Under the pieces are notes generated by a model that saw only the letters and a list, made by a program, of their open reading frames with translations, ran no database searches and was not told the origin of the DNA. From IMG/VR virus record IMGVR_UViG_3300042868_011386, positions 1 to 64,000 of that record: a stretch of DNA of 64,000 nt. The stretch is one strand, 5' to 3'. Shown here in pieces: positions 1 to 64,000 of the stretch; positions within the stretch are counted from its first letter, which is position 1; each line of letters starts with the position of its first letter. Position numbers and translations under genes: made by a program. Origin of the DNA: a virus.

Positions 1-25
1 AAACGGACCAGTTTTATAATGAAAG

Positions 26-308
26 GGGCTTGTAGCTCAGCGGTAAGAGCAGTCGACTCGATAGGGTCTTCTTATTAGAAATAGTAAGTTAGCAGAACTT
101 AAATTCAGGGAACGCTTAACGGGTAATGCCGATGCCAATCCTGAGCGAAACCTCGAAAGAGGGACGTGCAGAGACTATAATAGTTCAATCTTAACAGGTT
201 ATGCTGAAGATTAAGGGATAGTCCAGACCACAAACTGAAAAGGTAGTGAAAACTATAGTGGTAAGCATAATCGATTGGTCGCAGGTTCGAATCCTGCCGG
301 GCCCACCA
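26..308 (+). tRNA. tRNA with CAU anticodon, most likely tRNA-Ile2 (lysidine type), split by an intron (exons 26-58 and 266-308)
   Basis: Joining the exons gives GGGCTTG...GTCGA-CT-CAT-AA-TCGAT...GGTTCGAATCC...CGGGCCC-A-CCA. It resembles ileX-type tRNAs and has no initiator features. Confidence 0.9.
59..265 (+). ncRNA. Group I self-splicing intron (IC3-like, 207 nt, no ORF) inserted after U33
   Basis: P1 helix GACUC/GGGUC with a U-G pair at the 5' splice site; P/Q/R/S-like motifs AAATTCAGGGAA, AATCCTGAGC, GCAGAGACTA and GATAGTCC; terminal G at 265. Confidence 0.9.
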
Positions 309-324
309 TTATAAATATTATGAC

Positions 325-1122
325 ATGGTTTTACGTGCACTGCTATTCATTACGAGCCTACTTGTAGCTGGATGTGCCGCATGGTTTTCAGTACTCGGCA
401 TTGCTACACTCTTTAGTGGCAGCTATGTTTCAGTGCTCATCATGGCGAGTGCACTTGAGATTGGCAAACTTGTAGCGACGACCTATTTGCATCACTATTG
501 GACGCATACATCAGCACTCTTAAAAGGCTATCTCGTCACAGCTACACTCATACTCATGTGTATAACTTCACTCGGTATTTTTGGTTATCTATCGTCTGCC
601 TATGCTGTAAACTCAATACAATTTTCTAACATCGACTCCCAGGTTGGGTCTCTTCAAGAACGTAAGAGCGGCATCGACTCTGAAGTCTCACAAATCAACT
701 CACGAATAGAGACACTAAACGCTGCGCGGCGCTCACAAGAAGAACGCTTGCCAAAGATGTCTGCGGCAAATGCACGACCAATCTATGCTGACATTGAAAG
801 AACAGCGGCTGAAATGCAAGCACAGCGCGAGAGAATAGTTCAACTGCAAGACAGCAAGAGAGAGCTTGACACACAAATACAAGAGCTAAAACTCAAGATG
901 TCGGCATCAAAAGACATTGGAACGTTTAAGTTTATTGCCGATCAGTTTAATCTGCCGCTCGATACAATCGTAATGGCCTTTATATGCATAATCATTGCTG
1001 TGTTTGATCCACTTGCTATTGCACTGCTGCTGTCATACAACAGCACACTTTCCAAAACACTCATGAAAGACAAGTCAGTTGATGTATCAAATCGCATCTA
1101 TGACCTGTCTGACGGTCTATAA
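325..1122 (+). CDS. Membrane protein with central coiled coil (conserved phage hypothetical)
   Basis: Three N-terminal TM segments, a coiled coil and a C-terminal TM with FDPLA; late promoter TATAAATA at 310-317. Confidence 0.7.
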   Translation: MVLRALLFITSLLVAGCAAWFSVLGIATLFSGSYVSVLIMASALEIGKLVATTYLHHYWTHTSALLKGYLVTATLILMCITSLGIFGYLSSAYAVNSIQFSNIDSQVGSLQERKSGIDSEVSQINSRIETLNAARRSQEERLPKMSAANARPIYADIERTAAEMQAQRERIVQLQDSKRELDTQIQELKLKMSASKDIGTFKFIADQFNLPLDTIVMAFICIIIAVFDPLAIALLLSYNSTLSKTLMKDKSVDVSNRIYDLSDGL

Positions 1123-1130
1123 ATCTTATT

Positions 1131-1340
1131 ATGAATCTATGTGAATTGCCATGCAATCATACTGCTATAATATGCAAAGTTCAAGGGGTCGAATGTGCTC
1201 GACTTCGTGATATGGGTTTTTGTGAAAATACACATATCACAAAAACCCGCGAAGGAAAAAATATTGTCTGCTCAACATGCGGCATACGATTAGCATTAAA
1301 TCAGGAGTTAGCTAAGGACATCATCGTTGATGAGTTATAA
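1131..1340 (+). CDS. feoA: FeoA-family protein (Cys-rich)
   Basis: RLRDMGF...G.RLAL..ELA..I.V FeoA signature; 69 aa. Confidence 0.75.
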   Translation: MNLCELPCNHTAIICKVQGVECARLRDMGFCENTHITKTREGKNIVCSTCGIRLALNQELAKDIIVDEL

Positions 1341-1352
1341 ATAAAATTTTTT

Positions 1353-1442
1353 GGGTGAATGGCAGAGCGGTTTATTGCACTTGTCTTGAAAACAAGAGTG
1401 GCTGAAAGGTCACCGTGGGTTCAAATCCTACTTCACCCGCCA
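1353..1442 (+). tRNA. tRNA-Ser(UGA)
   Basis: Cloverleaf with long variable arm, anticodon TGA and encoded CCA; TATAAATA at 1336-1343. Confidence 0.93.
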
Positions 1443-1446
1443 TTTT

Positions 1447-1536
1447 GGAACGTTGACTGAGTGGTCGAAAGTGTTTCCCTGCTAAGGAAATGTAGGGGTG
1501 ACTCTACCGTAGGTTCGAATCCTACACGTTCCGCCA
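1447..1536 (+). tRNA. tRNA-Ser(GCU)
   Basis: Cloverleaf with long variable arm, anticodon GCT and CCA. Confidence 0.93.
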
Positions 1537-1557
1537 ATGTGTATATATAATTAAAAT

Positions 1558-1632
1558 GCCCGGTTAGCTCAGTGGTAGAGCAGATCCTTTACACGGATAA
1601 GGCCGGCGGTTCGAAACCGTCACCGGGTACCA
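1558..1632 (+). tRNA. tRNA-Val(UAC)
   Basis: Cloverleaf, anticodon loop TT-TAC-AC, CCA. Confidence 0.9.
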
Positions 1633-1665
1633 CTTCTCCCCCTGAAAAACAAAATGAACTATAAT

Positions 1666-2391
1666 ATGAAAAAACAAACACAAATCGTTAAAATTGGTAT
1701 TGTAGCACTTGCTACACTTGTAAACGCATATGCTGGTACAATCGAAGACGCTCCTTCAGCAGTGGCTCCTGTCGCAGTTGAAACTGCCTATTCTTCCGAT
1801 AATGTCTGGCGTGGTGCTGATCTAGGTGCAAATGAAGCAAGCGCAATCATCTCAACTACAGCTGAACTTCCTGCGGACGTTTCGTTGGCGCTGAGCGCTG
1901 ACTATGCAAACGCTGAAACAACTGGGAAGGACGAAGCTACTGAGCTGTCTGCAATCTTTTCTAAGAGCGTTGCTGACTATCTCGTATCTTTGAGCTATAC
2001 CTGGTATTCGCAGGACTATGCGGGTCAGGAAGGACAAGCGCAAGAAGCTGGTTTGACTGTATCACGTGCAGTTGGTCCAATCGATCTTTCGCTTACTCAG
2101 TATATGAGTATTGTGGGTGATAACAATGCTTATAGCGAACTTGCTGCAACATACAGTGATGACTTTGGATCTTCATTGATGCTTGACTTTCGCGCTGAGC
2201 TTGGCTATCTCGCTCAAGAAGGACAGTGCACTCACTTTGAAACTACTGTCTCAACAGACATTCCAGTTGTCGAAGGTGTGACTGCAGTTCCGTTTGTCTC
2301 ATACTCACTTGGTCTTGATGACTCGGTTGGTGTGCACTCAGACATGAAGAATCTTTTCTTCGGTGGAATTGAGTTTAAGAAGTCATTTTAA
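1666..2391 (+). CDS. Outer-membrane beta-barrel / putative porin (TorF/TIGR02001-like)
   Basis: Signal peptide (MKKQ...AYA), alternating amphipathic strands and C-terminal Phe (GIEFKKSF). Confidence 0.7.
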   Translation: MKKQTQIVKIGIVALATLVNAYAGTIEDAPSAVAPVAVETAYSSDNVWRGADLGANEASAIISTTAELPADVSLALSADYANAETTGKDEATELSAIFSKSVADYLVSLSYTWYSQDYAGQEGQAQEAGLTVSRAVGPIDLSLTQYMSIVGDNNAYSELAATYSDDFGSSLMLDFRAELGYLAQEGQCTHFETTVSTDIPVVEGVTAVPFVSYSLGLDDSVGVHSDMKNLFFGGIEFKKSF

Positions 2392-2411
2392 TAGATAATA
2401 GAATAAAAACG

Positions 2412-2446
2412 AAAACGGAGCCTTCTCTATGTTGGCTCCGTTTTTT
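2412..2446 (+). terminator. Intrinsic terminator
   Basis: AAAACGGAGCC...GGCTCCGTTTTTT. Confidence 0.85.
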
Positions 2447-2459
2447 ATTAGTAGAATTA

Positions 2460-2539
2460 CGGGAGTTGACAAATGCAAATTGGTACAGCTACTACGTTTA
2501 GACCGTAGGTTTTTCTGGGTTCGAATCCCAGACTCCCGA
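2460..2539 (+). tRNA. Atypical or degenerate tRNA-Leu(UAG)
   Basis: Good acceptor stem (CGGGAGT/ACTCCCG), anticodon arm (CTACG-TTTAGAC-CGTAG) and T arm; poor D arm, short variable loop, no CCA. Confidence 0.6.
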
Positions 2540-2566
2540 CGTCGAGTCCCTCCTTGCCCACCAACC

Positions 2567-3025
2567 CTAATAGTTAGTCTTGCCAAAGCTGTAGAGCATC
2601 GGATTGTCGCTTGATCCAGTGCCAGTTGTGGTGACATCCTTTTTAGCTGGAGTAAATGCATAAATCTCACGTTGAGCACGATCTGCATCAATCCATACTT
2701 CTTTATAGTTGCTGTCGCGAATGAGCAGCATTGGCGCGCCATGAATATGAGCATAGCCAACACACTCTCCACGAATGCTGTCAGAGCCAGAGTGAACTTC
2801 TAGATATTTTCCAAAGAGTGGAAACTTGTCTACTTGTCTGTTTACAGTATCGACAGCTGAACCAAGATCGTCTTTGCTTATGAGATCTTTTCCAATGTAG
2901 ATGCCTTTGCCTTTGGCACGATAGCTCGGAAAGGTTACGATGCCTTCGCTTAATTGTTCTTGAGACAACACATGTGCAGCGGCAGAAACCAATGGGTCTT
3001 CTTTGTATGATGTGAAATTATTCAT
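2567..3025 (-). CDS. Putative internal head protein with shared leader
   Basis: N-terminus MNNF..YKEDPLVSAAAHVL...LSE; late promoter at 3035-3042 (minus strand). Confidence 0.65.
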   Translation of the reverse strand: MNNFTSYKEDPLVSAAAHVLSQEQLSEGIVTFPSYRAKGKGIYIGKDLISKDDLGSAVDTVNRQVDKFPLFGKYLEVHSGSDSIRGECVGYAHIHGAPMLLIRDSNYKEVWIDADRAQREIYAFTPAKKDVTTTGTGSSDNPMLYSFGKTNY

Positions 3026-3079
3026 AATCTATCTTATTTATACTTTTCTCGAATTATGAAAATGTATAAATAGTCTTAT

Positions 3080-3649
3080 ATGCAACCCTTTGACAACTAT
3101 AAAAATGACTCTCTTGTGAGTGCTGCAGCAACGATTCTGGAGGGCAAGACTCATGACGAATGTCTTCAAGAAGCGCAGAGCGCAATTATAAAACGCCTAT
3201 TATCAGAAATTGACAATTTAAATAGAAGTCAAATGCAAGAATTTTTACTTGCATTTGCTGATCATATGGATGAGATGACAAAATATGCATCATCACGTGA
3301 TCACAAAGGCAATCCAAAAGACGTCATTAAAAAAATAAGTGATCATCTCTATGACGCAGCAAGAGCAGCAAGCGGATTAAAGACTGGTGAAAAGTATGGT
3401 TATAATGAAGGTGTAGAAGATGAAGGCGAGACACTGCAGGAATATTACACCGCTAAATTTCCACTTGCTAAAAAGGCAATGGAAGCAGTGCGCAATCTAG
3501 ATGAAGATGAAATGGAAGATTTCTTATTTGCGCTTGATAGCTTTTTCGAAGAAGGCGAAATGTCTGACTATAAAGAATCAAGCAATATTTCTGCACTAAT
3601 CTATAAAGCAGCACAAATTTGGAAAAATAGAAACGAAAGATATGCATAA
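3080..3649 (+). CDS. Putative internal head protein with two related helical modules
   Basis: Leader DSLVSAAATILEG...LQE; internal linker EGVEDEGETLQE; TATAAATA at 3065-3072. Confidence 0.65.
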   Translation: MQPFDNYKNDSLVSAAATILEGKTHDECLQEAQSAIIKRLLSEIDNLNRSQMQEFLLAFADHMDEMTKYASSRDHKGNPKDVIKKISDHLYDAARAASGLKTGEKYGYNEGVEDEGETLQEYYTAKFPLAKKAMEAVRNLDEDEMEDFLFALDSFFEEGEMSDYKESSNISALIYKAAQIWKNRNERYA

Positions 3650-4139
3650 AGACCCGCTTATAGAAGCAGCAACAAGAATCCTTCAAGGCAAGCCCGAAGA
3701 CTTACAAGAGTCTTTTATGCGTTTGCCTGGACATGTCATCAACAATGAATTATACACGCTAGGCAAATCATTTCAACAATTTGTTGATTCAATAAAACGT
3801 GGCGATGACTTTGATCCAAAGAAGATCAACTCACTTATAACTGCATTAAATTCCATAAAGTCTTCTGCAAAAACTTTTAAAGATGGAGAAAGTGTTCCTG
3901 TTTCATATCAGTATGGAAACGTAAAGGAAGCTGCTGAACAAGACGCAGGCGAATATGACGCTGAAGGCAGCATGGCTAAAAATGCACTGCGCACAATCAT
4001 TCGCAACGCAAAAGGATTGCATGACATGCTAAGCGACGATGAAAATTTACCAGAGCACGTTCAAGCAAATCTTGTAAAGGCAGAAGAGTATGTTGTCAGT
4101 GCTCGTGACTATATTGAAAGCACAAAGGAAGCAGAATAA
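3642..4139 (+). CDS. Putative internal head protein with two modules
   Basis: Leader DPLIEAATRILQG...LQE; C-terminal EGSMAK...LPEHVQ...AEEY module. Confidence 0.65.
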   Translation: MHKDPLIEAATRILQGKPEDLQESFMRLPGHVINNELYTLGKSFQQFVDSIKRGDDFDPKKINSLITALNSIKSSAKTFKDGESVPVSYQYGNVKEAAEQDAGEYDAEGSMAKNALRTIIRNAKGLHDMLSDDENLPEHVQANLVKAEEYVVSARDYIESTKEAE

Positions 4140-4148
4140 ATAAGACAT

Positions 4149-4592
4149 ATGAATAATTTTCATTACAACCAAGACCCGTTGTATGCCGCTGCAGCAAAGA
4201 TACTCAGCGGCACAACATTAACAGAAGATGCATCGCATGCATCTGCCCTTAAAGAACTTAAAGCTTCTAAGGGTGCAGAGATGTTAAAATCAAAAAACAA
4301 TCATGTATTTGGTAAAAATGGTGGATTTTCTGCAGCTCAAGAAGACGCTGACACAATTGCTATTATGATTTTCAAGCAGTCGAACAAAGGATGGATTACC
4401 AAGACCACATTCTACACAATTGAAAAAGAAGATGGTGAAAGTTATTTTAATGTCTATAGTCAAGATGTAACACACATCGCAAATCCAAAAGTGTCTGCTG
4501 AAAAGGTCTATGAGATTGCAAAGCAACACAGCGACAGCAAATACTATTTCAAAACCTTCGATCAAAAATTAGAAATTAACGAACTAAACTAA
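4149..4592 (+). CDS. Putative internal head protein
   Basis: Leader MNNFHYNQDPLYAAAAKILSG..LTE. Confidence 0.65.
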   Translation: MNNFHYNQDPLYAAAAKILSGTTLTEDASHASALKELKASKGAEMLKSKNNHVFGKNGGFSAAQEDADTIAIMIFKQSNKGWITKTTFYTIEKEDGESYFNVYSQDVTHIANPKVSAEKVYEIAKQHSDSKYYFKTFDQKLEINELN

Positions 4593-4610
4593 ATATAAAT
4601 AAATTAACAC

Positions 4611-6761
4611 ATGAATAACTTCCACTATCACCAAGACCCGATGTATGCTGCAGCTACAGCAATTCTAACTGGCAAAACTCAACTGCAAGAGTCTGATACT
4701 CTTGACGAAGCAATTGATTGGAACCTTATCCAATCAATGTATGTAAAAGACATTATTGATATTGTAGCAGCATTAGTAATTGGAGGAGGAATTGGTGTAG
4801 CTGCTATATTTGGTGGCGCAATAAAAAGATATCTTTCAGATAAAGCAGACGAAAGAGACGCAAAGGAGTCTGCACAATTCTTAAAGAGCACACTTGATAA
4901 AATCTTAAAGGACAGCAAATCAAAAGAGCTTATTTCACAAATTAAATCTTTTCCTTATTCATCAAAATCTACAGAAGAAGCTAAAAAGAATAACGAAGAG
5001 CGTAAAAAGCTAGTTAGAGCTTATAGTGCACGTCTCAAAACATTATTAAGCGATGATGAGTATGCATTGATAAATGACATCTATAACAATACCATTCGTG
5101 AAAGCGCTGATACTCTTGAAGAAGGAGTCGAAGACGTCAAGTCAATCGTCGACACCCTAAAGGTTGGCGACACTACAAACTTTGGCAAGGTGTTAGAAAT
5201 TGGGACTAACAGCATTACATTCAAGGCAAAAGATCTTCCAAAGACAACAATCGCGTTTAACCAACGCAAGATGGGCAGCTCAGAATTTTTACTTCTCAAA
5301 ACAATCAAACTAAAGGAAGAGACTGAACTTGAAGAAGAGGACGTTGCTGAAGCATACAAGCCATTACGCAAACCAGCCGACCTCATCGACGAATTACAGA
5401 GTATAGTCGACGCCCCAGATTCAAAACTTTGGGACGTCACAAGTGTGTCTATTCGTTTAAGTCATGAAGATATTTTTGATCGTTTTCCAAAGATTTATGA
5501 CTATGTTGAAGATATGTGGTTTGAAATTATGCAACCAAATGGTGCTAAAAAGACAAAAGAAATTGCTAAAAAAGCAATTGAAGCAGTGCGCAAATATTAT
5601 CCAGACCTCAACAAATCTCAGAAAAGCAATCCAGTCTATAAAGAAGATAGCATCGAAGAAGAAACAATTGATGAAGCAATCAACTGGCTTGGTGACTATC
5701 TTACTACTTCTGAAAAGAGTCAGTTTGGCGGCTATCGTCCGACTATACTTGATAAGAAAACTAAAAGAGTTATGTATCAATCTGCAGCTGCATATAATAC
5801 CCCACAAGAGGCAAAGGATCATGCTGAAGACTATCTCAAGCAAAAGGCAAAAGGCATCAGAGATCCTAAAGTTCCGGTTGTTGGTACATATAAACGTGAA
5901 AACAAAAACAAAAACCACAATGGCACTTTCGGTTTGAATCATCGTCCATCTTTCAGCGATAGCGACGACTACGGCCTGTTCGGTTGGTTGGGCGAGACTG
6001 ATGAAAAGATGGATGAAGCAGCAGATGCGGCACTCAAGCGCCGCAAGCAAGTTGATATGGCCAAAGTAAATGCTGGCGCTATGAATCGCGATGACTATAA
6101 CAAAAAGTATAAACTTGGTAAATATCGTCCAGCCGGCAGCAAATTGTCTGGTCCAGGTGGAGTCTATAAAAATCTTGTTAAGGAGGAAGAGACACTCGAA
6201 GAAGCTGTTGCAACACCAGCAGTGCAAAAGCTTATAACATCAATTGATATGCTAAGCCCTAAAGACTATCTAGTTTTCTTACAGGCACTCGCAGACAATG
6301 CACAAGGCATCGCTAATATGAGTCGTCCAGCAAATGCAAGTGGGTACTCAAATGCAAAGGCATGGGCAACAGTGGCTGATCATATTTCTGCAGCAGCTGA
6401 TGCCTATGCACAGCGTCCAATTCGTATTGAAGGCACAGAAGTCGAAGGTGAGACTCTTGAAGAAGCTGCTAACATCAAACCAGTGCAAGGAAAATATATC
6501 TTCTTTATTCAAGACCGCGAACTCTATCAACTCGACCCATATAAACTGCTTGCAAAGACTGATTTTGATCGAATCTCTAGCAGCAAACTTATGTCACACA
6601 TGAAATTAGGCAGCGAGTGGAAAGCAGTATCGGTTGCATGGGGAACAGATCTTCTTGAGATTGGTGCACTCGAATCTCCAAAAGATATATCTGATGCAGA
6701 GCAATGGTATGTCGTGCCTCATTTATATGACAAAATCACGCATCTCGCATTAGTACACTAA
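4611..6761 (+). CDS. Putative internal head polyprotein (leader plus 7 modules)
   Basis: Leader MNNFHYHQDPMYAAATAILTG..LQE; repeated acidic TLEE/TLDE/TIDE linkers; TATAAATA at 4594-4601. Confidence 0.7.
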   Translation: MNNFHYHQDPMYAAATAILTGKTQLQESDTLDEAIDWNLIQSMYVKDIIDIVAALVIGGGIGVAAIFGGAIKRYLSDKADERDAKESAQFLKSTLDKILKDSKSKELISQIKSFPYSSKSTEEAKKNNEERKKLVRAYSARLKTLLSDDEYALINDIYNNTIRESADTLEEGVEDVKSIVDTLKVGDTTNFGKVLEIGTNSITFKAKDLPKTTIAFNQRKMGSSEFLLLKTIKLKEETELEEEDVAEAYKPLRKPADLIDELQSIVDAPDSKLWDVTSVSIRLSHEDIFDRFPKIYDYVEDMWFEIMQPNGAKKTKEIAKKAIEAVRKYYPDLNKSQKSNPVYKEDSIEEETIDEAINWLGDYLTTSEKSQFGGYRPTILDKKTKRVMYQSAAAYNTPQEAKDHAEDYLKQKAKGIRDPKVPVVGTYKRENKNKNHNGTFGLNHRPSFSDSDDYGLFGWLGETDEKMDEAADAALKRRKQVDMAKVNAGAMNRDDYNKKYKLGKYRPAGSKLSGPGGVYKNLVKEEETLEEAVATPAVQKLITSIDMLSPKDYLVFLQALADNAQGIANMSRPANASGYSNAKAWATVADHISAAADAYAQRPIRIEGTEVEGETLEEAANIKPVQGKYIFFIQDRELYQLDPYKLLAKTDFDRISSSKLMSHMKLGSEWKAVSVAWGTDLLEIGALESPKDISDAEQWYVVPHLYDKITHLALVH

Positions 6762-6784
6762 TACTAATTAAAAAATAATATAGA

Positions 6785-6818
6785 AAAAGTCACTCGGGCC
6801 ACTCTGAGTGACTTTTCT
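6785..6818. terminator. Intrinsic terminator (bidirectional shape)
   Basis: AAAAGTCACTC...GAGTGACTTTT. Confidence 0.8.
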
Positions 6819-6886
6819 CGTATATATAACTCTATAGAGGACGCGGTTGTCTTCTATACTTAACACACACAAACACACACAATAAA

Positions 6887-7105
6887 ATGAATAAAAACGC
6901 ATACGAAATACGACTAGAGGTATTGCAACTCGCTCATGGCGATATTATGACGCAATATCATGAGGCATTAAATTGTCAAAAAGAGACGATTTATCAGGAC
7001 GGACAGGAAACATCAGACTTGTCTACTGTAGATGTCACACTACCAGCTGTATCTAAGGTTATCGAAAGAGCAGAAGAACTCTACGCATTTGTGCACAGAG
7101 CATAA
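6887..7105 (+). CDS. Small conserved T4-like phage protein
   Basis: AYEIRLEVL...VIERAEELYAFV pattern. Confidence 0.65.
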   Translation: MNKNAYEIRLEVLQLAHGDIMTQYHEALNCQKETIYQDGQETSDLSTVDVTLPAVSKVIERAEELYAFVHRA

Positions 7106-7117
7106 AGGTTAATAGCG

Positions 7118-7150
7118 AGTAGCCAGTGTTGTATTGCACTGGCTACTTTT
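7118..7150 (+). terminator. Intrinsic terminator
   Basis: AGTAGCCAGTG...CACTGGCTACTTTT. Confidence 0.8.
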
Positions 7151-7187
7151 ATATTTACAAATTAAAAAAGATTGTTATAATAACAAC

Positions 7188-7442
7188 ATGAAAATCAAGG
7201 ATAAAAATGGTGTTCAGTTTGAGCTTGATGATTGCACAATTCTTCAAATCGCTCTCAATAAACTACGAGAAGTCTATGATTGGCAATCAAATTACTATAT
7301 TGACACTGCTAGCAACAAGGTGTTAAAGACAGAAACATACCACACAACTCATAGTTGGGACACCACAAGTGAAGTGCGTGATGCAACAGTTGATGACCAT
7401 CGCTTTTCTGCAGTGCTTGCTAAATTAGTTTGTGGGAGATAG
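7188..7442 (+). CDS. Hypothetical protein (start corrected to MKIKDK)
   Basis: Follows a TTTACA-N16-TATAAT promoter at 7154-7181. Confidence 0.6.
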   Translation: MKIKDKNGVQFELDDCTILQIALNKLREVYDWQSNYYIDTASNKVLKTETYHTTHSWDTTSEVRDATVDDHRFSAVLAKLVCGR

Positions 7443-8231
7443 CTTATGTTTTGTAATTGGCACTTGATAGAGCCAATGCGCTGAGTCACTAAATCCTGAG
7501 CCCCAACCATGCACGCTAAATTGATGTATATGGCTTGATCGTGTTAAGATAAAATAATCTACTAGAGTGTCTAGAGTGTTGTCATTATTAAGTGCTAGAT
7601 GAGACGGTTTTGAAGATGTACAACAAAAGCCATATCTATTACTTACTAGAGTCTTTAACTCTGCACAGTCCGACATAACTATATAATTTTTTCCGCTTAA
7701 TGCTTTTAGGTGTGGGTGAAGCATATCCATCAATTCATTTAATGATAGATGCACGGTATCTCCTATTTGTGTATTAAATGCTAACAAGTCGCCGGCACGT
7801 ATGTGTATTATTCCGTAATTACCATACGCGTCATACGCTGTTTTAATTGCAGACTCTAAACACTGATTTGGAATAAAAAAATCTCTTACTCGCTTTGAAA
7901 CAATTGAAGCAATTTTAAATGTTGGCCAAACATTTGTATAAATGTATAAATTTTCATGTTGCAACGTTTTTAAATTTATGTTTGACTTTAAATGACTTTT
8001 AAGAGCTCGTATAGTAAAATTGGGTATATCTTGCAAGTTTAGTATAGAGTCTATAGTTGGTGTAGGAGCATCACAGCGCTGAACTATATATTTTCCAATT
8101 GGATGATGAGACAAATCAACTTGAAACGATAAACCATATTCAATACAAAGTTGTTGACTTGCAATACTACCTCGTATAAAGTCACCAAGTCCCATTCCTT
8201 TTTCTTTTATAAAATACGAGTTGACTAACAT
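7425..8231 (-). CDS. Fucosyltransferase-like glycosyltransferase (NodZ/O-FucT-like, GT-B fold)
   Basis: GLGD near the N-terminus, IHIRAGD, SD, DYFIL and SGFS motifs. Confidence 0.65.
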   Translation of the reverse strand: MLVNSYFIKEKGMGLGDFIRGSIASQQLCIEYGLSFQVDLSHHPIGKYIVQRCDAPTPTIDSILNLQDIPNFTIRALKSHLKSNINLKTLQHENLYIYTNVWPTFKIASIVSKRVRDFFIPNQCLESAIKTAYDAYGNYGIIHIRAGDLLAFNTQIGDTVHLSLNELMDMLHPHLKALSGKNYIVMSDCAELKTLVSNRYGFCCTSSKPSHLALNNDNTLDTLVDYFILTRSSHIHQFSVHGWGSGFSDSAHWLYQVPITKHKLSPTN

Positions 8232-8242
8232 AACTATACTAA

Positions 8243-8254
8243 TATTTATAAATA
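8243..8254. promoter_or_regulatory. Overlapping divergent T4 late promoters (palindrome TATTTATAAATA)
   Basis: TATAAATA on both strands, between divergent start codons at 8231 and 8263. Confidence 0.7.
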
Positions 8255-8262
8255 CAAAATAT

Positions 8263-8946
8263 ATGAAAATATACGCTTATTATAATCAACTAGCAGCAAC
8301 ATACCAACCAAATGAAACATTAGAAATTTGGAAAAAATCTTGGGAAAAAATGGGTTGGGAACCTGTAGTATTATCAGAAAAAGATGCTCAAACTCATCCG
8401 CTATATGAACAGTTTTCTAATAAGTTAAAAACTTTTCCAACAGTAAATTCTCCTGGGTTTGATTATCATGCATTTATGAGATGGTTAGCAGTACCAGCTG
8501 TTGGAGGGATGCTATCAACAGAACCAGATGTAATAAATTATAGTCTAAAACCAAGTGATGTTAAAAAATATTTAGATTTAATTGAGAATGAAAAATTACA
8601 GTGTCATTCTCCAGTTCCTGCATTTTTAATTGGATTACCAATAGCATACGAAAATGTTTGTAAAAAAATTATTAATCATTGTGTACAACCAGAAGATGCA
8701 TTTGAGGGACAACCACATTTATCAGATCAAGATTTTTCATGCAGATATTGTGATGGCCATGAGGTAGAATTTTATAGAAATTCTGAATTATGTTGTGAAT
8801 TATTTGATGGCGATATTATGAATAGTTTGGGCACAACTAGATGGAAAACTGCTCCAGTTGTTCATTATGGTACTCCATATATGATGACTCATAAAATGCT
8901 TCCAAAACACGAGTATATTCATACACTTAGACAATTAAATTTTTAA
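8263..8946 (+). CDS. Putative glycosyltransferase-like protein
   Basis: W..SW...GW..VVL, F.RWLA..GG...EPDV, SDQ and VVHY motifs. Confidence 0.5.
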   Translation: MKIYAYYNQLAATYQPNETLEIWKKSWEKMGWEPVVLSEKDAQTHPLYEQFSNKLKTFPTVNSPGFDYHAFMRWLAVPAVGGMLSTEPDVINYSLKPSDVKKYLDLIENEKLQCHSPVPAFLIGLPIAYENVCKKIINHCVQPEDAFEGQPHLSDQDFSCRYCDGHEVEFYRNSELCCELFDGDIMNSLGTTRWKTAPVVHYGTPYMMTHKMLPKHEYIHTLRQLNF

Positions 8947-8958
8947 TGGAGAATCATA

Positions 8959-9675
8959 ATGAAACAGGTGCCTAATAGCAATTTTATTTTATAGTTAGAA
9001 CATGAAATAAAAGAAAAACTTTGCGCCAGTGAAATTCAATCTAACTCTCAACTAAATCAAGATCTATTTGTACTGATTTTAAAAAATTTTAAAACAAATG
9101 GTATTTTTGTAGAATTTGGAATATGTGATGGAATATTTTTAAGTAATAGTTTTATTTTAGAAAAAAAATATAATTGGAGTGGAGTTGTATGTGAACCATT
9201 AAAAAGTTTTCAGACAAAATTATCGCAAAACAGAAACTGCTTTATAGATCATAGAGCAGTATATTCATCTAGCAATTTAACAGTTGAGTTTAGAGAAATA
9301 TCAGGAAATGAAGAACTTTCTGGAATAGGTTTTTCTTTTTTAGAGGATAATCATGAAATTATCAGAAATGAAAACTATATATCATATAATGTTGAAACTA
9401 TAAGCTTAACAGATCTTTTAAACGATTATAATATTCCTGTTTCAATTGATTTTATTTCTATTGACACAGAAGGTTCAGAATTTGATATTCTATCGAATTT
9501 TAATTTTGATAAATATGACGTTGATATTTTTACAGTAGAACATAATTATATTCATAACAAACGGGAAGAGATTAAAAATTTAATGGAAAAGAACCATTAC
9601 ACTCGAATTCTTACAGATATATCTCAGTGGGACGACTGGTATGTTTCCAATAAATTTTTAAATACGAGAAATTAA
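8959..9675 (+). pseudogene. FkbM-family methyltransferase with in-frame TAG at codon 12 (absent from the ORF track)
   Basis: Frame reads SQLNQDLFVL..GIFVEFGICDG..SNS..LEK.YNW.G..EP..IDFISIDTEGSE..VEHNY. ATG at 8959 follows GGAG; TAG at 8992-8994; TAA at 9673-9675. Confidence 0.8.
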
Positions 9676-9685
9676 TAACTTAAAT

Positions 9686-10012
9686 GGGTGTGACATGGTT
9701 TCGACATGACTGTTGAAGCAATATATGCAATGTACAGTCTGCACGACTCTAAGTGCAAGAGAAAAACGAAAAAGATACACTAGCTCTCGCGGCATAACCG
9801 CACCAATGCATCGACTCCGATGCAGTGTGTTGGCATAGAGGAGGATCGGATAGTTGTATATCGAAAATATAATAGACTCATCGATTCGAATATTGATGCG
9901 GGATTGCTCGACAACAATCTAGGTTGTGATTGTCCTAACATCAATCAATAAATTGTAGAAGTATATTGTCGAGAAGTCATGGACTGGAGTTCGATCCTCC
10001 ACACATCCACCA
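9686..10012 (+). ncRNA. ssrA: tmRNA
   Basis: Acceptor GGGTGTG/CACATCC-ACCA with G3-U pair; GGTTTCGAC; PK1 (AGTC-TGCAC-GACT-GTGCA); tag frame ending DTLALAA*; T arm GGAGTTCGATCCTCC. Confidence 0.92.
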
Positions 10013-10054
10013 TTTTCTTGTTTACATGTGAGCGCTCTTAGGGTATAATACATC

Positions 10055-10972
10055 ATGACACCACGACTGGGACTAGTTTGTATAAGCGAAAGACTGACAC
10101 ACCAAAAGATCTCAGCAAAGACGATGACTCGCAAGCAGTTTGTAACTCTTGGTCGAGAGCGTGGGTTGCAAGTACTATCCGAGCGTATACTTCATAATTC
10201 ACAGCACATCTTGCGTACTCTCCAGGCATGCATCGACTCAGGTGCTCGTCACTATCGCGTGTCGAGTTCAATTTTCCCGTTGCTTACTGATCATACGCTC
10301 GAGTTGCGCTACGACGACCTGCATGGGTTTAATGATATCGCAAGCAACCTCGCGAAGGCTGGTGAATTTGCTCGGCAGCATGACATCACATGCAGCTCAC
10401 ATCCCGATCAGTTTAATGTCCTATCAAGTTATAACCCTGATGTTGTAGACAAGACTATTCGCGAACTTGACCATCAGTCATATGTACTTGATATGATGGG
10501 ATGTAAAGCAAACTATAGTTCTCCAATGTGTCTGCATCTCAATAAGAGCCCTGACTTTAAGCGTGAAACGATTGGCGAGTATGTGTCTCGCTTTTGTGTA
10601 AATCTCGCACGTTGCAGTCGTGGTGTTCGTCATCGACTTGTGTTAGAAAACGAAGACAAAGCATACTGGAATTGCGAGAATCTCTACACACATTTTGCCG
10701 GTCATCTTCCACTTGTCTATGACAATCTTCATGACACGTGCAACCCATCATGTGACTCGTCTCAAAGCATCTCTCGATTTCGTCAAAGTTGGGGAAAGTA
10801 CACACCAGTGTTTCATTGGAGCGAAGGTATTGGCAGCACTCGTAGTCATACTGACTATGCGACTCATCTCCCCCATGTAGTCTCTGCAAATCGTGATGTC
10901 ACATGGGAAGTCGAGCTCAAGGCAAAAGACAACGCGATCGCTCATATTCTGAGCACCTTTTTTGCCTCCTAA
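10055..10972 (+). CDS. uvsE: UV damage endonuclease UvsE/UVDE
   Basis: LGLVC, YRVSS, HPDQF, LENED, HWSE and EVELKAKD motifs; promoter TTTACA-N17-TATAAT at 10021-10049. Confidence 0.9.
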   Translation: MTPRLGLVCISERLTHQKISAKTMTRKQFVTLGRERGLQVLSERILHNSQHILRTLQACIDSGARHYRVSSSIFPLLTDHTLELRYDDLHGFNDIASNLAKAGEFARQHDITCSSHPDQFNVLSSYNPDVVDKTIRELDHQSYVLDMMGCKANYSSPMCLHLNKSPDFKRETIGEYVSRFCVNLARCSRGVRHRLVLENEDKAYWNCENLYTHFAGHLPLVYDNLHDTCNPSCDSSQSISRFRQSWGKYTPVFHWSEGIGSTRSHTDYATHLPHVVSANRDVTWEVELKAKDNAIAHILSTFFAS

Positions 10973-11081
10973 AGGTCATTTTCTCTATACGGGGCTTAAC
11001 TTCGGGACCTTTTTTCACTTTTTAAAAAAAGTTGTGTACTTTTGTCGTGGTTTATGCTATAATAACCATGTAAGCAACAAT
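10973..11081 (+). repeat. Early-promoter cassette, copy 1
   Basis: AGGTCATTTT..CCTTTTTTCACTTTT..AAAAAAGTTGTGTACTTTT..TGCTATAAT..ATGTAAGCAACAA. Confidence 0.85.
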
Positions 11082-11231
11082 ATGATTGATATTACTGCAG
11101 TACAAGGATTTTGGTATGACGGCAATACTCCAATTGCTAATCTCACGGATGGCAGAGAGGTGGTATTGAGTGAAGAAGATGCTCAGTTCATTTTGGATTG
11201 GAGTGCGTCAATAGCTAATAGAGTAGAGTAA
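11082..11231 (+). CDS. Small early protein
   Basis: ATG directly after the cassette leader. Confidence 0.6.
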   Translation: MIDITAVQGFWYDGNTPIANLTDGREVVLSEEDAQFILDWSASIANRVE

Positions 11232-11240
11232 ATAATAATT

Positions 11241-11912
11241 ATGAACAAGGCAATCTTTGTAGTAGGAGACATTCATGGCAAGTGGGATGCGCTTTTTCTT
11301 AAGATAAAAGCTGGCGATATTCGTGATTTTGTCTTGATCGGAGTCGGTGACCTTGGAGTCGGGTTTAAACTCGAGAAGCAACAGGCCCGTCAGTTTGAAT
11401 ATATCAATACCTTTTTCAAAAGTCGAAACATTGATTTTCTAGGCATTCGCGGCAATCATGATGACCCAGCATATTTTGATGGAAAGATAAGCATGAGTAA
11501 TTTCAAGTTGCTTCCAGATTATACATCAATGACTCTAGATGATAAAGAATTTTTATTTGTTGGCGGTGCTGTTAGCGTCGATCGACGTATGAGAGCACAG
11601 GGCATTTCATATTGGGCAGATGAAAAGTTTGTCTTGGATGTTTCCAAGATAAAGCGATGTGATGTACTCATTACGCACAGTGCTCCAACATGGAGTGGTC
11701 CATTTGATAAGTCTGGAATCTCAGGTTGGTGTGATCGTGACTCTACTCTTTGGGATGAGTGTGTACAAGAACGCAAAGATCATGATATACTTTTAAAACT
11801 ATGCGGTGCGTCTCGTCATTATTGCGGTCATTTTCATACCTCTTCTTCAGTTGACTTTGATGGATGTGTGAGTACAATATTAGACGAACTAGAAATCGGA
11901 GAAATAAGATGA
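11241..11912 (+). CDS. Metallophosphoesterase (calcineurin-like)
   Basis: GDIHG, GD, GNHD, TH and GHFH motifs. Confidence 0.9.
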   Translation: MNKAIFVVGDIHGKWDALFLKIKAGDIRDFVLIGVGDLGVGFKLEKQQARQFEYINTFFKSRNIDFLGIRGNHDDPAYFDGKISMSNFKLLPDYTSMTLDDKEFLFVGGAVSVDRRMRAQGISYWADEKFVLDVSKIKRCDVLITHSAPTWSGPFDKSGISGWCDRDSTLWDECVQERKDHDILLKLCGASRHYCGHFHTSSSVDFDGCVSTILDELEIGEIR

Positions 11913-12202
11913 ACAAACAACTGACTATTGAAGAACTAAACAAAATTTTAGATTCATATATTGCATTGAAGCGCGTGATCGACTCTGCAGTCGAAGTCGG
12001 GTGTTTAGACCCAGATGGTCCAATCTACAATACAGTTTGGAAAGCATTTGAAGATACAGTAGATATTGTTGATCCATATAGTTGGATTATGTGGTATATC
12101 TATGACAATGATATGGGAGAAAGAGGAATGCAAGTAAAGATTGGTGATGAAGAAATTTCGGTTGAAAATAGAAGAGATTTATTGAAGGTGATGAATTCTT
12201 AA
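11909..12202 (+). CDS. Hypothetical protein
   Basis: ORF; WI.WYIYDND.G motif. Confidence 0.55.
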   Translation: MNKQLTIEELNKILDSYIALKRVIDSAVEVGCLDPDGPIYNTVWKAFEDTVDIVDPYSWIMWYIYDNDMGERGMQVKIGDEEISVENRRDLLKVMNS

Positions 12203-12205
12203 ATT

Positions 12206-12394
12206 ATGAATATTGTTATTGTAATTTTATTGGTCATTCATACTGCTTTGTGTATGATTGCTGGTTTTTGGATGGGTGTTAATAAAACACATTGTGAAGC
12301 ATATGAAAATGGTCATATGACTATTGAGCGTGTAGGTGATAAAAGAAATTATCGCTGGATCGAGACTCATAAAATAGGATATGACTATGAATGA
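12206..12394 (+). CDS. Small membrane protein
   Basis: N-terminal TM segment. Confidence 0.5.
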   Translation: MNIVIVILLVIHTALCMIAGFWMGVNKTHCEAYENGHMTIERVGDKRNYRWIETHKIGYDYE

Positions 12395-12472
12395 TTTGAC
12401 CATAGTACTTTATTGTATTCTCATGACTTCACTTGCAATTGGCACACTTATAATTTTTGAAAAATACGACAA

Positions 12473-13426
12473 ATGAAAACTGCATATCAATATAAAGACA
12501 TATGTTTGCTACCTCGCTATAGTAGCCTAAAGACTCGTCAAAGAGCTGAAGTTTCTACAGTATTTTTAGGATCACAATTTAAATTACCAGTGGTGCCTTC
12601 GAATATGGTATGTGTCATAAACGAATCACATGCAAAATGGCTGAGTGAATGCGGCTATTTCTATGTCATGCATCGTTTCGGTGTCGATAACCTTGAATTT
12701 GTTCGCGCTGCCCAAGGTTGGAAAACAATCAGCATCAGTGTAGGCGTGCAAGAAGTCGACAAATATCTACTTGAGCAGATCGCAGCAGAAGATTTAAAGT
12801 TAGACTATGTCACAATCGACATTGCTCATGGTGATAGCATTCTTATGAAAGAGATGTTGAGTCATATTTCTTCGCTGTCTCTTGATACAAAAATTATTGC
12901 CGGCAATGTCTGCACTCCCGAAGGCTATCGCAGGCTTGTTGAGTGGGGGGCAGATGCTGTAAAAGTTGGTATTGGCGGTGGAGGTGTGTGCAGCACAAAA
13001 AACAAAACTGGCTTTACTTTTCCAATGTATAGTTGTATCACACTCATTGATCGTGTGCGAGAACTTGATGATCCACCAATAATTGCAGATGGCGGAGTTC
13101 GTGAGCATGCCGACATTGTAAAAGCAATTCACGCCGGGGCAGAGATGGTTATGGTTGGTGGTCTCTTTAGTCGATGTATTGATTCACCGGCTGAAATGAT
13201 TGACGGTCAAAAAGTTTATTTTGGAAGTGCTTCTCAATACAACAAGGGTGAATATCGAAACGTTGAAGGAGTTAAGCGTGCACTAGATCTTGACACTATG
13301 ACCTATGCAGAAAAACTACTCGAGATAGAACAGGACCTTCAAAGTGCGGTTTCTTACTCGGGCGGAAGAAACTTACTTGATATCCCGAGTGTAGAAGCAA
13401 TGCTCGTTACAAGTTGGGAGGCATAA
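12473..13426 (+). CDS. guaC: GMP reductase
   Basis: IDIAHG, IAGNV, KVGIGGGGVCST, IIADGG, YFGSAS and VEG motifs; short GuaC type lacking CBS domains. Confidence 0.9.
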   Translation: MKTAYQYKDICLLPRYSSLKTRQRAEVSTVFLGSQFKLPVVPSNMVCVINESHAKWLSECGYFYVMHRFGVDNLEFVRAAQGWKTISISVGVQEVDKYLLEQIAAEDLKLDYVTIDIAHGDSILMKEMLSHISSLSLDTKIIAGNVCTPEGYRRLVEWGADAVKVGIGGGGVCSTKNKTGFTFPMYSCITLIDRVRELDDPPIIADGGVREHADIVKAIHAGAEMVMVGGLFSRCIDSPAEMIDGQKVYFGSASQYNKGEYRNVEGVKRALDLDTMTYAEKLLEIEQDLQSAVSYSGGRNLLDIPSVEAMLVTSWEA

Positions 13427-13448
13427 ATTTGAAGGAGATCTTTATTAG

Positions 13449-13697
13449 ATGAATAATGAAAAATGTTGGGAATGCAATGGCACTCTGCAGCGGGTGCTCG
13501 TCACTGAAACCTATGACGTACATCGCCTTGGACAGACTGTCATAGCAAACATTCCGATGTTTCGTTGCTGTTTATGCGGTGCCGAAGTAATCGGTGCAGA
13601 GGGAGGTGCGCATATTGATGACACCATCGAAAGAGAATACAAGAAGCGAGGACTGCAACGCCAATATCGATCATGTACAGGAACTGTAGTAGAATAA
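13449..13697 (+). CDS. YgiT/MqsA-type zinc-finger protein
   Basis: CWEC...NIP...CCLCGAEV. Confidence 0.65.
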   Translation: MNNEKCWECNGTLQRVLVTETYDVHRLGQTVIANIPMFRCCLCGAEVIGAEGGAHIDDTIEREYKKRGLQRQYRSCTGTVVE

Positions 13698-13701
13698 ACT
13701 T

Positions 13702-13968
13702 ATGCCAAAATATAGAATCGTAAGAGACTATCGCGACAGAAACACAAAACTGTCACATGAAAAATACTATATTCAACGCAAGTCGTTATGGATGTGGAAT
13801 GACATTGACCCGTTTGACGTCGACTCGAGTTTTTACAGAAGCGGTAAAAGATGGGACACGTTTGAAGAGGCACTCGAGGTATACACGAAGATCGAAGAGA
13901 TTGAGGCTCTCAAGTGTCGCGGATTAGAGGTTGTGTGGCCAAAACCACGTCCGGAATGGCCTTGCTGA
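13702..13968 (+). CDS. Hypothetical protein
   Basis: KYRIV..YYIQRK..W.W..F.EA pattern. Confidence 0.55.
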   Translation: MPKYRIVRDYRDRNTKLSHEKYYIQRKSLWMWNDIDPFDVDSSFYRSGKRWDTFEEALEVYTKIEEIEALKCRGLEVVWPKPRPEWPC

Positions 13969-14076
13969 GGTCATTTTTCTAAGCCCGGGCTACGTCCGGG
14001 ACCTTTTTTCACTTTTATGAAAAAAGTTGTGTACTTTTGCCGCGGTTTATGCTATAATAACCATGTAAGCAACAAA
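13968..14076 (+). repeat. Early-promoter cassette, copy 2
   Basis: Near-identical to copy 1. Confidence 0.85.
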
Positions 14077-14088
14077 CCACACCACCAA

Positions 14089-14340
14089 ATGAAACTAATC
14101 AAATCTGCCCCTTGTCAAGAAGCAACCTACAAAGTAGGAGACGAAATCATCCTCCAATATTCTATCTTTGATGGACGTACCTCTGAATGCAAGCGCAAGG
14201 CGATGACAGTCACCAAAGTCAACAAAATCAGCCTCATCGCTGAAGACAAATTTGGCAACTGCTTCGGACTTGACCCTCGCGAAGACGAAATCACCACTCG
14301 TGCTCAACTTATCAAAGAGTTGAACGACTCGATCGACTAA
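14089..14340 (+). CDS. Small early protein (start corrected)
   Basis: ATG after the cassette. Confidence 0.6.
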   Translation: MKLIKSAPCQEATYKVGDEIILQYSIFDGRTSECKRKAMTVTKVNKISLIAEDKFGNCFGLDPREDEITTRAQLIKELNDSID

Positions 14341-14370
14341 GAAACTAACCACGTAAGCAACAAACCACAT

Positions 14371-14673
14371 ATGAAAACAGCATCACTCAGCGTACAAGAC
14401 ATCAATACAGCCATCATCTCTGGAGGCTTTGCAAATGATGATCTCAATAGCATAATCCAAGCCATCACCTTTGCCCGCACTCGCCTTGCTCAAAAGACCA
14501 AAGCTTCTCTTCATATCGGCGACAATGTTCAATTTACAAGCCCACGAAGTGGAGGTGTGACCACTGGACATGTTGTCAAGATTGCCGTTAAGTTTGTCAC
14601 GGTTCAAACTAGTGGCGGTCGATGGAAAGTTCCGGCGAGCATGTTGTCTAAAATCGATGCAGTTCTTAAATAA
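14371..14673 (+). CDS. Conserved T4-like early protein with SH3/KOW-like C-terminus
   Basis: IGDNVQF...G.VVKI..K...V...RWKVPASML. Confidence 0.6.
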   Translation: MKTASLSVQDINTAIISGGFANDDLNSIIQAITFARTRLAQKTKASLHIGDNVQFTSPRSGGVTTGHVVKIAVKFVTVQTSGGRWKVPASMLSKIDAVLK

Positions 14674-14699
14674 ATCTAACCATTACACTCGATAAATCT

Positions 14700-14843
14700 A
14701 TGAAAGAAGACAAACAAAAGCTGTTTGAAGAGAGCTTCAAGCTCTTCGAAAAATGTTGTGATATTGTTGATAAGGTCCTGGAAGAGAGACGCGCAGGTGC
14801 TTATGATGAGCAGATGAAAATAGTTCGTAAGGAACTCCGATAG
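14700..14843 (+). CDS. Small hypothetical protein (MKEDKQKLF...)
   Basis: ORF below the track cutoff, in operon orientation. Confidence 0.45.
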   Translation: MKEDKQKLFEESFKLFEKCCDIVDKVLEERRAGAYDEQMKIVRKELR

Positions 14844-14844
14844 T

Positions 14845-14979
14845 ATGAGCAGTTCAGCAAAGAGTAAAGGCGGTGTCAAGACCGTTCAATGGTGGAAGCA
14901 TCTACGCAAGTACTGGAGCCGTGTGCAAAATAAGCGTGTACGTAGGGATGGTAAGAAGGAAATACGGAAGGAACTCTGA
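14845..14979 (+). CDS. Small basic hypothetical protein (…QWWKHLRK…)
   Basis: ORF below the track cutoff, in operon orientation. Confidence 0.45.
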   Translation: MSSSAKSKGGVKTVQWWKHLRKYWSRVQNKRVRRDGKKEIRKEL

Positions 14980-14990
14980 TACAATAAGGT

Positions 14991-15197
14991 ATGCACAAAG
15001 ATATTAAAGTAGGAGACTTACTAGTTGCTGCTGATCAAATCTTTCAGGTAACAGACATCTTAGATGATGTAGGCACACGAGTATACACCTGTCATACATG
15101 GGAACCAACCGTAGGATTTGTATGTAACAGTGACTATGATATGTTTACCGACAGCGACATTGAGGATTGCGGACTTGATGTTTACAGATTGAAATAA
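14991..15197 (+). CDS. Hypothetical protein
   Basis: ORF in operon orientation. Confidence 0.5.
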   Translation: MHKDIKVGDLLVAADQIFQVTDILDDVGTRVYTCHTWEPTVGFVCNSDYDMFTDSDIEDCGLDVYRLK

Positions 15198-15208
15198 GAA
15201 ACTCAAAT

Positions 15209-15445
15209 ATGATTAGTGTACTAGCAAATCTTTTAAGAGAATGGGACGGCTCTTATAAGCCAGAAAAAATTTGTATCTATAAAGAAGGCAAAGAGATGGT
15301 TTTTGATGCAGAAGAATGGAATCACCTGTGTGATGTGTTAGCAGGAAAATACAATAAAGCCGCATCATCAATCCCAGAAGGTTGTTATACACCTGACTCT
15401 ATATCAGTATGGAGCAAAGAATGGGTTGGAGGACAACTAACGTAA
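15209..15445 (+). CDS. Hypothetical protein
   Basis: ORF in operon orientation. Confidence 0.5.
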   Translation: MISVLANLLREWDGSYKPEKICIYKEGKEMVFDAEEWNHLCDVLAGKYNKAASSIPEGCYTPDSISVWSKEWVGGQLT

Positions 15446-15499
15446 AATTACTATAAAAAATCTATAAATGACTATAGAACCACAATAAATACAAAATAT

Positions 15500-15829
15500 A
15501 TGATGACAACAATAACTACAATATTAGCATATACCCTTAGTCTTGGCGCGATTTGCAGCCTGTTTTACGTTGCATGCCGACTCTTCTCTGAGTATCTTGC
15601 GATGCGTAAACTGAAGCCGCTTAAAATGCCAACACCAGTAGAAGTGCCAGTTGTAAAAAAACAGACTGCACCAAAAAAGAAAGCGGTATATAAAAATCCT
15701 GCAAAAAAACAGCCAACTATAAAGCAAGCTGCTGCAGATGCTGCTAAAAAAGCAGCGACAAAAAAGCAACCGACCAAACAGGCAAATAAAAAGACAGCAG
15801 TTCGTAAGAAACCGCAAACCAAGGTTTAA
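15500..15829 (+). CDS. Membrane-anchored Lys/Ala/Pro-rich (histone H1-like tail) protein
   Basis: N-terminal TM followed by KKQTAPKKK / PAKKQP / AAKKAATKK repeats. Confidence 0.6.
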   Translation: MMTTITTILAYTLSLGAICSLFYVACRLFSEYLAMRKLKPLKMPTPVEVPVVKKQTAPKKKAVYKNPAKKQPTIKQAAADAAKKAATKKQPTKQANKKTAVRKKPQTKV

Positions 15830-15830
15830 T

Positions 15831-16085
15831 ATGTCAGACGAAGTATTTGATTTTGGGTTTACTGCTGTTGCAGAAGACGAACTAGAGGTAGTTCGTGCAG
15901 CAAATGCAAAGGAAGATGAAGTGATTGAACTTCAGACTCGTCTTGATTCACTCTATAAATCTATCTTGCCTCTTGTCTCAAATCTAAAGAAAAACCCAGA
16001 AAAGGATTATATTTACTGGCCAAATCGGTTAGACAAGGTAAAAGCTTTTGAGGGCATCATCTCTAAAATATACAATGGAGTATGA
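15831..16085 (+). CDS. Conserved T4-like hypothetical protein (start corrected)
   Basis: FDFGFTAV.EDEL...ILPL..NLKKNPEKDYIYWPNR. Confidence 0.75.
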   Translation: MSDEVFDFGFTAVAEDELEVVRAANAKEDEVIELQTRLDSLYKSILPLVSNLKKNPEKDYIYWPNRLDKVKAFEGIISKIYNGV

Positions 16086-16282
16086 AAGAGGGGATTCCAG
16101 AAGACACTATCGTAATGATTATGAAGTGGTCTGATGGGTCAAGCGCATGCTTTTTTCAAAGTGACAACGCAGCAATAAAGGAATATATAAAACAAAAGAC
16201 TCTGAAAAATTCAGGGTTGCATCTAAAATATACAGTAAAAAAATATCTAAAAAGCGAATATGATAAACTAAACGGGCTTTAA
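16082..16282 (+). CDS. Hypothetical protein
   Basis: ATGA overlap with the upstream gene. Confidence 0.45.
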   Translation: MKEGIPEDTIVMIMKWSDGSSACFFQSDNAAIKEYIKQKTLKNSGLHLKYTVKKYLKSEYDKLNGL

Positions 16283-16310
16283 ACACCTGTTTAAGCATAC
16301 ATAAAATTAG

Positions 16311-16341
16311 AGAGGCATATCATTTTTTGATATGCCTTTTT
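16311..16341 (+). terminator. Terminator followed by a late promoter (TATAAATA 16343-16350)
   Basis: AGGCATATCA...TGATATGCCTTTTT. Confidence 0.75.
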
Positions 16342-16399
16342 GTATAAATACAATTAGTGAATGACTCTATATTATGCCTAATAACAAATACTAAAGCAT

Positions 16400-16588
16400 A
16401 TGGAACTACTCATAAACTTCGTACAGACACAAAGCTGGTTTGGAATCGCAACCGCAGTTATTGCTCTTGCTAGTGCAATTGCTGCAGCAACTCCAACACC
16501 TGCTCCTGGAACAACACTCGCAAAGTTTTATGCGATCATCGACTTTCTTGCCTTAAACTTCGGCAAGGCTAAAGATAAAGGTGAATAA
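16400..16588 (+). CDS. Putative holin
   Basis: Small hydrophobic protein (ASAIAAATPTP...FLALNFGKAK) upstream of the endolysin. Confidence 0.55.
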   Translation: MELLINFVQTQSWFGIATAVIALASAIAAATPTPAPGTTLAKFYAIIDFLALNFGKAKDKGE

Positions 16589-16789
16589 ATGAACACACTT
16601 CTCATTGCCATAGCCGCTGCATGCAATGCCTATGCATCATGGGTGGCATGGCAACGAGAGTCTGAAATAGATCGAATCGAAGATGAAATTGATAAGCTTG
16701 CTGCCACTGGTGATCCTGCTGCAAAGTTGCGGATTGAGCGACTCGCAACGAGAAAAAAACGAAAGCTTGAACGCCTCGGCGCTCTATGA
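16589..16789 (+). CDS. Putative i-spanin
   Basis: N-terminal hydrophobic anchor plus coiled coil; overlaps the lipoprotein gene. Confidence 0.5.
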   Translation: MNTLLIAIAAACNAYASWVAWQRESEIDRIEDEIDKLAATGDPAAKLRIERLATRKKRKLERLGAL

Positions 16790-16922
16790 TCCGGTGACAG
16801 TTACCCTCATTGAAGGAAAACAATACACCTTTGCTGAAGGAACACTCATTGGGCGTGGTCAAAAATTTCATAGCGACTATAGCTATCGCAGAGCAATAAT
16901 TATAGGAAATTCTAATAAATAA
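16683..16922 (+). CDS. Putative o-spanin lipoprotein
   Basis: Signal MKLISLLPLVIL with lipobox LQSC, in the +1 frame starting inside the previous gene. Confidence 0.55.
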   Translation: MKLISLLPLVILLQSCGLSDSQREKNESLNASALYDPVTVTLIEGKQYTFAEGTLIGRGQKFHSDYSYRRAIIIGNSNK

Positions 16923-16927
16923 AAGTT

Positions 16928-17692
16928 ATGTCATACGCAAACGTTGGTAAAGTTTGGACAGTAGAGTCATTTAAAGAATATCTAAGCACGCTTAAAAAGC
17001 CTGCATATGTAAAGAGCGTCACTATACACCACACAGGTGCACCTTCATTGGCGCAGCGCAAGAGTGGGTTGCTCGCTCAACATATCTTAAACATAAAGGC
17101 ATATTACCAATCACTCGGTTGGAATCGTGGACCACATCTTTTTGTTGACGAGGATCAGATCTTTGGCATGACTCCGCTGAATGTTCCTGGCATACATGCA
17201 GTTTCATTTAATCGTAACTCTATAGGCATCGAAATACTTGGAGACTATGACAGTGAAGATCCACTAACTGGTCGTGGATTAGCATGCATGAAAAATACGG
17301 CTGCAATTACAAAGGCGCTCTTCAATTGGCTAGACATGCCAGTTAATGAAAACACATTAAAGTTTCATCGCGATGACCCAAAGACAAGTAAAACCTGTCC
17401 TGGCAAAAAGGTTAAAAAGGATTGGTTCATCTCACTTGTACAAGGCAGTGAAGTTAAAACCGTTGCTCCTGCTCCAATATTTGCTATAGCTGGAACAGAA
17501 GTGCCACTCATTGACTATGTGGTGCAGCACAAAGGCTATGATGCTAAAACAGCAACAAAGTTATTAAAGGTTAAAAATGGAATGACAACCTTTAATGGAA
17601 CATGGATCGAAAGCGCACGTTATGACTCACAACGCGCAACCACACTTGCACTCAGCAGCGAATTAGACACAGACGTACCTAAAAAATCTTAA
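16928..17692 (+). CDS. N-acetylmuramoyl-L-alanine amidase (Amidase_2) endolysin
   Basis: IHHT, HA.SFN..SIGIE and FHRD....KTCPG motifs. Confidence 0.88.
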   Translation: MSYANVGKVWTVESFKEYLSTLKKPAYVKSVTIHHTGAPSLAQRKSGLLAQHILNIKAYYQSLGWNRGPHLFVDEDQIFGMTPLNVPGIHAVSFNRNSIGIEILGDYDSEDPLTGRGLACMKNTAAITKALFNWLDMPVNENTLKFHRDDPKTSKTCPGKKVKKDWFISLVQGSEVKTVAPAPIFAIAGTEVPLIDYVVQHKGYDAKTATKLLKVKNGMTTFNGTWIESARYDSQRATTLALSSELDTDVPKKS

Positions 17693-17754
17693 TTTTAATG
17701 GAGTGATGTATTATATTATGGTAACACCAACAATAACAACACACAAATAAAATT

Positions 17755-18516
17755 ATGGCCACTGCCAAACGAGAAAAAAAGAAAAAAGCTACTGCTTCAA
17801 AACCTGATCTTTTCGCCGAGGACTCAACTAACATTGAGTCCTCGATTGCTTTAAATTTCTGCTTTAATTTTAAAGTCAAAAAGCCGTTTCACTTTAATGA
17901 GGCGCACAAGGCATTTTATGACTGTATAAAGGCAGACGATACAAATATGGCATTTGTTGACGGTCCTGCAGGAAGCGCTAAAAGTTATATTGCTGTACTT
18001 GCCGCCTTGGAACTCTTTAAGGACAAAAAGATTAAGCATATAAACTATATACGCAGCGTAATTGAAAGCGCGTCTCGTAGCATTGGTGCATTGCCTGGTG
18101 AGGTTGACGATAAGTTTTTACCATATGCAATGCCATGTCTAGAAAAAATACGCGAGATTACAGACGAGAGTACTTGTCTGCAACTTCGCAACGCAAATGT
18201 GGTGAGTGCCACTCCAGTAAATTTTGTACGCGGCCTTACATTCAATGATAGTGTTGTGATTGTCGACGAGGCACAAAACCTAACACGTTCAGAACTTGTA
18301 ACGATACTTACTCGTTTTGGTAAAAATACAAAATATGTAATCTGCGGAGATCTTAAGCAGTCAGATATTGGAAAACTTTCGGGCTATCCAGATGTCTATT
18401 CTCGATTTAACAATACATCTGCTGTAGAAAATAACATACACACCTTTAAGTTTGGAGAAAGCGAGATTGTACGCAGCAAGATATTACGATATATTGTACA
18501 GGTGCTTGAAGCATAA
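17755..18516 (+). CDS. phoH: PhoH-family ATPase
   Basis: GPAGSAKS, GALPG, RGLTF, VDEAQN, TRFG, GD..QSD and IVRS motifs. Confidence 0.92.
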   Translation: MATAKREKKKKATASKPDLFAEDSTNIESSIALNFCFNFKVKKPFHFNEAHKAFYDCIKADDTNMAFVDGPAGSAKSYIAVLAALELFKDKKIKHINYIRSVIESASRSIGALPGEVDDKFLPYAMPCLEKIREITDESTCLQLRNANVVSATPVNFVRGLTFNDSVVIVDEAQNLTRSELVTILTRFGKNTKYVICGDLKQSDIGKLSGYPDVYSRFNNTSAVENNIHTFKFGESEIVRSKILRYIVQVLEA

Positions 18517-18536
18517 AAAAATAAACTTTTTTCACT

Positions 18537-18601
18537 TTTTTTGGGGTTTTCTATGGTTTTCTATATAGATAAATCTATGGTACATAGAAAACCCCAAAAA
18601 A
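18537..18601. repeat. 19-bp perfect inverted repeat (long hairpin)
   Basis: TTTTTTGGGGTTTTCTATG ... CATAGAAAACCCCAAAAAA. Confidence 0.8.
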
Positions 18602-18712
18602 GACAAGCATAAATAAGGACCTATCCAAACTATGCCCGAAGGTTCCGGAACGGATAAATAGTGTTGAGTTAATGCCAGATTAGACATTTTTCTTATTTTG
18701 TCGAGAATTTTA

Positions 18713-18781
18713 TGCACTTTTGTGAAAAAGGTTGTGTACAAATCGTGAGTTTTGTGGTATAATAGTCATGTAAGCAACAAT
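18713..18781 (+). repeat. Early-promoter cassette, copy 3 (diverged, core only)
   Basis: CACTTTTGTGAAAAAGGTTGTGTAC..TGGTATAAT..ATGTAAGCAACAAT. Confidence 0.8.
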
Positions 18782-18991
18782 ATGACACACCTCGAAACAC
18801 TAAAGACTGACCTTGAAATTCACCTCAAAAGTCGTGAAGCCCTGGTAGACGGTTCTGGCGGGTTTTTTATCAAACGAGCCGGTTATAATGTCGGTGCCGT
18901 TATTCATAGCTATGATGGCATCATACGGTCCTTGGAGGAAGAGATTGCCAGCATTGAGGCTAAAAAACGTAATAAGAAAACACCTGCATGA
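18782..18991 (+). CDS. Small early protein
   Basis: ATG after the cassette. Confidence 0.6.
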   Translation: MTHLETLKTDLEIHLKSREALVDGSGGFFIKRAGYNVGAVIHSYDGIIRSLEEEIASIEAKKRNKKTPA

Positions 18992-19137
18992 AAACACTAC
19001 TAGAACGTATAGAAAATATGTCAAACAGCAATCATCGTAAATTGCTCTATATTGGTGCAGCATTTGCACTCATTGGGGGCTCCCCTATTTTTGCCGCAAT
19101 GCTGTGCTTGGTTGCATTTACACTTGAAGACTAATCT

Positions 19138-19332
19138 ATGAAAAATACACTACAGAAACTAATCGCTCAGTTTAACGCTGATATTGCCTCTAATCTACAG
19201 GATATTGCTGAGATTTTGCCCGATGGCCGCTATGCTGAAGCACTTGACCTTCAAACTGAAAACCTCACGCTCGAGAGAGTAGTTGATGTTTTAGAAAATG
19301 AGTTGAAGGAATTGGCTAGTGCTCAGTCTTAA
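19138..19332 (+). CDS. Hypothetical protein
   Basis: ORF in operon orientation. Confidence 0.5.
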   Translation: MKNTLQKLIAQFNADIASNLQDIAEILPDGRYAEALDLQTENLTLERVVDVLENELKELASAQS

Positions 19333-19337
19333 GTCAT

Positions 19338-19586
19338 ATGAAAGTCACATCTAAGCCATTGGCATTTACACTTATAGGCCTGGTTTTTGCGGTTATAATT
19401 CTTGGGATATATCTGCAAGTGTTATGGGCAGATTGGGCGATTACTAAAATCTTTAATAAGGATTTTAGTAATTTTAGAATTTTTGCATGCATGTTCATAG
19501 TTGAATTATTGACGCCAAAGGCCTTACAAGGCTTGACCACAATAATTTTGATTCTTATGACTCTCTATATCTTTTTGACAGCATAA
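19338..19586 (+). CDS. Small membrane protein
   Basis: Multiple hydrophobic segments. Confidence 0.5.
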   Translation: MKVTSKPLAFTLIGLVFAVIILGIYLQVLWADWAITKIFNKDFSNFRIFACMFIVELLTPKALQGLTTIILILMTLYIFLTA

Positions 19587-19755
19587 GTCACTATGCAATC
19601 GCCAACATTTATCACACGCCTACGTGGCTATGATGTCTACTATTGTAACGGTTGTTTTACGTTAGATCCTCTTCCAGTAGATATTATTGAGTTGCAATCA
19701 ATAGTGTCTTATTTAGTGAGCGAATGGTTTGTAAATCCAGATGAATGCCTATAAT

Positions 19756-20022
19756 ATGAAAAAGTTAATTGCCAGTCTGTTGTGTATTTGTTTGACCAGT
19801 TGTGTAGTTGAATATACACCAAGCGGATATTTTGCTACTGGTGGTTATTCTAGAAGTGTCTTTTATTCTCCACCACCTGTGCGTTACTATAACCATTCTT
19901 ATAGTGCTCGTCTTGCGCCAAACATTACTCCGGTTGGCCATGGGTTTAGTTCATCTCCACAATATGTTTGCGGTCAAGTCTTTAGAGGCGGAGATGGTAT
20001 GCTATACGCAGTTGAACATTAA
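19756..20022 (+). CDS. Putative lipoprotein
   Basis: MKKLIASLLCIC signal with LTSC lipobox. Confidence 0.55.
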   Translation: MKKLIASLLCICLTSCVVEYTPSGYFATGGYSRSVFYSPPPVRYYNHSYSARLAPNITPVGHGFSSSPQYVCGQVFRGGDGMLYAVEH

Positions 20023-20038
20023 ACACATACAATAATAT

Positions 20039-20641
20039 ATGAGCACTAAATATCCTGGATACAAACACTTTTTTCTAGACGTTGAAACTACTGGGCTTGA
20101 CACACAATTGCATGATATTTTCCAAATTAGCGGGATTATAACTGATGCAAACTTAAACGTACTCGAAACGGTTGACTATCGATTTTGTCCTTTTACTCTT
20201 AACCATGCAGATCCGCAGGCGCTCATAAAGACCGGAATGACTCTTGAAAGTTTATCCAACTTGCCTCTTACTGCGCGTGAGGCTTATGCTGGATTAAATT
20301 CACTTCTTGAACGGCACTGTGACAGGTTTAACAAACTGGATAAATTTCATTTTGTTGCCTATAACGCAAAGTTTGATGCTGACTTTATTCGTGCATTTTT
20401 TACAAAGAATGGAGACGATTATTTTGGCAGTTGGTTTTGGAACCCTCCTATTTGTGTGATGCAAGCTGCCGCCTGGATGACTATGCGTGTTCGGGGTGCT
20501 CTCCCAAATTTTAAGCTAGGCACACTTTGTCAATGTGCAGAACTTGGTTGGGATGAGTCTGCAGCCCATGATGCGAGCTATGACATACACAAGACTCTTG
20601 AACTTTATCGATATTTGAGACTAGATATTCCCCAATTATAG
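20039..20641 (+). CDS. DEDDh 3'-5' exonuclease (DnaQ-like)
   Basis: DVETTG, AYNAKFD and AHDASYD motifs. Confidence 0.9.
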   Translation: MSTKYPGYKHFFLDVETTGLDTQLHDIFQISGIITDANLNVLETVDYRFCPFTLNHADPQALIKTGMTLESLSNLPLTAREAYAGLNSLLERHCDRFNKLDKFHFVAYNAKFDADFIRAFFTKNGDDYFGSWFWNPPICVMQAAAWMTMRVRGALPNFKLGTLCQCAELGWDESAAHDASYDIHKTLELYRYLRLDIPQL

Positions 20642-20669
20642 CCCCGGGAGGCTTCCAAAATGACTTTGA

Positions 20670-20780
20670 GAGGTCATTTTCTCTATACGGGGTCACCGTC
20701 CGGGGCCTTTTTTCACTTTTATGAAAAAAGTTGTGTACTTTTGTCGCGGTTTATGCTATAATGACCATGTAAGCAACAAT
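20670..20780 (+). repeat. Early-promoter cassette, copy 4
   Basis: Near-identical to copies 1 and 2. Confidence 0.85.
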
Positions 20781-21272
20781 ATGACCACCACCTACTACGC
20801 CTCAGAAGTCAGTCCTGAAGAATACTCTGCAACCCTAGAAGAAGCAGCCAACCTTGCCCTCGCCGATTATGAATCTCATATCTCTGAGCAAGACGTTCGC
20901 ATTGGAGACATCATCAAAGACAACAACATTGCAGATGACATCACACTCTATCGTGTCACTGATATAATTCAAGAGCAATGGTACGAACCACTCATTGTGC
21001 TTGAAGTTCTCAAACATTCTGGCTGGTCCCCCACTTCGGTTCGCTTTCATCACCTCTTCAAACCAACCAAGGCGACGCCACGAAAGTTACGTTGGTTTTT
21101 GAGCGCGATTCCAGTTGGTGGACTATTCAAAAGTTCTAACTATGAAGGCGCTCTACTTATGCAGCGAGTCCAAGACACCGATGCTGGCACACTACGAGCC
21201 CGTTATCTAGAAGGTCAATTTACAGGCGAGGTCATCTGCAAGAGCAAACACAGCCGAGTCTATGCTCTCTAA
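20781..21272 (+). CDS. Early hypothetical protein (start corrected)
   Basis: ATG after the cassette. Confidence 0.6.
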   Translation: MTTTYYASEVSPEEYSATLEEAANLALADYESHISEQDVRIGDIIKDNNIADDITLYRVTDIIQEQWYEPLIVLEVLKHSGWSPTSVRFHHLFKPTKATPRKLRWFLSAIPVGGLFKSSNYEGALLMQRVQDTDAGTLRARYLEGQFTGEVICKSKHSRVYAL

Positions 21273-21291
21273 TCTCTCAACACACAAAAAT

Positions 21292-21528
21292 ATGGACAAA
21301 GAATACATTGTAAAGACGAAAACTGGTGGAGAAGCAACAGTACTTGCTCGCACCCCAGCCGAAGCCCTTGGTATCTATACAAAACGAGGACGATTTGGTA
21401 TTGGAGCAGCATGGACGTTTACTCGTCAACCAGACGGTTGGATTGTATGTACCCATACTGGAATGAAGACTCTTGAACGCACCTATCACAAACTTCGTGA
21501 AAAGGACTATGTTCGTGGCATGCGCTAA
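21292..21528 (+). CDS. Hypothetical protein
   Basis: ORF MDKEY... with an AC-rich leader. Confidence 0.5.
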   Translation: MDKEYIVKTKTGGEATVLARTPAEALGIYTKRGRFGIGAAWTFTRQPDGWIVCTHTGMKTLERTYHKLREKDYVRGMR

Positions 21529-21546
21529 ACTTCAACTTTATATCGT

Positions 21547-22659
21547 ATGAAATTACCTACACTATACAGTCGTACATCGACTGGGAGCATTCAAGAATGG
21601 ACGATTGAAATCGAAGATGGACGGTGTCGTACCCATCATGGCAAGGTCGGAGGCAAGATTGTGACCACGCTGTGGACCACATGTGAAGCCACAAATGTCG
21701 GTCGAGCAAATGAGCGCGACATTTCAGCTCAAGCACTTTTCGAGGCACAAGCACTCTGGAAAAAGAAAAAGGAAAGTGGTTGTTTTGAGTCAATTGCTGA
21801 CATTGATCGCAGTCTCTATATTGAGCCAATGCTTGCTAAAAAATGGGAAGATCGCAAAAGTCGTGTCGTCTATCCAGTCTATAGTCAACCAAAGCTTGAT
21901 GGCTTACGAGCAGTCATCACAGCAAAGGGGGCAACAACACGAAATGGCAAGGCCTGGGTCACAATTCCTCATATTTTGCAGGAGTTGGCTCCTCTTTTTA
22001 AGGCACATCCAGATCTTGTGCTTGATGGCGAGCTCTATACTCACAAATATAAGGATGACTTTAATAGTATTTGTAGTCTTGTGAAAAAAACCAAACCATC
22101 CGCTGCAGACCTACAGGAGTGTGCCAATAAGATCCAATTTTGGTGGTATGATACTGTTGACCCAAGTAAAAAGTTTTCGGCACGTTCCTCTCAGGCTACT
22201 TACTATGCAAACGCATTCAAGTTAAATCCAAACATTATTGTGGATGTACCTACCACTATGGTGTGTGACGAGATTTCCCTTGATGCGACATATGAAAATT
22301 ATTTGCAAGATGGCTATGAAGGTCAGATGGTACGAGTTGACGCGCCATACGAGTGTAAGCGCAGTGACTCGCTGCTCAAGCGCAAAGAGTTTCAGGATGG
22401 CGAATATCTCATTGTTGAAATTTGCGAAGGCAATGGCAACAAGAGCGGCATGGCTGGTTATGCGGTCTTGCAAAGACCAGATGGAAAAACCTTTCGAAGC
22501 AACATTAAAGGCACACACTCATTTTTGAAAGAGCTCTTAAAGGATGCTGAGTCTCTTCGTGGAACATATGCTACATGCACCTATTTCAATCTTACCCCAG
22601 ACGGCATTCCACGCTTTCCATACGTCACCAGACTGAGACCGGGGCCTGGAATTGACTGA
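21547..22659 (+). CDS. ATP-dependent DNA ligase
   Basis: PMLA, KLDGLR, LDGELY, YEG.MVR, LLKRK and PRFP motifs. Confidence 0.93.
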   Translation: MKLPTLYSRTSTGSIQEWTIEIEDGRCRTHHGKVGGKIVTTLWTTCEATNVGRANERDISAQALFEAQALWKKKKESGCFESIADIDRSLYIEPMLAKKWEDRKSRVVYPVYSQPKLDGLRAVITAKGATTRNGKAWVTIPHILQELAPLFKAHPDLVLDGELYTHKYKDDFNSICSLVKKTKPSAADLQECANKIQFWWYDTVDPSKKFSARSSQATYYANAFKLNPNIIVDVPTTMVCDEISLDATYENYLQDGYEGQMVRVDAPYECKRSDSLLKRKEFQDGEYLIVEICEGNGNKSGMAGYAVLQRPDGKTFRSNIKGTHSFLKELLKDAESLRGTYATCTYFNLTPDGIPRFPYVTRLRPGPGID

Positions 22660-22691
22660 AATTTGACCCTGGAGGTTGAAAAAAAGTGAAG

Positions 22692-22764
22692 TTTTTTCAC
22701 TTTTATGAAAAAAGTTGTGTACTTTTTGCGGGTTTTAGTGTATAATAATCCTGTAAGCAACAAT
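22692..22764 (+). repeat. Early-promoter cassette, copy 5 (core only)
   Basis: TTTTTTCACTTTTATGAAAAAAGTTGTGTACTTTT..TATAAT..GTAAGCAACAAT. Confidence 0.85.
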
Positions 22765-23094
22765 ATGACCACCACTGATATTACCTCTGCCGTAGCCACA
22801 GTTTCACTCTATCGTAGCCTCAATAACCGATTTGTCGATGATGCTGACGATCGCCAACGACACATCACATTTCGCTGCATGCGAGCCGATGACATGCTGG
22901 AATGGCTGTTCGAAGCGACCAATGCCCCAGAAAGTTTTCTTGACGCTGAGCAGATGTTTGTGCGTCAGACATTTGCTGATGCAAAACTGTATGCGCTCTC
23001 TCGCGGAGACGTAGTTGGCATCAATGGCACCCTCTATAAGTGCAAGATGGTTGGATGGGAAAAGGTTGAAACTGTAAATGATGTCATCGAATAA
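22765..23094 (+). CDS. YodL-like domain protein (start corrected)
   Basis: LE.LF..TN...ALS.GDVV.....Y.C..VGW. Confidence 0.55.
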   Translation: MTTTDITSAVATVSLYRSLNNRFVDDADDRQRHITFRCMRADDMLEWLFEATNAPESFLDAEQMFVRQTFADAKLYALSRGDVVGINGTLYKCKMVGWEKVETVNDVIE

Positions 23095-23268
23095 ATGAAT
23101 ATGAAACAAAAAACTTGGGTTTGTGCTGGGCAATGGGGTTGGATTTCAACCGACGAGGTGGAATTTTCTGACATCGAAGAAGGACCATTCGGAGATATAA
23201 TGAGTTTTGAATTTTGTGGAGAATCTTTCAAATCTCAGATCGCAGTTGGATCAAAACCGGGAGCATAA
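23095..23268 (+). CDS. Small hypothetical protein
   Basis: ORF MNMKQKTWVC...GSKPGA, below the track cutoff. Confidence 0.5.
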   Translation: MNMKQKTWVCAGQWGWISTDEVEFSDIEEGPFGDIMSFEFCGESFKSQIAVGSKPGA

Positions 23269-23269
23269 C

Positions 23270-23587
23270 ATGAATAGACTAGATTCCATACGTGAAGTAC
23301 TTGACATCAGATTTGCTGATTTACAACAAGAGATTGACTCTCTCAAAGAAGAAAACTATAGGCTACACAATGGCTTTCAAGGAGCATGCTATGCCTGCGA
23401 GCCAGTAGGAGAACTCAATCAAAAGCTCGTTGAAAGAGGACATGCACTCTATCGAGCACTTGCATACTTTACGGATAGTTTCTCTTCCTTTATGGATGAA
23501 GACGGCTTTTCACAGGAGAAGAAAGCAGTAGAAGATTGGAAGGAACTCTTTGATAATAATGTACCTGAACAGAACTATGAAGATTAG
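23270..23587 (+). CDS. Hypothetical coiled-coil protein
   Basis: ORF containing GACYACEPVGELN. Confidence 0.55.
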   Translation: MNRLDSIREVLDIRFADLQQEIDSLKEENYRLHNGFQGACYACEPVGELNQKLVERGHALYRALAYFTDSFSSFMDEDGFSQEKKAVEDWKELFDNNVPEQNYED

Positions 23588-23963
23588 AATTGACAACATT
23601 GGCGCACAGCCTCCGACTTATATTGGCAAGTCTCCAGAAGATGTAGACAAAAGAGTTGTTATTGTTAAGTTCTTTCCTAATCCTAAGTATGGTAAATTGC
23701 AGGAATATATTGATGATGGTTGGAATGATATTGGAGATCGCATCATAAAAGATATGTGTAGCATTCACAAAAACTGCTTTGAAGGCAAAGAGAATAATAT
23801 AGTGATTGCTGATCTTATCTATAGCACTAAAGAAGAAGACACATTCTTAGAGACTGTAGGTGAGCGAGTATTAGATCTATCACTAGAAGATCGTGAAACT
23901 TTCTTTGAGGTTTATGCTCTTGCTGCAAAGAAACTAGCTAAACAACATAAAACAGATGAGTGA
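23577..23963 (+). CDS. Hypothetical protein
   Basis: ORF in operon orientation. Confidence 0.55.
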   Translation: MKIRIDNIGAQPPTYIGKSPEDVDKRVVIVKFFPNPKYGKLQEYIDDGWNDIGDRIIKDMCSIHKNCFEGKENNIVIADLIYSTKEEDTFLETVGERVLDLSLEDRETFFEVYALAAKKLAKQHKTDE

Positions 23964-24079
23964 TATGTGGTTGACAATTATTATTGTAGGTTCATTAGCG
24001 ATGTTTGCTGTGTGCTACATCATTTATAAAGCTAGTGATGAAGATTTTTGGTATTAAGGAACTCTAATATAATAAACGT

Positions 24080-24559
24080 ATGGGACTTGACATGTATATA
24101 TTTAAAGTTAAGAAGACTGCTCACTCTATTAAAGAACTGAGCGATCTTGATCGCAATCCGGAACCTGGACAGCCAGAAGTTGCGGAGTTTGAACCATTGC
24201 AGCGCCCGTATGAAGATACGTGTCCTGATTATTACACAATCTTCCAAGAGGTTGCATACTGGCGTAAGTTTAATGCACTGCATCAGTGGTTTGTTACAAC
24301 TGTTCAGGCAGGTATTGATAAATGCGATCTTTATGAACTAGATAAAGATATTCTTTTTGAACTGTTAGAGATTCTTGAGGATGTTTACCATCTTAAGAAT
24401 CCTAGTAAGCTTCCTCCCACGCAAGGATTCTTTTGGGGGTCGACTGAAGTAGACGACTACTATTGGGATAAAGTAGAGAGCAGTATTCAAACAATTTCGG
24501 GTTTGATTGACTATACAGATTGGGATAACGAACGCCTCTTCTATCAATCTTCTTGGTAA
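24080..24559 (+). CDS. Conserved phage protein (MGLDMY...YWRK.N.LH.WF...GFFWGS...YQSSW family)
   Basis: Characteristic family motifs. Confidence 0.75.
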   Translation: MGLDMYIFKVKKTAHSIKELSDLDRNPEPGQPEVAEFEPLQRPYEDTCPDYYTIFQEVAYWRKFNALHQWFVTTVQAGIDKCDLYELDKDILFELLEILEDVYHLKNPSKLPPTQGFFWGSTEVDDYYWDKVESSIQTISGLIDYTDWDNERLFYQSSW

Positions 24560-24564
24560 AATTT

Positions 24565-25233
24565 ATGATAAATAAAGTAGAACTAATTGGGCATTATGGG
24601 TGTGATGAAACTATCTCTTGTAGTGCATGGACAAGCACATCACGAGAATTAACTGATGAAAAGAAATCGCGCATTCCTGGACTCATCAACATGTTGTGGT
24701 CTAATGGTCACGAAACACCGTTTGAAAAAGGCAGCGTGCATTTTCTTGTTGATACTGACATTGCCTCTCATATTCATCTGCTCAAGCATCGTATTGCTAG
24801 CATTAATGCTGAATCAGCACGATACAAAGAACTAAAGGAAGACAAGTATTATCTGCCTGAAGATTGGCGAGATATCAAAGCAAATACAACAAAGGTATTC
24901 TTTCGAAACCTTGATGAAGGTGCTGATTGGGTTAAAATCTTAGAGCAATACACAAAACTTGGTAATATACTCTATCATGATTGTCTTGCCGACCTTACAC
25001 CAGTTCTTGGTCGTAAACGAGCGAAGGAAAGTGCTCGATTCTTTAAGACATACAACAGTCAAATTCAGGCTGATGTTCAATTTAATATGCGTAGCTTTGC
25101 AAACTTTTTGAAGTTGAGAAACTCTGAGCATGCACAGCTAGAGATACGTGAGATCTCAGCAGAGATGCTCCGACTTGTATCAGAAATTGAAGGAGAGCCA
25201 TTTAAACATACATTAGCAGCATGGAATATCTAA
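24565..25233 (+). CDS. thyX: Flavin-dependent thymidylate synthase
   Basis: GHETPFE, LLKHR..S.N.ESARY, E.AR and LRNS.HAQ.EIR motifs. Confidence 0.92.
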   Translation: MINKVELIGHYGCDETISCSAWTSTSRELTDEKKSRIPGLINMLWSNGHETPFEKGSVHFLVDTDIASHIHLLKHRIASINAESARYKELKEDKYYLPEDWRDIKANTTKVFFRNLDEGADWVKILEQYTKLGNILYHDCLADLTPVLGRKRAKESARFFKTYNSQIQADVQFNMRSFANFLKLRNSEHAQLEIREISAEMLRLVSEIEGEPFKHTLAAWNI

Positions 25234-25438
25234 AATATGAACACATTGACACTACAACAGCAAACTTGCTTTGGCTTATAACTTGTCAAAGCGAATCAAA
25301 GGGTGACAGTTTGAGAGCGTCTTATGAAAGCGCTCTCTGCAAAATTTGCGAACTTAAAATGCAAGCTGATAGTTATCGCTGCAAAACTTATTAAAGTTTC
25401 TTATTTACTTTTAATCTAAAATGGTGTATAATAGTCTT

Positions 25439-25705
25439 ATGACAAACAATAAGTTTGATAAAGAAAAAATACTGGAGCAACTTCAAAATGGAGTCGTACT
25501 CGTCACTTTTACCAAAGCTGATGGCACAGTTCGTAGTATGAAGTGTACGCTTCAACCTAGTCTGCTTCCTCCGCATACAATCAAAGAAAAGACGTGTGCG
25601 AGCGGAGAAAACTGTGACTGCATCAAGGCATATGACCTTGAAGTGAATGGGTGGAGAGCCTTTAAAATTTCTAGAATAATTTCAATTTTTGACACAAATG
25701 AGTAA
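25439..25705 (+). CDS. WYL-like SH3 barrel protein (conserved T4-like)
   Basis: VTFTKADGTVR.MKCTL...YDLE..GWRAF; promoter at 25404-25432. Confidence 0.75.
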   Translation: MTNNKFDKEKILEQLQNGVVLVTFTKADGTVRSMKCTLQPSLLPPHTIKEKTCASGENCDCIKAYDLEVNGWRAFKISRIISIFDTNE

Positions 25706-26915
25706 TGCATTTAAAGCTGGACGCGTAATTGCGCCTGACGCAAAATGGACAGGTGACGAACCAGACTGGAATGGTTGGGAAACTTGGCCAACTGAAAAGT
25801 TTTATAAGACACGGGCACGTGCTTTAGGGTTTTATAATTACTACTTGGATACTGCCGCGATGAAGCCACTCGTGCTTGATTGGATGAAGATCAACGGGTA
25901 TAACAAGGATGATGTCTCTGCAATCAAAGAGGCAAACCCCAACGTTTTACCAAGCACTGTTGGTAAACTTGTGCGATGCTTGACGCGCGGAATGCCAAGT
26001 ATACACCCACAAGCAACAGAATATTTTGCAACACTTCCTTTTCATGATGAGCCGCCAGTTCCAAAGGATGATGCGTCAGTTGTGCATCATGAGTTAAAAC
26101 GAGCAATTACGCTTTTACGAGCAAACTCATCGTCAGATAATAATGATGACACAAAGGTTAAAGTTGCAACTCCAAGTCCACTTGATCGTATACGCGAGAG
26201 AGTGCACAAAGAGATTGTTGTGCAACTTGAGGATTGCACCGATCAATGGGCAACCACTCGTTCTGGAAATGCTTCTTTTAATATGTCTGCCGCTTTACGA
26301 GACTCTAAGATTCCAGCACAAGGCTGTAAGACTATACTCGATTGGTTAGAAAAAAACTATGAAGAATATAATGGAGCTCTTCAACGTCTCGATGAACAGC
26401 TTGTTGAAGGTTATTCACACTTACCAAAGGCAGAACTTCGTAAGATTGTAAAGTCGCTTGAAAGCATGATTGGTGACGTTCGTAACCATGCAAAAATTAA
26501 AAATTCTACTCGCAAGCCTCGTAAGAAAAAGGTTAAGGATGCTAGCAAACAGGTTTCAAAATTAAAGTATCAACAACATTCATCAGACTGGAGCCTAGAC
26601 TCTGTTTCTCCGACTCGCATTCCAACTTCTCAGAGACTCTATCTCTTTAATACAAAAACGCGGGCGCTGAGTGTCTATGTTGCATCTGGGGCGGCTGGCT
26701 TTGAAGTAAAAGGAACTTCATTAAAGGGTTATGACATGTCAAGCAGCTTTATTGCAACTCTTCGTAAACCCAAAGAGACTCTAAATAACATTTTAAGTTC
26801 TACACCAAAACAACTTGACAAATTGTTTGTAAACTTAACAGTTAAGAAAAAACCAGCAAATGGCCGTATAAATGAACAAACAATAATCTTAAAAGTAGTT
26901 GAACACAAAATATAA
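25698..26915 (+). CDS. Conserved T4-like hypothetical protein upstream of gp33
   Basis: FNTKTR, VKGTSL, TLRKP and NGRIN motifs. Confidence 0.7.
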   Translation: MSNAFKAGRVIAPDAKWTGDEPDWNGWETWPTEKFYKTRARALGFYNYYLDTAAMKPLVLDWMKINGYNKDDVSAIKEANPNVLPSTVGKLVRCLTRGMPSIHPQATEYFATLPFHDEPPVPKDDASVVHHELKRAITLLRANSSSDNNDDTKVKVATPSPLDRIRERVHKEIVVQLEDCTDQWATTRSGNASFNMSAALRDSKIPAQGCKTILDWLEKNYEEYNGALQRLDEQLVEGYSHLPKAELRKIVKSLESMIGDVRNHAKIKNSTRKPRKKKVKDASKQVSKLKYQQHSSDWSLDSVSPTRIPTSQRLYLFNTKTRALSVYVASGAAGFEVKGTSLKGYDMSSSFIATLRKPKETLNNILSSTPKQLDKLFVNLTVKKKPANGRINEQTIILKVVEHKI

Positions 26916-26916
26916 T

Positions 26917-27153
26917 ATGTCTGAAGAATTACCAATAAAAATTTTAACAAAACAGGAGTTTGCTCTTGAAATTGAGCGCCGGGTTCGTCTCAAATCTATA
27001 GGATATCTTGAAGCAATCATTGACTATTGCGATGACCATACAATAGATCCTGACGACATTTCAAAACTTGTTGTCGGCAGTCTAAAAGAAAAACTTGAAG
27101 CTGAGGCACAGCGCAATAACTTATTGCCTAGGAGCGCATCACTATTTGCATGA
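26917..27153 (+). CDS. gp33: Late transcription co-activator gp33
   Basis: F..EIE..Y.EAIIDYC..LKEKLEAEA...NLL; gene order 33-59-32. Confidence 0.85.
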   Translation: MSEELPIKILTKQEFALEIERRVRLKSIGYLEAIIDYCDDHTIDPDDISKLVVGSLKEKLEAEAQRNNLLPRSASLFA

Positions 27154-27767
27154 CAGTTCAAGACGTACGAGTCTCTGGTTTTGAGACGTGGTCAATTTAT
27201 ATGGCCATGAAATTGCATTTTAGTGAAGGCAACTATGATGCATTTAAATTTAACTTTAAGGGACCACGTTTAAAGGAGAGTACATTTCAGTCTCGGCGGG
27301 ATCGTTATTTTTTTGAAAAATTGGCTCGTCGTTATGTTAAAAAGAAAACAGTAATTGAATATTTTTTAGCCAATCTACTTGCTGGAAATGAATGGATTGG
27401 AAATATGTCTGAAGAGGCCTATACACTTTGGACTTCTAAAATACAGCGATTACAATATAGCTTTAAAGAAGAGCTCATTGCATGCAAGTCGATTACTGAC
27501 AACTTTGATGAACTGTTGCAACCGCGCGGCTCGCAAATACCACTCTATGATTTTGCGGCGAGTGGTCGAGTCTCTGTAGAGACGCTATGCATACTTGATG
27601 TCTTATGCAACTATTCATGTCGTATCGTTGCAGGAGTGTCTGACCCAATGGGGCTTTACGCCGCCATGACTCTAAAGATAAATAACTACAAGCCATTTAT
27701 TCGCAACTTACCGTTGCAACAAAAAGCTTTTCAAGAAATTGTAATAAAAACATTTACAAAGCCTTGA
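27150..27767 (+). CDS. gp59: Helicase loader gp59
   Basis: YMAMKLHF...YD.FK...RRDRYFFEKL. Confidence 0.88.
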   Translation: MTVQDVRVSGFETWSIYMAMKLHFSEGNYDAFKFNFKGPRLKESTFQSRRDRYFFEKLARRYVKKKTVIEYFLANLLAGNEWIGNMSEEAYTLWTSKIQRLQYSFKEELIACKSITDNFDELLQPRGSQIPLYDFAASGRVSVETLCILDVLCNYSCRIVAGVSDPMGLYAAMTLKINNYKPFIRNLPLQQKAFQEIVIKTFTKP

Positions 27768-27837
27768 AATATGTTATAATAGCCAAGTGGTTATATAACA
27801 TCACATAATAACAATACACTGCAATACAAATAAACAT

Positions 27838-28758
27838 ATGTCATTTGACAAACTAAAACAAAATCGGGCAGCAAGCATCAATAAACTTGTTGAAGCTGCA
27901 GAAAAATTGAGTACACCAAAAGCTTCATACGGAGACGATCGTATTTGGAGCCCAGTAGTTGATAAAGCTGGAAACGGTTATGCTGTGATTCGCTTCTTAC
28001 CAGCTCTTGAAGGTGAAGATCTGCCATGGGTTCGCTTTTGGGATCATGGTTTTAAGGGACCAACTGGTCGTTGGTACATTGAAAATTCACTTACCAGTAT
28101 CGGTCAACCTGACCCGGTAAGTGAGATCAATAGCGTGCTTTGGAACAGCGGCAATGAAAAAGACAAAGAGATTGCTCGCGAGCGTAAGCGTCGTTTGCAT
28201 TATGTCTCTAATATTCTAGTGCTTAGTGACCCAGCAAATCCAGACAACGAAGGTAAAGTTTTCTTGTACAAATATGGCAAGAAAATCTTTGACAAGATTA
28301 TGGATATTATGCAACCACAGTTTCAAGATGAGACTCCAATCAACCCATTTGATTTTTGGGCCGGTGCAAACTTCAAGTTGAAAATTCGCAACTTTGAAGG
28401 CTATCGTAACTATGATAAGTCTGAATTTGAAGGAGCTTCTGAACTTTTCAGCGGAGACGAAGCTAAGCTTGAGAAGATTTACAATTCGTTGTACTCATTA
28501 AAGGACTTTATTGACCCTGCAAACTATAAGTCGTATGCAGACCTTAAACGTAAACTTGTTGAAGTACTTGGTGCTGAAGCGCTCGCCGGTTCTTCTACTG
28601 AACCAGCAAGTGTAAATGTTGCGGCAGCAGCAGTCGGTAAGTCAGTTGAACCAGTACAAAGTTATAATAGTTCAGAATCAACATTTGCTGCGTCAAGCAC
28701 TGATGATGACGATGATGAATCGCTTAGTTACTTTGCAAAGCTTGCTCAAGGCAGCTAA
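27838..28758 (+). CDS. gp32: Single-stranded DNA-binding protein gp32
   Basis: DKAGNGYAVIRFLP, YGKKIFDKI and NYDKSEF motifs; acidic tail. Confidence 0.95.
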   Translation: MSFDKLKQNRAASINKLVEAAEKLSTPKASYGDDRIWSPVVDKAGNGYAVIRFLPALEGEDLPWVRFWDHGFKGPTGRWYIENSLTSIGQPDPVSEINSVLWNSGNEKDKEIARERKRRLHYVSNILVLSDPANPDNEGKVFLYKYGKKIFDKIMDIMQPQFQDETPINPFDFWAGANFKLKIRNFEGYRNYDKSEFEGASELFSGDEAKLEKIYNSLYSLKDFIDPANYKSYADLKRKLVEVLGAEALAGSSTEPASVNVAAAAVGKSVEPVQSYNSSESTFAASSTDDDDDESLSYFAKLAQGS

Positions 28759-28773
28759 TAATTAACTCTATAC

Positions 28774-28807
28774 AAAACAGGGGATAGAATGTTCTATCCC
28801 CTGTTTT
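28774..28807. terminator. Intrinsic terminator
   Basis: AAAACAGGGGATAGAA..TTCTATCCCCTGTTTT. Confidence 0.85.
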
Positions 28808-28820
28808 CATATATACTTCT

Positions 28821-29099
28821 ATGATATTTTTAATAAAAGTATTTACGTATGTAAATTGTATTGATTGTTTGCGCCACCTAAAAACTCTCCGCGACTATTG
28901 CGATCGTACTCCGACAATTTTAGAAATTGTTGATATTGATAAAGAAGAAAATATACCTCTTATATTTGAATACAACATAATGGGTATACCGCATACACTA
29001 TGCTATAATATACGAGGTGAAATTATGCACAGTTTTCCGGGTGTAAAAACTGCAGAAGAGTTTGATGATATTGTTTATCACCGTATCTGTAATCAATAA
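28821..29099 (+). CDS. Thioredoxin-like protein
   Basis: CIDC, VDID and YNIMGIP motifs. Confidence 0.7.
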   Translation: MIFLIKVFTYVNCIDCLRHLKTLRDYCDRTPTILEIVDIDKEENIPLIFEYNIMGIPHTLCYNIRGEIMHSFPGVKTAEEFDDIVYHRICNQ

Positions 29100-30925
29100 C
29101 CCATAGCGCTGCCAGTTAATATTGGCATCATCGGAGAAGCATTATTGTTTACGTTGCTCGTATTAATATTACTTACATTTCCTCCATTATTGTTATTTAC
29201 AATTACTGTTGGAGCAATATTTGAAATGTTTCCAGCGGTCGCTAACATACTTCCAGATGATGCCGGCACCCCTTGCACATTATTTTTCCACTTGAAGTTT
29301 GATGCTGCATATTCATCCCATGACCCATAACCCGCAGCCATAGCCTTTTCAGGTTTACTTAATTCTGAAAAATTATTTGTAGATACGGCCTTTAATATTT
29401 TTTCGGAAGATTCGGTAGTAAGTTTTTCAGCAGTTGGTGTGACACTTTTTTCAGCAGTTGGTGTGACACTTTTTTCGGAAGATTCGGTAGTAAGTTTTTC
29501 AGCAGTTGGTGTGACACTTTTTTCGGAAGATTCAGATTTCTCACTCTTTTTAGTGTTGTATGCATATTCATATATGCTGTCTGGAACAGACTTTCTAAAC
29601 CAATATTTTGGATTTGCCATAGAAAGATCTTCATTGGGGTCAGGTAATATTGCTCGTAGGGCGCTACGTTGCATGTCGTCAATTGAACTTGCAAGACTGT
29701 CTGCTGCGCCAGTTATGCTTTCTCCAGCCGAAGAAAATAATGCCCCCAATTTTTCTGGTAAACTTGCAAAAAAGTCAATAACAATACCCGGCAAATCTCC
29801 TATAAATTTACCAATTGTAGCATACATCTCAAACATTGGATCTACTAAATATGTTTTATACAAATCAGTAAACGAAAAGCTATCTAAAAATTTGGAAAAT
29901 TCTGAAAATCCTAGCTTTTCAGATATCCAGGATATTCCATCTTTTACTGAGTCTAATAAACTGCCAATCAAGCCATCAAATACACCTACAAGTAATCCTT
30001 TTAGACCGCCGATCAAACCACCTTCTTTAAAGCCAGCAATTGCTCCCTTTATTCCGCCATAGATTCCCATTATTATTGTTAACGGCCAACCTAAAACTTT
30101 TAAAAACGGACCGACAATTTTACCCACTGACAAAAGCATTTTTGCAAGGCCTCCCCCAGCTTTCATTCCAATTTTAAAAAACCGAGACATACTTGAGAAT
30201 GTTTCGCCTATTACTGAAAATGCTTCGCCAGCAACTCCAACAACACTAGACACAGTCTTGATTATTGGCGAGTTTCCAAATATAGAAAATACTTTTCCGA
30301 GTAGAGTAAATAATTTGCTAGACTTAAACTTATTAATGAGTTCCGCAATCTTTTCTATACCAGTAAAAACCCCCTTAAACAATGGAGAGGCCTTTAGCCG
30401 AGTTACAATGTTTGTAAAAAATTGACTAATTGCAGAAAAAACGCTGCTAATTTTTTGAAAAAGTTTTGTTTTTCCAAGAACATTAAACAGCGCAGACGTT
30501 AGTTTACCTACAAACCCAACTGCAAAACCAGCTAATAGGGCGGCGGCTGACAATATTCCGCTAAATATACCACCCGGCATCTTAAACTTAGAGTCTTTGA
30601 CGGGTGTGCGTGTTCTGTCTGGCCTTAAGCCTCTAAGAGCATCAAGTAATTCGTCACGATTTTCACGTTCTTGAAGCTTATTGCCTTCAAGTCGTTTTGC
30701 CAAAACTACATTTGATCGTATTAGAATATCAAACTTGTCTTTTAAGTCTGTTGCTACATTTACAAGTCTATCTAAAAAAGTAGGAACCTCTGTAGTGTTT
30801 TCACGAGCAGCATTTGACGCAAGCGTAAAGTCATAGTTATCAATGGTATCAAGTATAAGATCTTGAGACAAGTTTGAGCTTTGTAATTCCTTTACAACTT
30901 GTGCTAGTGTTGATTCGTCGTTCAT
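29093..30925 (-). CDS. Tail tape measure / baseplate hub protein (gp29-like)
   Basis: 610 aa with a helical Gly/hydrophobic-rich centre and an Asn-rich C-terminus; follows the chaperone-like genes. Confidence 0.65.
   Translation of the reverse strand: MNDESTLAQVVKELQSSNLSQDLILDTIDNYDFTLASNAARENTTEVPTFLDRLVNVATDLKDKFDILIRSNVVLAKRLEGNKLQERENRDELLDALRGLRPDRTRTPVKDSKFKMPGGIFSGILSAAALLAGFAVGFVGKLTSALFNVLGKTKLFQKISSVFSAISQFFTNIVTRLKASPLFKGVFTGIEKIAELINKFKSSKLFTLLGKVFSIFGNSPIIKTVSSVVGVAGEAFSVIGETFSSMSRFFKIGMKAGGGLAKMLLSVGKIVGPFLKVLGWPLTIIMGIYGGIKGAIAGFKEGGLIGGLKGLLVGVFDGLIGSLLDSVKDGISWISEKLGFSEFSKFLDSFSFTDLYKTYLVDPMFEMYATIGKFIGDLPGIVIDFFASLPEKLGALFSSAGESITGAADSLASSIDDMQRSALRAILPDPNEDLSMANPKYWFRKSVPDSIYEYAYNTKKSEKSESSEKSVTPTAEKLTTESSEKSVTPTAEKSVTPTAEKLTTESSEKILKAVSTNNFSELSKPEKAMAAGYGSWDEYAASNFKWKNNVQGVPASSGSMLATAGNISNIAPTVIVNNNNGGNVSNINTSNVNNNASPMMPILTGSAMGY
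29399..29533. repeat. 24-bp tandem units (A-B-B-A-B-partial A) inside the tape measure gene
   Basis: A=TTTTTCGGAAGATTCGGTAGTAAG, B=TTTTTCAGCAGTTGGTGTGACACT. Confidence 0.9.
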
Positions 30926-31101
30926 TTTTTACGTTTTTCTTCTTCTTCCTGTATGTGTTTTATTAACATTGCGATATAAATTTCCCTCTCCCACGGCAGC
31001 ATATTATCTAATTCAGTTAAACTATATTTGTGATGTTGTATTAATGCAAAATTTGTTTGATAATAATTAGTTAACGATTCATGTGAGAGGGCTATTCGAA
31101 A
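30922..31101 (-). CDS. gp51-like segment lacking its own start codon, reached by a -1 frameshift
   Basis: Frame reads RIALSHESLTNYYQTNFALIQHHKYSLTELDNMLPWEREIYIAML..*; its TGA overlaps the tape measure ATG. Confidence 0.8.
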   Translation of the reverse strand, partial: FRIALSHESLTNYYQTNFALIQHHKYSLTELDNMLPWEREIYIAMLIKHIQEEEEKRKK

Positions 31102-31802
31102 AAAGCCTGCGTTCCTGTAAGAGTAATATTATTTTCTTTTTTACAACCAGTACAATTAAATTGAAGCGTGTGTTGTAATTTTGGAGAGTTTGATATATAC
31201 TCTTCAATTTTATTAAGTTGTGCACGATTTAAACTGTTTACAAATGTTAACAGCTCTTCACGATTTGATTGTGCTGCTGGATAAACTCCGCTTTCGTCAA
31301 AAATTGATTCAATTGAAGCAATAAGCATATTTGTTATTGTGTCAACATTGATTTCGGATGTGGCTATAATAGAAGACATATCATCAACGCATATATGTCG
31401 TAAAATTACTCCAATTTTATCGGTCAACATAATTTTACTATCAACTTGTTGTTTTGGCCATGTAATTTCGATGTCATCTATGTTTACTGAGACTTCATTG
31501 TATGTTTCGCAATAATCACATTTACATTTTATATTGCTAATTTCTCCTACGCTTTTTGCTCGGAGTTTTAAGAAAATATACTCAAGGTCAAATGATGTTA
31601 ATTGTTCTGGTTTACAGACATTAAATGTACATGCTCTTATAATATCTTTAATTGCTGACATCATTTCGCTAGAATTGTTAGATTCTTGCGCAAGCAATAA
31701 TATTTTTTCTTCTTTTACGAGGAATGGACGATATTCAATTGACTGCGACGTTGACGGCACAGTGAGTATATATTTTGGCGATTCAAGTGTTGGTAATGGC
31801 AT
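31092..31802 (-). CDS. Baseplate hub assembly protein (gp26-like)
   Basis: MPLP..YRPFLVKEEK..FDLEYIFLKLRAKSVGE; two CxxC pairs; ends QAFFE. Confidence 0.88.
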   Translation of the reverse strand: MPLPTLESPKYILTVPSTSQSIEYRPFLVKEEKILLLAQESNNSSEMMSAIKDIIRACTFNVCKPEQLTSFDLEYIFLKLRAKSVGEISNIKCKCDYCETYNEVSVNIDDIEITWPKQQVDSKIMLTDKIGVILRHICVDDMSSIIATSEINVDTITNMLIASIESIFDESGVYPAAQSNREELLTFVNSLNRAQLNKIEEYISNSPKLQHTLQFNCTGCKKENNITLTGTQAFFE

Positions 31803-31813
31803 AATATTATATA

Positions 31814-32341
31814 TTAGTGTATAATTTTCAATTTATCATAGGTAAATACTACTGTTACTTTTTGAATAGTAGATTCACTGTTGTTGTCTAATTCCATGGA
31901 GTTTAGAGTAATTGGATAGGCTCCCTGTAGAGTTACTTTATGAACTGCTTTATTTTGTTCATCTAGTTGAGTAATGCTTATTTCCGTCTTATAGTCACTA
32001 TAATTAGAAGTTAATAGGTATGAATCAATATCTATTATTTTCTGCATCCATGTGTCTATTGCAGTTTTAATAAAATTATTATTAGTTAAAATAAATGTCA
32101 TTGTAACGTCATCCTCAATATATCCTGTTGGTATTTTTAGTGGTCGACGAGTGCCAATGTCATAGTCCAATGTAGTTATTTGTTTTCCAGGAATACTAGT
32201 AGTTTCACAAAAATATGGTATATCTCGTGTCGACTCAGATGATCCAGGAATTGCAGCAAACGTTACGTAAAAGCGATTTGCTTTGGCAATCCCACCATTT
32301 CTAATTATAGCAGACTTAAAATCATTTATTGAAGACGACAT
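31814..32341 (-). CDS. Tail tube initiator / tube-fold protein (gp54/gp19-like)
   Basis: G.AKANRF.V, C...SIPG, I.QLD and AYP motifs. Confidence 0.75.
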   Translation of the reverse strand: MSSSINDFKSAIIRNGGIAKANRFYVTFAAIPGSSESTRDIPYFCETTSIPGKQITTLDYDIGTRRPLKIPTGYIEDDVTMTFILTNNNFIKTAIDTWMQKIIDIDSYLLTSNYSDYKTEISITQLDEQNKAVHKVTLQGAYPITLNSMELDNNSESTIQKVTVVFTYDKLKIIH

Positions 32342-32342
32342 A

Positions 32343-32927
32343 TTAGATTAGTGTACGTGTTTTTTGCCAAATTGATATATTCTTTTGGCCGACAAAGGAG
32401 TCGGTTGGTAAAAAGAGTGCTATTTCCCATTCTTTTGGAAGTACTTCAACTGTTTTAGAAGAGACGTGTTTATAGAGATAATGTTTAAAACAAGGGGCAT
32501 AGGCACGTAACTTTGCAGTGCTACTTAACATGTCATATGACAGCCTAAAGCGAGTCGTTTCATCTAACTTTTTATTATTCATATGATCCATAAGGCGATC
32601 AAAAAATACCGCGCGTTGACGGGGCGGTAAGTAGTGTAAGTTTAGGCCATAAAAGCCTCCCTTTGCTGGTCCTATCATGAGTATAAGTGGAAACTTATCA
32701 TAATACGGCAGTGTTTCTTTATATTTTGGGTCATATAAAAACATAAACATACGACCAATAAGTGGTTTACGACGCGTTTGTAACGAGTCATCATTTAAAA
32801 CCCTCGATGGAGATATATTTGATAGGTTGCGTATTTTACGTATAAACCAGTCGCGTGACTCTACAGAGCGCGGTAAAAAGCCGGCGCGTTCTGCATCGGC
32901 TTGAATCTTAGAAAAAAGAGACGGCAT
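32343..32927 (-). CDS. gp2: DNA end protector protein gp2
   Basis: YDPKYKETLPYYDKFPL and GLNLHYLPP motifs; late promoter at 32933-32940. Confidence 0.92.
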   Translation of the reverse strand: MPSLFSKIQADAERAGFLPRSVESRDWFIRKIRNLSNISPSRVLNDDSLQTRRKPLIGRMFMFLYDPKYKETLPYYDKFPLILMIGPAKGGFYGLNLHYLPPRQRAVFFDRLMDHMNNKKLDETTRFRLSYDMLSSTAKLRAYAPCFKHYLYKHVSSKTVEVLPKEWEIALFLPTDSFVGQKNISIWQKTRTLI

Positions 32928-32947
32928 ATATCTATTTATAGCATTTT

Positions 32948-33403
32948 TTACGTCAATAATTTTATGCCAAGCGCCTTTATTGTATCTTCAGTCCACACTT
33001 CAAAAATCCATCCTCGATCAGCGCAATATTCTCGTGCAGCTTCCCACTTTGATATATTTTTTGCATAGGTGAGTACCTCTGTAATGTATGCCTTTGTTTT
33101 TTTAGACCGCACAGCTGGTTCCTGTGTTTGTTTTTTAGGTTTTATTTCAATAAGATAAGTAGTTCCAGTCTTAAATGTTACTTTTAAGTCTACAAAATAT
33201 CTATGACTTTTTCCGTCTGAGCGGCATCGGTATGGCACAACTGTTTCTTCACTGCTCCAAGAAACTACGGCTGGATTTTCATCGCACCACTTAAAAACTT
33301 GACGCTCCCATAGCGATCGATATACGACTCCAGAAGCGTCTCCATCATATTTTTCTTTGTGCGCTATGCGATATTTACCACTATAATAATGTTTTTTCGC
33401 CAT
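32948..33403 (-). CDS. gp4: Head completion protein gp4
   Basis: KY.GD...YRSLWE, WSSEE, HRYFVD, EIKP and KWEAA motifs. Confidence 0.92.
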   Translation of the reverse strand: MAKKHYYSGKYRIAHKEKYDGDASGVVYRSLWERQVFKWCDENPAVVSWSSEETVVPYRCRSDGKSHRYFVDLKVTFKTGTTYLIEIKPKKQTQEPAVRSKKTKAYITEVLTYAKNISKWEAAREYCADRGWIFEVWTEDTIKALGIKLLT

Positions 33404-33415
33404 ATAAATACTTAT

Positions 33416-34174
33416 ATGGCATTAACTTTTCCAAGTGATCGAGCAAAGCTGTCATCACGTCCATTTATTAAATTTGCATGTAAAGGTGCGGCTGCAACTA
33501 CTATAGTATTGCCCATACCTGGCTCGTTGCAGTTTGGTGATGGTGCAACATACAATAATACTGAATTAGGATTTTTAGGAGGCAGCCTTGCCAGTATAGC
33601 ATCAGCCGCATCTGGCGCAGGTTCATTTAAGGGCGCTGGTGAAGCTGCGCTTAAACAGATAGGTGATATATACAATAAGGTGGGTGGCGGTATCGCAAAT
33701 GCGCCAATTTCTTCACTTGTACAGGGGGTGACTGCTCTAACAGGAGCAAACGAATCAATTCAAAGCGCAATAAGCATAGGCACTGGCACAACGCTAAATA
33801 AAAATATAAACACTGAATTTACTGCAACAAACACTCGTGTCTTTACATTTGCATTTCAACTAATACCATCCTCAACTGATGAGGCAACTGAAATAAAAAA
33901 TATTGTAGCAGCATTTCGTACAAACCTGTATCCAGAGGGCGGCGAGTTTCAACTAAAATATCCGCCAAAATGGACTATAGAATTTAGAAAGGGCGGAAGT
34001 GGAGACATTATAACTGATATACCGAAAATAGGACAAACATATTTAACTGAAGTTAGCACTACATTTAATAGTACTGCTAATATGTGGAGAGCAGATGGAT
34101 CACCAATTGAAACATCTATTCAACTGCAATTTATGGAAACACGGGCCCATAGACTAGACACCTTACCAACATAA
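33416..34174 (+). CDS. Baseplate tail-tube cap gp48-like (start corrected)
   Basis: R.FTF.FQL.P....EA, YP and LQF.E motifs; TATAAATA at 33403-33410. Confidence 0.75.
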   Translation: MALTFPSDRAKLSSRPFIKFACKGAAATTIVLPIPGSLQFGDGATYNNTELGFLGGSLASIASAASGAGSFKGAGEAALKQIGDIYNKVGGGIANAPISSLVQGVTALTGANESIQSAISIGTGTTLNKNINTEFTATNTRVFTFAFQLIPSSTDEATEIKNIVAAFRTNLYPEGGEFQLKYPPKWTIEFRKGGSGDIITDIPKIGQTYLTEVSTTFNSTANMWRADGSPIETSIQLQFMETRAHRLDTLPT

Positions 34175-34177
34175 ATT

Positions 34178-35236
34178 ATGTCATTTTTTGCAAAATATCC
34201 TAAAATAAACTATGATTTATTTTCAGATGGTTCAATATTTGAGCTTACTGATATTTCTCGTTCAGTAATTATAAATTCAAATCGTATTGCGGATGACAGC
34301 GCGCTATACACATATTATAGTATAAATGATGGTGATCGTCCTGATATAGTTTCGCATAAACTGTATAAAAATTCCTCTTATTATTGGACATTTTTTATCA
34401 TAAATGATTTTTTACGTGATGGTTATACATCATCATGGCCATTATCATATCGAAATTTTACAAAAATGATAGAGCAAGAATATGCAAAATATTCAGCGCT
34501 ATCAATTAAACCAACTACAAACCCACAACTAGAATTAGACGGCACCGGATTTTTGGATATGTCGTTTATACCAGTAACTTCTCAATATTTGCCATACTTA
34601 AAGTTTGTGTCTGGCGATGGCGAGTATCGTTCAAATTTTATTCGATATGACGCTAAAAGACATCAGTGCATTATAACTGATATTCATAAAGTTATTGATT
34701 CAAAAAGAATTGAAGTGTCATCTAGAGAAACCTTTGTAGAAAGTACAAATCACGCATATAAAATAGTTTGGGATGACTCAGTACGTGAGTTAAACCTGTT
34801 TTCTACAGACACTGAAGCGATCATTTTAGCGAAACGCAAAGATGCTGAAGCTAAAAATATAACTTTAAAAACAGAATGGATTGACTCGATCTATTCTATG
34901 ATTACACAATATGACATTACTGGAACGCGTGAACATATTGCAGCGAAAACCGCAAAAGAAGACTATATTCTTTCTAAAACACTTATGGTTGCAAAGCCAG
35001 AGTTTAGATGGAGTGACTATTCGAATGCTGCATACGAGTATTATTCACCAAATGATACTGTGTTAAGTGCATATGACGCCTTAACAAATGATCTTATAGT
35101 TAACCCCAAACTAACATCATTTTTTGAATATGAAACTAATATAAATGAATCAAAGCGCATGATAAGAGTAATACGTTCAGAATTTATAAGTGAATTTTCT
35201 GACCAATACTTTAACACTATAAATGATGTAACATAA
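34178..35236 (+). CDS. gp53: Baseplate wedge protein gp53
   Basis: FF..YP.I.Y, DGDRPDIVS.KLY...YYW, WPLS and YE...NE.KR.I motifs. Confidence 0.85.
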   Translation: MSFFAKYPKINYDLFSDGSIFELTDISRSVIINSNRIADDSALYTYYSINDGDRPDIVSHKLYKNSSYYWTFFIINDFLRDGYTSSWPLSYRNFTKMIEQEYAKYSALSIKPTTNPQLELDGTGFLDMSFIPVTSQYLPYLKFVSGDGEYRSNFIRYDAKRHQCIITDIHKVIDSKRIEVSSRETFVESTNHAYKIVWDDSVRELNLFSTDTEAIILAKRKDAEAKNITLKTEWIDSIYSMITQYDITGTREHIAAKTAKEDYILSKTLMVAKPEFRWSDYSNAAYEYYSPNDTVLSAYDALTNDLIVNPKLTSFFEYETNINESKRMIRVIRSEFISEFSDQYFNTINDVT

Positions 35237-35238
35237 TT

Positions 35239-37176
35239 ATGTCAGCCAAACCAATAAACCCGGCGCATTCAAAAAATACTCCTAAGATTGGCTATAGCGA
35301 TCAGCCAAACGTTAAATTGCCTGGCGCATTTGAAGTTGAAAAATTTGATATAATAGATTCGCAAGGAGTTAGAAAAGATATAAGAAGTTTAGTTGAATCA
35401 TTTACAATTACTAGTGAATTGTTTTCTCCAGTGCTAACTCTCTCAGCGTCTCTACGTGATACAGAAAAATTATTTGAACCAGTTGATGGTAAACAACTAC
35501 AAATATATGGTCAAGAAAATATTGAAATAAAGATTAAACCTGGAATTGGAGATGCGATAGAGCACACATTTTCAGTAAAGGAATATCCAACTCTTGTTCG
35601 TACACTAGACTTTCCACACACTCAAATTTATACACTTTTAGCAATTTCAGAGTTTGCTTATCGCAGCAGTCTTATGAATATATGTAGAGTGCTTGATGAT
35701 GGAAAATCATTAGATAAAAATATTGAAACTATTTTTAAAGATGACTTGGGGCTAACAGAATTTAATGTGGAAGGAGACATAGAAACTAAATTTAAAGGAA
35801 TTATAAACATTCAGCGGCCACTCCAAGCCGCCGAGTGGTTACGTTCACGTTGCTTTACCGAAAACGGCTCTCCATTTTTCTTATACAGCAATACTACTCG
35901 CCCTGGAGTAATCTTTCTATCTTCATGGTCGAATCTTTCCGGAAAGACTTCTCCAATTGTCGCAAAATATGTGTTTAAACCATTTATCAAAGAAGAACCT
36001 GGAACGGCAGAGCATACTACAGCCGAAAGAAATCGTCTGTTGAGTATGACGTCTTCAATCAAACTTGATCGTTTAAAAGCATCAAATGCTGGTGCCTATG
36101 CAAGTCGCTATAATGTTATAGATTTTTCTTCAAAGGCATTTTATGTTTTAGACTTTAATGGTAAAGAGACGTCAGATTGGAAACCACGTAAGTATAATAT
36201 CAAGGATAGAAGTGGAAATTCTCAATCTGCCACAATGCATACAATTGCAAGTTCTAATGTTGTCAGTGTGCATGTAAATAGAGGCATTTCTGAAACTGGT
36301 GATGGCAACAGCGGCGGGGTTGCGTATAATTCTATTACTGCATGCGAACGATATTTGCCCCCATCCAGAGCACTATATGCTCGATTAAATGAGGTTAATC
36401 ATGACATTGTAGTTTACGGAGACACCGCAATGCAACCCGGCGTAAAAATAAATTTAAAAGTGCCAAAGCCAAAATTAGAAAATGATAGAGCAGAAGAGGA
36501 AATTGATGAACTTGCATCTGGAGACTATGTTATTCTTGTGGCTTCATCTATTTTTTCTAACGGCATACATACAAATAAGTTAAAAGTTGCCAAACTTGTT
36601 CCTAGTGTAGAAGGAAATATATTAGATTCAGTCGGCCCATCAAATGTTAATCAAACTGGACAAGTTGCTAATAATGCAAACATAAATCCAAATGGTACTG
36701 GAAAAACTGCACCAACTACTGAGAGTCAAAAAGCATACTATACAAAAATGTATAACGCATTATACAAAGAGGCTGTTGCTAAGGGACTGCCAAATCCAGA
36801 CGTTGTTGCACGACTTGGGGCTGCTCAAACCTGTTTAGAGACTGGATATGGCACTCGAATGGTTGGAAATAATGCATTTGGAATAAAGGCACATACCGGC
36901 AGCGGTAATGCTGGTGCAGTCACTGCATCAACAAAAGAAGTTATAAATGGAAAAACAATTACAATAAATGATAGCTTTAGGGCATACAACAGTGTTGAAG
37001 ACAGCGCAGTGGGATATATTGATTTCTTAACTAAAAATAAACGATATTCAACAGTGTTAGCTTCAACAAATATAGATGACGCAGTAACTGCAATAGGGCA
37101 ATCTGGATATGCAACTTCCCCAGTGTATGCGCGCGATGTTGGTTCAATTGCTAGAAAATTCCAATATGAAAATTGA
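35239..37176 (+). CDS. Baseplate hub protein (gp27-like) fused to a C-terminal GH73 glucosaminidase
   Basis: Position between gp53 and gp5; C-terminal AQ..LETGYG, NNAFGIK, T.E, FRAY and GYATSP.Y motifs. Confidence 0.75.
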   Translation: MSAKPINPAHSKNTPKIGYSDQPNVKLPGAFEVEKFDIIDSQGVRKDIRSLVESFTITSELFSPVLTLSASLRDTEKLFEPVDGKQLQIYGQENIEIKIKPGIGDAIEHTFSVKEYPTLVRTLDFPHTQIYTLLAISEFAYRSSLMNICRVLDDGKSLDKNIETIFKDDLGLTEFNVEGDIETKFKGIINIQRPLQAAEWLRSRCFTENGSPFFLYSNTTRPGVIFLSSWSNLSGKTSPIVAKYVFKPFIKEEPGTAEHTTAERNRLLSMTSSIKLDRLKASNAGAYASRYNVIDFSSKAFYVLDFNGKETSDWKPRKYNIKDRSGNSQSATMHTIASSNVVSVHVNRGISETGDGNSGGVAYNSITACERYLPPSRALYARLNEVNHDIVVYGDTAMQPGVKINLKVPKPKLENDRAEEEIDELASGDYVILVASSIFSNGIHTNKLKVAKLVPSVEGNILDSVGPSNVNQTGQVANNANINPNGTGKTAPTTESQKAYYTKMYNALYKEAVAKGLPNPDVVARLGAAQTCLETGYGTRMVGNNAFGIKAHTGSGNAGAVTASTKEVINGKTITINDSFRAYNSVEDSAVGYIDFLTKNKRYSTVLASTNIDDAVTAIGQSGYATSPVYARDVGSIARKFQYEN

Positions 37177-37681
37177 TCATTGGTTTACAGCTATTGTGGA
37201 GAATATTGCAGACCCGCTAAATGCAGGTCGGGTGCAGGTGCGTTGCTATGAATATCATGAACTTAATGATGTGAATAGTATACCGAGCGAAAAATTGCCA
37301 TGGGCGACTCCACTCTTACCAATTACTAGTGCGAGCAACTCGGCAGTAGGTGCAAGTGCAACAGGGCTAATGGTTGGTAGTTGGGTTTTTGGTTTTTTTA
37401 GAGACGAGGATTTGCAAGACCCCGTTATAATTGCAACAATACCTGGAACAACAAATTTAAGTGGTGGTGGCGCTGACATACCACAGGATGCAATATCATC
37501 TTCGGTAGGAAGCTCATTTGTAAGTGGAACAAACACTTCGCAATATGTAGATGGCTCCCCAGTAGCAAATTCAGCAAATACTTCTGCGCTTGATGGCGCG
37601 CCTGCGCCATGGGCCGATAGCAAAGTTGCTACTGGCGCTGTAGATTCATTTGTTAATGATGTACTTAAGTCTTCAGAATAA
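37166..37681 (+). CDS. gp5 N-terminal OB-fold part
   Basis: WF..IVE...DPL..GRVQVR, LPWA and GSWVFGFFRD motifs. Confidence 0.85.
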   Translation: MKIDHWFTAIVENIADPLNAGRVQVRCYEYHELNDVNSIPSEKLPWATPLLPITSASNSAVGASATGLMVGSWVFGFFRDEDLQDPVIIATIPGTTNLSGGGADIPQDAISSSVGSSFVSGTNTSQYVDGSPVANSANTSALDGAPAPWADSKVATGAVDSFVNDVLKSSE

Positions 37682-37689
37682 TTAAAATT

Positions 37690-38574
37690 ATGTCTAATGT
37701 TTCAAATCAATGGTGTGCTGAAAAATTAACTGGATTTTTAAAATCATCGGTTAAACCAGAAAGTGCAGATCTTCCTACTGACACAAGTAGTTTAACTAAT
37801 TGGTTAAATTGGCCTCTAGGCAAAGGAGCCAAATATATGACACAAATATCAAGTCCTAAAAATTTGTATAAAGGTGATATTATTATTAGAAGCGGTGCTG
37901 AAGACTATATTGCAGTTGTGTATGATGGCGGTCCAGTGTCAGGAACTTACAAAATTGCAGAATTTGACTATATTTCTAAAAAGATTGTTAAAAAAAGTAC
38001 TACTGGTCCAGTGGCATACATATTACGTATACGAGGCGCATATGGGGATCCAGGAATTACGAGTACTGCTGCTGATGGCAAAAAAGTTAGCAGACGATCA
38101 AGTTTTCTTGTAAGATCTGGTTCTGTAGCAGTTGACAATAGACTTATTGATATAATAGAAAGCGCTGGTATGGCTATGCCAGACGGTTATACTACTCAGT
38201 TAACTTCAGGTGTGAGACCAGGAGACTCTAGATTTCATGGTCGCGGAAAAGCAATTGATATACAACTATATCTAAATGGCAGATCATTGGGACGATATCA
38301 GGTTGCATCAGACTTTAGACATTATGAAATATTTGCGCAAAAAGCACGACAAATTCAAACTGCTAAATATCCAGAATTAAACGTTGCATTTAGGTTTGGT
38401 GGTTATTTTTCAGGAACCAGAGCAAACTATGGAGCATTAGACTCTATGCATTTTGATATTGGTGGTTCCGCTGGTCTAGGTACTGGTGGTGGGTCTTGGG
38501 CAAATGGTTTAACTTCTACTATGAGAAATTATTGGGCAGGCGTTACTAGCGTAGGCATGGGCGGAGCAGCATAA
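37690..38574 (+). CDS. Virion peptidoglycan hydrolase (degenerate CHAP-like N-terminus plus M15-like Zn peptidase)
   Basis: WCA..W.NW..GDI; TSGVR..SRFHGRGKAIDI..MHFD. Confidence 0.6.
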   Translation: MSNVSNQWCAEKLTGFLKSSVKPESADLPTDTSSLTNWLNWPLGKGAKYMTQISSPKNLYKGDIIIRSGAEDYIAVVYDGGPVSGTYKIAEFDYISKKIVKKSTTGPVAYILRIRGAYGDPGITSTAADGKKVSRRSSFLVRSGSVAVDNRLIDIIESAGMAMPDGYTTQLTSGVRPGDSRFHGRGKAIDIQLYLNGRSLGRYQVASDFRHYEIFAQKARQIQTAKYPELNVAFRFGGYFSGTRANYGALDSMHFDIGGSAGLGTGGGSWANGLTSTMRNYWAGVTSVGMGGAA

Positions 38575-38599
38575 GGCTTATATATAGAATAGATAAATT

Positions 38600-39454
38600 A
38601 TGTCAAATAGTAGTTTTAGCGCACCATACCCAACTTCTCAATCAGTATATCCATATAATAATGTGACGCAGTCACGTTCTGGACATGTCTTTGAAGTAGA
38701 CGACACTCTTGGACATGAACGCATAAAGGAAAAACATAAGTCTGGATCATATCGTGAAATACACGCAGATGGTTCAAGTACTGTAGTTATAGTTTCAAAG
38801 CATCATACAACTATTCACAGAGATGGAGAAGTTACTATTATTGGTAATGCTAAAGTTGATATAGGTGCCGCTGGATCAGTATCAAATGTAACAATCACCG
38901 TAAATGGTAATGTTAAAATGGAGGTAAAAGGCAATTATGAACAAACTGTTGAAGGCGAATATAAATTAAAATGTGGATCATATAAAAACGAAGTACTTGG
39001 TGATAAGGCCGAAAACGTTGTTGGCAAAAAAGATAGCATAATTGGTAATGGTGTAAACAACACTGTTCGAGCAGGTGGTATAAAAAGCATGGTTGTAGGT
39101 AGCTGTGAAAAAACCGTTCTTGGAGGATATACTGGAATATATACTGGTACGGCTGATACTACTGCACTCCTTGGAGTAAGTATGTCATCTCCAGCGGGAC
39201 CAGCCACAGTTGGAGGACTCTCGGCAGCTGTTGATAGCGCAACTACATTAAATATGACATCACTTGGATTGACAAATATGACTTCATCATTTACAAATAT
39301 AACTACTCCATTAGTTAGTGTGCTTGGAGGAGGAGTTGTGGCAGCTGGTGATCTTCGGGCTGGAGCTGGAACTACTGGGTTGTTAACTCACCTTCACCTT
39401 GGTGACGGATCCAAAGGGATTCCAACTCCTACTGTGCCTGGCGCCCTCGGATAA
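38600..39454 (+). CDS. gp5 C-terminal beta-helix / spike part
   Basis: YPYNNV..SRSGH.FE.DDT.GHERI..H.SG, V.G repeats and a C-terminal THLH. Confidence 0.85.
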   Translation: MSNSSFSAPYPTSQSVYPYNNVTQSRSGHVFEVDDTLGHERIKEKHKSGSYREIHADGSSTVVIVSKHHTTIHRDGEVTIIGNAKVDIGAAGSVSNVTITVNGNVKMEVKGNYEQTVEGEYKLKCGSYKNEVLGDKAENVVGKKDSIIGNGVNNTVRAGGIKSMVVGSCEKTVLGGYTGIYTGTADTTALLGVSMSSPAGPATVGGLSAAVDSATTLNMTSLGLTNMTSSFTNITTPLVSVLGGGVVAAGDLRAGAGTTGLLTHLHLGDGSKGIPTPTVPGALG

Positions 39455-39475
39455 AAATGATACTAAACTAAAAAT

Positions 39476-42238
39476 ATGCCACTTACAATTTCAAATATTG
39501 CCGATCAAAACCTACTTGGCGTGGCAGAGTCTACTGGCCCACTTAGTTTCACAATTGCATATCCAGAAAATCCATCAGCGACATTTACAGTTAGCGCTAA
39601 CAGCAGTAATACCGGACTCGTCCCTATTGTAAATATTGTGTTTGGAGGAAGCGGAGCAAACCGTACAGTTACGGTGACACCTGTAAGCAGCAGAAAGGGT
39701 ACGGCAACAATCACAATCACTGCAACAGTAAGCGGCACCTCAGTTACTGCAGCAGAAACATTTTTATTTACAGCAAATCGCCCGTCGGTATATACCGATA
39801 CATATATGGATTGGACAGCTATAACTGGCCAAGTTGACACCTATTTGTATATAAATTTTAAGCCTGAAGTATTTAATAGCGAAACATTAACCTATCAAAA
39901 CTTTAAAGCACAACATCGCCCAATAGAATTAATCTATAACGGACAAACACGTTTTCAGGATCTAATAGAAAGCTTTACAATTGTTACTCAAGTTGGGGCA
40001 AATGGAATTAATAGAGCTCCATTTAATGTTGAAACTCCGGCTAATCCATATAATTATGGCACGACTGGACCAACAATGTTAAAAAGACGTCCATGGAGAG
40101 TTGAAATAATACCAGTAACAGACCCCGGTCTTACAGTTGATATACAATACGAGAGTAGAATGGCCGGCATTTCCAATGTTCCAAAGCGGGTTGGTCGCTA
40201 TGATATTACAATAAATGTCACATATGTTCGAAATTTACCAATAGTTTCATATCCTGATATTCAAAATGGGATATATCCAACACACTTACATAATGGCACA
40301 TATCGTGGTTTTTGGAGTAGTTATCAAGACAAACCAAGTACATTTCCAGTACAGGGTAATATATTTAATGAAATATCTTTTGATAACCCAATTTTTAATA
40401 ACAATGAAGATGCGCTAACTGAATTTCAGCTTGATAGGCTCAAGACAGAAACATTTTTGTATGATTTTAACACTCGAAGAGCTCCATACAAAGGCTATGG
40501 TGACCCATCTAAATATTTAGTAATACATCCACGCCCAATTGGAGCTACTTTTACTAAAACTGAATATGTGTATTATGGAAATACTCATGTTCCCGAATTT
40601 ATTACTGATCCGCAGATACTAGATGTTGACGACCCAAACTATCCAGGTAATATACCAGTTAGATTGACATATGCAAAGGCAAATGAGACGTCTCCAGATC
40701 TTTTTTCTGCATTGACTCCTCCAATTGAAGTTGGCACATACACTGTTACAGTAGAAGCAGTAGATTTAAACTATACTGGTTCAGTAACTCAAGAAATTAA
40801 AGTAGTTCCAGTTTCTCCCACTGCTGCACAAGCAGCTGCAGCTGAATATCAGGAAAAAGTGGATCTTTTTGAAGCAGAAGTAGTTTCTAACCCTAAAAAT
40901 AGTAGTTTAAGCAGTTCATCATATGTGTCATATTCTGAAAATGTATCAACATCAGACTTTATAAAAAGCGGTGTACTTTCATTTTTAGAGAAAAGTGATA
41001 TTCCAGCGCTTGGCACAGTAAAAACCCTTACTGAATGTGCACAAAATTTACCACAAAAATTAATGATTTTTGTTGCTGCAAAAATAGCAGCACTTATACT
41101 TAGTTATATTCCAGGAGTTGGCATTTTAAACCTGCTAACTTCAGTAATGGATCTTATCAAAAAGGTTCAACAGATACTGGCACTCATTGAGTTTGCCAAA
41201 GACAACCCATGGGCATTTGCAAATATGGTTCTTGAGGCTACAGGCGCCTATACTGCATTGGGAAATTTTGCAAATGAACAAATTGACGCTCTTAAATCAC
41301 AGTTTCCAGGCATTACTGAAGGAGTTGGTGATGTCGCTGGATTTGTAAAAGACGTCGCGAATGGACTTGTTGATATTTGTAATGCAGTTGATATTAATGG
41401 CAATCCACTTGCTAAGTATATAAAGGCTGACAATACAAAAACACCAGAGGCAATTGTATCATTTATTCCAGCTACTTCGCGCCAACCTATTGAGGCAAAA
41501 GGTAAGTATGACCTCTTTCAATTTAGGTTAAGAGACGCATTAAATAAAGACACAGATAAAATTAATACTTTAACTACTGAAGGAAACACTGCTGGTTTAC
41601 AGGAATATGTTTCAATGCTTACGGCAGTGCATGAACTTGCCTATAACTATCATGACCGCATCTCCGCGACTGGTGCTGGATCTGGCTTGTTGAGTGGAAG
41701 CAGTACAACATCTGATGGTTTGGATTCAGTCTATAATATACTCAGCGAGGCGACTGGCATACTCTCTAGTGTATATCCACAAAATTCTGGCACAACAAAC
41801 ATTACGTCAACAGATGCAAGTGGGAGTAAAAAGAAAAGTGGTCTTTCAGTAGATTCATTGAATTCTGGTCTTGGAGCAGCTGCAAATGTAGTTAAAGGCA
41901 TTAGTAGTGGAGTAGGATCAGTTGGAAGTTTCTTATCTGGAGAAACTGGGTTTTCTTTAACCGGTCTTAAAAATGAGTTTAATTATTTTGCAAAAGAAAC
42001 TTTATTGAAAAACCCAGCATGGTCATCAGAAACAGTTAACGAATACAACAAGCGCGTAAATAAAATAAAATACGAAATGGAAAATAACTCTGAAGCAATA
42101 CGTAATAACCCTGCAAATGCGGGGGTGTCTGCTGCCTCAAGTATAAACTCTGCCTCCTCATCTTCTGGCTCTTCCTTTTTAAATAGTATAAGTTCGTTTG
42201 CCAGTTCTCCACTTGCTGGTTCATTTTTAAACAAATAA
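39476..42238 (+). CDS. Large virion-associated protein with cadherin/Ig-like and MBG-like domains
   Basis: SSNTGLVP..NIVFGGSGANRTVTVTP..GTATITIT; PP.EVGTYTVTV...D.NYTGS. Confidence 0.6.
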   Translation: MPLTISNIADQNLLGVAESTGPLSFTIAYPENPSATFTVSANSSNTGLVPIVNIVFGGSGANRTVTVTPVSSRKGTATITITATVSGTSVTAAETFLFTANRPSVYTDTYMDWTAITGQVDTYLYINFKPEVFNSETLTYQNFKAQHRPIELIYNGQTRFQDLIESFTIVTQVGANGINRAPFNVETPANPYNYGTTGPTMLKRRPWRVEIIPVTDPGLTVDIQYESRMAGISNVPKRVGRYDITINVTYVRNLPIVSYPDIQNGIYPTHLHNGTYRGFWSSYQDKPSTFPVQGNIFNEISFDNPIFNNNEDALTEFQLDRLKTETFLYDFNTRRAPYKGYGDPSKYLVIHPRPIGATFTKTEYVYYGNTHVPEFITDPQILDVDDPNYPGNIPVRLTYAKANETSPDLFSALTPPIEVGTYTVTVEAVDLNYTGSVTQEIKVVPVSPTAAQAAAAEYQEKVDLFEAEVVSNPKNSSLSSSSYVSYSENVSTSDFIKSGVLSFLEKSDIPALGTVKTLTECAQNLPQKLMIFVAAKIAALILSYIPGVGILNLLTSVMDLIKKVQQILALIEFAKDNPWAFANMVLEATGAYTALGNFANEQIDALKSQFPGITEGVGDVAGFVKDVANGLVDICNAVDINGNPLAKYIKADNTKTPEAIVSFIPATSRQPIEAKGKYDLFQFRLRDALNKDTDKINTLTTEGNTAGLQEYVSMLTAVHELAYNYHDRISATGAGSGLLSGSSTTSDGLDSVYNILSEATGILSSVYPQNSGTTNITSTDASGSKKKSGLSVDSLNSGLGAAANVVKGISSGVGSVGSFLSGETGFSLTGLKNEFNYFAKETLLKNPAWSSETVNEYNKRVNKIKYEMENNSEAIRNNPANAGVSAASSINSASSSSGSSFLNSISSFASSPLAGSFLNK

Positions 42239-42267
42239 CTCGTCGACTATATTTGTATAAATAGAAT

Positions 42268-42699
42268 ATGAGCCGCAACCTGTCTGACTATAATGATTCT
42301 AGAACGACAGTGGTGTCTAGAAAAAATTTATATTCGGATATTGATAATGCCTTTGCGATACACCCGATCTATAATGACATCTTACCAATTACTGACATTG
42401 ACTCAATAAAGCAAAGTTTAAAAAACTTACTATTGACAAACCGCTATGATCGTTGTTTTCAACCTGATGTTTATTCGGACGTAACTGCACTATTATTTGA
42501 ACAGGTCGATATTTTTTCTGAAATTGAATTAAAGGAAAAAATAGAAAACATAATTGATCAGTATGAACCACGAATAAGCGACTATGAAGTCATAGTTTCA
42601 GATGATTCTGAAAAAAATGCCTATCGAGTTTCTATTAAGTTTGAAACTTCATATGATTCATCTTCTGAAATAGTAATATATTTAACTCGTATACGATAA
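42268..42699 (+). CDS. gp25: Baseplate wedge protein gp25
   Basis: YSDID, IKQSLKNLLLTN and YEPRI motifs; TATAAATA at 42256-42263. Confidence 0.9.
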   Translation: MSRNLSDYNDSRTTVVSRKNLYSDIDNAFAIHPIYNDILPITDIDSIKQSLKNLLLTNRYDRCFQPDVYSDVTALLFEQVDIFSEIELKEKIENIIDQYEPRISDYEVIVSDDSEKNAYRVSIKFETSYDSSSEIVIYLTRIR

Positions 42700-44579
42700 T
42701 GGAAATTCCTACACAATCAGTAGCAGTCACAGAATTAGATTTTGATGCGATAAAAGCATCTTTGATAGATTATTTTAAAACACAAGAGAGTCCATTTAAA
42801 GACTGGGACTATACTGGTTCTGGTTTAAATTTATTGATAGATGTACTTTCCCATAATACTCATTATAATGCGTTACTCGCGCATATGGCCGTAAATGAAA
42901 GTTTTATAGATTCGGCCCAACTTCGTCAAAACGTTGTATCTGCTGCAAAACTAATTGGATACACTCCACGTAGCGCAGTTGCTGCAAAAGCAACAATTGC
43001 CTGCAGTTTGCCTCCTCGTATTGACTCAATAAATGAATATGTAATACCAGCGGGTTCACTATTTTCTTCAAACATAACTGATCGTACTAAAAACAGAGGT
43101 TATAGATTTACTAATTTAAATGATATTATTTGCAGCAAAAATTCAAATGGTTTATTGGCTGCAAATAACGTTGAAATATATCAAGGCGAAATTGTAACAA
43201 AGCGAATTCAAATAAATTCTGCTCAAAGTAATAATGAGTATATTATAGACGATAAAAATATAGATTTAAATACTTTAAAAGTAGCTGTATTTCAAAATGG
43301 ACGGTCAGAAATAAATGAAGTATATTCTAGATTTTCTGACATAAATGCAGTTGATAGGTCAACTCCAATTTATTTTATATATGAAAATTATAATGGAAAC
43401 TATGTAATATCATTTGGTAATGGAGTATTTGGTAAAAGGCCAGATAATCTTAACATTTTAGAACTTAGTTATTTGGTTACTGATGGTGTTGGCTCAAACG
43501 GATCAAATATATTTTCATATTCAAGTTCATTTGACTCTACTAAAATTACTAAGGTTGATATATTTACTATAAATCGTGCACTTGGTGGCGCTGATCAAGA
43601 ATCAACAAGTAGTATAAAATATAACGCCCCGTTACAATATATTTCTCAAAATCGCGCTGTAACTGCAGATGATTATAAAACGTTAATACACGGAAAATTT
43701 CCAAACGTAAAATCCATATCTGTGTGGGGTGGGGAAGAAAATGAACCTCCTCAGTATGGTAAAGTTTTTGTATCAATTAGAAAAAATAAAGACCTCAATT
43801 ATACGTCTGACTTTTTAACCTATGAAGAAAAACAAGAAGTGCTATCATACTTAAGTGACAAAAAAGTACTTTCAATATTTCCTGAAATAGTTGATCCAGA
43901 ATATGTAAATATTGTTCTTGACGTGCTCTTTAAATATAACCGTAACCTTACTACATATACAAAGATACAACTTGAAAATAAAGTTAAAGAAACAATAAGC
44001 GAGTTTAATACACAATATTTAGATTCATTTGATGGTGTGTTTCGTCATTCATTTTTAACAAAAACTATTGACAACTCAAATCCTTCAATATTAAACTCTC
44101 ATGTGAGAATTTATATTTCTAAAAGTGCTGAACTGCTTGCTGATTCTCCAGAAAAAATAACTTTAAAATATGGTGTTCCGCTTACAGTTGACAATGACGT
44201 TACAATTATAAATTCAACTGGATGGGACTATAATGGCATAACATACTATATTGGCGACACAAAGGATGACACATCAAGTGATGTGCGCTCACTATTCATA
44301 TATTATTATGACTCAAATAATATACCAATTGTAAAAGAAAGAAATGTTGGTAAAATAACATTAAGCACCGGAATATTAGAATTAAGTCCTCTATTTACAG
44401 ATGAAAATGTCACACTAACATTAGATCTTATACCACTTTCAAATGATCTTGCTCCAAAACGCAATCAACTTATACAAATTGACTCTTCAAGATTAAACGT
44501 CTATGGTGAAGTTGATGCAATTGCGGTTGGTGGATCAAATCGTTCAGTAGAATACACAACATTTAGTAGAGACCGTTAA
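42699..44579 (+). CDS. gp6: Baseplate wedge protein gp6
   Basis: ELDFD.IK, NESFIDSA, FGNGVFG, QNRAVTADDY and VWGGEEN.PPQYGKVF motifs. Confidence 0.93.
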   Translation: MEIPTQSVAVTELDFDAIKASLIDYFKTQESPFKDWDYTGSGLNLLIDVLSHNTHYNALLAHMAVNESFIDSAQLRQNVVSAAKLIGYTPRSAVAAKATIACSLPPRIDSINEYVIPAGSLFSSNITDRTKNRGYRFTNLNDIICSKNSNGLLAANNVEIYQGEIVTKRIQINSAQSNNEYIIDDKNIDLNTLKVAVFQNGRSEINEVYSRFSDINAVDRSTPIYFIYENYNGNYVISFGNGVFGKRPDNLNILELSYLVTDGVGSNGSNIFSYSSSFDSTKITKVDIFTINRALGGADQESTSSIKYNAPLQYISQNRAVTADDYKTLIHGKFPNVKSISVWGGEENEPPQYGKVFVSIRKNKDLNYTSDFLTYEEKQEVLSYLSDKKVLSIFPEIVDPEYVNIVLDVLFKYNRNLTTYTKIQLENKVKETISEFNTQYLDSFDGVFRHSFLTKTIDNSNPSILNSHVRIYISKSAELLADSPEKITLKYGVPLTVDNDVTIINSTGWDYNGITYYIGDTKDDTSSDVRSLFIYYYDSNNIPIVKERNVGKITLSTGILELSPLFTDENVTLTLDLIPLSNDLAPKRNQLIQIDSSRLNVYGEVDAIAVGGSNRSVEYTTFSRDR

Positions 44580-44581
44580 GC

Positions 44582-47122
44582 ATGCTCCTAAGTATAGCAA
44601 ATTCTCGTCCGCGTAATATGGAATCCATTGGGGTGGAGGGACTCTATCCGTCGTCTTTACGAGAGTCAGCATCCTCACTTATCGGGTTTATTGAACAATA
44701 CTATAATTATTTGAATAGTGTCGGACTCCCTTCAAACGAGATTGCAAACATCACTCGCGACAAAGACATTGATATTGTATCAAATAAATATTTGACTGAA
44801 ATACAAAGTCTTATTGCACGAAATATACCAAATAGTCGTGCAGTTGATAAGGTTACACTTTATCGAATTATTATACAGTATTATCGTACGCGTGGTTCAG
44901 AAGATAGTATACATACATTTTTTAAACTTTTCTTTGATGAAATTGTAGATATATTTTACCCGCGAAACTATTTGTTTGACCTGTCTGGTGGATCTGGAAA
45001 ATGGGCACCGCTTGATATACCTTCTCTCAGCGAGGTGTATACAAATCCAAATAAAGCTACATTAGAAATAATATCAGACTATAAAATAGGTCCATTTCCG
45101 TTTTCGGCAAAAGCACCATATGCAATAATTTTGCAGGCAATTAGCAGGAATGTATGGACTTATAATGGTATTACAAAGGAAGTTAATTTACCTTATGTTG
45201 AACGCATAAATATATCTTCACAAGGGCAACCTCCAGTATTTAGGTGGTTGTACAAATATGGAAATGAGTTTGAGTTGTATAGTACTAATGATACAACTTG
45301 GCCTGATGAAGCGCAATGGCAAACGATTTCTCGTAATATTGAAAATTCTACAATTGGTACTACTGGCATTTCTCTTCTTGAATCTCAATCATTTTCTTTT
45401 TTGGAAAATAACACACTTGTTTTACTAGAAAATGGACAAGAGAATGAGGTAGTAACTACAAAAAATATACAACATGACACTGTAGAAATAATACCAATAC
45501 TTCCAACATTTGAACCAGAATTAGTACTTGATGAAAGTATTACTGGTCAAAACTTTATTGATGAGTCTATACTAGCAAATGAAATAGTCAGTGAAAGAAT
45601 AATTATTCTTGGAGACGATGATATTGACATTTCGCTCTATGGCTTAACTACAGAAGAAGAAGAATATTTACTTATTGAAAGAGGAGGAGAGCCAAATACA
45701 AATGCTCTTGTAGTTGAAAGCGGGTCTCGTGATGAAAAATTTATTACTATTCTTGACAGCAAAAATATTGAATATTATCATCTATTTAGCATAGAAGCAT
45801 TTCCACGTTACACAACAAAAATTGGAGATCTTGTTCATTCACTCGAGGATGTTATAAATCCAACGATCAATGCGCAATTTTTACAATCAAAAGTTTATCG
45901 CTCTACGGATTTGGATCCAATATTATGGGTTGAAATTGACAAGAATATAGATGTTTGGAGTTATGCTGATAACAAGTCATTTGCCTCTGACTTATATAAG
46001 TTGCATGATGGCGAATATTGGCAAAAATATTCTTATCGCATACGCAGTATGCTTCCTCAAGAAGACTGGGTAAATGACTATTTACGATTTATGCATCCAG
46101 CTGGTTTAAAACTTTTTAGCGCAATACTGTATGAGTTTGTATCTCGTACTGCATGGAATAATACAATTGATTATATTGCAAAAAGACCACAAGACAGCTA
46201 TCTTTGGTTAAATGCGTATGAACCGCCAGTTGTTGGTTATCATACGCCTCGTTATCAGCCTGGATGGTTAACTGGAAACGAGCGTTTACTTACTATTATT
46301 CTAGAATATCTTAAGAGCAGTGGAAGCGAAGATGATTTTATCCGATTAATACGGCTTATCATCAAAATTTTTACACAAAGCACCAATCCGCGAAATAAAA
46401 ATATACACACTGAATATCAAAGATGGTTAAAATATCTTGATCCTAATGAACTTATAGCTGGGTATGCGGATAAAACAATTGATGAGGCAAACTCTCCATG
46501 GACAGACACCTCACGAGCTTTATTTAGTAATATTTCGTCATTTATCAGTTTTAAATTTAAAGATCCTTCTTATTATCCATGGTTCTATAGTGAGTTAATA
46601 CCACTAGATCCATCATATGAAGACACTGACGATAATTATAATGAAGCGACTATAAGTTCGTTTGATATAGAAATGACACCGTATAATAATAGCACGCTTG
46701 AAGATAGAGAGCCTCTAGTATATGGATATGTACTTGAGGCTCAAAATGATGATGACTTTATAACTGAAAACAGCAGTGGTAGGTTTATTACTGAAGGTCA
46801 ACCAGATATAAAAACAGTAATAAGTTTACTCTCTAATAAATCTACGGTAAAAGAAAACGAAACTGTACGTTTCTATGCATTGACAAAAAATATACCAGAA
46901 GGAACAACTCTTTACTGGAGTGTTTCACAACCAAATATCTATCCTCAGTCTGGTACAACAATTGTAAAAAATGAAGTAGCTGTTTTTAAAGCATTGCCTC
47001 TCATAAATTTTACAACTGGTGCACCTCAAACCTTTACCGCAACTCTTCGTCAGGGCGGTCCTGAAGGTCAAGTGCTCGTTAATAGTTTGCCGGTTACTGT
47101 AAATAATAATGTAGAGATATAG
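44582..47122 (+). CDS. Baseplate wedge protein gp7-like
   Basis: YYRTRGSEDS...FF, LHDGEYWQKYSY.I and HPAGLKLF motifs; Ig/Calx-like C-terminus. Confidence 0.75.
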   Translation: MLLSIANSRPRNMESIGVEGLYPSSLRESASSLIGFIEQYYNYLNSVGLPSNEIANITRDKDIDIVSNKYLTEIQSLIARNIPNSRAVDKVTLYRIIIQYYRTRGSEDSIHTFFKLFFDEIVDIFYPRNYLFDLSGGSGKWAPLDIPSLSEVYTNPNKATLEIISDYKIGPFPFSAKAPYAIILQAISRNVWTYNGITKEVNLPYVERINISSQGQPPVFRWLYKYGNEFELYSTNDTTWPDEAQWQTISRNIENSTIGTTGISLLESQSFSFLENNTLVLLENGQENEVVTTKNIQHDTVEIIPILPTFEPELVLDESITGQNFIDESILANEIVSERIIILGDDDIDISLYGLTTEEEEYLLIERGGEPNTNALVVESGSRDEKFITILDSKNIEYYHLFSIEAFPRYTTKIGDLVHSLEDVINPTINAQFLQSKVYRSTDLDPILWVEIDKNIDVWSYADNKSFASDLYKLHDGEYWQKYSYRIRSMLPQEDWVNDYLRFMHPAGLKLFSAILYEFVSRTAWNNTIDYIAKRPQDSYLWLNAYEPPVVGYHTPRYQPGWLTGNERLLTIILEYLKSSGSEDDFIRLIRLIIKIFTQSTNPRNKNIHTEYQRWLKYLDPNELIAGYADKTIDEANSPWTDTSRALFSNISSFISFKFKDPSYYPWFYSELIPLDPSYEDTDDNYNEATISSFDIEMTPYNNSTLEDREPLVYGYVLEAQNDDDFITENSSGRFITEGQPDIKTVISLLSNKSTVKENETVRFYALTKNIPEGTTLYWSVSQPNIYPQSGTTIVKNEVAVFKALPLINFTTGAPQTFTATLRQGGPEGQVLVNSLPVTVNNNVEI

Positions 47123-47216
47123 AGATACCAACATACTCAATAACATCAAACACAAATAGTTAATAGCGGTGAAAGTGTCTCACACACCTATTCATAAGAT
47201 AATATAAATATAGTAT

Positions 47217-48026
47217 ATGCCTGACGTAAAATTTTCACAACTTACCGCAATAACAGCAGCGCAGCCAGCTGATTATATACCAATTGTTGATGTTTCTAAT
47301 CAATTTATGTCAGAAAATGGAAGCAACGCAATTATAACTGTTGGTGATCTTACCTCTTCATTTTTTGATGGTTTAGGAGATGGTTCAATAAGCATTTCTA
47401 AACTAGAAGCAAACCCAACCTTTACTGGCAATGTAATATTGCCGAGTACAACTACTATTGGCAGTGTAAATAGTACAGAAATTGGTTTCTTGTCTGGTTT
47501 ACGAAACAACGTTCAATATCAACTTGATAACCCATACTTTAATAACGGCACTGTAATACTTGGTCCTGGTATGGCTTCATCGGCTCCTCTAAAAATTAGT
47601 CCTGGTACTAATACAACAACGCTAACTTCTGGCAACATAGAATTTGACGGAACAAAGTTGTATGTTACAAATAGCACACCTACGCGTCAAGCACTTGCTA
47701 CAGAATCGTTTGTCACTGTGGCCAATTTACATGTTGTAGTTAACACCTCTGCGTCAACGCTCACTATAACTCAAGCCGATAACAATGAGTATATACGATG
47801 CTCTGCGGCAGGCGGTACTGCAATAACACTGGATGGATCTGGTGCATGGACAGTAGGCATGACAGTGACACTTCGACGTACTACCAGTGCTGGTGCATTA
47901 ACATTAACTACTTCAAATGCAACAATAAATGACAATGATATTGCAAATGTTTTAGGCGGAGACACATTTGCATTAAAATGTGTTGATGTTACCAGTCCTA
48001 CAAATAAGGTATTTGATTTTATTTAA
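47217..48026 (+). CDS. Short tail fibre-like protein
   Basis: VKFSQL N-terminal module and PTFTG motif; TATAAATA at 47203-47210. Confidence 0.65.
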   Translation: MPDVKFSQLTAITAAQPADYIPIVDVSNQFMSENGSNAIITVGDLTSSFFDGLGDGSISISKLEANPTFTGNVILPSTTTIGSVNSTEIGFLSGLRNNVQYQLDNPYFNNGTVILGPGMASSAPLKISPGTNTTTLTSGNIEFDGTKLYVTNSTPTRQALATESFVTVANLHVVVNTSASTLTITQADNNEYIRCSAAGGTAITLDGSGAWTVGMTVTLRRTTSAGALTLTTSNATINDNDIANVLGGDTFALKCVDVTSPTNKVFDFI

Positions 48027-48029
48027 TAT

Positions 48030-48143
48030 ATGTTATTATCTACATTAAAAAGGAAACGTCGTCGTCGCGGTAATAACGGTAATAGTGGTAGTAATGGTAA
48101 TCAAATTATCCATACTACTACTACTACTACTACTTTTGATTAA
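48030..48143 (+). CDS. 37-aa low-complexity ORF (MLLSTLKRKRRRRGNNG...T7FD)
   Basis: Fills the gap between fibre genes; built from trinucleotide runs. Confidence 0.35.
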   Translation: MLLSTLKRKRRRRGNNGNSGSNGNQIIHTTTTTTTFD

Positions 48144-48167
48144 TGTGTGTCGTATAAATAATAGCAT

Positions 48168-49502
48168 ATGGCTACAGTAAAAATTTCAGAGTTGACACCA
48201 TTAAACAGCGCTTCAGTGACTGCTGGTGATCTTTTACATATTATCAATATAGAAGAAACAACAGAAAATTATCCAACTGGTACAAATAAAAGAATTACAG
48301 CACAAAATCTTGCAAATGGTCTCGCCGGCCTAGCCACAGTAATTCCACAAACAATACAAACTGCTTTAGACAACAAAGTATCACTTGAAAATTTTAATAA
48401 TGCAAGTTTAAAAATTGCCGCTCCAGTAGCAGCTGCGACCACTACAGATATAGATCTAGCAAGTACACTAAATACAGTTCTTATTGATGGTGTACAACTT
48501 TTAGTAAATGACCGAGTGCTTGTAAAAAATCAAAATGATAATAGATTTAATGGCATCTATGTAGTAAACTCGGGAGTGCCTACTCGTGCAACAGACTTTG
48601 ACACACTAACCGAAATTAATAATGGCTATGTGCTTGTAAATGGCGGAGACACTCAAAAAGGCAGCGCGTGGGCAGTAACGTCTACTATAGCAGTTGTCAA
48701 CACTGATCCAATTGTATTTACTCAATTTGCTGCTGCAGTTACAAATATCAATAAGGCTTCTATAGGACTTGGACAAGTTAACGATACGAGTGACCTCAAT
48801 AAGCCGCTGTCTACTGCAACAACTGCTGCGCTTGCCCTTAAACAAGGCACAATTACTGGAGCAGCATCAACAATAACGACAAACTATCTTGCTATTGACC
48901 GTGCATTAATTTCAAATGACACTGGCACAGTAGCTGTAAGCGCAATAACAAGCACAGAATTAGGCCGATTAACTGGTGTTAGTAGTAATATTCAAAATCA
49001 GTTGAATGCAAAGGCACCAATCAATAACCCAACATTTACTGGTACCGTTAACTTACCAAGTGGCACAAAAATTGATGGTACTTCTGTAGATCTTATTCCT
49101 GCAGGCGCGATTATGGCTTTTGCAATGAATAGCGCGCCAAGTGGCTGGTTAGCTTGTAATGGTAGCACTATAAATCGAGTAACTTATGCTAGACTATTTG
49201 ATGCAATTAGCACATTATACGGGGCTGGCAACGGGACTTCAACCTTTAGATTGCCAGATCTTCGCGGCTATTTTGTACGTGGTTATGGAGAAGATGAAGG
49301 ATCTGGCGCTTTTGGAGCAAAACAAGCTGACGCGTTTAAGGCTCACACACACAATACTATACAAACCATTGACCAAGGCGGTGGATTTGATGCGGGAGCA
49401 GGCAGACCTAGATATGGTGGAAGCGCAACAGCATCAAGTAGCACAGGCGGATCAGAAACCCGTCCAAAAAACATCGCAATGCTCTATTGCATCAAAATAT
49501 AA
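48168..49502 (+). CDS. Tail fibre with tail-collar domain
   Basis: DRVLVKNQ..NGIY; P.GWL.CNG..Y..LF.AI...YG.G.G.STF.LPDLRG.F.RG; ETRP.NIA. Confidence 0.85.
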   Translation: MATVKISELTPLNSASVTAGDLLHIINIEETTENYPTGTNKRITAQNLANGLAGLATVIPQTIQTALDNKVSLENFNNASLKIAAPVAAATTTDIDLASTLNTVLIDGVQLLVNDRVLVKNQNDNRFNGIYVVNSGVPTRATDFDTLTEINNGYVLVNGGDTQKGSAWAVTSTIAVVNTDPIVFTQFAAAVTNINKASIGLGQVNDTSDLNKPLSTATTAALALKQGTITGAASTITTNYLAIDRALISNDTGTVAVSAITSTELGRLTGVSSNIQNQLNAKAPINNPTFTGTVNLPSGTKIDGTSVDLIPAGAIMAFAMNSAPSGWLACNGSTINRVTYARLFDAISTLYGAGNGTSTFRLPDLRGYFVRGYGEDEGSGAFGAKQADAFKAHTHNTIQTIDQGGGFDAGAGRPRYGGSATASSSTGGSETRPKNIAMLYCIKI

Positions 49503-49518
49503 TAATTAAAAAATAGCT

Positions 49519-51630
49519 ATGCCATTTAAAATTTCAGACCTTACTTCAGTCGACACAATAGGCGTCAATGATCTTATACCAATTATTGCCGTTGATGATG
49601 GCACAATGGGAAGCACCGGCACAAACAGACGAATAGCTGCTGGGCTTGCGGCAAACCAAATTGCTGGATTAATTACGGTCGTTCCATCTATTGTTGTGAC
49701 TGCCTTGTCAACAAAAGCAAACATTGACAGTCCTACTTTTACTGGAAGTGTTACATTGCCATCTACAACTGCTATTGGTCCAGTAACCGGCGTGGAAATT
49801 GGTCGTCTTAGTGGAATTACCAGTAACATTCAAACTCAACTAGATGGTAAAATATCAGCAATTGGTTCATCTTTTAGTGGCACTCCCACATTTTCAAATT
49901 CTTCAGCTAATTCATTAACAGCTGGGGCATTACACTGTAATGCGTCTACGGGTGCAATACTCATTGACAATGGCGGCCATAAACGAATTTCATGGAATGA
50001 TGGCGGACCTGGCGACTTTAATATTCGTGCTGGGCATTATAGAACTTCAACTGACGCAGTATTTGCAAAGGCACCAGCTGACACCAATGGCGGTGCTGCA
50101 CGAATAACATTAAACACTGATGTTGCAGATGGTACAATTACATTAAGTACAGCAGCAATTGGGACGCCCGGAACAACAGTAAGTTGGGCAAATAACTTTG
50201 CGTTAAACAAAGACTATGCCTATACTGATAAAAAGTTTGGAATTGGTTTAAGCACAACTCCTGCTGCATTTTTACATATTAATGCTGGGTCATTAGGTGC
50301 AACAGCAAACTCGGAAGTTGAAATTTGTAGACTCTCTACAACTAATGCTAATGGCTCTAACCTAATAGTATCAACAAAACGAAACGCCGCTGGCGCTGAT
50401 TGGACGACTGCTTCGACTCGCATAACACAACGCACAGACACCACTAATCAAGGTTATATTGAATTTAATCCTTCAAGTGTTACCGCTGGTTTGGCACTTG
50501 GATCTGGTGCTAACCAAGCAATTGTAATTGATAGTACTGGCAAAGTTGGTATTGGTAAAAACAACCCAGCGACTGCACTTGATGTCAATGGCACAGTTAC
50601 AGCAACAACATTTAGTGGGTCATTTTCTGGGTCTATTACTGGAAACTCAGCTACATCTACACTTGCGGCAAAAGCAAGTACGCTTGCATCTGGTGGCGGA
50701 AATGGTAGTGGAATGACTTTCAACTGGACTCCTGGTACAGGCACTCAACCAACTTGGTTGTGGGGTGGAAATGACGCCACCAATATGTATGTCTATAATC
50801 CAAGTAACTTTAGCGTAGCTTATGCAGCAAGTGCAGGAGTTGCAAACAGATTAGCTGAATCATACAGTTTAAAAAGTGGAGCTTTAGACATGCGTAGTAC
50901 TTGGGATAATCGTGGCACTGTATCATGGTCTAGAAATTTAGTTGGTCAGTATTACGAATATACGTTAAATTATTCAGCTAGTAATGCCACTCTAAAATCT
51001 GCATGTGAAAGAATAGAGGTTGATCACTGGGTACCGGTGTATATACCAAACTTTTTATATAGTGGTGCATATAAAGTTATAGCTAACAATACCGTAAACA
51101 AAACATTAACATTTAGAGTTAAACATACAAGTTTATTAACTGGATGGAGTACACCAAATGTTGGAACTGGCAACAGCGGCACTGGTCTAACACCATTTGG
51201 CATAATTGCAGATCCATGGAATCGTTTTGTAGTAATGCATTCTACATTAGTATCTGATACTGCAAATGCTGGCTTTCTTAGATCAGATAATGATGGTATG
51301 TTATGCTTTATAAATTTAAAAACTGGAAGTCAATTACCTCAAGGCTTTGGTGTCGATCGTGCTCGTTTGAATATTAAATCTCATTATGGTGATTTTGGCA
51401 CAACTGTCTATTATACTGGATTATTGCCAACTACAGCTCGTCAATTAGACTATTTTAATGGAAGTACAAATCGTTCTAGAGGAGATGGAGAATGGTTTAA
51501 TACTGACTATGCAACTGCAAATACGCACGATAATTATGTTTTTACCGATAAAACTATACCTATCGGCATTAGTACTGCTCCTCGCTATACTCATTTTGAA
51601 GTTGAGTATATTACTATTCCATATCCATAA
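49519..51630 (+). CDS. Tail fibre protein
   Basis: FKISDL N-terminal module; GKVGIG..NP...LDVNG. Confidence 0.75.
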   Translation: MPFKISDLTSVDTIGVNDLIPIIAVDDGTMGSTGTNRRIAAGLAANQIAGLITVVPSIVVTALSTKANIDSPTFTGSVTLPSTTAIGPVTGVEIGRLSGITSNIQTQLDGKISAIGSSFSGTPTFSNSSANSLTAGALHCNASTGAILIDNGGHKRISWNDGGPGDFNIRAGHYRTSTDAVFAKAPADTNGGAARITLNTDVADGTITLSTAAIGTPGTTVSWANNFALNKDYAYTDKKFGIGLSTTPAAFLHINAGSLGATANSEVEICRLSTTNANGSNLIVSTKRNAAGADWTTASTRITQRTDTTNQGYIEFNPSSVTAGLALGSGANQAIVIDSTGKVGIGKNNPATALDVNGTVTATTFSGSFSGSITGNSATSTLAAKASTLASGGGNGSGMTFNWTPGTGTQPTWLWGGNDATNMYVYNPSNFSVAYAASAGVANRLAESYSLKSGALDMRSTWDNRGTVSWSRNLVGQYYEYTLNYSASNATLKSACERIEVDHWVPVYIPNFLYSGAYKVIANNTVNKTLTFRVKHTSLLTGWSTPNVGTGNSGTGLTPFGIIADPWNRFVVMHSTLVSDTANAGFLRSDNDGMLCFINLKTGSQLPQGFGVDRARLNIKSHYGDFGTTVYYTGLLPTTARQLDYFNGSTNRSRGDGEWFNTDYATANTHDNYVFTDKTIPIGISTAPRYTHFEVEYITIPYP

Positions 51631-51716
51631 TTGATATGTTCTGACGAATATATCATAATAAGATGTTTAAATATTTAGGACAAAAAATTTTATAAATACA
51701 TTAAATAAAACACAGT

Positions 51717-53105
51717 ATGGCAGCAATCGTAACAGACTCTTTTCGTAGAAACAACGCAAAATTCTTTTTAGACAGTATATCGTCTAATAGTACAAACTAT
51801 TATGTCGGTCTTGGAAAATCTGATAAATGGACGCTTGACGAAGAATCATTGCAGCCAGGAGACATTCCAATTTCTTATGGAACCGAGGGCGAAAACAACG
51901 ACATAAAATCAAATCTTGTTACGTTGCTTAAGATTAATAACACAAATGCTGAATGCGTAATTCCTCATATAAAATGGAAAGTAGGAGCACGCTACAAAGC
52001 ATACAGCCCATATGATCCAGATTGCTTTTATCCAAGTGTTCTTGAAGGAGGAATAGAAATTAATCCTTGCTATGCAGTTATAAGTGGACGTATTTATCTT
52101 TGTTTAAAGGCTGGACAAGAAGGCACTGCTGGAATACCGGTAGCAACTGACTATCGCGCAACAACTGTTGGTGGTGATGGTTATGTTTGGATACTAATTG
52201 ATAATATATCAACTGCCCTATCAAAGTTGCTTACTGACCAATTTATCAATATAACTTCAGGCACAGCACCGACTACAGTTGCACCAATAATTCAATCAGA
52301 CGGTGGAGGATTACTTTATGGCTTTAGTGTATTATCTGGTGGCACTGGTTATGGTTCATTAAATGAAGTTACATTTGTAGCACGCTACTCAAATGACACT
52401 ACTGCTGAGATTGATTGCCCAGCTATTGCAGACGCAAACACTGGTGTACTTAAGAGTGTATTATTACCATCAAATTGGTCATACACTGATACTGAATCAA
52501 AACGCATAGTTGATGGATATTTTAAAATTGTTTCAACAGGTAGTGGTGCAGTTATAGTTCCTCATATTGCCCCATTGCGTGGCTTTGGTTATGAACCATC
52601 AGCAACGTTACCATCATGGTTTGTTGGAATTGCGGTTGACGCTGCAGATGATATATCTAGTGACGGTTTTTATATTCCATATCGTCAAATTTCAATTATA
52701 AAAGACGTTGAATATTCAGAAAGTGCCAGTCCTGATACATTAAGCGCAGCGCGTTATTTGACATTAAATTCTTCTCCAAATTCTGCAATAACAGTAGGTG
52801 ATATTTTGAAAATAACAGCTGCTGGTACTGAAGTGTATGCATATGCTGATATATACAAAGCAATAAATATCAACGGGAACATTTCTCATCGGTTATATTT
52901 TCACCAAAATTCGACAACTGGTTATGGAGTTATTCCAAGTTCTGGTACTGTAACTGATTCTAAGGGAACATCTGTGACATATAATTCGGTAAATAACAGC
53001 GAATATACGCCTCGTACCGGCGAAGTAATATTTACCGAAAATCGTAAGCCAATCAACCGTCAAAGCGGTCAAACTGAAGAAATTAAGATTATTATACAAT
53101 TCTAA
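51717..53105 (+). CDS. gp8: Baseplate wedge protein gp8
   Basis: MAAIVTD.FR, Y.CL, DGYVW, YRQI and ENR.PI.R...Q.EEIKIIIQF motifs. Confidence 0.88.
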   Translation: MAAIVTDSFRRNNAKFFLDSISSNSTNYYVGLGKSDKWTLDEESLQPGDIPISYGTEGENNDIKSNLVTLLKINNTNAECVIPHIKWKVGARYKAYSPYDPDCFYPSVLEGGIEINPCYAVISGRIYLCLKAGQEGTAGIPVATDYRATTVGGDGYVWILIDNISTALSKLLTDQFINITSGTAPTTVAPIIQSDGGGLLYGFSVLSGGTGYGSLNEVTFVARYSNDTTAEIDCPAIADANTGVLKSVLLPSNWSYTDTESKRIVDGYFKIVSTGSGAVIVPHIAPLRGFGYEPSATLPSWFVGIAVDAADDISSDGFYIPYRQISIIKDVEYSESASPDTLSAARYLTLNSSPNSAITVGDILKITAAGTEVYAYADIYKAININGNISHRLYFHQNSTTGYGVIPSSGTVTDSKGTSVTYNSVNNSEYTPRTGEVIFTENRKPINRQSGQTEEIKIIIQF

Positions 53106-56100
53106 TGTCCATTACATCATACAACACGACCTATCATGATGACTATATTTCATCTGGAAACAGCGATAAAAATTATCTGCGAGTATTATTTAAGCCTGGT
53201 TATAGTGTACAAGTAAGGGAACTAAATCAGCTACAATCTGCGCTACAAGACCAAATAAATCGCTTGGGTAGCAGCGTATGGAAAGCCGATACTGCAGTAG
53301 TTGGCGGTGGCACTTCATTTTTACCAGAGTTGCATTCATTAACAGTTGATCTCTCAACTGGTGTGTCCAATGTTGCTGGGTCTAGTCTTACCTATGACCA
53401 AATTGCTGAAATTGCAAAGACAATTACATATGTTGGCACCGAATTACGCGGAGAGATTATTGGTTATCGTAAAGAAGAGGGCACGGACTATACATTTTAT
53501 TTTAAGTATATAACCAGTGGCGCAGGCGGTCAAACTACTTTTGACGGTGAAATTCCAAATGGTTTTAAACTTATATTGCGTTCAAGTAACTCTACTCTTT
53601 CTGAGAGCGAATTGCCAGTAATAAATGGTCTTACCTATGTCAATGATGGTTTTGCATCAGGACTTGTCTGTGAAGAAGGGGTGTTTTATACAAAGGGGTC
53701 TTTTGTTGCGGTGCCTCGTCAAACATATTTTATCGACAAAGCTGAACTTGACACTCCACTTACTGGATATGCAGTATTAAAAATTGACGAAGAGATTATA
53801 TCATATTTTGATGACCCTAGTTTGCTTGACAATGCAAATGGCACGCCAAACTACAGCGCGCCCGGAGCTGACCGATATACAATTGACCTGACCCTAAATT
53901 GGATTTCTGGAGAAGACTATGCAAGCAGCACAAATTCTTATATAAAGTTACTTGTAATAAATGCATCTCGTCCAGTTGAAATTGTTGAAACTGCCGAATA
54001 TGCTGAAATAGTTGACATACTTGCAAAACGCACAAGTGAAGAGTCTGGAAACTATACAGTAAATCCATTTACAATTGGTACTCGTGAAACGTTTGATGGC
54101 GACAATCTACCAGCTGACTGCATTGTAGTTGGACGCCGCTATCGTATTCAAGATCTTGGTAGCACAATTGCTCCACTTACTGATTGGGTAGGTTTGGGCG
54201 CAACTTCTCCTGCAGTTGTAGGTTCCGAATTTGTTGCAATTAAACCCCCTGGAGACGGCTCTGGAGACACCGCAAATGTAAATGGAGGACGAGTAAGTGA
54301 ACTTGCCTATATTCATGGCTCTTATCGTGCTGACGAATTAGACCAAATTGGTTATGATCTTTCTACAACAATTAAGAAACGTGAAGCAATTGAAAACGCA
54401 CGAGAACAATATACAGTTACACTTGACCCGTCTGTCGCATATGTTGACGGTTATCGTGTAGCACTTGATAAAAGTTTAAACCTTACCTCTAAAAAGGCTC
54501 GTGAGCAATCAGAGGTTCGCATAAATACAAGCGCAAACATTGGCAGTTATTTTATTGGTAATATACAAAAAGCAAACACCACCAATTCAACCTTTCCATC
54601 AGTATCAACTATAAATACTCTTTACAACCTCTATGCATATGCCAATGGTGCACCAGACAATAGTACATCTGGTGGTGTCATTATAGGCACATGTCGTATA
54701 CGTGCATTTGAACCTACTGGCGGAGGCAGTACAGAGTTTCGTTGTTATGTGTATGATATAGTTTTTAATAACCCAACTACGACTCCACCAGATTGGGCAA
54801 ATCGTAGATTTGATAACATTGATCAAATTGTTGGTTCAAGCTTTATGTTTAATGTTAAGGCGTCATATGCACTTTTAGAAAGCACCTCTAATACAGCACT
54901 TTTTCAACTGCCATATCCTCGTGCAACAGCGATGCGCGAAATAACATTATACGCTCAAAGACAATTTACTGGTACTACTAATGGAACAATTGTACTATCA
55001 GTTGATGGTGGTCGTACATTTACAGACACAAGCAACGTGTCCTTAATTGTAAATGGAGATATAAAGGTCCAGGGGACACATTACAATGCTGCATTATCAA
55101 GTGATGCATTAACGCTAACACTAACCCCAATAAGTAACGACTGGACAACTGGTCAACCATACTCTGTTCTTGTAAAAATTGCTGTCAGCAATGCTGGAAG
55201 TATTGCGCGCGTTACAAAGAGTCGTGCAATTGCAGAGGACCTTGCTATTACTCCTGCGTCAGGCGGTGCAAATAAAATATACACTCTTATAAACACCGAC
55301 ATTATACGAATAACAGAAGTAAAGACTACATCAGGAATAATTATTACTGATCTTTTCACACTCATTGACGATGGTCAACGAGACGCGATATACACAAATG
55401 GAAGAGTTCAATATACCGGCGCTTCAACAATAAGTGAAAATTTTTCCATTAAATATGAATATTATAGTCGACTTGGTGGAGTCACTGGTCGTGACCTTGT
55501 AATGTACAATGTTGACTCATATCGTCAAAATAATAATAGCATTGGTACTGCATATGATGACATACCATCATATAAAGGATTAAAACTTTCTGATGCATTA
55601 GACTTTAGACAAGATATACTATACAGCGTCGATGGCGGTATCGTTGGTTCTATTATAGCAAATGGAAATAAGAGTCAAATTGATCCAAACACACCAGTAT
55701 CATCATATACCACATTTTATTTACCGCGAATAGATGCTGTCACTGTAAACTCAAATAATGAGTTTACAATTATAAATGGTCTATCATCATTGACTCCTGT
55801 TGAGCCAACTGTGCCTAAAAATGCAATGACATTGTATACCTTAAATGTGCCGGCATACACACAAAATGTGTCTGACATAGTCAAGGTTTATATTGATAAT
55901 CGTCGCTATACAATGCGCGATATTGGAGCAATTGAAAAACGCATTAGTAATATAGAATATTATACTTCGCTTTCACTTCTTGAACGCTCTGCTGCCGATA
56001 AGAGTATATTTGACGACGCAGGTGAACGTTTTAAAAATGGCATACTTGTTGATAATTTTATTGGTCATGGTGTTGGAGACGTATTTGATCCAGCCTATAG

Positions 56101-58885
56101 TTGCTCAGTAGATAAATCTGCTGGATTACTTAGACCACGATATAATACACATAATATTGACCTTGCAATTGATAGTGAACAAACAACAATAACAGACAGT
56201 CAATCAAAACTCGTTGATGACAACAAGATACGAGTGCATGACAGTATTATTACGTTAAACTATGAAGAGGTTGAACTTGTATCGCACCTAAAAGCAACGG
56301 CTCATATTAGTGTACACCCTCATGTCTATGCAAAAATTAATGGACATATACGTCTATCACCTGCTGCAGACAACTGGAAAGACACCGTTACTCGACCAGA
56401 TCTTATTGTAACTGATGATAGTTCATTTGATGCAATTAAGTTTATTGCAGAAGATCCAGCGCTCGATATCCTTGGCACAGACTGGAACAACTGGGAACGC
56501 GAGTGGGGCAGTTCTACAACAACCAGTACTCGTGGTGCATTTGTACGCGGACGTGGTATACCTACAACTACAACTACTGTACGAAATTACACCGAGTCTC
56601 GTACAGGTACAAACACTACTCTCGGATTCTCTTATGTACCAAAGAGTCTAGGAACAAATGTTGTCGACACTGCAATTATACCATTTATTCGCTCACGAAT
56701 TGTATATTTCCATGCCACTGGTTTAAAGGCTACTACACAAGTCTATCCATTTTTTGAAGATAAAAATATATCGGCATACACAAATCAGGTAATTGGTAAT
56801 GACAGCACCAAATTTATTGTGCCATCAACAGTAAATGATAATACCACTCGTGTATTTAATAACTTGTTGTCAACAGATTTGCCCACTCCAGGGAGTGGAT
56901 ATACTCCTTATGGTTCAGCGCTTACAACTGACTCTGGTGGAGAACTCTATGGTTCATTTATTATACCAAATAACAGTTCAATGCGTTTTCGCACTGGTGA
57001 TCGCATCTTCAAATTAACTGACGATCCACGAAACGCATCATCGGAAACAACCTATGCGTTTTCAAAATATACTGCGAGTGGCATACTTGAAACTATACAA
57101 GAAACTATACTTTCAACTAAAACACCTCAATTTACAGTAACTCCTATTGAACAATCTCGTGCTGGAAGTGTTACGACAACAAGTACTGCATATCATGATC
57201 CACTTGCACAGTCATTTGTAATTAGTACAGACGACTATCCAACTGGCGTGTTTATTACTTCAATTGATATTTATTTTGCTCAAAAAGCACTTTTCCAACC
57301 AGTTGAAATCTATATTGTGACTATGGAAAATGGTGCACCAACACGGACAGTCGTTCCATATTCGCGAGTTTTCCGTCGCCCAGACCAAGTAGCAGTTAGT
57401 GATAATGGTTCACTTCCGACAAATTTTAAATTTAGTGACCCGGTTTTCTTAAAGAGTGACGAAGAATATTCTGTAGTTGTATCTTCAAATGATGGCGATT
57501 ATCGTTGCTGGTATGCAATACTTGGAGAAAATGATATACTTTCAGGCAAACGTATAGAAAAACAAGAGTATCTTGGAACATTTTTTACAAGTGCTAATGC
57601 CTATACATGGACGCCTCAACAAGAACAGGACCTTAAATTTAAAATTAATCGTGCTCGCTTTTTTAATCCAGCAAACACTTCGTCGGCTTCAGGAAATATC
57701 GGGTTTAGAACAGAACTACATAACGGTGTAGATAATATAATAATAAACAATCCTGGAGCTGGTTATGGCTTGCCACCAACTATATCATTTATACCTGATA
57801 GAGGCACACGAGCTGAAGCAATATTAGATCCGCTTACTGGCAGTATTTCAAAAGTAATAATACGCAATCGTGGATCTGGTTATAATATTGCACCTACTGT
57901 AGTAGTTACTCCAGCAACTGGTGATCCTATTGGGTCGCCAACAACTATAGCTACTCTTATTGCTAAACTTGCTGAAGTTCCAGTGTCTATGTTTAATTTG
58001 CGTCAACCAAAACTAACATTTAATGGCACGGCAATAGATTATAGCATACAGTTTAGATCTGAGGCGCCTGAAAGATTTGAATCTGCAACAAATAACTATT
58101 TGCCAAGTAGTTATGATAACTTAAGTTCACATATATTGTCTCCTATTCAACAGGAACTTCAATTTGGACCAAGAGCGCTGATAAATGCAAATCTAATTAC
58201 AATTGATCCAGCAATATCTCCAATAATTGACGTTGATGGTTCATCACTGCTCACGGTTACAAACCTTATAAATGATGATAGTACAGATGAAGCATACACT
58301 CTCTATCAAAGTGGAACTGCAACTGCAGGAAGCGTTAATACTTTAACTGACAGCACAAAATCTTGGGTCGTCAATTCATGGGTAGGAAAAAGATTAAAAA
58401 TTACAAGTGGTACCTATATTGGAACAGAATATCAAATTACTGCTAATACCGCTACTCAAATTACATTCAATCCTAGTACCGGGGGAGCGGGGATTATTTC
58501 TACTGACACATATCAAATAATTAATCCAGCTAATGCTGGTAAGGCTATTGCTCGATATATTACGCGCAAAGTTACACTTAATAACGGCGCAGACTGGTTA
58601 AATGTTTTTATATCGACAAATCGCCCAACTGAACAAACTAATATCAAGGTCTATGTAAAACTTGGATTTGATACAGCTACAACAGACGATTTAATTGAGT
58701 GGCAGGAATTAACACCAAAAAATCCAGTTGCTATTAGCAGCGATCCTAATAAATATAGTGAAAGTGAATATAAGATTGATCCGCAAGATGATTTTATTTC
58801 TTTCCAGGTAAAAGTTGTACTTTTATCAAATAATATTTTTGATATTCCAACAGTTCGCGATTTTAGAGCAATCGCAACAATATAA
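53105..58885 (+). CDS. Large virion structural protein (VrlC/DUF4815-like)
   Basis: VLFKPG..VQ.RELNQLQ, APGADR, RRYTMRDIG, RFKNG..VDNF and DPLAQSF motifs. Confidence 0.88.
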   Translation: MSITSYNTTYHDDYISSGNSDKNYLRVLFKPGYSVQVRELNQLQSALQDQINRLGSSVWKADTAVVGGGTSFLPELHSLTVDLSTGVSNVAGSSLTYDQIAEIAKTITYVGTELRGEIIGYRKEEGTDYTFYFKYITSGAGGQTTFDGEIPNGFKLILRSSNSTLSESELPVINGLTYVNDGFASGLVCEEGVFYTKGSFVAVPRQTYFIDKAELDTPLTGYAVLKIDEEIISYFDDPSLLDNANGTPNYSAPGADRYTIDLTLNWISGEDYASSTNSYIKLLVINASRPVEIVETAEYAEIVDILAKRTSEESGNYTVNPFTIGTRETFDGDNLPADCIVVGRRYRIQDLGSTIAPLTDWVGLGATSPAVVGSEFVAIKPPGDGSGDTANVNGGRVSELAYIHGSYRADELDQIGYDLSTTIKKREAIENAREQYTVTLDPSVAYVDGYRVALDKSLNLTSKKAREQSEVRINTSANIGSYFIGNIQKANTTNSTFPSVSTINTLYNLYAYANGAPDNSTSGGVIIGTCRIRAFEPTGGGSTEFRCYVYDIVFNNPTTTPPDWANRRFDNIDQIVGSSFMFNVKASYALLESTSNTALFQLPYPRATAMREITLYAQRQFTGTTNGTIVLSVDGGRTFTDTSNVSLIVNGDIKVQGTHYNAALSSDALTLTLTPISNDWTTGQPYSVLVKIAVSNAGSIARVTKSRAIAEDLAITPASGGANKIYTLINTDIIRITEVKTTSGIIITDLFTLIDDGQRDAIYTNGRVQYTGASTISENFSIKYEYYSRLGGVTGRDLVMYNVDSYRQNNNSIGTAYDDIPSYKGLKLSDALDFRQDILYSVDGGIVGSIIANGNKSQIDPNTPVSSYTTFYLPRIDAVTVNSNNEFTIINGLSSLTPVEPTVPKNAMTLYTLNVPAYTQNVSDIVKVYIDNRRYTMRDIGAIEKRISNIEYYTSLSLLERSAADKSIFDDAGERFKNGILVDNFIGHGVGDVFDPAYSCSVDKSAGLLRPRYNTHNIDLAIDSEQTTITDSQSKLVDDNKIRVHDSIITLNYEEVELVSHLKATAHISVHPHVYAKINGHIRLSPAADNWKDTVTRPDLIVTDDSSFDAIKFIAEDPALDILGTDWNNWEREWGSSTTTSTRGAFVRGRGIPTTTTTVRNYTESRTGTNTTLGFSYVPKSLGTNVVDTAIIPFIRSRIVYFHATGLKATTQVYPFFEDKNISAYTNQVIGNDSTKFIVPSTVNDNTTRVFNNLLSTDLPTPGSGYTPYGSALTTDSGGELYGSFIIPNNSSMRFRTGDRIFKLTDDPRNASSETTYAFSKYTASGILETIQETILSTKTPQFTVTPIEQSRAGSVTTTSTAYHDPLAQSFVISTDDYPTGVFITSIDIYFAQKALFQPVEIYIVTMENGAPTRTVVPYSRVFRRPDQVAVSDNGSLPTNFKFSDPVFLKSDEEYSVVVSSNDGDYRCWYAILGENDILSGKRIEKQEYLGTFFTSANAYTWTPQQEQDLKFKINRARFFNPANTSSASGNIGFRTELHNGVDNIIINNPGAGYGLPPTISFIPDRGTRAEAILDPLTGSISKVIIRNRGSGYNIAPTVVVTPATGDPIGSPTTIATLIAKLAEVPVSMFNLRQPKLTFNGTAIDYSIQFRSEAPERFESATNNYLPSSYDNLSSHILSPIQQELQFGPRALINANLITIDPAISPIIDVDGSSLLTVTNLINDDSTDEAYTLYQSGTATAGSVNTLTDSTKSWVVNSWVGKRLKITSGTYIGTEYQITANTATQITFNPSTGGAGIISTDTYQIINPANAGKAIARYITRKVTLNNGADWLNVFISTNRPTEQTNIKVYVKLGFDTATTDDLIEWQELTPKNPVAISSDPNKYSESEYKIDPQDDFISFQVKVVLLSNNIFDIPTVRDFRAIATI

Positions 58886-58889
58886 AGTT

Positions 58890-59120
58890 ATGGCAACTCC
58901 TAAAAAAATAAAAGTAGAAGACGCCCCTTCACTGGAGCGTGATTCTTTTTCGAATGCAATTTTAAATTCTGATACTGCAGCATATAATGCAGTCATCAAT
59001 CGTAAAAAACGTATGCGCAACCAAGAACGGTTAATTGCCGAACTACATAAAAAGGTTGAAGAGTTATTACAATGGAAAAGCGAAATAACCGCAATGTTAC
59101 AAAAAAAAGAGAATAAATAA
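58890..59120 (+). CDS. Small conserved virion-region protein (start corrected)
   Basis: KVE....L.RD..S.AILN.D plus a coiled coil. Confidence 0.7.
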   Translation: MATPKKIKVEDAPSLERDSFSNAILNSDTAAYNAVINRKKRMRNQERLIAELHKKVEELLQWKSEITAMLQKKENK

Positions 59121-59125
59121 AGATA

Positions 59126-62100
59126 ATGGATTCAATTCAATTTTCAGAGTTTTCTACAAATGGTGTTATTAATAGTGACACTTTTGATATTTGGCGTAAA
59201 AAAACAAATGGTATTGTACAAGAAGTCGACAATATAAAGGACAGTATATCTCCATTGTTTTATACTACAGGCCAAAACTCTTCTGCGTTATTGCGAGCGG
59301 TTACTATAGACACTCAACAAACAATAACTGGTGCAAAAACTTTTTCTGGCGGCACTGCGGTTTCTCCAATATTAAAAATTGATGCTGCTGGTGTTTATTA
59401 TGAAGAGGGCACATTGGTTTCTACCGTTCCTTTAAAAAGTGATAAAATAATAATTGGCTCTCAACTACAACTGGGCGCGCACCAATACTCAATACCAGTA
59501 AACAACCCAACTGAATCTTCTCTCTTAAGAAAAGAAGGAAACTCTTTGGCATGGACGTCACTTAGTGGTATTATTGCTCAAATACAAAGTGAAGGAGCAG
59601 TAAACGTAAGTACCACGAATATTGTTGTTCCGGTAGGTTCAGTAATTACTGTTACGGCAGCTAGCGCAATTCCTTCAGGTTGGCTTCGCGGCAGCAGCGG
59701 CCGTTTTCGTGGAGGAGACTATCCAGAATTGGCGCAAGCAGTGCTTAACCAATATGGACCAGTTTACACTACCCAAACAGGTAATAGTTTAGCACCTAGT
59801 CAGACAACGTATAATGCGGATTGGTGGTATACTAATCACCCGAACGCAAATCAAATTATAAAGGCAACTCCCGATTCTGTAGTCAACACATTCATCGATC
59901 GTGGAAATGTATTTGAACTTATTAAAGGAGTAGAGTCTTTACAAAGTTTATCACTTACAAGTGGCGGCGCCACAACATTAAACTTAAGACATGACAATAC
60001 GCTACGCATAAATTCAGAACGCCAGTTGGGTCTCGCTCCACTCTCTATTGGCAGCAATAATATATTGCCAGACTCCATTGATCCAAGTAAACTTAGTTTG
60101 GGTGGACCAAGTTGGGACTCGGGTACAGAAGTCTTATATGAAGGTAGAGATCCTAACTCGCGTCGTCGAATAGCAACACGTGAGTATGTCGATTCAAAGA
60201 TATTTAAAACTGGTCCAGCAGCAAAACTAGTTAGCCGTCCATCAAGTGGTCCAGACACCTCTGCCCCAGGATTTGGAGAATTTTGTTATATAAATCATGA
60301 CGGTATTCCAATCATAACTGGCGAAAATAGAAACAACCGATTTGGATTTGCTAACAAATTCTCGCATTGCGAAATGCCTCTTCCTGATAATCGTCGTGCA
60401 GTTGAACTTTATGTGTCATATGATAATATGTGCGCCCTCGATAATGTTGGCGAATTATGGGCAATAGGAAACATAAGTTATAATTTATTTAATATTGTTC
60501 CATTTCCAGGAGGAACAACTGTATCACAATGGGCAAAGGCATATACACCTCTGTATGATTATAGCCCAAATAATAAAATTCGTAAAGTTATAATGTCGGG
60601 CGATGTCTCGATTCTTAATGTTGCTGTAATTGATACATCAAATCGTCTATGGATAGCTGGTTATAATCAACACGGGGTACTTGGCCGTGGAAACTCTGGA
60701 ACGACTACAACAAGTACTGCAACTAAAACGGGGGGTGAAGAGACTCCAGTGTTAGAAAATGTACTTGATGCATTCTTAGTTGGAAGTTTAGGTTCAGCTG
60801 ATTATGCAACATGTATTGCACTAACACCTTCTGGAATACACATGTCTGGCTATGGAGGTCAAGGACAAAATGGAAGTGGAAATAATACTTCTATTAACAA
60901 TACCTTTAATACAATAAATCTACCAAACATTGAAAATTATTCTGGTTGTAGTATATATGGCTCTGGGGAAAATCAATATACGTCTATATTTGTAAAAACA
61001 CCAGACAGTCTCTTATATGGTTGGGGATATAATGGAAATAATATATTTGGTGATGGGTCTGGCTCAAACAAAAATATCCCGACTGTAATTTTTAATAATC
61101 CAGATATAAACATTGATTCGTTGTACACAACTACACATATTGGCGGTGAAGGCGCTCTATATTTTTCTGGTCAAAGAAATAATGCAACTGCACAACGCGG
61201 AACAACTATAGAAAGTACAATTGCAGGACATCTATTAGGAACATCAATAAGTTCAAATGATTCTGGTAATATAATTGCTGTAGGCTCTCCGGGAGCTGGC
61301 GGACGAGTGCAATGTCATACTTATAATGGAAACTCATGGTCAACATATGGTTCTGTCATAACTACTTCAGAAACTAATGCACTTTTTGGACAATCGGTAA
61401 GTTTAAATTCTGCTGGTGATCGTCTTTGCATTGGCGCCCCAGATGGTCAACTAGTTGGCTCTTCACGGTTTGGACAAATGCGTATATATGATTATTCGGG
61501 TGCAAGTTGGGTTCAACGTAATTTGTCATTTAATGGCGAATTAGCAAATTCTAAATTGGGTTCTTCAGTTGCTCTATCTGGTGATGGCAACGTAGTAGTA
61601 GTTGGTGCTCCCGGATATAATGGTAATATTGGTCGCGTCTATATTAGACGAATAACAGCTGCTGGTACAGATCCGGTTGGTGACAATATAACTGGTACTG
61701 CAACAAATCAACAATGTGGTATAAAAGTCGCGATCAATACTTCAGGAACAATAATAGCAGTTGCATCAAATGGAGTCTCTAATGCAGGAGTTGTAAGAGT
61801 TTATAGTCTAAATAATAATAATTGGACACAACTTGGTGGAGACATTACTGGGAGAGCTGCGTCTGATGGCGCAATTAACATATCATTAGATGGTGCAGGC
61901 ACACTGCTGGCAATTGGTGCGCCAGGTTCAGACGTCGCAGGATCTAATAGCGGAACCACTAGAGTGTATAACTATAATTCTTCGACTACTTCATGGGTTC
62001 AATTAGGCACAGACATACATGGTCTGTCTGTAAATGAAGCAAGTGGAACTGCTGTAGCATTTTCTCGTGACGGGTCAGTCTTAGCAATTGGCGCACCAAA

Positions 62101-62785
62101 TGGAGATGCGTATGGTCAAACAGACAGCGGAACAGTTCGTCTACTTAGATATGATGATTTAAGATGGAAACTATTAACCGGAACTCTAGCAGGAGAAACG
62201 GCTAGTGAAAAGTTTGGCGGAGCGATTGCCCTTTCATCAACTGGATCAAACGTTTTAGCTGCAGCCCCTTCATGGAACTCTAATCGTGGTCGTGTACGCT
62301 CAATTGGCTTTGTCAGTGCCCCAATAATTTCTTATGAAATATGGTGTGCTGGTAAAAATACTGGAAATAAATTTTCGCTTACTGGCGACACTCCAACATG
62401 GAGACAAATGGGACCCCTGCCGTCTGGCTATCAAATCAAAGAATTTTGGCCTGGTAACGGGTATTATTCAAATAACGTTAACTTTGTAAAAGCATATCGT
62501 CCTGCAGATGACATGTATTATTTATTTGCTGTTGGATCGAATACCAAATATGAGTCAGGCTATGGCACCAAAACCGTTTTAAATACGTGGACACGCTTAA
62601 ACTTGCAGTCACACATAGTTGATAATATAATTGATATACAGTCGGTAAGTCCATATGGCGGTGAAGACTATACTATTTTACATATAAATGACGGCACTCT
62701 CTATTTTGCTGGTTATAACGGCTATATGATTGATCCAAATTTACCAGTTAATAATGAAAGAACAGACTTTACACGTATAAAATAA
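59126..62785 (+). CDS. Tail fibre/adhesin with collar-like, RCC1-like and FG-GAP-like propeller repeats
   Basis: DTFD.WR.KTN N-terminus; WGYN/GYN..G.LG repeats; S..G..LAIGAP and W.QLG.DI.G repeats. Confidence 0.75.
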   Translation: MDSIQFSEFSTNGVINSDTFDIWRKKTNGIVQEVDNIKDSISPLFYTTGQNSSALLRAVTIDTQQTITGAKTFSGGTAVSPILKIDAAGVYYEEGTLVSTVPLKSDKIIIGSQLQLGAHQYSIPVNNPTESSLLRKEGNSLAWTSLSGIIAQIQSEGAVNVSTTNIVVPVGSVITVTAASAIPSGWLRGSSGRFRGGDYPELAQAVLNQYGPVYTTQTGNSLAPSQTTYNADWWYTNHPNANQIIKATPDSVVNTFIDRGNVFELIKGVESLQSLSLTSGGATTLNLRHDNTLRINSERQLGLAPLSIGSNNILPDSIDPSKLSLGGPSWDSGTEVLYEGRDPNSRRRIATREYVDSKIFKTGPAAKLVSRPSSGPDTSAPGFGEFCYINHDGIPIITGENRNNRFGFANKFSHCEMPLPDNRRAVELYVSYDNMCALDNVGELWAIGNISYNLFNIVPFPGGTTVSQWAKAYTPLYDYSPNNKIRKVIMSGDVSILNVAVIDTSNRLWIAGYNQHGVLGRGNSGTTTTSTATKTGGEETPVLENVLDAFLVGSLGSADYATCIALTPSGIHMSGYGGQGQNGSGNNTSINNTFNTINLPNIENYSGCSIYGSGENQYTSIFVKTPDSLLYGWGYNGNNIFGDGSGSNKNIPTVIFNNPDINIDSLYTTTHIGGEGALYFSGQRNNATAQRGTTIESTIAGHLLGTSISSNDSGNIIAVGSPGAGGRVQCHTYNGNSWSTYGSVITTSETNALFGQSVSLNSAGDRLCIGAPDGQLVGSSRFGQMRIYDYSGASWVQRNLSFNGELANSKLGSSVALSGDGNVVVVGAPGYNGNIGRVYIRRITAAGTDPVGDNITGTATNQQCGIKVAINTSGTIIAVASNGVSNAGVVRVYSLNNNNWTQLGGDITGRAASDGAINISLDGAGTLLAIGAPGSDVAGSNSGTTRVYNYNSSTTSWVQLGTDIHGLSVNEASGTAVAFSRDGSVLAIGAPNGDAYGQTDSGTVRLLRYDDLRWKLLTGTLAGETASEKFGGAIALSSTGSNVLAAAPSWNSNRGRVRSIGFVSAPIISYEIWCAGKNTGNKFSLTGDTPTWRQMGPLPSGYQIKEFWPGNGYYSNNVNFVKAYRPADDMYYLFAVGSNTKYESGYGTKTVLNTWTRLNLQSHIVDNIIDIQSVSPYGGEDYTILHINDGTLYFAGYNGYMIDPNLPVNNERTDFTRIK

Positions 62786-62786
62786 T

Positions 62787-64000
62787 ATGTCAGAATATAA
62801 AAAAATAATTTTAAAAAATAGTCCAGTTGCTGGAGCTGTTCCGCTTGAACAATTTTTAGATCATGGCGAGCTTGCATTAAACTATGCAGACAATAAAATC
62901 TATTACAAGACTCTCAATGGAAGTATTGTAGTTCATGAAACTCCTAATATTGACACATATCAAAGTCAAAATTCAATTGTTCGTCGTAACCTAGATGGTT
63001 CTGGTAGTTTTAATGGAGTCATTAGTGAAAGTACAGATTCTGATATTTATAGCATCTATGCTAAACACGATTCTGCTGTAACTGCAAAAATTATTAACAC
63101 CAGCGTATGTACTGCAGCTGAAATTTCTTCTAACAACGGGGTTGGCGCAGAGATAAGCAGCACATCTGGTGTCGGCGCAAAAATAAGCAGTGCATCTGGG
63201 ACCGGTGCTTTGATACTTAGTACATCTGGTGTTGGCGCGCAAATAAGCAGCACATCTGGGGTTGGCGCGCAAATAGGCAGCACATCTGGTGTCGGCGCGC
63301 AAATATCCTCTACAGGTACTACAGAAGATTCAACTGGGTTGTATGTAAGTGCTGATGACGGTGTCGCTTTGCAAACTGTGAGTCAAGAAAATTTAGGTGC
63401 AGAAATAAGTAGTACAAATGATACTGGCGCAGAAATTTACACTTTAAACGGAGATTATCATTTAATACTTGGACGAGCTGATAGTGCTCAACAGCTCATA
63501 GGAATTTCACGTCCCAACGCATCGGTTGATTGGCTTAAAAATAATGATAGAATTGGTAGTTTAAGAACTACAAGTACTATTTCAGCAAATTGCAATTGGA
63601 CACTACCAGATCGTTCAGGCACAATATTATTAGATTCAAGTATACGCAGCGGAAAAACAATCTATGTTGATGCTGGTGTCGGTACAGACACTCGTAATGG
63701 ATTTACGGCATATTCATACACGCCGTTTGCAACCATAAGCGCTGCTGTAGCAGCCTCATCACCAGGTGATTTGGTTTATGTTCGCGCTGGGTCTTATGTA
63801 ATATCCGCTCAAATTAACTTAAATCTTAAAGGTCACCTATATTTTGAACCTGGAGCAACCGTTAATATCGCAACAGGTGTTGTAGCGTTTTCATATAGTC
63901 AAAATTCTGTTCCAATTAATATTAGAGGAGCTGCAGATTTCATATTAGCTGCGGGTGCAACAGGTGTATTAACAATGAGTGGTAATAGTACAACAGTTGT
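62787..64000 (+). CDS. Tail spike/fibre, truncated at the window edge, entering a probable pectate-lyase-like beta-helix
   Basis: ILK.S...G.VP....GELALNYAD.KIY N-terminus; TLPDRSGT; IYVD...PFATISAA.....GD.VYVRAG.Y. Confidence 0.75.
   Translation, partial: MSEYKKIILKNSPVAGAVPLEQFLDHGELALNYADNKIYYKTLNGSIVVHETPNIDTYQSQNSIVRRNLDGSGSFNGVISESTDSDIYSIYAKHDSAVTAKIINTSVCTAAEISSNNGVGAEISSTSGVGAKISSASGTGALILSTSGVGAQISSTSGVGAQIGSTSGVGAQISSTGTTEDSTGLYVSADDGVALQTVSQENLGAEISSTNDTGAEIYTLNGDYHLILGRADSAQQLIGISRPNASVDWLKNNDRIGSLRTTSTISANCNWTLPDRSGTILLDSSIRSGKTIYVDAGVGTDTRNGFTAYSYTPFATISAAVAASSPGDLVYVRAGSYVISAQINLNLKGHLYFEPGATVNIATGVVAFSYSQNSVPINIRGAADFILAAGATGVLTMSGNSTTV
63138..63314 (+). repeat. About six 30-bp (10-aa GVGAQISSTS) tandem repeats
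   Basis: GGGGTTGGCGCAGAGATAAGCAGCACATCT and variants. Confidence 0.85.

Follow-up and report, generated by a model that had tools for sequence, protein, structure and literature searches.

Introduction

The capsid-targeting sequence (CTS) of phage T4 and the internal proteins that bear it are the classic example of a phage injecting anti-defense proteins along with its DNA, and T4 protein-delivery vectors are based on them. To our knowledge, the principle has so far been documented mainly in T-even coliphages and, with long propeptides, in jumbo phages; we know of no description of polyprotein-form internal proteins or scaffold-fused cargo for T4-like phages. In T4, the internal proteins carry an N-terminal CTS (PMC9026906, PMC3012670) whose targeting determinants are residues 4 and 7, in the aromatic N-terminal part (PMC9026906). 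The CTS-bearing proteins IPI, IPII, and IPIII and the polymorphic ip loci of T-even phages were reported by Mullaney & Black 1996 and Repoila et al. 1994, as summarized in PMC9026906 and PMC12373910. T4 Alt, an ADP-ribosyltransferase, is packaged into the head, processed by gp21, and injected (PMC9026906).

The locus analyzed here lies in a 64,000-nt stretch of viral DNA (the window) that belongs to an 89,457-bp contig. As with the T4 internal proteins, a common N-terminal leader ending in the gp21 motif (L/I)-x-E stands on otherwise unrelated proteins, the locus is hypervariable and adjoins tRNA genes as T4 ipI does, and gp21 and gp22 are present in the lineage. The leader aromatics at positions 4 and 6/7 can be compared with T4 MKTYQEF, the only likeness being M-[KN]-x-[FY] plus the 6/7 aromatic. 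Unlike in T4, the leader measures 23 to 31 aa (10 to 19 aa in T4) and includes an Ala-rich helix not present there; the cargo ranges from acidic to neutral and, in place of one small protein, is often a polyprotein built of several modules (834 aa at most), its modules are common to scaffold gp22, and the phage is a freshwater one, distantly related to HTVC008M and Melnitz.

We propose that the five proteins are most likely capsid cargo that is delivered together with the DNA, as a divergent, modular version of the T4 internal-protein system, because the leader ends in a head-maturation-protease motif and a building block of the cargo is fused into the scaffold protein in relatives. This would extend the principle, with a longer, different tag, to lake myoviruses that are uncultured but abundant and whose clade is related to pelagiphage HTVC008M, and would add two apparently undescribed features: cargo polyproteins that a protease could cut and cargo modules exchanged with the scaffold protein.

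Results

Five clustered genes begin with a common leader

The contig represents about half (53%) of the genome of an uncultured T4-like lake myovirus, as is evident from its genes (gp32, gp2, gp4, gp48, gp53-like, gp5, and gp6 among them); the genome is ~174 kb with a T4-type core. The capsid protein of the phage is 57% identical to that of HTVC008M, which, like Melnitz, is a distantly related isolate classified in the Kyanoviridae. A near-identical relative, G001, is 97% complete, contains all five cluster genes, and has a copy of the 4149 protein that is 97% identical. It encodes gp20, gp21 (Peptidase_S77, PF03420, 148 bits), gp22 (PF07068, 470 bits), and gp23, whose propeptide ends in YLAE/G (slash, cut position); as these four genes are absent from the window's own 53%-complete contig, their presence in the lineage is deduced from G001.

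The sequence-only reading had assigned a shared leader to five ORFs, and all five were found in place, with the motif M..F.Y..D[PS][LM]..AA..[IV]L....[LV]xE (~26 residues; 23 to 31 aa) at each start. The genes, named below by their start positions, and their late promoter boxes are as follows:

2567..3025, minus strand: leader protein 1, 152 aa; leader residues 1-27 (nt 2945-3025), end LSE/G; putative mature cargo of 125 aa, pI 8.0
3035..3042, minus strand: TATAAATA, late promoter box of T4 type, 9 nt upstream of the 3025 start codon; one of two boxes in a divergent promoter pair
3065..3072, plus strand: TATAAATA, late promoter box of T4 type, 7 nt upstream of the 3080 start codon
3080..3649, plus strand: leader protein 2, 189 aa; leader residues 1-31 (nt 3080-3172) with ILE/G and CLQE/A
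3642..4139, plus strand: leader protein 3, 165 aa; shortened leader residues 1-23 (nt 3642-3710), end DLQE/S
4135..4142, plus strand: AATAAATA, close to the late promoter consensus, 6 nt upstream of the 4149 start codon
4149..4592, plus strand: leader protein 4, 147 aa; leader residues 1-26 (nt 4149-4226), end TLTE/D
4594..4601, plus strand: TATAAATA, late promoter box of T4 type, 9 nt upstream of the 4611 start codon
4611..6761, plus strand: leader protein 5, 716 aa, putative polyprotein; leader residues 1-27 (nt 4611-4691), end LQE/S

The regular expression D[PS][LM]..AA..[IV]L has exactly five matches in the six frames of the contig, each of them the N terminus of a cluster ORF. An HMM built from the five leaders, a scan that had been suggested beforehand, scored only these ORFs (E from 1e-11 to 5e-19; the next six-frame segment of the contig has an E of 2.6). 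The leaders end in LSE, LQE, LQE, LTE, and LQE at residues 23 to 31, which corresponds to the gp21-type (L/I)-x-E at the level of the motif only. The 3642 leader lacks the M..F.Y part, while orthologs of its cargo in relatives have the full leader; thus, either the helix alone suffices or the 3642 protein loads poorly.

Perfect TATAAATA boxes 7 to 9 nt ahead of three of the ATGs and AATAAATA ahead of 4149 were located as claimed earlier, so that four of the five genes have a candidate promoter 6 to 9 nt upstream. The 3642 ORF has none of its own; its ATG lies inside the end of the 3080 ORF, and the 8-nt overlap suggests translational coupling. The box occurs 16 times in the window compared to 7.7 occurrences expected (0 of 100 shuffles reached 16), and many copies sit 4 to 9 nt before the ATGs of virion genes, which TATAAATA marks in this phage.

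AlphaFold2 (AF2) predicts a helix at leader residues 10 to 19. Its description as amphipathic holds for the 3642 leader only (hydrophobic moment of 0.65); in the other four the moment is 0.24 to 0.40, and short Ala-rich helix is the better term. The leader has neither a basic n-region nor a long hydrophobic core, which rules out a Sec, Tat, or lipoprotein signal. The claim of novelty is borne out for the sequence, since no match to the leader was found in Pfam or PHROG and its profile detected nothing in T4, HTVC008M, or Melnitz (none in the T4 genome at E ≤ 1, with 5 + 5 matches in the positive control), but not for the principle, which is that of the T4 CTS.

The leader is widespread in related phages

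A profile of 12 leaders was searched against 1.84 billion representatives, yielding 72 matches, of which 69 were judged real. In every one of these 69 further protein clusters the leader starts at residue 1; bodies range from 67 to 834 aa. An [LIVM]xE end falls at residue 26 or 27 in 38 of the 69 clusters and within residues 20 to 36 in the remaining ones, the ILE of the core motif being included in the count; [LIVM]xE is a short motif and the leader-family proteins are rich in Glu and Leu.

Around the leader genes, loci L001 to L014 differ by leader swaps, gene replacement, and module indels, which makes the locus hypervariable; the 4149 protein is 93 to 99% identical in L001 to L011, and L012 to L014 align to it over the leader only.

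Cargos are strings of modules shared with the gp22 scaffold

The putative mature parts of the cluster proteins (13.7 to 77 kDa; pI 4.8 to 8.0) are acidic to neutral, not of the small basic DNA-associated type. Pfam, PHROG, and AF2 models gave no known fold or family for any cargo of the window; leader protein 1, for example, has no Pfam or PHROG match and a poor model (pLDDT of 42.7). The bodies consist of modules strung together by acidic linkers of the form ..[LIM]xE/[AG]. This motif, defined post hoc, has 6 occurrences in the 1,369 aa of the cluster, compared to 2 in the 26,650 aa encoded by the rest of the contig. In the 716-aa protein, seven modules follow the leader, with candidate cuts after residues 33, 171, 242, 355, 469, 531, and 618. 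Two of the modules recur elsewhere:

4710..5123, plus strand: polyprotein module 1, residues 34-171, hydrophobic Gly-rich helix; also inserted in gp22 homologs
6204..6464, plus strand: polyprotein module 6, residues 532-618, helical (pLDDT of 73 to 87); related to both 3080 modules

The statement that the proteins diverge completely after the leader was therefore too strong: the helical module is present twice in 3080 (residues 32-121 and 122-189, with the linker GETLQE/Y between the copies) and once in 4611, the last copy being 30% identical to the 3080 modules over 87 aa (E of 3e-6 in a small database). For the 716-aa protein, AF2 predicts folded modules with pLDDT of 70 to 91; pLDDT is below 50 at six of the seven linker sites and dips to 54 at the seventh (residues 169 to 171).

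Linkers also coincide with the borders of rearrangements. Ends of BLAST blocks lie within 3 aa of an [LIVM]xE site in 46% of cases compared to 17% for random positions (maximum of 20.5%), and within 8 aa in 78% compared to 33%. Indels between orthologs are flanked by duplicated linkers; module 1 is missing from the L002 ortholog and from contigs of two RNA libraries.

The same modules occur in the scaffold. Leader-family cargo modules were found in the variable N-terminal half of 83 of 120 gp22 homologs, 9 of which contain module 1; in P0098 (residues 125-262) it is 87% identical to that of the window over all 138 aa, with EMTE/A and ETQEE/V at its flanks. The leader itself, which had been looked for at scaffold N-termini at the suggestion of the sequence-only reading, is present in none of the 120 (best E of 0.16). 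Because the modules reside in gp22 homologs that are all leaderless, cargo would reach the prohead core either by fusion to the scaffold or by means of the leader. This sharing, a "Rosetta stone" type of fusion, is the strongest evidence for packaging into the head.

Modules common to gp22 itself would also be expected if the leader proteins were auxiliary scaffold or core proteins comparable to T4 gp67 and gp68, fragmented and mostly expelled before DNA packaging, with the leader serving as a core-assembly tag and the modules not being delivered effectors. The cluster proteins are acidic and have many cleavage-type sites each, as T4 gp22, gp67, and gp68 are cut into several fragments (PMC9026906), and in G001 a single 56-aa ORF takes the place of T4 gp67 and gp68 between gp20 and gp21. 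Nevertheless, we consider such a role unlikely: near-identical phages differ strongly in gene and module content, which is more in keeping with accessory cargo, or cargo of an arms race, than with structural components, each module is predicted to be a domain that folds independently, and one relative has an ADP-ribosyltransferase-like module, an effector type. This last module ends the 512-aa multi-module family member P0022 and looks like an Alt/Mod-type ADP-ribosyltransferase (feature score of 0.96; TM of 0.78).

Junctions and codons suggest a functional, putatively cleaved peptide

Where leaders or cargos were swapped, the junction between them is kept to the residue. In L008, a leader of the 3642 type is joined to a cargo of the 3080 type at LQE/AQS, while in L012 and P0074 a full leader precedes the 3642 cargo with the same E/SF junction as in the window. 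In L002, GVEDVKSI directly follows the leader; in the window it comes after the internal TLEE/.

A capsid-unrelated element, such as a helix that docks onto some other complex of phage or host, a membrane-association or export signal, or an oligomerization tag of paralogs, might be suspected, as the leader itself has no direct tie to any head protein, its profile shows no similarity to the T4 CTS, and one module contains a hydrophobic helix. However, a fixed-distance [LIVM]xE and exact junctions after Glu are unexpected for a domain that is retained, the cargo modules sit inside gp22 homologs that have no leader, and the known export signals considered above do not apply, all of which makes this origin quite improbable. 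Conservation at the DNA or RNA level, with a functionless peptide encoded by a mobile promoter-proximal cassette or a translation-initiation element spread by recombination, is hardly credible even though T4-like phages shuffle genes via conserved promoter-terminator cassettes (PMC2839356, PMC4122927), the leaders come directly after late promoters, and a 102-nt repeat family of this kind lies elsewhere in the window: about half of the identical leader residues differ in codon (5 to 12 of 8 to 18 in pairwise comparisons are synonymous), a pattern that largely refutes it, identity per column of the leader DNA alignment is just 61%, and the motif is retained at the protein level across the 69 diverged clusters.

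The shared N terminus thus probably acts as a capsid-targeting propeptide and corresponds in function to the CTS of T4 internal proteins. The earlier proposal of a portable packaging tag with an xxE removal site on a family of head cargos agrees with all computational tests run.

Discussion

From the above we infer a course of events for core binding, cleavage, head retention, ejection, and function of the leader proteins. The five genes would be transcribed late from the T4-type TATAAATA promoters, and the leader would bring their products into the gp22-scaffolded prohead core, joining it through the aromatic residues at 4 and 6/7 and the Ala-rich helix D-P-L-x-x-A-A-x-x-I-L. Once activated, the gp21-type prohead protease would remove the leader by cutting [LIVM]-x-E behind its Glu, near residue 26; cuts by the same protease at similar sites in the acidic linkers would convert the larger proteins to free modules of 55 to 140 aa. 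The modules would be retained in the head and presumably leave it on ejection of the DNA, to act as early effectors. With the linkers doubling as recombination joints, the locus would amount to a shuffled library of cargo modules.

In its broader form, for which we see an even chance, this would be a plug-and-play capsid cargo system with two routes, in which the same small folded modules would travel either as cleavable inserts in the N-terminal half of gp22 or as strings behind a 26-residue leader. Acidic [LIM]xE linkers would be both prohead-protease sites and recombination joints, and the combination of effectors to be injected, among them membrane-helix and ADP-ribosyltransferase-like modules, would differ between close relatives.

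For uncultured phages, the proteins that are probably injected could thus be listed from sequence alone, by a search for the leader or by examination of the N-terminal half of gp22. The candidate set of at least 69 clusters and dozens of modules may be screened for anti-defense or host-takeover activities. By extrapolation from T4, it is plausible that the leader could be used to load foreign proteins; in a non-coli T4-like capsid, such a protein might be both loaded and released with nothing more than leader and linker. Encapsulin tags offer a parallel in that proteins are brought into an HK97-fold shell either by a short tag that is portable or by covalent fusion; these cargo-loading peptides, however, are C-terminal, bind the shell protein, remain uncleaved, and have no sequence relation to the leader.

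The inner-body or ejection proteins of phiKZ, 201phi2-1, and SPN3US have long propeptides with several protease sites, all cut after Glu, which recall the candidate sites of the leader proteins; their propeptide was inferred to be a targeting signal, and SPN3US gp53 and gp54 are likewise paralogs with conserved N-termini and diverged bodies (PMC5694885, PMC9026906). In contrast, propeptides in the giant phages exceed 100 aa, motifs are A/S/G-x-E, and there is no recognized gp22 scaffold (PMC5694885, PMC9026906); bead-on-string polyproteins or scaffold-fused cargo are not described there. In the sites of the window type, P3 is L, V, I, or M, one of these four being required by the site definition itself. 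With ~26 aa and a ~174-kb genome with a T4-type core, the leader does not belong to the propeptide type of jumbo phages that have a virion RNA polymerase.

The likeness to T4 Alt concerns an in-head effector enzyme freed by gp21 cuts that remove propeptides; the difference is that the ADP-ribosyltransferase-like module is the last bead of P0022 and is not found in the window. Short conserved sequences at gene borders, such as PeSL and mobile regulatory cassettes, also act as recombination joints in hyperplastic regions of T4-type genomes (PMC2839356, PMC4122927), whereas the joints described here lie within coding sequence, in leader and linkers, and are conserved as protein.

A common leader at five gene starts

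The five leader open reading frames (ORFs) claimed by a sequence-only reading of the window were all found where it had placed them:

2567-3025, minus strand: leader ORF, start reads MNNFTSYKEDPLVSAAAHVLSQEQLSE
3080-3649, plus strand: leader ORF, start reads MQPFDNYKNDSLVSAAATILEGKTHDECLQE
3642-4139, plus strand: leader ORF, start reads MHKDPLIEAATRILQGKPEDLQE
4149-4592, plus strand: leader ORF, start reads MNNFHYNQDPLYAAAAKILSGTTLTE
4611-6761, plus strand: leader ORF, start reads MNNFHYHQDPMYAAATAILTGKTQLQE

In a six-frame translation of the entire 89,457-bp contig, the core leader pattern occurs five times, at these five starts only. An HMM built from the five leaders and scanned across the contig, as had been proposed, returned them with E values of 1e-11 to 5e-19; the next segment reached E 2.6.

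The reported upstream boxes were likewise recovered: the ATGs at 3025 (minus strand), 3080, and 4611 are preceded by TATAAATA at distances of 9, 7, and 9 nt, respectively, and the ATG at 4149 by AATAAATA at 6 nt. The 3642 ORF, whose first 8 nt lie within the 3080 ORF, lacks a separate box. The window has an excess of TATAAATA (16 copies compared to 7.7 expected), and since many copies elsewhere precede virion genes by 4 to 9 nt, it appears to act as the T4-type late promoter of the phage. Boxes at this distance from late-gene ATGs include those at 310-317, 32933-32940 (minus strand), 33403-33410, 42256-42263, 47203-47210, and 48153-48160, among others. T4 late transcription starts a few bases downstream of the box. 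If the same holds here, the mRNAs of these genes would have almost no 5′ untranslated leader, or none; another possibility is that the TATAAATA box doubles as an AT-rich translation signal.

Among the five window genes, synonymous codons differ at 5 to 12 of the 8 to 18 identical leader residues per pair, and the mean column identity of the leader DNA alignment is only 61%, which together point to selection on the peptide. Conservation at the DNA level, or a regulatory cassette, is very improbable given the synonymous-codon pattern. The composition of the leader is unfit for a secretion signal.

The leader is a portable N-terminal unit

A profile built from 12 leaders was run against 1.84 billion cluster representatives (cutoff E ≤ 1e-3). 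Three of the 72 proteins returned (P0009, P0078, and P0079) were discarded as false matches to low-complexity repeat proteins. In each of the 69 genuine proteins the leader begins at residue 1, with a body of 67 to 834 aa behind it. The [LIVM]xE motif ends at residue 26 or 27 in 38 of them; the others have a site within residues 20-36 if the ILE of the core motif is counted as one. The consensus about the site is G-Q-T-[LV]-[TS]-E|[EDAS], the vertical bar marking the candidate cut.

Related loci contain exact junctions between leader and cargo. L008 has a truncated 3642-type leader fused to 3080-type cargo at ...SLQE|AQS, while L012 and the protein P0074 join a full-length leader to 3642-type cargo at ...E|SFGRLPG, exactly the residue used in the window. 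The large-protein leader of L002 leads straight into GVEDVKSI, which in the window follows an internal DTLEE| at residue 171. These junctions indicate that leader and cargo recombine as separate units and that the seam is the residue after Glu.

Cargo bodies are modular, with candidate cleavage sites at module edges

Candidate sites also recur inside the bodies. The 716-aa protein contains SDTLDE|A, ADTLEE|G, ETELEE|E, EETIDE|A, EKMDE|A, EETLEE|A, and GETLEE|A, and the 189-aa protein contains GETLQE|Y. Predicted cuts fall after residues 27, 31, 23, 26, and 27 of the five leaders, in the order of the list above, and after residues 33, 171, 242, 355, 469, 531, and 618 of the 716-aa protein. The pattern [ED][ET][LIM]xE[AGSY] is present 6 times in the 1,369 residues of the cluster versus 2 times in the contig's other 26,650 residues, and 5 times in the 716-aa protein versus 0.06 expected from shuffles; these figures overstate the enrichment, since the pattern was defined after the sequences had been seen. 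The patterns behind the motif statistics as a whole are partly data-derived.

Comparison of orthologues in five close relatives revealed insertions and deletions of whole modules with duplicated linkers at their edges (DEKMDE...DEKMDE; TEVQGETLEE...TEVEGETLEE). Of the distinct BLAST block starts in the 69 leader proteins, 46% are no more than 3 residues away from an [LIVM]xE site, compared with 17% of random positions (maximum 20.5% in 200 trials); for distances of up to 8 residues, the values are 78% and 33%. One helical module is present three times across two window genes. In the AlphaFold2 model of the 716-aa protein, modules predicted at pLDDT 70 to 91 are separated by low segments. Those below 50 (residues 21-45, 236-251, 335-351, 429-472, 503-534, and 605-685) each contain a candidate site, and pLDDT dips to 54 at the site at 169-171. 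The first module of this protein (module 1, residues 34-171) contains a hydrophobic Gly-rich helix.

Variants of the large gene (window 4654-5121 and 5327-5348) are present on contigs assembled from DNA and RNA libraries of other lake samples: one is without module 1, and others have inserts of 197 or 449 nt at the ETEL linker, so module-level variants exist in contigs of several lake samples. In relatives, parts of the cluster are also covered by contigs of two studies, from three RNA libraries in all; RNA-library contigs are no proof of transcription, and these were not counted as evidence.

Relatives and head genes

Matches to PHROGs in the contig (gp32, a baseplate hub protein, a gp48-type protein, gp2, gp4, a wedge protein, a gp5-like lysozyme/tail protein, and gp6) identify it as a T4-like myovirus. 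At 53% completeness, it contains none of the head genes, which are known only from the close relative G001. One of 14 related loci in IMG/VR lies on G001, a 173,760-bp contig that is 97% complete and has the same five-gene cluster. The G001 head module, on one strand, comprises the gp20 portal gene, a 56-aa ORF, gp21 (Peptidase_S77, 148 bits), gp22 (511 aa), and gp23 (470 bits). The gp23 propeptide ends in AYLAE|GNS, a site of T4 type. The closest relatives of the G001 capsid protein are those of Pelagibacter phage HTVC008M (57.6%) and Methylophilales phage Melnitz (56.6%). Megablast and tblastn matched the cluster to none of 50,697 phage records. The DNA is present in lake-water metagenomes from more than 20 studies.

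Some 6 kb upstream of the cluster, relatives have one more leader gene, the sixth and a weaker one (141 aa, MNAFNS..D[SP]LVEAAKQILE|KVAIAP). It was located at about 883-1807 (plus strand) in L001, L004, L006, L007, L009-L011, and L013 and at G002:C1:134367-134429. In the window's contig, its position would fall beyond the 5′ end.

Leader proteins and the gp22 scaffold have modules in common

The scaffold gene of G001 is placed as follows:

L017 6715-8250, minus strand: G001 gp22, scaffold family PF25623

In this family, the C-terminal half is conserved and the N-terminal half varies in length, with listed proteins of 287 to 724 aa. Residues 82-144 of G001 gp22 match residues 363-425 of the leader protein P0031 with 63% identity (E 9e-21). 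We compared 120 gp22 homologues (P0080-P0199) out of 5,466 with E ≤ 1e-5, and 83 of the 120 have at least one module in common with leader proteins, the modules being of several different kinds. Module 1 of the window was found in nine of these homologues, once as two tandem copies. It matches residues 125-262 of the gp22 homologue P0098 over the full module length with 87% identity; there, it starts after EMTE| and stops at ETQEE|. In P0080-P0199, the N-terminal half of gp22 consists of shuffled modules between E|A-type sites, some of them in tandem duplicate.

The leader itself was found in none of the 120 gp22 homologues by HMM search (best E 0.16). A BLAST alignment starting from residue 9 of P0013 had suggested a leader inside gp22 homologues; upon inspection and HMM search, it proved to comprise the module only.

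The common modules suggest that the prohead core is reached in two ways, as cleavable scaffold inserts or on leader-bearing proteins. The simplest reading, we infer, is that the leader would take the place of covalent attachment to the scaffold and so mediate association with the core.

Comparison with the T4 capsid-targeting sequence

In T4, internal proteins are directed to the core by propeptides of 10 to 19 residues, gp21 cleaves L/I-x-E after the Glu, and the targeting determinants of IPIII are residues 4 and 7 (PMC9026906). The T4 record gives MKTYQEFIAE for both IPII and IPIII and MKTFKEF...ITE for IPI. In the present leader, Phe is nearly invariant at position 4 and Tyr occupies position 6 or 7, a faint resemblance to the T4 capsid-targeting sequence (CTS) from which homology is not demonstrable. 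The leader profile gave no match in T4, HTVC008M, or Melnitz, while recovering all copies in G000 and G001; by sequence, the leader does not belong with the T4 CTS. A full-text literature search turned up no account of CTS-like leaders in Kyanoviridae or pelagiphage-like phages.

As far as sequence can tell, the present system would work like the T4 CTS and internal proteins and share their context. It resembles them in the gp21 and gp22 lineage (via G001), in putative late promoters, and in a hypervariable locus adjoining tRNA genes. Unlike in T4, the leader is 23 to 31 aa long with a helix, the cargo is acidic, many members are putative polyproteins, and modules are held in common with the scaffold.

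Possible functions of the cargo

None of the five window proteins belongs to a family in Pfam or PHROGs. For the 152-aa protein, an ESM Atlas search gave nothing above 0.78, and its AF2 model (pLDDT 42.7) is too poor as a search query. Foldseek comparison of the 716-aa model to the PDB yielded nothing below E 0.09, with weak MscS-like rows only. When ten polyproteins of the family were searched against Pfam, the only match besides subthreshold noise was DUF5856, in which P0066, a leader protein from outside the window, ends.

The C-terminal module of another family member, P0022 (residues 345-512), resembles Mod/Alt-type ADP-ribosyltransferases (feature score 0.96, 177 shared features; TM 0.78 to a ModB cluster); it has no Pfam match and no PDB sequence match. 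T4 Alt is an ADP-ribosyltransferase that is packaged in the head and processed by gp21, and IPI-III are injected and inhibit GmrSD-type restriction enzymes (PMC9026906 and PMC12373910). By analogy, the most likely role of the cargo modules is that of early effectors. Less probably, they would be auxiliary proteins of the core that are broken down during maturation.

Neighboring elements

Three plus-strand ORFs lie between the tRNA genes and the leader cluster and were characterized by reading their sequences:

325-1122, plus strand: 265 aa, hydrophobic N- and C-terminal segments, coiled-coil-like middle; TATAAATA 7 nt upstream
1131-1340, plus strand: 69 aa, Cys-rich
1654-2391, plus strand: 245 aa, signal-peptide-like start, outer-membrane beta-barrel look

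Just upstream of the tRNA cluster (1353-1632), positions 44-247 (plus strand) match the group I intron family RF00028 with 42.3 bits, short of the gathering score (50). A 102-nt direct repeat is present between genes of the early/replication region in five copies with 63 to 100% identity (10979-11080, 13974-14075, 18679-18780, 20678-20779, and 22662-22763) and gives rise to spurious ORF starts with the sequence MKKVVYFCRGLCYNN. Possibly it is a cassette akin to PeSLs, the promoter/stem-loop cassettes of T4-type phages (PMC2839356). A tmRNA is located at 9686-10012 (plus strand; Rfam RF00023, 83.8 bits), with a tag peptide predicted by ARAGORN.

Follow-up and report, generated by a model that had tools for sequence, protein, structure and literature searches.

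How could a T4-type phage load several unrelated proteins into its capsid from one gene? The question is raised by a 716-aa ORF (P0001) in the 64,000-nt window analysed here (positions 1 to 64,000 of IMG/VR record IMGVR_UViG_3300042868_011386), which a sequence-only reading had described as a late gene for seven unrelated modules separated by prohead-protease-type sites. The capsid-targeting sequence and internal proteins of T4 are the textbook example of proteins that enter the host together with phage DNA, and there each gene encodes one cargo. Our analysis makes it rather likely that P0001 is a late-expressed, prohead-targeted, protease-processed cargo polyprotein of the prohead core. The source phage is an uncultured freshwater (lake-water) T4-type myovirus.

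The gene, its late promoter and its shared leader

The 716-aa ORF was confirmed in the sequence, and its description as a late gene held, with the T4-type late promoter TATAAATA lying 9 nt upstream of the start, as it does with baseplate genes. On the contig, 13 of the 19 copies of TATAAATA lie 4-18 nt ahead of an ORF start, baseplate genes included, and P0001 is read from such a promoter along with four neighbours that have the same leader (Table 1). A single leader, with the approximate consensus core D-P-L/M-Y-A-A-A-x-x-I-L, is common to otherwise unrelated proteins encoded by five adjacent genes, P0001 and ORFs 4149, 3642, 3080 and 3025(-). The five leaders carry L/I-x-E-type ends, namely LQE↓S with LDE↓A, LTE↓D, ILE↓G with LQE↓A, LIE↓A with LQE↓S, and LSE↓G (arrows mark predicted cuts). 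In one relative (P0084) the counterpart of ORF 4149 is fused behind M1 in a single chain and retains its own leader internally. A signal peptide was rejected as an identity for the leader because it has no basic n-region and a hydrophobic run of just ~8 residues.

Table 1. Positions of the polyprotein gene, its modules and the neighbouring late genes in the window
Feature	Position (nt)	Strand	Remarks
Polyprotein gene P0001, 716 aa	4611..6761	+	ATG start
T4-type late promoter TATAAATA	4594..4601	+	ends 9 nt upstream of the P0001 ATG
Leader, aa 1-33	4611..4709	+	core DPMYAAATAIL, helix 10-20 in model
Candidate leader cuts in P0001			LQE27↓S, LDE33↓A
M1, aa 34-171	4710..5123	+	Gly/Ala-rich transmembrane-like helix, then Lys-rich helical region; end TLEE171↓G
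Transmembrane-like stretch IVAALVIGGGIGVAAIFGGAI, aa 51-71, inside M1	4761..4823	+	from translation
M2, aa 172-247	5124..5351	+	helix and small SH3/Sm-like beta-barrel; end DVAE247↓A
M3, aa 248-355	5352..5675	+	helical bundle; end TIDE355↓A
M4, aa 356-469	5676..6017	+	three strands and helix (356-426), variable tail; end KMDE469↓A
M5, aa 470-531	6018..6203	+	very basic, core pI 10.1, net +9; end TLEE531↓A
M6, aa 532-618	6204..6464	+	helical; end TLEE618↓A
M7, aa 619-716	6465..6758	+	C-terminal; no confident model
147-aa neighbour (ORF 4149)	4149..4592	+	same leader (MNNFHYNQDPLYAAAAKIL...LTE↓D), leader E = 4e-11
165-aa neighbour (ORF 3642)	3642..4139	+	leader variant (MHKDPLIE↓AATRILQGKPEDLQE↓S)
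189-aa late neighbour (ORF 3080)	3080..3649	+	leader variant, two M6-like helical modules; TATAAATA at 3065
Divergent 152-aa late gene (ORF 3025)	2567..3025	-	leader variant ending LSE↓G; TATAAATA at 3035-3042, minus strand

P0001 has 73 homologues of 393-1253 aa and 45 shorter ones, and a profile of the leader and M2 retrieved 616 representative clusters of 68-903 aa that differ in length and content. A degenerate leader DNA pattern searched across IMG/VR returned close relatives only. No match to P0001 was found by tblastn among 50,697 records of cultured phages; P0001 and ORFs 3080, 3642 and 4149 matched 0 PHROG families, and with P0001, each of its seven modules and ORFs 3025, 3080 and 4149 as queries, all Pfam hits stayed below the cut-offs, at noise level.

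The gene is metagenome-derived and some family members look chimeric, such as P0113, in which a 5'-3' exonuclease is joined to part of M4, so a chimeric contig or fused reading frames might be suspected. However, many independent contigs carry an almost identical gene of full length, a DNA contig from a separate study (X4 record 23) covers nearly the whole stretch, 4147-6798, and the stretch or parts of it are present in 19 further listed runs, mostly lake-water or freshwater metagenomes. Together with the purifying selection on the family (dN/dS 0.04-0.3 in most modules), this leaves an assembly or annotation artefact with next to no credence. Contigs from metagenomes and RNA libraries include an M1-less form and a 449-nt insert within the M2-M3 linker. 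The RNA-library contigs span parts of the P0001 gene; they are not proof of its transcription because DNA carry-over is possible.

Linkers, candidate cleavage sites and the head protease

All seven linker strings quoted in the sequence-only reading occur in P0001. The linkers are acidic, with a pI of ~4.1 and a net charge of -3 to -7, and the cuts are predicted after residues 33, 171, 247, 355, 469, 531 and 618, with A, G, A, A, A, A and A, respectively, at P1', in agreement with the proposal that every module starts with A or G. P0001 contains 6 copies of the motif [LIM][DE]E[AG] against 0.23 expected (20,000 shuffles, none of which reached 6), and the looser [LIVMA]xE[AG] occurs 8 times against 2.7 expected (p = 0.004).

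The proposal that the sites are paired, one at each end of every linker, stood in part. A hydrophobic-x-E motif is present upstream in six of the seven linkers, the seventh (RIE) having Arg at P3, but the upstream P1' residues are S, S, E, D, T, E and G and do not follow the A/G pattern. In an alignment of 41 relatives, from which the site conservation figures are taken, the upstream sites LQE↓S, IRE↓S and LKE↓E are retained, while the other four drift (e.g., to VKK↓E or KMS↓E). The motif of the downstream sites 33, 171, 247, 355, 469 and 618 is retained in 89-100% of the rows having them, with P3 varying among L/I/V/M and P2 among E/D/N/A/T/Q; site 531 is retained in 25 of the 41. Codons at the sites vary, therefore conservation acts at the protein level.

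Across the family, 218 junctions with glutamate followed by a small residue in acidic context have P3 L in 115 cases, M in 18, V in 13 and I in 10. Leu thus makes up 53% at P3 against a background of 7.6%, and P1' is Ala in 137 of 218 (63%). P3 at these 218 junctions does not match the giant-phage motif A/S/G-x-E but follows the T4-type rule. Sites are found at a density of 0.85 per 100 aa in the family and 0.17 in control ORFs, and in a 97%-complete relative at least three such sites occur only in the polyprotein, the gp22 scaffold and one further ORF. By reading alone, this third ORF is tail- or baseplate-like.

In T4 the cleavage rule is L/I-X-E and the gp23 propeptide has 65 residues (PMC9026906). 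Relatives that carry the locus (G001-G003) encode both Peptidase_S77, above the Pfam cut-off, and Gp23, and in the gp23 of G001 the sequence YLAE↓G aligns to FLTE65↓A of T4, the T4 cleavage position. The Peptidase_S77 of G001 is 214 aa long (L022, 10271-10915, minus strand). Neither Peptidase_S77 nor Gp23 was found on the window's own contig, which is ~53% complete, so the protease is assigned from the relatives. With this assignment, the description of the inter-module sites as prohead-protease-type is upheld, since they match the L/I-x-E rule of a gp21-type protease that near-complete relatives encode.

Seven modules, their exchange and the scaffold

No pairwise similarity was detected among the seven modules at E < 1e-3, as expected if they are unrelated. 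The alternative that the chain folds as one integrated structure was not borne out by AlphaFold, which gave beads on a string without an integrated fold (pTM 0.25): confident islands in M1-M5, a pLDDT of ~50 for M6, no model for M7, and every linker below 50. Foldseek with the whole-chain model found nothing at E <= 0.001. When P0001, its modules and 96 family representatives were searched against Pfam, only T4_CASP and KTSC exceeded the cut-off and DUF5856 appeared once below it; no embedded peptidase or known conflict domain was found. The core pI is 8.1-10.1 for M1-M5 and near neutral for M6 and M7.

There is no export signal ahead of the transmembrane-like stretch of M1, and in many relatives M1 is missing and the leader is joined straight to M2. 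M2 (pLDDT 77), the nearly constant neighbour of the leader in relatives, matched only generic small beta-barrels (MscS beta-domain, Hfq, Tudor), with Foldseek E >= 0.055 and VIA Z <= 5.9; these matches indicate a common arrangement at most, because the scores are below a meaningful level. Fold searches with M3 (pLDDT 60-82) likewise gave generic helical bundles only. M3 also exists as a free-standing leaderless gene of 76-99 aa (P0087, P0088), therefore at least one module also works outside the proposed delivery route. The core of M4 has a pLDDT of 75-80; its contexts are the most diverse of all modules, at times in tandem, and its leads (DUF1508/YegP-like, Arm/AP2-like) are all weak. Tandem copies of M5 are found in P0089 and P0111, which are small Cys-rich proteins. 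M6 is akin to the first module of ORF 3080 (E = 6.5e-6) and is the least constrained (dN/dS 0.29-0.86), and P0004 and P0018 have additional modules inserted ahead of M7. The very basic M5 and the strand-strand-strand-helix M4 may bind DNA, while M1, with its transmembrane-like helix, and M2 may have a role in assembly rather than in the host.

One of the 96 representatives matched phrog_832 (Alt-like ADP-ribosylase) at E = 8.9e-9. This member was not located among 20 candidates, the alignment to T4 Alt is weak and confined to the scaffold part of fusion proteins, and a simple R-S-E motif scan found nothing; the match was set aside as evidence.

Between relatives, entire modules have been gained, lost or exchanged at the linkers, the outcome expected of a modular cassette, so that the set of modules is not invariant. 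Each module is present or absent as a block, and homology breaks cluster at the sites: 81% of HSP ends fall no more than 12 residues from one, where 24% would be expected. Values of dS per module within single genome pairs range from 0.00 to 0.63; they differ between modules of one pair, which points to module-wise recombination.

M1 and M2 were also found within gp22 scaffold (T4_CASP) proteins, in their N-terminal extension, M1 in the scaffold proteins P0053 and P0060. The T4_CASP domain (PF25623) is absent from P0001 by Pfam and present in P0053, P0060 and 6 of the 96 further representatives, where M1 or M2 is N-terminal to it. The gp22 scaffold is a known protease substrate within the prohead, and the presence of M1 and M2 inside it would place the modules in the prohead core.

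The same data could describe a late protein that stays uncleaved, virion-associated or not, with flexible acidic linkers between its domains; the shared leader and linker ending would then stem from common descent or from hot spots of recombination and have nothing to do with proteolysis or targeting. Cleavage is, after all, something we infer, Glu-rich linkers make x-x-E motifs likelier by chance, and short DNA common to junctions, e.g., GAAGAAGC, could favour recombination. On the other hand, this common DNA does not exceed ~14 nt, P3 Leu and P1' Ala at the family junctions are far above background, and the class of motif is kept while residues and codons change. Sites of this type are also present in the scaffold, with which modules are shared, and at the position where gp23 is matured. 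We therefore consider an uncleaved protein improbable.

A further explanation accepts cleavage and makes P0001 a processed head-core protein whose pieces are assembly or packaging parts, not host-directed effectors: M1 would be a membrane tether, M2 a scaffold-binding or size-determining element like T4 gp67/gp68, and M5 and M4 basic DNA-condensing or charge-balancing parts, the pieces being discarded or kept as structural internal proteins. The nearly constant position of M2 beside the leader, the building of M1 and M2 into gp22, the pI of 10.1 of M5 and the failure of any module to resemble a known anti-defence family (in Pfam, module and family-representative searches) fit this account. In T4, gp67 and gp68 lie between the portal and protease genes; G001 has a 228-nt gap there, in which no gene was noticed on inspection. 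The transmembrane-like helix of M1 also agrees with it, as T4 proheads form on the membrane and detach once gp21 cleaves (PMC9026906). Structural parts, however, are usually conserved, whereas even phages whose neighbours are 90% identical do not have the same set of modules, the 246 proteins contain ~270 rough segment clusters, and M1 is dispensable in many relatives. An assembly function for all pieces is thus unlikely. The assembly and effector readings are compatible, and each may hold for different modules.

Proposed packaging route and comparison with known systems

In the cargo polyprotein reading, the leader (~20-33 residues, with a short helix) would act like the T4 capsid-targeting sequence and carry the whole chain into the scaffold core ahead of shell closure. 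A gp21-type serine protease (Peptidase_S77) would then cut after Glu where each acidic linker ends, within E/T-(L/I/M/V)-x-E↓A/G, a step suggested by the motif, its conservation, and the protease and gp23 site of relatives. These cuts would remove the leader and release seven small proteins of ~6-15 kDa. By analogy with T4 IPI*, IPII* and IPIII*, the folded, mostly basic modules may be too large to exit the shell and would remain beside the DNA until both depart together at infection, the short acidic linker peptides being lost. The arrangement of leader and linkers would let recombination add, drop or swap modules and leave the folds untouched, and the gp22 N-terminal extension would be a second carrier for the same modules. 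With seven modules behind one head-loading tag and protease motifs at the joints, several small proteins are thus probably packed into the capsid from one gene, as judged from the sequence. Several points count against this reading: L/I-x-E is a short motif and the acidic linkers are Glu-rich anyway, the leader has no detectable homology to T4 internal-protein families (0 PHROG families, no significant Pfam match), the protease is known from relatives and not from the window's own contig, and M3 also exists as a leaderless gene. The earlier suggestion that the modules are injected anti-defence or host-takeover effectors is unsupported, with no Pfam match above cut-off, generic fold matches, and M1 and M2 possibly assembly parts.

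If P0001 is such a multi-cargo chain, it would account for the packing and rapid reshuffling of many small proteins by environmental T4-type phages, the scaffold protein being an additional carrier of modules; hundreds of dark-matter modules would become candidates for early-acting functions, and the natural design of the chain could be adopted to load T4-based delivery particles with several proteins encoded by a single gene. It is possible, though rather doubtful, that the leader, combined with an acidic linker whose end reads L-x-E↓A, makes up a loading grammar that is general and can evolve, and whose modules are packed, freed by the head protease and injected as an effector library that recombines in an arms race. 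Any small domain between two linkers, or in the scaffold N-terminal extension, would then become cargo. Hundreds of modules of freshwater and marine T4-type phages would be an unexplored library of first-minute effectors, e.g., anti-defence or takeover proteins, and module-by-module recombination between co-occurring phages would be an arms-race mechanism.

The closest known counterparts are IPI, IPII, IPIII and Alt of T4 (PMC3012670, PMC9026906), where IPI* blocks GmrSD and Alt ADP-ribosylates RNA polymerase. Like P0001, they are encoded by late genes outside the head cluster and have a short N-terminal leader with a hydrophobic-x-Glu end on otherwise unrelated, fast-evolving proteins; a gp21-family protease is part of T4 and, judging from relatives, probably of this phage, and the predicted products are small and mostly basic. 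In contrast to T4, the P0001 leader is two to three times longer, PHROGs gave no T4 internal-protein match for P0001 and three of its neighbours, internal sites would let one leader serve seven modules instead of one cargo per gene, and modules of this type also ride on the scaffold protein.

Polyvalent proteins of phages and conjugative elements, for which entry into the host along with the DNA and subsequent processing to separate units have been proposed (Iyer et al. 2017, PMC5512222), likewise combine many unrelated domains of shuffled content in one polypeptide. They differ from P0001 in carrying their own peptidase (e.g., MPTase) and recognisable conflict domains; P0001 has no embedded peptidase or known domain, and its modules would be released by a separate enzyme, the head-maturation protease, acting in trans on one fixed motif in the linkers. 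RNA-virus polyproteins offer an analogy only: a protease of the virus splits one translation product at short, conserved junctions to give functional units, but the protease class is different, and in this dsDNA phage processing would take place inside the capsid.

Several prohead-protease sites per chain are also found in T4 gp22 and in the multiply cleaved propeptides of head proteins of phiKZ, 201phi2-1 and SPN3US (PMC10052503, PMC9026906), and the gp22 of the relatives has the same type of site as P0001 and even the same modules. Giant-phage proteases favour A/S/G-x-E, whereas the P0001 family has L/I/M/V at P3 as in T4. In gp22 and the giant-phage propeptides multiple cuts destroy a disposable scaffold or propeptide, whereas the regions that the predicted cuts in P0001 separate are conserved, evolve under purifying selection and in most cases are predicted to fold.

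Candidate cleavage sites and the head protease

P0001, the polyprotein under study, consists of an N-terminal leader (aa 1-33) and seven modules (M1-M7) joined by linkers. All of the linker strings quoted in the sequence-only reading were found in the protein, and the residues following the sites (A, G, A, A, A, A, A) agree with its description of modules that start with alanine or glycine. The module-proximal candidate cuts lie after residues 33, 171, 247, 355, 469, 531 and 618. The strict motif [LIM][DE]E[AG] was observed 6 times compared with 0.23 expected (20,000 shuffles), and the loose motif [LIVMA]xE[AG] 8 times compared with 2.7 in shuffles. Linker pI is ~4.1, strongly acidic; the M1-M5 cores have basic values of 8.1-10.1, and M6 and M7 are near neutral. 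The modules had been called unrelated, and indeed M1-M7 have no mutual similarity at E < 1e-3.

We collected 218 non-redundant family junctions, selected solely for acidic surroundings and a Glu with A, G or S at P1'. Leucine occupied P3 at 115 of them (background 7.6%), and alanine occupied P1' at 137, with A, G and S admitted by the selection. Across 41 aligned relatives, the motif class was kept in 89-100% at downstream sites 33, 171, 247, 355, 469 and 618 while P3 and P2 varied, and in 25/41 at site 531. Of the proposed paired sites, the downstream members are mostly kept in the 41 relatives, whereas the upstream ones drift at four of the seven linkers. Codons differ among the seven P0001 sites (CTT/CTC/ATT/ATG/GTT; GCA/GCT/GGA), indicating that conservation acts at the protein level.

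Neither the protease nor gp23 was found in the window's own IMG/VR contig (89,457 bp, ~53% complete); Peptidase_S77 and Gp23 were above Pfam cut-offs in three relatives carrying the same locus. In G001, a 97%-complete relative, gp23 SAYLAE↓GNS (arrow, candidate cut) aligns with T4 SFLTE65↓AEIGG, the known T4 gp23 maturation position. Among G001 ORFs of at least 100 aa, three or more sites in acidic context occur only in the polyprotein, in the gp22 scaffold and in a third ORF, a putative tail or baseplate protein judged by its sequence alone. Site density per 100 aa was 0.85 in the family and 0.17 in control ORFs. The T4 gp23 propeptide has 65 residues, and the T4 cleavage rule is L/I-X-E (PMC9026906).

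Modules in the scaffold and module exchange

Our analysis revealed M1 within the N-terminal extension of two gp22-type scaffold proteins, P0053 and P0060 (T4_CASP, E = 3.7e-60 and 4.7e-58), and M2 within the scaffold extension of P0060 and of the further fusions P0157, P0159, P0179 and P0188. T4_CASP or the PHROG head-scaffolding family was present in 6/96 family representatives. In the G001 scaffold, this place is taken by another module between x-x-E↓A sites; since different relatives bear different modules at one gp22 position, the scaffold itself appears to be a cargo carrier. The gp22 scaffold, known to be cleaved by gp21, lies within the prohead, and because modules are shared with it, we read them as prohead-core cargo released by the protease; this sharing is the strongest indirect support for such a role. 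P0001 is probably a leader-targeted chain from which the head protease would free seven small proteins within the prohead, and these would remain with the DNA. That P0001 is instead an uncleaved multidomain protein is improbable, as this fits poorly with the junction logo, the conservation of motif class and the sharing of modules with the scaffold.

The gp22 proteins of this lineage (G001, P0053, P0060, P0157, P0159, P0179, P0188) have ~510-900 aa, compared with 269 in T4, and possess a long acidic N-terminal extension with swappable modules between x-x-E↓A/G sites.

Invariant module content would, by the sequence-only reading's own criterion, have refuted it. Module content is clearly not invariant: relatives gain and lose blocks at the linkers, which supports the sequence-only reading of a protease-cut multi-cargo cassette. 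M1 is missing in many relatives, where the leader is directly joined to M2; extra blocks are inserted at the M2/M3, M4/M5 and M6/M7 junctions; M4 and M5 turn up in chains of quite different make-up, at times as tandem copies; and the neighbouring ORF 3080 bears M6-like modules. HSP ends lay within 12 residues of a site in 81% of cases, compared with 24% expected. Rough segmentation of 246 proteins yielded ~270 segment clusters. Between the window and the related locus L001, dS was 0.00 for M1 and 0.63 for M4; against the locus L009, M4 gave 0.03 and the leader 1.57. Such unequal values within single genome pairs indicate that modules recombine individually. Purifying selection acts on most modules (dN/dS 0.04-0.3), with M6 less constrained (0.29-0.86). 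In contigs of two RNA libraries, position 4654 is joined to 5121 so that M1 is missing, and the M2-M3 linker holds an insert of 449 nt, with further divergence points in the linkers at 5647 and 6198. The stretch, whole or partial, occurs in 19 listed runs besides the probable source, and its DNA is recurrent in lake-water metagenomes. The many independent contigs practically rule out an assembly artefact as the origin of the P0001 ORF.

Several related proteins have unusual arrangements. P0084 (335 aa, metagenome) contains the leader, M1, a linker and then a complete product of the type encoded by ORF 4149 with its own leader internal, so two neighbouring cargo genes are fused here. P0087 and P0088 (76-99 aa) are free-standing M3-like genes lacking leader and linker, so M3 exists outside the head-loading route too. 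The small proteins P0089, P0111, P0112 and P0118 have a Cys-rich acidic N-terminus and one or two basic M5 copies, each preceded by T-x-E↓A. P0113 (314 aa) combines a 5'-3' exonuclease N-terminal part with a fragment of M4 plus its linker; either the metagenome contig is chimeric or another gene has truly captured the module.

Shared leader and late promoter

Variants of one leader, with the core D-P/S-L/M-x-x-A-A-x-x-I-L, open five adjacent genes (3025(-), 3080, 3642, 4149 and 4611), and a hydrophobic-x-Glu site follows each within ~10 residues. In G001, a pattern scan located leader-bearing ORFs at the polyprotein locus only. A leader + M2 profile, searched against 1.84 billion cluster representatives, had 616 matches at E <= 1e-3, of which 97 reached E <= 1e-30; the matched proteins are 68-903 aa long and have highly varied downstream content. 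A 703-aa protein encoded at the locus L039 shares the MNNFHYNQDPLYAAAA leader, but its modules are for the most part different and include a DUF5661-like piece and two that resemble M6.

The window, which makes up the first 64 kb of its contig, encodes T4-type baseplate proteins (gp6-, gp53- and gp5-like). Its gp6 homologue and the gp6 of Methylophilales phage Melnitz (Kyanoviridae) share only 37% identity. The P0001 ATG is preceded, at a distance of 9 nt, by a perfect TATAAATA. Of 19 copies in the contig, 13 are at 4-18 nt upstream of ORF starts, several baseplate genes included, and by this placement the octamer behaves as a T4-type late promoter. There is no evident Shine-Dalgarno sequence in the intervening 4-18 nt, and from this spacing the late mRNAs of the phage would be nearly leaderless.

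Positions of the polyprotein gene, genes of relatives and octamer copies
Feature	Location	Strand	Remarks
Polyprotein ORF P0001	4611-6761	+	ATG start, 716 aa
G001 gp22 scaffold	L022 8715-10250	-	other module at the M1/M2 place
703-aa leader-bearing protein	L039 1833-3944	-	
TATAAATA before start codons	310, 3065, 4594, 8247, 42256, 47203, 48153, 51691	+	4-18 nt gap
TATAAATA before start codons	3042, 8250, 32940	-	4-18 nt gap

Predicted structure and comparison with known systems

AlphaFold predicted no integrated single fold for P0001, as expected from the sequence-only reading (whole chain pLDDT 48, pTM 0.25): M1-M5 form confident islands, M6 scores ~50, M7 has no model and all linkers are below 50. 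M2 alone (pLDDT 77) is a helix with a small SH3/Sm-like barrel, giving generic matches only; M3 is a generic helical bundle; the M4 core has three strands and a helix, with weak DUF1508/YegP-like and Arm/AP2-like leads; and M5 is very basic. M1 has a transmembrane-like stretch rich in Gly/Ala. As the main alternative, it is possible, though unlikely, that the same predicted processing yields pieces for assembly or DNA packing, with M1 as a membrane tether and M2 as a scaffold partner; this and release of DNA-accompanying cargo can each hold for different modules. As none of the seven modules has a Pfam match above cut-off, the effector or anti-defence role suggested earlier for the cargo has no direct support.

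Among the 96 leader/M2 representatives, one had a hit (E = 8.9e-9; not used as evidence) to phrog_832, an Alt-like RNA polymerase ADP-ribosylase family, two others have a KTSC domain, and one, P0106, matches DUF5856 just under the Pfam cut-off.

No description of cargo polyproteins of this type was found in the literature searched. In its proposed mode of action, P0001 resembles the T4 internal proteins and Alt, which bear a capsid-targeting sequence (PMC3012670, PMC9026906), although by sequence it belongs to none of those families. P0001 is alike in concept to the polyvalent proteins (PMC5512222), which, in contrast to P0001, have an embedded peptidase and known domains. Multiple protease sites, candidate ones in P0001, are common to P0001, gp22 and giant-phage propeptides (PMC10052503); however, cuts in the latter two destroy a scaffold or propeptide, whereas the candidate cuts in P0001 separate conserved modules.
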